DNA of 16,421 nt from Octopus sinensis (Eukaryota), in contig NW_021825207.1 of assembly GCF_006345805.1 (NCBI RefSeq), forward strand, positions 1 to 16,421, written 5' to 3'. How positions within the stretch are numbered: position 1 is the stretch's first letter; each line of letters opens with the position of its first letter. The notes below the pieces were generated by a model, which was given only the letters and a program-made list of their open reading frames with translations, ran no database searches and was not told where the DNA came from. The position numbers and the translations under genes are program-made. Positions 1 through 16,421 of the stretch are shown in pieces.

Positions 1-34
<34 letters not shown>

Positions 35-52
35 TATATATATATATATATA
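1..52. repeat. (TA)n microsatellite
   Basis: Direct TA dinucleotide run with minor interruptions. Confidence 0.97.
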
Positions 53-54
53 CA

Positions 55-218
55 CGAGTGGGTTCTGAAAAGTTCTTCTCTTTAGGGTATCGCGAACGGC
101 CTGGTTGGAGGCCCAACTGCCTGAGTTTCTTTTTACAGGTCTTAGAAAAACTGAAGGATCAGTGCAATAAGTGTGTGAATATGAGAGGGGAATATGTTGA
201 ATAAAATCATAATTAACT
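55..218 (+). mobile_element. Mariner-derived non-autonomous element (one terminus fused to the transposase C-terminal remnant), truncated
   Basis: Starts after TA with a mariner-like terminus CGAGTGGGTTCTGAAAAGTTC. It encodes AWLEAQLPEFLFTGL, then after a frameshift LKDQCNKCVNMRGEYVE* (TAA at 202-204), matching the mariner transposase C-terminal pattern (W..Q..EF...G...L..RW.KCV...G.YVE*). No second terminus is visible. Confidence 0.8.
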
Positions 219-580
219 CAGTGTATATATGAATATACACTGTGAGAGAGATACACAAACACACATGTACTATTATTTATAGTATGAACCAATGAAGAAA
301 CCTTTATGTGATTACTTGAACTGCTAGAAAGAGCAACCAAATCTCATTTAATCTCATTAATATTATAATCGTTAAATCGAGGATGGACAGACTGGACAGT
401 GTAGTTTCGACACATTATGCCCAGAAAGAGAAAAGTCTTGTTAGTCGAAGCTAGAAAGCCTTCGATCGAAATGCCTATTGCGCCATCAAGCCTGACCAAA
501 GGGTTGAAGAATCAGTAACCGTCACCGCCGCCACCACAACATCAACAACTGCAATCAGTAGTTCCTTTCTCGACACTATG

Positions 581-611
<31 letters not shown>

Positions 612-748
612 CGGTAAATGCTTGATGTTCACTCAGACGGAACTGTTATTTAGAACAGTGAGAGATCGCTCGAGATAACATAAATCTTCTAATCTAGAAA
701 CTCTATTTTTTTATAACCAAATCTTAATCAACATTATTCTCACATTTC

Positions 749-919
749 TTAACTATGTATGTCTTGATTTATTTCTGCAGAAGCCGTCGTCGTTGTCGTC
801 GTCGGCGCCGCCACTGCTCCCCCGCCGCTTTCATCGTCGACACTGTCACTTTCGTAGTCGTCGACGTCGGCGGCAGGGGCAGCGCCGTTTAGTCTGCAGT
901 CGGCCATGATGGAGTTGAC
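749..919 (-). CDS. Candidate coding exon of an unknown acidic, low-complexity protein (VNSIMADCRLNGAAPAADVDDYESDSVDDESGGGAVAAPTTTTTTASAEINQDIHS*)
   Basis: Minus-strand acceptor ttttgatcacag|G (AG at 921-920). Only one of three frames stays open across the exon. Internal ATG at 907 sits in a good context (atcATGG); TAA at 751-749. It may instead splice out via a weak donor near 753. Confidence 0.45.
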   Translation of the reverse strand, partial: VNSIMADCRLNGAAPAADVDDYESDSVDDESGGGAVAAPTTTTTTASAEINQDIHS

Positions 920-1074
920 CTGTGATCAAAAGTGTTTTAGCCGTGCGTGACCATCCCATATTTTTTCAGGCACAGTTTATCGAGAATTACATTATCTAAT
1001 GTGTCGTTATTTTCCAAGGCAGCAGTTCGTCGTAACACGAAGATGTAGGGCTAATTACAACGAGGAAGACATAC

Positions 1075-1092
1075 GGGTTCTTTCGCCGACAT
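1075..1092 (-). CDS. Candidate 18-nt first coding exon (MSAKEP) of the minus-strand gene
   Basis: aaaaacATG TCG GCG AAA GAA CCC|GTATGT. The phase-0 donor at 1074 joins in frame with the acceptor at 919 across a 155-nt intron. Two further GTAAGT donors at 1167 and 1279 could serve 5' UTR exons. Confidence 0.4.
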
Positions 1093-1465
1093 GTTTTTCC
1101 AAAGTTAGTTACGTCGTCCTACTCGTGTTGTAACAGCAAGTATTTCCATGCCTTGTCTCACACTTACAGCACACACACGCGCATGCTCACGTAAAACCAC
1201 ACCTGCTCAGTGCGTGTGTTTTATTTGTTCGCCGGGAATCGTCCCAAAGTAGGCGAACCGGCGAAGAAACAAAACTTACGTTGCGAATGCGCTGTCGATA
1301 ATGTTTACAACGCAGCTTCTGATTCGCTATTGGCTTTACTCTCACGCATGCTTTATTGTGGCATTACCAACAAATGGTTTTTACACTATTTGTATGTAGT
1401 CATAGACTGGTGATTTTGTCCGGCGTCTGTTTAATTCAGGCACGTGGTGTTGATTAGACATAAAA
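1093..1465. promoter_or_regulatory. Candidate bidirectional promoter / 5' UTR region
   Basis: CpG-rich, non-repetitive DNA between divergent ATGs (1092 minus, 1466 plus). Contains ATTGG/CCAAT at 1329-1333, E-box CACGTG at 1441-1446, NRF1-like GCGAATGCGC at 1283-1292, and YY1-like AAAATGGCG at 1463-1471 overlapping the ATG. Confidence 0.45.
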
Positions 1466-1626
1466 ATGGCGAAATATCCATCACTCCCGCATCTGGATGG
1501 GATCTGGGACGAGTTATCTCGCTTGTCTATGACTATACGGTGTTTTAACACCCAGTGCAATGAAGGAGTCGTCCTTCAGGCGCTTTACGGCAGTGAACCG
1601 GCAAACAAACCAAACACATTCATTGA
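1466..1626 (+). CDS. Candidate exon 1 of an unknown plus-strand gene (MAKYPSLPHLDGIWDELSRLSMTIRCFNTQCNEGVVLQALYGSEPANKPNTFI-E)
   Basis: aaaaATGG start, complex protein-like sequence, and a donor GA|GTACGT at 1627 (phase 2) compatible with the only open frame of the 3823 exon. Confidence 0.55.
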
Positions 1627-1681
1627 GTACGTGCGGTCGATGTTGTGTACTAGACTAGCGCTGCTTTCAGTTCGTTACTGA

Positions 1682-1752
1682 ACATACATACATACATACA
1701 TACATACAAACATACATACATGCATTCATACCTACATACATACGTACATACA
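1682..1752. repeat. (TACA)n microsatellite
   Basis: Direct tetranucleotide run. Confidence 0.95.
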
Positions 1753-1766
1753 TTTATATATATGCA

Positions 1767-2200
1767 CAGGGGTTGGACTAAATAATGGAAATACCTAGCA
1801 TCATAGCATCATAATTTTGAAATATCTATAAAACCGTTAAAAAGCGTGTTTATTTTTATACTTTCTTTATTTGTTATTAGTGTTGTTTAATATCTTTAGC
1901 TAAAATTGCTGTTTCTTTTCAGATATCATCAGAAAAAGGTAATTAAAATTCATTAAAATGACAGATGTATCGGACATTCAAAGAGGTCAAATTGTTGGTG
2001 CTCGTAGGGCAAGGGCTAGCGTAACGAAAATAGCCAAAATGTTTGGTGCATCAAGAAGTACTGTCTCGAAAGTAATGACAGCCTTTGAGAAAGAGGGAAA
2101 ATCTCCTCGTCGAAATAAAACTCCGGAAGAAACCCAAAACTTTCAGATAGGTACCGTCGGACTCTTACGCGAATTGTTAGAAAGGATCATAAAAGTACCA
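1767..2200 (+). mobile_element. 5' portion of a Tc1-like DNA transposon with a transposase pseudogene (paired-like HTH N-terminus)
   Basis: Tc1-type terminus CAGGGGTTGGACTAAATAATGGAAATACC. From ATG 1958: MTDVSDIQRGQIVGARRARASVTKIAKMFGASRSTVSKVMTAFEKEGK. After a 1-nt loss in the A-run near 2100 and a TAA at 2116-2118 it reads NSGRNPKLSDRYRRTLTRIVRKDHKST, the Tc1 GRP(K)-linker/second HTH pattern. The catalytic domain and right terminus are absent. Confidence 0.9.
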
Positions 2201-2258
2201 GTCTCTTAAAAGATAGAGTACTGGAGTCGATTTGTTCGACGAGGCACTTCAAGGCAGT
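2189..2258 (+). mobile_element. SINE central/3' fragment fused to the Tc1 break point
   Basis: ATAAAAGTACCAGTC (2189-2203) is identical to the reverse complement of 10720-10734 in the SINE there. It is followed by AGTACTGGAGTCGATTTGTTCGAC, which resembles the same SINE family (recalled consensus). Confidence 0.6.
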
Positions 2259-2274
2259 TAGATGTGGCAGGGTA

Positions 2275-2370
2275 TTAGAATGAAGTCTTCAGTCAAGGGA
2301 AGTGCTTTGAAGCAGATTTGAACTCATGATTCGTCAGTTGGTAATTCAACATCTTATCCCTTCCTTACGT
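2275..2370 (-). mobile_element. Degraded tRNA-derived SINE head
   Basis: Minus strand carries a B-box-like GAGTTCAAATC after a decayed A-box region; otherwise heavily diverged. Confidence 0.35.
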
Positions 2371-2434
2371 CCGCTTTTATCAACAAACATGACAAGTGCC
2401 ATAATATTAGTCTGTCTGTGTGTGCGAATATACA

Positions 2435-2524
2435 TACACAATGACACACACACACGCGCGCACGCACACGCACACATATATATACACACAATGTATGACA
2501 TATATACATACATACACACGCACA

Positions 2525-2558
<34 letters not shown>

Positions 2559-2560
2559 TA

Positions 2561-2591
<31 letters not shown>

Positions 2592-2650
2592 ATATATATA
2601 TGTCTGTGTATGTGTGTGTGAGTGTGTGAATGTATGTGTTTATGTGTATA
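2435..2650. repeat. Compound (CA)/(TA)/(TG) microsatellite
   Basis: Direct; explains the IY/VC/TH-rich ORFs 2326-3057 and 2420-2629. Confidence 0.95.
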
Positions 2651-3010
2651 TGCCATACTATAAAAAAAGAATATCTCTAGATAGTGACATTATCATATTT
2701 ATCAGATATGAGATAAAGTTTCCGTTAAAAAGATATGATTTTTGTGATTTCTCGACATTCACCCCTCATTCTGTATTTCGAATGCACATATCTGTGAGTC
2801 CTTATAAGTCCTGGCACATCACCGAAAACTGGGGCTTTTGCTTCTCTCATGTCACAATACTGGCAAAAGCAACGGCTGTTAATTCTACTTCTGGTGTTTT
2901 TTCTTTAGTTTTTTGGGGGGGTTTTAAGCTTAAGAAGGGAAGAAACAAAGATAGATGTTATATTGTCAAGATTCAGTCTGGGAGATGCAATAAAAACGTA
3001 AGGTTTAATG

Positions 3011-3355
3011 CATTGGTTCCCAACCGACTTCCATATGATCCATTGGGGTCCGTATAAAATTTTTATGGATTTCATACAAGCGAAATAGTAAATTGAGTCC
3101 ACGGAAGTATTTTGCAGTCCGTGAAAAAAACTTTGATTTAGATGTATTCATTGCAAGAAACAGCAAGAGATGCTTCCCGGTGTTTTGCCACAGTTCAGCC
3201 TACGTAAGTGAGTAAGTGAATAACAAAATAGAAATCTTGAAAGAAGCGTCTATAAAACCAGTTTTTAAACATCGAATGCCTTCTGAGGGTCCACCAGAAT
3301 AAAATAGTAATCAAAGAGGTCTATAGACAAAAAAAAAAATGGTCGAGAACCACTG
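3011..3355 (+). mobile_element. Complete hAT (Charlie-like) MITE, 345 bp
   Basis: Left TIR CATTGGTTCCCAACC (3011-3025) and right TIR GGTCGAGAACCACTG (3341-3355; reverse complement CAGTGGTTCTCGACC) match at 12/15. Perfect 8-bp TSD GTTTAATG at 3003-3010 and 3356-3363. Confidence 0.92.
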
Positions 3356-3822
3356 GTTTAATGTGTGTAAATCTACAAATGAAGATGCTGTTGGTCGGAC
3401 GCTAAAGTCCAAGAAAGCCAGAGAGGATCCTTGGCGTCGGCCACTGATGACTTGAAAGTTAATGAAATACGTTAAGGAGTAGGGAGTGGCTGATCTGTCG
3501 TGTGGGGTTTCTCTTCATAGAAAATCGAACATATCAACTGATGTAAAATAACCATCGACTTTTGAAGCAATATTGACCAGAGGACAACCAAATAATAGCG
3601 AAATCGAACTGAAGTTCACCATCACGATTTACAAAGGGCTTTCGATGAGTGCAATTGATCTGTTAAAAATAACTGTCAAAAATCTCTTCGAGCTCACCTA
3701 GAAATCTTTTTTTTTTCCGAAAGTGGAAGGACATATTGACTGTCGTAGTGCTAATTATATATATATTTTAGAAAAGTGTTAATATAATCTTGAATGGAAT
3801 GTCCTTGATCATTTGCTTGCAG

Positions 3823-3900
3823 AATAAAACCTGATCAAGGGTTAAATGATAACAACGTTAAAAACAAGAGTCACTGGCCAATTCTTTTGCAATGCAACAG
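3823..3900 (+). CDS. Candidate exon 2 (78 nt; IKPDQGLNDNNVKNKSHWPILLQCN)
   Basis: Acceptor atttgcttgcag|, donor CAG|GTAGGT. Only the phase-2 frame is open, matching the phase-2 donor of exon 1. Confidence 0.55.
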
Positions 3901-4280
3901 GTAGGTGCAAGTCAACTGTCTCCCTCTTTAAATTGTTGCATCGCCATGAAAAAGATTATAGGGAACCACTCACAGCATCGTCGGTTTTCCCCTTAAGCTG
4001 AGAAAAGTTGAGCAAAGGTTTAAGGAATCTCTCTCCCACCCCAACAAAAAAAAAATCAAAAACAAACAGCAAAAAACAACAAACAAACAGAAAACCGTCT
4101 TAAGTTACGAGAATTATTCAAAGACAGACGGAAGTGCCGTACATCACGGAATGGAAATAAAGAACATACATACATACAGATATATATATGTATATATAAT
4201 GTATATTATTTATTTAATATCACTTGGGCCACAACCTCATAACGTGCATTTCAAAGCTCCTATATTGGTTATTGGCCACC

Positions 4281-4314
4281 ATATATATATATATATATAA
4301 TATATAATATATAC

Positions 4315-4349
<35 letters not shown>

Positions 4350-4385
4350 CATACATACATATATAGATATGTATATGTATATATC
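4281..4385. repeat. (TA)/(TG)/(TACA) compound microsatellite
   Basis: Direct. Confidence 0.93.
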
Positions 4386-4592
4386 CACACAGATATAAAT
4401 AAACCCGCGTGTGTTTATGTATTTTTATGTACACTACATGCATAAAACATTCGTTCTCTAAAAGTAGGAAGTTGATTAAGATAGGTGACAGGTGGTCAAA
4501 ACCCCTAAATTAGCAATAATTCCTTTCTTATTCACACTCTCACCTACAACCTATACCCACATGCACGCTTCTCACGCTTAGACGTTTGTATT

Positions 4593-4619
4593 CATACATA
4601 TATATATATATTTATATAT

Positions 4620-4663
<44 letters not shown>

Positions 4664-4680
4664 TATATATAATATATTAT
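4593..4680. repeat. (TA)n microsatellite flanking the palindrome
   Basis: Direct. Confidence 0.95.
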
Positions 4681-4972
4681 ATTATATAAAAGGGCTTAGT
4701 AAAATAAATACTTTGCCGCATACTGAACTCATTAGAAATAAGCAGCTAAAAAACTTTTTTAAAGCTATTTCTAATACTTAAAGAAAATCTCTCTCATATA
4801 TAGTGTTTTGCTTAATTCAACTCACAGTTGTGAGTTGAATTAAGCAACACTATATATGAGAGAGATTTTCTTTAAGTATTAGAAATAGCTTTAAAAAAGT
4901 TTTTTAGCTGCTATTTCTAATGAGTTCAGTATGCGGCAAAGTAATTTATTTTACTAAGCCCTTTTATATAAT
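4681..4972. repeat. Long near-perfect inverted repeat (146/144-nt arms, 2-nt spacer GT at 4827-4828)
   Basis: Manual alignment of 4681-4826 to the reverse complement of 4829-4972 shows no substitutions and three homopolymer-length indels. Confidence 0.97.
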
Positions 4973-5070
4973 GTAATAATTTGAATTCGCCTTGAATGGT
5001 CCCTTTGCATACTGAACACTTGGTGAAATTGATTAATAATTAATTAATTTTGCCCTCAATTGTTGAAATT

Positions 5071-5506
5071 ATATATATATATATATATTCGTCCGTACCT
5101 AATCATAGTTATGTATATAAAAGGACACATATTAATGGGAATATGTCTGTGAATGTATGTGTATGTATGTAGAAGTATATACAGAGAGATATAGAGCGTG
5201 ATAGGTTGATGTATATATGGGAATATATAAATATATATGTGTTGTGTGCGATATATATATATATATATATGTATATCTGTGTGTATATATACATAGATAC
5301 ACAGATATATATATATATATATATATATATCTGTGTGTATATATACATAGATAGACAAAGAGACAGATACGAATATATATCTGTGTACGTGTGTGTATGT
5401 ATGTAGAGACATATACAGAGAGATATAGAGCGTGATAAGTTTATATGTGTGTGCGTGCACGCGTGCGTGTACACGCGTGCATGTGTGTGTAAATATATAT
5501 ATATAC
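5071..5506. repeat. Compound TA/TG microsatellite with internal segmental duplications
   Basis: 27-mer ATATACAGAGAGATATAGAGCGTGATA at 5177-5203 and 5411-5437. ATATCTGTGTGTATATATACATAGATA is repeated near 5274 and 5327. Confidence 0.9.
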
Positions 5507-5550
5507 AAACAGATATATTTATTTACTTATATTTATATATTTACACACAC

Positions 5551-5574
5551 ATAGATAGATAGATAGATAGATAT

Positions 5575-5668
<94 letters not shown>

Positions 5669-5688
5669 GGATAGATAGATAGATAGAT
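5551..5688. repeat. (GATA)n microsatellite
   Basis: Direct. Confidence 0.98.
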
Positions 5689-5701
5689 GGTGATACACTA
5701 C

Positions 5702-6609
5702 AAGACATATATTAGATAAATTTAAAAATACCTTATCAAGACCTTCTAAAGATTTACCTAAGAATGCTTATTGCTAGTGATCTAAGTATCGTAAATTTCT
5801 GAAATGTTACTCTTAATCTAACCCAAGACAAATACACACCTTAAAGCAAAATTAATTAAAACTGCCTATATATGTATATACACTTCTACCATCCACGCAT
5901 ACTGGTTAATAAAATCCGCATGTCTCCCGTTTGTTATCGAATAAAGAAGTCTTCTATAAGGTGCTTCCCTCATTCAATATAACTTCAGAAGTCATTGATC
6001 TCAAAGTTAAGATCCCATATATTTCGGATTCCAGTGTTAAATGGACACGTTGCCTTCCTTTCCTTTTAAAGCTTAATCTAATGATATTGTTTAAAACTTC
6101 GAAAGTTGCAGTAAATAATCTTACAGAAATAACCTAAAACTGATTTACAGCCTGAGCTTCAAATATGAAAAACCTTACAACATTTGAACTGACGAAATTA
6201 ACTGAGGCTAAGTGCATCACCCAGAATCTAAAACGCATGTTACCTTCAATCAATCATGCAATGTTGAAGCGATTATATTTAAAGCAAAAGTCACCTCCTG
6301 CAAACTAAACTTTTGTATCATGCGCAAACATAACATATGTATGATCGATGTTAAATTTAAACAACGTTTCTTGAAGCATACTTCTTTCTTCAGATATACG
6401 TATAAAAGAAGAAGAAAAAAACTACAAAGTTATCCAGTTTTAGGTAAAAGATTCTCAAAAGATACATACGATATAGAAATGCAACAGATTGTTGCGTGTT
6501 GCATATGTGAGAAAACCTTCACACTCAAAACGTTTGTTAAATTTACAAACCTCCTAAGAATATATTTGTTAAATGTCGCCATTTCGAAAAGCACATTCTA
6601 AAGCACTAA
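5702..6609 (+). mobile_element. Decayed Penelope-like retroelement (PLE): RT C-terminus/thumb, linker and GIY-YIG endonuclease pseudogene
   Basis: From about 5761: RMLIASDLSIVNF*NVTLNLTQDKYTP*SKIN*NCLYMYIHFYHPRILVNKI...LSNKEVFYKVLP, matching the PLE pattern NFLDVTLNL..Y.PY.KPN...Y....SNHP...NKEVF. Then YRNNLKLIYS/SNMKNL. ORF 6212-6601 gives CNVEAIIFKAKVTS..KHNICMIDVKFKQRFLKHTSFFR..YDIE..C.CEK, a degenerate GIY-YIG. The terminal KCRHFEKHILKH* is at 6571-6609 in a shifted frame. Multiple stops and frameshifts. Confidence 0.82.
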
Positions 6610-7004
6610 ACCTCCAACCTCATTGAATTGACCACTACTTAACTTTTATAACTAGAGACTATATTCGCTTTATATTTATCTTGACTCTTAACCCTAAGGC
6701 TAATAAACATTCCTGATCTCGCTATACTTTATAGCGATACATTCTTTGACATTTTCGGTCTTCATTATTCTAAGCTCATTTGCATATAGCTGAATGTTCC
6801 AATACATAAATATTTACCAGAAACATTTACCCTGCCTCTCTACCCTTGTCCCTTAAGTTCCAACACACCGTAGCCACTCCTGATATCATTATAGACAATG
6901 GTAGATCCTTTGTTATATTACACTTTCAACTCTATTACATCCTATACTTATTTCGGTATATTTTTTTTATTCCTCTCGTTTTCTGCTCTTTTTAACCAAG
7001 TCAA

Positions 7005-7061
7005 TATGTAGATACATACATGTGTATACACACACACATGTACATGTGTGTGTATGTATAT

Positions 7062-7115
<54 letters not shown>

Positions 7116-7185
7116 CATATTCATGTATATGCATGTATATGAGTGTGTATGTGTGTAGGCATGCATGTATGTAAGCATATGTATA

Positions 7186-7248
<63 letters not shown>
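7005..7248. repeat. Compound (TG)/(TA) microsatellite
   Basis: Direct; explains ORFs 6948-7277, 7111-7296 and 7165-7347. Confidence 0.96.
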
Positions 7249-7251
<3 letters not shown>

Positions 7252-7323
7252 GTGTCCCGCTTTATAATTCTGACCAACCACGAAAGAATAGCTCACTGCT
7301 ACAATATATCAATTTATATTCAG

Positions 7324-7377
7324 TTACAAGCATTGCGATGTTTTTAACCCACAAACCAATAAAATTATATGTCTCAG
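7324..7377 (+). CDS. Candidate exon 3 (54 nt; S-YKHCDVFNPQTNKIICL)
   Basis: Acceptor aatttatattcag|, strong donor CAG|GTATGT at 7378. Open in the phase-2 frame continuing from exon 2, and also open in a second frame. Confidence 0.55.
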
Positions 7378-7628
7378 GTATGTTGGTAACTGGTTGAAGT
7401 TTGATGATTGTTTAGCTTTTGCTAAATGATGAAAACTTGAAACTAGGAGTTATTCCATCAAATAGATTGTATATTTCAATATATTATATTCTCTTCTCTT
7501 GAGCACTCTTAGTTTTGTCACTGAACACACAGACACACGTGTGCGAACATGACGGGAGTGACAATATGGGAAATAATGTATTGTTATACATCCAGGGAGA
7601 ATCAATGACTAAATAAGACACCTCGCCC

Positions 7629-7800
<172 letters not shown>

Positions 7801-7803
<3 letters not shown>

Positions 7804-7950
7804 GACGGGATTCTTTCAGTTTCCGTCTACCAAATCCACTCACAAGGCTTTGGTCGGCCGGAGGCTATAATAGAAGACACTTGCCAAGTTACCATGCTGT
7901 GTGACTGAACCCAAAACCACATGGTTGCAAAACGAACGTCTAGACTACAA
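7801..7950 (-). mobile_element. tRNA-derived SINE (CORE-like octopod family)
   Basis: Minus strand has B-box GGGTTCAGTC, a CORE-like TTGGCAAGTGTCTTCTA segment and the 3' part GCCGACCAAAGCCTTGTGAGTGGATTTGGTAGACGGAAACTGAAAGAA, ending at (TA)n. Matches a recalled abundant octopus SINE. Confidence 0.85.
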
Positions 7951-7976
7951 TTGTTATTGTTAGTTACCCTGGAATT

Positions 7977-8209
7977 TGTTGCTGTTGTTGTTGAGCGAAC
8001 GGTCTTCGTCCCTGTAGTGGGAGAAGTCCGAAACGTTGTCCTTTCCTATTCGTGAGCCCCGCAGAAGAGAAAGTAGGTCAACCTCCGACACCGAGAGCAT
8101 CGACGGATAGATGAGTGCGCATCTAGGCTGAGCGGTTGGGTAGGAAGTCGGAGACAAGAATCGAAACCGCGAGTCCGTTGCCCTAACCATTAGGCCATTG
8201 CACCTCCAC
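7977..8209 (-). mobile_element. Internally deleted tRNA-derived SINE with (CAA)n tail
   Basis: Head GTGGAGGTGCAATGGCCTAATGGTTAGGGCAACGGACTCGCGGTTTCGATTC aligns to the head of the 13531 copy but lacks TCGGAGGATCGCG and the central body; the 3' part differs. Confidence 0.8.
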
Positions 8210-8236
8210 TGCTGTTGATGCTGTAGTTAGTGAAAA

Positions 8237-8540
8237 CGCATGGCTTAGCGGTTAGTGTATTCGGTTCACGATCGTAAAGTCATGAGTTCGATTCTCAGCG
8301 GCGCATCGTGTCCATTTATTTCACGGAGATCCACTCAGCAAGCAAAAATGATCTCTACCCGTATTTCAAAGGGCCCAACCTTATCACACTCACTCTCTCT
8401 CTTTCACGCCGAATCTCCTCCAAAACTACATCAAGAGTGCGCATGTCCGTGCAGTGCTCAGCCACTTGCACTTCAATTTCACAATTTCTGTTGATCGGAT
8501 CAAATCGTAACCCTTGTCGTCATAACCGACGGAGCGCCCG
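8237..8540 (+). mobile_element. Near full-length tRNA-derived SINE
   Basis: A-box TGGCTTAGCGG (8241-8251), B-box GAGTTCGATTCTC (8284-8296). The 3' region GTGCTCAGCCACTTGCAC...GTCGTCATAACCGACGGAG is shared with 12647-12773. Confidence 0.85.
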
Positions 8541-8554
8541 TAGCTACGGATGGT

Positions 8555-8730
8555 CGTGTTGTTGCTGTTGTTGCTACCGCAGTTGCTTCTTTGTTGTTCA
8601 ACGACGATGTTAGAGTTGCTATTTTTGCTGTGATTGTGTTAATGTTGTTGTTGATGTTGCTGTTGTTGTTCACACGTTTTAGTTGCAATTACTGTTGTCT
8701 TTGCGGCTGTTGTTGTTGTTGTTGCTGTCA
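8555..8730. repeat. (GTT)/(GCT) low-complexity trinucleotide tract
   Basis: Direct. Confidence 0.9.
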
Positions 8731-8911
8731 TCTTCGTCTTTCCGCCATTGTTCCCTTGCCACCCCTACTCCTCCTTCTCCCCACCTCCCCCCACCACGTC
8801 GTATTTAATTCAGACATGTTTCTAACTTGTTCTCTTCACTCACCAATACGTCTTAATTAAAAATGACTGCCATTTTTAATTGCCAATCCCACCGTGTCCG
8901 GCGGTCGGACG

Positions 8912-9910
8912 GAGGGTGGTGGTAGTGGTGGTGTGGAGGCCTGGTTTGGGGATGAGGATGGGGGAGGGGGTATCGGTGATGAAGTTTCAGGTAAAATGGT
9001 GGTGATAGATGCTACTGAAATGAAAGCAGTAGCGGCTGCAGTTGAGGTAGTGATGGTGGTGGTGGTGATGATAGTGGTGGTAGTGGATATATTAATGGCA
9101 GAGATTCAGGTGATGGCGTCGGAATCACTGTTATTGATGGTAATGGTAGTGGTGGTGGTGGTGGTGATGGAGGTGGTGGTGATGGTGTTGTTGTTGTTGG
9201 TGGTGGTGATGATGATGGAGGAAATTGTACTGTGATAGTGGTCGTAATGGTGGAGATGATGGTGGTGCTGTTGGTGGTGGTAGTGGTGGTGGTTATGATA
9301 GATAGATGCCGATGACGGTGGTGGGGGATTCTGGGAATGAAAGAGTGGATGGTAATGTTATAGGGGGAAGTTGATAATGGTGGTGCTGATAGTTGTAGTG
9401 GCCGTAGAAGTCTTTGTAGTGATGGTGGTGGTTGTGGTGGTTATATTAATGGTAGTGAGTAAAGTAGTAGTTGTGTGGTAGCGATTGTAATGGTAGTAGT
9501 AGGTGGAAGTCGTTATTATGATAATGATAATGATGATGGTATCGGTGACCGTAAAGGCAGTTGTTGTTATTGTTGTTGTTGTTATGGTGGTGGTGATGGA
9601 TGCGGCGGCAGTACACACCCATTTGAAACACTGTTAAGGTGGAAGTTGTTGATCATGTTGATGGTGATGGTGATGGTGATGGTGTTTCTAGTACTGGATG
9701 TACTTCGTGGGGTGGTGGTGTTTGGTAGTGAAATGTGGTCTTGATGTTATAGATATAGTATCTGCTGTAGTTTGGGATCTGGTGAGAATGTAGGTTGGTG
9801 GTAGCAGTGACGGTGGTGGTGGTAGTGGCGATGGTAGTAGTAGTAGTAGTGGAGATGGAGGTAGTTGTAGTGGTGGTGGTGGTGATGGTGGTAGTAGTTG
9901 TGATGGTGCA
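8912..9910. repeat. ~1-kb cryptic (GGT/GAT/GTA/GTT) trinucleotide tract
   Basis: Strongly G/T-skewed period-3 sequence; the source of the V/M/G- and T/H-rich ORFs. Confidence 0.92.
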
Positions 9911-10081
9911 AAATCAACGTATCCACCTCTTCGTTCTCCGCTCCCCCTCCTCCTTCTCCCCCTAGCTTCCACTATACTGTCACGTGACAACAGGCGACGG
10001 CGCAGTTGCTTGCTGGCCGAAGTTGTATAAATAAATCATCCATTTTGCGAGTTGAGACTTGGCGGTTTCAAAAACAGAGCA

Positions 10082-10150
<69 letters not shown>
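10082..10150. repeat. (AAT)n microsatellite
   Basis: Direct. Confidence 0.97.
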
Positions 10151-10151
<1 letters not shown>

Positions 10152-10321
10152 ACAATAAATAAACAGCAAATAAGACAATAAATAAGGAAAGCACAAACCA
10201 TAAAGACAACAAAAAAAAGACAAAATAAAGAAATGGACAAAACGAAGAAAAAAAATAAAAGAAACATTGTGGACATTGATAATTACGGATTTGGTGTTTA
10301 ATTATGTAACATACTTGATAT

Positions 10322-10419
10322 TCTTGTTGTTGCTGTTGTTGTGGTTGTAGGGGAGGTGACGTGTTTGTCGATAGTAGCTATGTTGATGTTGTTGTTATTG
10401 TTGTTGCTGTTGTTGCTGG

Positions 10420-10476
<57 letters not shown>

Positions 10477-10620
10477 GGATGACGATGATGATGATGATAG
10501 AAGTGTTGAGAATGAAAGAGAAAGTAACATTTGTGACATTTTTATCGATAGAGATGTTCTGTTGTTGTTGTTTTTATTGGGGTTTTTTGCCGTTGTTGTT
10601 GTTGTTGTTGCTCTTGCTCT
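10322..10620. repeat. (GTT)/(GAT)n trinucleotide tracts
   Basis: Direct; near-pure (GAT)n at about 10420-10498. Confidence 0.95.
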
Positions 10621-10701
10621 TGTCGTTCATGCTATTAGCAATGTTAATGCTGGTCTTTTACAAGAACCACGATTTACATCTTGTATGCATTTAACGAACA
10701 A

Positions 10702-10864
10702 CCCCCCCCCCCAGTTGTTGACTGGTACTTTTATTTCATCGATCCTGAAATGAGGAAAGACAATGGGACTTCGGTGGGATTTGAACTCAAAATGCTAAGG
10801 AACGGGTCTAAATACCGCAGCAATTTTTGTCTGACGCCCTTACTATTCTGCCAATCCCTCACCG
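10702..10864 (-). mobile_element. tRNA-derived SINE (head plus central domain)
   Basis: Minus strand has A-box-like TTGGCAGAATAGTAAG, B-box GAGTTCAAATCCC, then TTTCCTCATTTCAGGATCGATGAAATAAAAGTACCAGTCAACAACTGGG, matching a recalled octopus SINE. Shares a 15-mer with 2189-2203. Confidence 0.8.
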
Positions 10865-10985
10865 GTGGTTTTCATCTTGTTAGAGCTGCTGCTGTTGCTG
10901 GTGGTGGTGGTGGTGGAAATTTTCAAGCCATCACCTATCCAGTCGACTTCCATCTTCAAAAGCATTCCAGTTGTGACCATCTCGC

Positions 10986-10987
<2 letters not shown>

Positions 10988-11050
<63 letters not shown>
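10988..11050. repeat. (TATC)n microsatellite
   Basis: Direct. Confidence 0.98.
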
Positions 11051-11357
11051 AAATATATAAAGATCTACTCCAATATATCCTACTTTATTTACGATAAAGA
11101 TTTGGCTGCTGTTACTACCAGGTCGAAAGGTAACGCAAATGTTTCCTCATTGATTCGTAGGTGTTCTTATATGCCATTGTTGTTTACAGAGATGTCTGTT
11201 GCTTAAGCTTTAGTAATGCTACCGCAGTGCTATTGTTGATTTTCACGTTGGATTTGCTGCTGCTATTGTTCTTAGTGAAAGTGTTGGTGGTGGCGGTTTC
11301 CTTACATTATTCTTCATCAAAGATAACGGTTAACAGGGAATTCTTATCCTTACCGTA

Positions 11358-11520
11358 AAAGGCACCCGTGCTGGTGACACGTAAAAGACGACACCTAGTA
11401 CACTATGTTGAGAGGATGGCGTTAGGAAGGGCACCCAGCCATAGGAAAAGCCAAAACAGACTGGGGGCCTGGTTGTAGTCAAACCGTCAAAATCATACCA
11501 GCATGGAAAACGGACGCTAA

Positions 11521-11563
<43 letters not shown>

Positions 11564-11615
11564 CGACGACGACGACGACGACGACGATGATTGATGATGA
11601 TGATGATGATGATGA
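11358..11615 (+). mobile_element. 3' end of an RTE-type LINE or its partner SINE, with (ATG)n/(GAC)n tail
   Basis: GGCGTTAGGAAGGGCACCCAGCCATAG...CCAGCATGGAAAACGGACGCTAAATGATGATG resembles the widespread RTE-associated 3' end with a short tandem-repeat tail (recalled). Confidence 0.75.
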
Positions 11616-11715
11616 CTGTAACATATGTAGACAGGATAATCTCCAGGTAAAAAAAAATGGTGAAAAATCAGAAAATCAGATTTGAAATTTACAAGACATA
11701 CATTGATAGTTTTAG

Positions 11716-11780
11716 ATTTCAACCGGTCTCTGATGGTGGCCGAATTTCACACGAGACTGGCCTTTTTCCCCGTACAAATG
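11716..11780 (+). CDS. Candidate exon 4 (65 nt; R-FQPVSDGGRISHETGLFPRTN)
   Basis: Acceptor gatagttttag|, donor ATG|GTATAT. Open in the phase-2 frame continuing from exon 3, and also in an alternative frame (DFNRSLMVAEFHTRLAFFPVQM). Confidence 0.4.
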
Positions 11781-11904
11781 GTATATATTCGTGATAGTTA
11801 TTATTGCCATCCAGTCTCATGGTTAAACATGAAAAAGCAAACGTTCCAGATGCGAATGATCTGTCCTTTATCTAAGCATTACACTGCGTAAGATGATTTG
11901 TGTC

Positions 11905-11906
<2 letters not shown>

Positions 11907-11950
<44 letters not shown>

Positions 11951-11952
11951 TG
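11907..11952. repeat. (GT)n microsatellite
   Basis: Direct. Confidence 0.97.
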
Positions 11953-12432
11953 CATGTTTCTGACCGTGCTCGTATGTTTCTGTATGCAAGTATGTATATA
12001 TCATGCAATAACGAAGCAGAGTAAGTTATCAAAGCTCCATTAGATCAACTTGACCCAAGAAAGACAAAGCACTGCTTGTGAAATTGAATACCTGATCATT
12101 ACAAACGGTACACAGAAAACATTAGGCTAAATATTTAACGATGTCTCTTGTTTCCGGGTTCAAACCACTTTACTGTCAAACGTGAGCGCTATCCTTATCC
12201 TTCTAATGACCAGAGAACATCAACCAATAAGAAATGGTAAACCAATATTCATTTCTAATACGAACAGCCGCAGTTTATTTCCAGCTGACGTTCTTGACTT
12301 CTGCGACACCCATCTTCCCACAAACGATTTGATCATCCTTCCACCATTTTCTCTCATCGTTTTACGCTGACGTCGCCGCCGCCGCCGCCACCACACCCCT
12401 TTCTTCTATTTCTGTTTCTTATTTTTCAATCT

Positions 12433-12433
<1 letters not shown>

Positions 12434-12482
<49 letters not shown>

Positions 12483-12521
12483 GCTGCTGCTGCAGCTGCT
12501 GCTACTACTACTACTACTACT
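12434..12521. repeat. (CTA)n/(CTG)n microsatellite
   Basis: Direct. Confidence 0.96.
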
Positions 12522-12646
12522 TAGGACTACTCGATATGTTGGAAACAGAAGGCAAATCTCCCGCAAATAACACTTATAAAAGAGAACGAGCAGACTAAGA
12601 TACAGTCGAAGATGCTATGCACACACACACACACAAACAGACATTT

Positions 12647-12773
12647 TGTCACACTGATTCTGTCTGAGAATTTCGTGAAAGGCACACATGTCTGTGGAAT
12701 ACTCAGCCACCTACACAGTAATTGAGGAGCAGGTAATCCAGTTAATGGTCCGAATAACTCCTCATCGTCGAAC
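12647..12773 (+). mobile_element. Diverged 3' fragment of the SINE family seen at 8237-8540
   Basis: ATGTCTGTGGAATACTCAGCCACCTACAC aligns to ATGTCCGTGCAGTGCTCAGCCACTTGCAC (about 8443-8471). Confidence 0.75.
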
Positions 12774-12951
12774 GCAAAAGATTCAACGGACACATACACA
12801 CGCGTGTACACAAACCAATACACACAAGTATATACGCATTTTTTTTTGTATGAAGTTATATATAAAAACAACAATTTAACTTTAAATCGAAAGATGACAG
12901 AACCTTTTTGGAAAATACATATTTATGAAATTTTACAACGAAAAGGTTGAC

Positions 12952-12993
12952 AGTGTCTTAGTAGTTTCGGTTTAATAGCCGTCATCAGACGCT
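12952..12993 (-). ncRNA. Degenerate minimal hammerhead ribozyme motif
   Basis: Minus strand AGCGT-CTGATGA-C-GG(CTATTAAA)CC-GAAAC-TA-CT-A-AGACACT: intact core boxes, 2-bp stem II, and mismatches in stems I and III. Confidence 0.5.
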
Positions 12994-13530
12994 ACAAACG
13001 CTCGATTATGCATACGAGGACGTAATTTATTGAACGTGCAAGTGTGTAAGCATGTTTTTTGGCATATACCTCGGCTGATACTTTGTCATGTTGCATACCT
13101 ATCCGGATATCGACAACAAGCTTCTGTCACATACAAAGATATTAAAATGCAACGGACATCCGAGAAGAAACTGTCATTCGAAATGCATCTGAAGAATTCT
13201 GTATTTAGCATAAAATGTAATCATCAAAGAGTAGCATTATTTTGCAATTGTATCAAAATGTATGCAAGAAACCCATCTAGGACCAAAACTCGCGTCGGGT
13301 TAATGTCCAATTTTTTATACATGGAGAAATAAAAAAAAAGACATTCAATTGTACATCATAACGATAACCAAAAATTTGAACTGCTTAGAAATGAATATGT
13401 GTGTGTGTGTGTGTGTGCGTGCGTGTGCGTGTATATGATTGTGTGTTTGTGTTAGTCCCCCCAACATCGCTTGACAACATATATATATATATATATGTTT
13501 ATATTTATATATATATATATATATATGCAT

Positions 13531-13836
13531 GTGGAGGCGCAATGACCAGTGGTTAGGGCAGCGGACCGCGCGGTCGGAGGATCGCGTTTCGATTCCAGAC
13601 CGGCGTTGTGAGTGTTTATTGACCGAAAACACCTGAAGTCAACGAGGCTCCGGCAGGGGGTGGTGGCGATCCCTGCTGTACTCTTCGCCACAACTTTCTC
13701 TCACCTTTCTTCTGTTGGCCTGCTCGCTTAGCCAGCAGGGTGGCGTCATTGAAGGTTAAAACAATGCGAAGTAATTGTGACCAGCGATGTGTAACAACAT
13801 CTGATAGCCTGGTCGGTCACGGTGATCACGGTGATA
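13531..13836 (+). mobile_element. Near full-length tRNA-derived SINE
   Basis: A-box TGACCAGTGG, B-box GTTTCGATTCC, body AACGAGGCTCCGGCAGGGGGTGGTGGCGATCCCTGCTGTACTC, ending in repeated CACGGTGAT units. Head is homologous to the 8209 copy. Confidence 0.88.
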
Positions 13837-13877
13837 TATGCATGTATGTATGTGTGTATTTATGTAAGTATGTATGT

Positions 13878-14094
13878 AAAGTTAATCCAAACATCAAATC
13901 ACAAAGAGAAAACACAACAACGCGAGGACGTGGAACAAGTATAGTATTATTGGACGCTCAGGAAAGGAAAGAAAGAAGGAGGGCTTAACGTTTCGAGCGG
14001 AGCTCTTCGTCGGAAACATAGAAAAAGTAAAGATCCAAAGTAGGGAAGACGGAGGAAAAAATCGCCAACGGTACACACGCGGTCACATTTTGAA
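13878..14094 (-). mobile_element. ~215-bp non-autonomous PLE-terminus/retrozyme-like element carrying a hammerhead motif, embedded in (TATG)n
   Basis: No coding capacity, contains the hammerhead fold at 13983-14017, and is flanked on both sides by TATG repeats. Resembles a recalled abundant octopus repeat. Confidence 0.65.
13983..14017 (-). ncRNA. Minimal type-I hammerhead ribozyme motif (U4 to C variant)
   Basis: Minus strand GTTT-CCGACGA-A-GAGC-TCC-GCTC-GAAA-CG-T-T-AAGC: stem I 4 bp (one G.U), perfect 4-bp stem II, palindromic ACGT stem III, GUU cleavage triplet. Confidence 0.7.
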
Positions 14095-14096
14095 TG

Positions 14097-14129
<33 letters not shown>

Positions 14130-14277
14130 TCGGATTTGTAAAATTAAGAGCTAAATTGTATCCAATATATTTAGCAGAGTTAATTCGAGGATGCTGGAAA
14201 GCAGAAACGGGAAACTCCGATGGCAGAAGGGAATACTTAGCTTTGAAAAATTCTGCCATACACAAACCCCACTTTCT

Positions 14278-14298
14278 ACACGCACGCACGCACACACA

Positions 14299-14343
<45 letters not shown>

Positions 14344-14515
14344 ACACCACATAAACACACACAAACATGCATGTATACGTATAGATACACACACACATAT
14401 AAATAGCATTTATACACTCACGTATATAAATACATACATGCATGCAACCATGTATACATACATACATGTATATGAATTTACGTGTGTGAGTGTTTTGTGT
14501 AAACGCATACACACA
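14278..14515. repeat. (CA)n and TACA-rich compound microsatellite
   Basis: Direct. Confidence 0.93.
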
Positions 14516-14994
14516 TACGTTCATCAGCCCCACTACGTAAACACAGCGCTTCACGTCTCAACTCTATCGTTCTTCACATCATCAACTCAGCTTTATTATT
14601 AATTATTCAGTTGAAATTGAGCGTCGAGAGGCAGGCGACCTATTCTTGCTGTCTGATTGATAAAGCTTCGCTGATATCTGCCAGTTGACACCTTGTCAAA
14701 TGGCCTTTATTTTTCACGTCTGCCTCATACGCAACTAAAATATGTTCACCGAAATATCTCATTAACTATTCATTGGCCGATAAACAATTTTCTATGCTTG
14801 TTCACCTATATACACATAAGAGAACTATTTAAAGATAAATTTATAAATATACATACATACATGCTCACAAATTCACACTGATACACACACATACACACAC
14901 GCACACACATACACGTATTTATACACCTACGTATACAGGTACATAGTTGCATATAGACACTAGATACTACGCAGAGGGATACATTTATAGACAG

Positions 14995-15159
14995 ATGCAT
15001 ACATACATATACAGAAACATCCCTATATACACATACATATGCATACATGTATATATATATATAGATATATATATATATATATGTATATATATGTATATAT
15101 TGTATATATATATATAATATGTAGGTATATATATATATATGTATAGATATATATGTATG

Positions 15160-15191
<32 letters not shown>

Positions 15192-15227
15192 CGGAGAGAG
15201 AGAGGAGAGAGATTAGATATAGATATA

Positions 15228-15266
<39 letters not shown>

Positions 15267-15290
15267 GCACGCCCACGCACACACATATGA
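14995..15290. repeat. (TA)-rich compound microsatellite
   Basis: Direct. Confidence 0.95.
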
Positions 15291-15444
15291 AGCATTAAAA
15301 AGTGCATAATATAACACCACAAGGCATTTCGTCCGTTATTCTACCGATTTGAAATTGAATCTTTATGTTACCATTCAGGTGATTTCTCATATCAAAGAAT
15401 ATGGCCGCAATATAATGGCATTACTGAGCTAAAAATACACAACT

Positions 15445-15448
15445 CACA

Positions 15449-15507
<59 letters not shown>

Positions 15508-15600
15508 CACATCCATGTGTATGTATCAGAATATATATGGGTATAGATATTACAGATATAGATATTGATACAGATACATAATACACACACAGAGCTACAT
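15445..15600. repeat. (CA)n and TA-rich microsatellite
   Basis: Direct. Confidence 0.93.
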
Positions 15601-16069
15601 ACATGGTACATACATTTCGGTACACGCAAACATGTATATACGTAACTGTCGAACAATGAGAATGAGTGCTCAACACTGCATCGGGGGATAAAAATTTCTG
15701 TTTCTGTGTATTAAAGCTACCATTGGTTTCATGCTAAGAAAGATATCTTAATATCTTAACAATTTTTCAAGCCGACTGCATGGGATGGGGGAAGATGTTA
15801 GTATATATATATATACACATGTTCAATTATGCGTGTTTGTATTTGTATTTGTATGAATTTCAACTGACCTCAGATAAAGTGATATTACCGGTTACTTCAG
15901 TGTTTAGAATTTTTCAGACAAAGTCTATAGTTTCGGAATCTGTTGAACTAAGAAATACAGAAGAATCTAATCGAAATTGCTACATGGTACTTTGATCCCA
16001 TTAGTCATCGAATTTTCCAGAATTACGAACAGAACGTAAAAGTTGTTTCTGTCCCTTAGTCTAAAGGAC

Positions 16070-16421
16070 TGCATATATTGACGACAACGCCCTTAAAAAT
16101 GTTCACGATGAATCACATATAATTCCTTTCGATTTGGGAATATAACTAAAGCAAATTTTTTTCATGGATCCTTTAATATTCTACTGTGCGTCCCTAATTT
16201 ACTTTTTCGCATGCGTGGATCTCAGGGGTCATATTGACCTCGTTTGGAAACAAACTCTTATAGATGATCGGAACATTAGTTCTTTGGAATAGAGAATTCT
16301 ATGGCGTTGTATACCGTCTTCACTACAAACATTGCAATATCAACCTCCTCATCTTACGAAATTACCAAACTAGCCTCTGTCACAAGCAACATCAATAGTA
16401 TCGCTATGCTTGGATCCATCA
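16070..16421 (-). pseudogene. Possible highly decayed retroelement RNase H domain
   Basis: Fragmented minus-strand translations in the expected order: DGSK (16420-16409), YCNVCSE, CSDHL, then KICFSYIPKSKGII. These resemble TDGSK...E...SDS...WIPSH.GI.GNE; many stops and frameshifts. Confidence 0.4.

What the first reader, a model, noticed from the sequence alone, without database searches (positions are those of the whole stretch)
4681..4972. ~292-bp near-perfect palindrome with a 2-nt spacer (fold-back structure)
The 146- and 144-nt arms have zero substitutions and differ only by three homopolymer-length indels (AAT/AATT, ATAAGC/ATAGC, GTGTTTTGC/GTGTTGC). Such palindromes are normally unstable, so this is very recent, maintained, or an assembly fold-back artefact; the homopolymer-only differences are compatible with long-read error. 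If real and transcribed as part of the putative intron, it forms a ~145-bp A/U-rich dsRNA. That would be a strong ADAR or Dicer substrate in a lineage known for extensive A-to-I editing, or a cruciform/fragile site. Inverted terminal duplications are also a known PLE insertion outcome.
Basis: partly seen in the sequence, partly recalled or inferred. Interest (0 to 1): 0.72.

Follow-up and report, generated by a model that had tools for sequence, protein, structure and literature searches.

The report
Near-perfect 292-bp AT-rich DNA palindrome
A 292-base stretch that reads almost identically on both strands is really in the sequence and is most likely a young hairpin-shaped mobile-element insertion in repeat-rich animal DNA, though a local inverted duplication or an assembly error cannot be excluded without the raw reads and the rest of the genome.

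Summary
Positions 4681-4826 and 4829-4972 are reverse complements with 0 substitutions, three small run-length indels and a 2-nt GT spacer. As a single strand the region folds into one long hairpin (RNA -222.9 kcal/mol, z = -38.6). It is the only non-microsatellite palindrome in the window.

New findings:
- The palindrome is sharply bounded, with unrelated flanks on both sides. That is not the shape of a fold-back chimeric read.
- It lies at the edge of a TA-rich tract, flanked by the octamer TTATATAA on both sides. This could be a target-site duplication, but the octamer is self-complementary, so it is ambiguous.
- Each arm carries its own nested hairpin.
- The centre is fairly GC-rich (9 of 20), unlike human PATRR fragile sites.

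No reverse transcriptase, GIY-YIG or hammerhead signal supports a Penelope-like element. No second copy was found in any reachable sequence, but the source genome could not be searched.

Best reading, about 0.45: a very young palindromic MITE or foldback-like insertion. Rivals are a local inverted duplication (about 0.2) and an assembly or consensus artefact (about 0.2).

The dsRNA potential is real, but transcription, intron location and lineage were not tested. Interest is modest.

The parts
4598..4681 (.). TA-rich microsatellite-like tract directly left of the palindrome (insertion context)
   Evidence: Read directly. The palindrome sits at its right edge. The right flank (4973 onward) is unrelated unique sequence.
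4682..4689 (.). Octamer TTATATAA, left copy. Either a candidate 8-bp target-site duplication or simply the outermost part of the left arm.
   Evidence: One search finds a direct repeat with 4964-4971. The octamer is self-complementary, so TSD and arm extension cannot be told apart. TA, TATA and TATATA also fit.
4690..4826 (+). Left arm core (137 nt, 28% GC), starting AAGGGCTTAG
4731..4775 (+). Nested imperfect hairpin inside the left arm (ATTAGAAATAAGCAGCTAAAAAAC / TTTTTTAAAGCTATTTCTAAT)
   Evidence: self-inverted match of about 84%. One search gives DNA -8.8 kcal/mol, z = -3.2, 0 of 200 shuffles.
4827..4828 (.). 2-nt central spacer GT
4829..4963 (-). Right arm core (135 nt). It is the reverse complement of the left arm except for three run-length indels.
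4878..4921 (+). Mirror copy of the nested hairpin in the right arm. Here the stem is a perfect 12 bp because the extra A is absent.
4964..4971 (.). Octamer TTATATAA, right copy (candidate TSD or arm extension)

Best explanation
The palindrome is a real feature of the genome. It is a very young, non-coding, hairpin-shaped mobile element (a palindromic MITE or foldback-type non-autonomous DNA transposon, core 4690-4963) that inserted at the edge of a TA-rich tract and duplicated a TA-type target (TA, or the octamer TTATATAA). Its two arms are in effect one long terminal inverted repeat. The three indels between the arms are either consensus errors in a region that is hard to sequence or very recent slippage events. 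As DNA it can form a hairpin when single-stranded. If a host transcript runs through it, it would give about 145 bp of perfect dsRNA that ADAR and Dicer-type enzymes would act on.

Shown: the palindrome, its sharp borders, the flanking octamer, the nested hairpins, the lack of coding capacity and the fold energies.

Inferred: mobility, family membership, age, and any RNA consequence.
For: - The palindrome is bounded, and the two flanks are unrelated to each other. This is what an insertion gives and what a fold-back chimeric read does not give.
- Size (274-292 bp), AT-richness (72% AT) and lack of any ORF over 22 aa are typical of MITEs.
- A direct 8-bp repeat TTATATAA, or TA, flanks the core.
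- It sits in a TA-rich tract within a region full of DNA-transposon debris, including a Tc1-like 5' end with an HTH ORF at 1766-2206.
- The outer ends are relatively GC-rich (GGGC, GCCGC) and a nested inverted motif repeats in each arm.
- Nearly perfect palindromic MITEs are a known kind, for example Made1 (PMC1784062).
- A dispersed repeat family is more likely a priori to turn up in a random 16-kb window than a unique de novo rearrangement (inference).
Against: - No second copy was found in the window or in about 95 kb of eukaryotic contigs carrying the related Tc1 family.
- None was found in JGI metagenome contigs, where the only hits were chance 20-24-nt matches, or in IMG/VR. None of these collections holds the source genome, so this is weak evidence.
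- The candidate TSD is self-complementary and lies in TA-rich sequence, so it does not discriminate.
- The termini match no superfamily signature that I could test. The arm is not significantly similar to the neighbouring Tc1-like terminus (26 of 500 shuffles reach the score).
- Three indels with no substitutions is unlikely as natural divergence (P <= 0.03 even if 30% of changes were indels). This points to some technical noise at this locus.
Confidence: 0.45

Rival explanations
1. Local, non-mobile inverted duplication. A roughly 145-bp segment next to the TA tract was copied in reverse orientation beside itself by replication template switching or snap-back repair synthesis. The result is a one-off AT-rich palindrome, similar in kind to the human PATRRs, that has not yet been deleted or made asymmetric.
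For: - The palindrome is real by sequence and bounded.
- No other copy was found anywhere searchable.
- The right arm and the right flank both begin with TGT (4829-4831 and 4973-4975). That is 3 bp of possible junction microhomology, expected by chance once in 64.
- AT-rich near-perfect palindromes of 190-600 bp with GC-richer ends exist as single loci in humans (PMC1851657).
Against: - It needs two template switches placed precisely.
- Templated inverted insertions of this length are rare compared with transposon insertions (general knowledge).
- The centre is not AT-rich (9 of 20 G/C against 1-3 in PATRRs).
- The nested hairpin and GC-rich termini get no explanation from this model.
Confidence: 0.2
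2. Assembly or consensus artefact. The genome holds only one arm (or something else entirely), and the second arm was created by a chimeric read, a gap-filling step or a mis-join near the self-complementary TA tract. The three indels would be unpolished long-read errors.
For: - Three indels and no substitutions between the arms look technical rather than evolutionary.
- Fold-back artefacts occur in both ONT and PacBio data (PMC12870357).
- Inverted duplicates degrade nanopore base calling (PMC7229812).
- The neighbouring (TA)n tracts are self-complementary and prone to low coverage (inference).
Against: - Fold-back reads are symmetric to the ends of the read. Here symmetry stops at 4675/4978 and more than 4 kb of unrelated sequence continues on each side.
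- There is no room for adapter sequence in a 2-nt spacer.
- A single chimeric read should not survive consensus.
- The longest homopolymers (A6, T6) are identical in the two arms, and that is where length errors are most expected.
- Poor base calling in inverted duplicates equally explains indels in a real palindrome.
Confidence: 0.2
3. The hairpin is a small-RNA gene in its own right (an miRNA or hpRNA/endo-siRNA precursor), or a maintained dsRNA element inside a transcript, kept perfect by selection or arm-to-arm conversion.
For: - The hairpin is extremely stable.
- Sub-threshold matches to long-hairpin miRNA precursor models exist (best MIR5380, 78 bits).
- Palindromic MITEs have given rise to miRNA families (PMC1784062).
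Against: - All Rfam matches are far below gathering (78 against 150 bits), score equally on both strands and hit plant families. They reflect shape only.
- There is no evidence of transcription, no conservation data and no promoter evidence.
- An arm of 145 bp is much longer than an animal pre-miRNA.
Confidence: 0.05
4. By-product of a Penelope-like element insertion (inverted terminal duplication).
For: Only the general knowledge that PLE copies often carry inverted partial copies at one end. Nothing in this window supports it.
Against: - There is no RT or GIY-YIG domain in any stop-free segment of 60 aa or more across the window. The same holds for any non-low-complexity segment of 30 aa or more between 2322 and 7449.
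- There is no hammerhead ribozyme match, even at E <= 0.1 over the whole window or E <= 10 around the palindrome.
Confidence: 0.02

Closest known systems
Made1 / MiHsmar1-type palindromic MITEs (mariner-derived; source of the hsa-mir-548 family)
   Same: It is short, non-coding and nearly perfectly palindromic over its whole length. A TA-type flanking duplication is possible. It forms a very stable RNA hairpin when transcribed (PMC1784062).
   Different: Made1 is 80 bp (two 37-bp TIRs plus 6 bp), has thousands of copies and has a known autonomous parent. This element is 274-292 bp with nested hairpins. No second copy and no parent element could be shown, and the neighbouring Tc1-like terminus is unrelated.
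Human palindromic AT-rich repeats (PATRR11, PATRR17, PATRR22)
   Same: It is a near-perfect AT-rich palindrome of a few hundred bp with relatively GC-richer outer ends. It is a single locus and technically hard to sequence (PMC1851657).
   Different: PATRRs have 1-3 G/C in the central 20 bp and need central symmetry to extrude. Here the centre has 9 of 20 G/C, a 2-nt spacer and a 2-nt bulge about 20 nt from the tip. Cruciform extrusion from duplex DNA should therefore be less favoured. No instability data exist.
Fold-back (duplicated-inversion) artefacts of long-read sequencing
   Same: Forward and reverse-complement copies of the same sequence are joined head to head with little or nothing between them (PMC12870357).
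   Different: Artefact reads are symmetric about the read centre and run to the read ends. This palindrome is 292 bp, internal, and bounded by different unique flanks.
Foldback elements and hairpin-RNA (hpRNA) loci of insects (from general knowledge, not tested here)
   Same: Both have long inverted repeats with little or no spacer that can yield long dsRNA and endogenous siRNAs.
   Different: Foldback elements have kb-scale arms built of tandem subrepeats, and hpRNA loci are defined by small-RNA output. Neither subrepeats nor expression could be shown here.

Membership tests
MITE (miniature inverted-repeat transposable element) | Small (under about 800 bp) and non-coding | tested here: met
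   The core is 274 bp (292 bp with the octamers). The longest ORF inside is 22 aa.
MITE (miniature inverted-repeat transposable element) | Terminal inverted repeats | tested here: met
   The whole element is one inverted repeat with 0 substitutions.
MITE (miniature inverted-repeat transposable element) | Flanking target-site duplication of a length typical of a superfamily | tested here: inconclusive
   The direct repeat TTATATAA (8 bp), or TA, TATA or TATATA, flanks the core. All are self-complementary and lie in TA-rich sequence.
MITE (miniature inverted-repeat transposable element) | Multiple dispersed copies forming a family | not testable with these tools
   There is one copy in the window. 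None was found in reachable collections. The source genome is not searchable here.
MITE (miniature inverted-repeat transposable element) | Termini shared with an autonomous transposon | tested here: not met
   Only the neighbouring Tc1-like 5' end could be tested. The similarity is not significant (26 of 500 shuffles).
PATRR-like palindromic AT-rich repeat | Near-perfect palindrome of about 190-600 bp, AT-rich overall, with GC-richer ends | tested here: met
   292 bp, 28% GC. The outer windows are the GC-richest apart from the centre.
PATRR-like palindromic AT-rich repeat | Highly AT-rich centre (1-3 G/C in the central 20 bp) and central symmetry | tested here: not met
   The central 20 bp hold 9 G/C and there is a 2-nt spacer. 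The criterion comes from PMC1851657.
PATRR-like palindromic AT-rich repeat | Cruciform extrusion and genomic instability | not testable with these tools
   Needs plasmid extrusion assays or population data.
Long-read fold-back artefact | Symmetry about the junction continues to the ends of the molecule | tested here: not met
   Symmetry ends at 4675/4978, and the flanks are unrelated for more than 4 kb on each side.
Long-read fold-back artefact | Junction not supported by independent reads | not testable with these tools
   No raw reads were available. Exact-protein look-ups of 5 window ORFs to reach other assemblies found nothing.
Penelope-like element (PLE) | Reverse transcriptase and GIY-YIG endonuclease coding sequence | tested here: not met
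   Pfam scans of stop-free segments found only an HTH_23 domain of a Tc1-like remnant.
Penelope-like element (PLE) | Hammerhead ribozyme motif in the terminal repeat | tested here: not met
   No hammerhead match at gathering, at E <= 0.1 over the window, or at E <= 10 for 4500-5150.
miRNA / hairpin-RNA gene | Match to a curated precursor family at its gathering score | tested here: not met
   The best match is MIR5380 at 78.2 bits against 150. It scores equally on both strands and is a plant family.
miRNA / hairpin-RNA gene | Transcription and processed small RNAs | not testable with these tools
   No expression data.

The most novel reading that the evidence does not exclude
The palindrome is real and transcribed within a host gene of a heavily RNA-editing animal. 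It belongs to a currently active family of perfectly palindromic MITEs that seed introns with perfect dsRNA of about 145 bp. Each copy would then be a hyper-editing and siRNA hotspot, or an ADAR sink, and a site of hairpin-driven breakage. The family would give a direct handle on how young repeats shape the editome.
Probability: 0.08. Interest if true: 0.55.

Novelty: new member of a known kind. Interest (0 to 1): 0.3.

Why it matters
If real, it marks a very recent event: either a transposon family that may still be active or a fresh inverted duplication. It would supply a perfect long dsRNA to any transcript that crosses it, and that bears on RNA editing, RNA interference and innate dsRNA sensing. 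If it is an artefact, it flags a local weakness of the assembly next to TA microsatellites. Either way it is one locus of a known kind. Its value is mainly as a pointer to search the source genome for more copies.

Tried and rejected
1. A third, diverged copy in the right flank (TTTGCATACTGAAC at 5004-5017). Local alignment is not better than shuffles (132 of 500). Rejected.
2. A diverged copy at 5690-5810 on the minus strand. The score is 23 against a shuffle maximum of 20, about 62% identity with gaps. This is too weak to use.
3. Derivation from the neighbouring Tc1-like element (terminus CAGGGGTTGGAC... at about 1768). Not significant.
4. Copies in public collections. Two metagenome scans and two viral scans gave nothing or only chance 20-24-nt matches in gut and environmental contigs.
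5. Copies in about 95 kb of eukaryotic ENA contigs (ERZ21867824, ERZ22157276) that carry the related Tc1 family. None found.
6. Reaching independent assemblies of the same locus through exact ORF products. Five ORFs were tried and none is on record.
7. Rfam. Only generic long-hairpin and microsatellite miRNA models matched, all below gathering.
8. PLE signatures. Absent.
9. tRNA-derived SINE origin. No tRNA-like sequence.
10. Organism identification from the Tc1 HTH fragment. The best relatives are 53-57% identical proteins in unnamed ENA assemblies and an amphipod. The claimed cephalopod origin could be neither confirmed nor refuted.
11. A whole-window repeat scan was dominated by microsatellites and added nothing.

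Full report
**Observation.** Read directly and aligned with gaps, positions 4681-4826 and 4829-4972 are reverse complements of each other. There are no substitutions and three indels:
- T vs TT near 4709
- AA vs A near 4740
- TTTT vs TT near 4806

Two unpaired bases, G4827 and T4828, lie at the centre (CTCACA-GT-TGTGAG). An ungapped scan reports a 67-nt, 100% complementary core (I2). A dust-masked minus-strand self-BLAST reports 4675-4978 at E = 1e-137. As a single strand the region folds into one continuous hairpin. The RNA energy is -222.9 kcal/mol against -52.4 +/- 4.4 for shuffles (z = -38.6). The DNA energy is -153.2 kcal/mol (z = -36.8).

- *Bounded.* Symmetry continues for about 6 TA-rich bases past one mismatch and stops at 4675/4978. 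The left flank is a TA-rich microsatellite-like tract (4598-4681). The right flank is unrelated unique sequence. It is the only non-low-complexity palindrome in the window.
- *Flanking octamer.* A scan for flanking direct repeats finds the core 4690-4963 (AAGGGCTTAG...CTAAGCCCTT) flanked by TTATATAA on both sides (4682-4689 and 4964-4971). This octamer is its own reverse complement. It may be an 8-bp target-site duplication or just the outer end of the arms. TA, TATA or TATATA with the core shifted by one base fit equally well.
- *Nested hairpin.* Each arm contains its own imperfect hairpin (4731-4775, mirrored at 4878-4921). Its DNA energy is -8.8 kcal/mol, z = -3.2. In the right arm, which lacks the extra A, this inner stem is a perfect 12 bp. 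The extra A of the left arm therefore looks like the derived or erroneous state.
- *Composition.* The arm is 28% GC. The GC-richest stretches are near the outer end (GGGC, GCCGC; 9 of 20 in 4710-4729) and at the very centre (9 of 20 in 4818-4837).
- *Coding.* Nothing in it codes. The longest internal ORF is 22 aa.

**The three indels.** However, 50% of arm positions lie in runs of 2 or more. The two longest runs (A6 and T6), where length errors or slippage would be most expected, are identical in both arms. The homopolymer signature is therefore weak. The stronger oddity is three indels with no substitutions. Even if 30% of natural changes were indels, the chance is 0.027, and at 10% it is 0.001. 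The arms are best treated as truly identical (95% upper bound on substitution divergence about 2%), with some technical noise or very recent slippage. Nanopore base calling is known to degrade inside inverted duplicates (PMC7229812), so indel noise is expected even for a real palindrome.

**Surroundings.** The window is repeat-rich eukaryotic DNA with (TA)n, (GT)n, (GATA)n and trinucleotide tracts.
- It carries a truncated Tc1-like transposon 5' end at 1766-2198 with an HTH ORF (Pfam HTH_23).
- Protein relatives are 53-57% identical, in unnamed ENA assemblies and an amphipod.
- The DNA is 70-77% identical to copies in ERZ21867824 and ERZ22157276.
- Pfam matched no other protein domain. The scans covered all stop-free segments of 60 aa or more in the window. 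They also covered all non-low-complexity segments of 30 aa or more between 2322 and 7449.
- There are no tRNAs and no Rfam family at gathering.
- I could not verify that the locus is intronic, that it is transcribed, or that the organism is a cephalopod.

**Artefact.** Fold-back artefact reads are forward and reverse copies of one molecule joined at the middle, symmetric about the read centre (PMC12870357). An assembly that followed one would stay palindromic to the end of the read. Here symmetry ends after about 150 bp and different unique sequence runs for more than 4 kb on each side. The 2-nt spacer leaves no room for an adapter. A simple fold-back read therefore does not explain the structure. 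A more complex error remains possible and cannot be excluded without reads. Examples are a gap-filling step, a doubly switched chimera, or a mis-join next to a self-complementary TA tract. I give this about 0.2.

**Mobile element or local duplication.** Several features are what a palindromic MITE or foldback-type insertion looks like. These are the bounded shape, the size, the AT-richness, the TA-type flanking repeat, the GC-richer termini, the nested inverted motif and the transposon-rich setting. Nearly perfect palindromic MITEs are known (Made1, PMC1784062). A dispersed family is also more likely a priori to be met in a random window than a one-off rearrangement.

The defining test, other copies, could not be run.
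- The window has none.
- Two apparent partial copies proved non-significant or marginal.
- The arm is unrelated to the neighbouring Tc1-like terminus.
- Metagenome and viral scans gave only chance matches.
- About 95 kb of related eukaryotic contigs had none.

The source genome is in none of these collections, so the negatives carry little weight. A local inverted duplication by template switching remains a fair rival (about 0.2). The only hint of junction microhomology is TGT at both 4829 and 4973.

**Consequences.**
- *dsRNA.* The thermodynamics support a perfect A/U-rich duplex of about 145 bp if the locus is transcribed. Metazoan A-to-I editing mainly targets dsRNA formed by young repeats (PMC9989829).
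- *Cruciform or fragile site.* PATRRs have 1-3 G/C in the central 20 bp. A 9-nt spacer plus four mismatches near the centre abolishes their extrusion and instability (PMC1851657). This palindrome has 9 of 20 G/C at the centre, a 2-nt spacer and a 2-nt bulge about 20 nt from the tip. It is a poorer cruciform former, although hairpin formation on single-stranded DNA during replication remains plausible.
- *Small-RNA gene.* The Rfam matches to miRNA precursor models are far below gathering, equal on both strands and to plant families. They reflect shape only.
- *Penelope-like element.* There is no RT, no GIY-YIG and no hammerhead.

| Reading | Confidence |
|---|---|
| Very young palindromic MITE-like insertion | about 0.45 |
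| Local inverted duplication | about 0.2 |
| Assembly or consensus artefact | about 0.2 |
| Small-RNA gene | about 0.05 |
| PLE by-product | about 0.02 |

It is a new member of a known kind at most, and interest is modest (0.3). A genome-wide search with one arm and inspection of spanning raw reads would settle it quickly.

Noticed in passing
window 4731-4775 and 4878-4921: Each arm of the big palindrome contains its own imperfect hairpin centred on AAAAAAC/TTTTTT. The single strand could therefore form a branched structure instead of one long stem.
   Followed up: yes
window 1766-2280 (+): Truncated Tc1-like transposon 5' end. The terminus CAGGGGTTGGACTAAATAATGG lies after a TA-rich site. There is an HTH ORF at 1943-2206 and a frame-shifted continuation at 2119-2280. 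It is 70-77% identical to copies in ENA assemblies ERZ21867824 and ERZ22157276 (loci L001, L002, L012-L014).
   Followed up: partly
window 1-201 (+) and 1454-1678 (+): By eye, these translate into a mariner-like transposase C-terminus (...CNKCVNMRGEYVE) and a Tc1/mariner-like ...LPHLDGIWDELSRL... motif. Pfam gave no hit, so these are unconfirmed transposon remnants.
   Followed up: partly
window 8900-10520: Strongly G-skewed tract (GC skew up to 0.79) built of degenerate GGT/GAT/GTT trinucleotide repeats, followed by (ATG)n and (ATA)n runs. It produces long low-complexity ORFs on both strands. It looks like a minisatellite rather than coding sequence.
   Followed up: no
window 5540-5700 and 10988-11079: A long (GATA)n array lies to the right of the palindrome, with its complement (TATC/ATCT)n about 5.3 kb away (86% complementary over 92 nt). 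This is a distant microsatellite-based inverted pair.
   Followed up: no
window 8166-8209 and 13531-13574: A 45-nt non-microsatellite inverted pair, 84% identical and 5.3 kb apart (E = 3.6e-5 in self-BLAST). It may be a fragment of another interspersed repeat.
   Followed up: no
window 7016-7250 and 7608-7820: Two long (TA)n-rich blocks about 440 bp apart are scored as 170-nt inverted repeats. This is a trivial result of (TA)n being self-complementary, but such tracts are themselves cruciform-prone and hard to assemble.
   Followed up: no
window 4323-4395, 5273-5354, 7004-7092, 14988-15292 and others: There are many sub-threshold Rfam matches to mir-297, mir-466, mir-3149 and mir-1277 models. 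All lie on TG/TA microsatellites and are low-complexity matches, not genes.
   Followed up: yes
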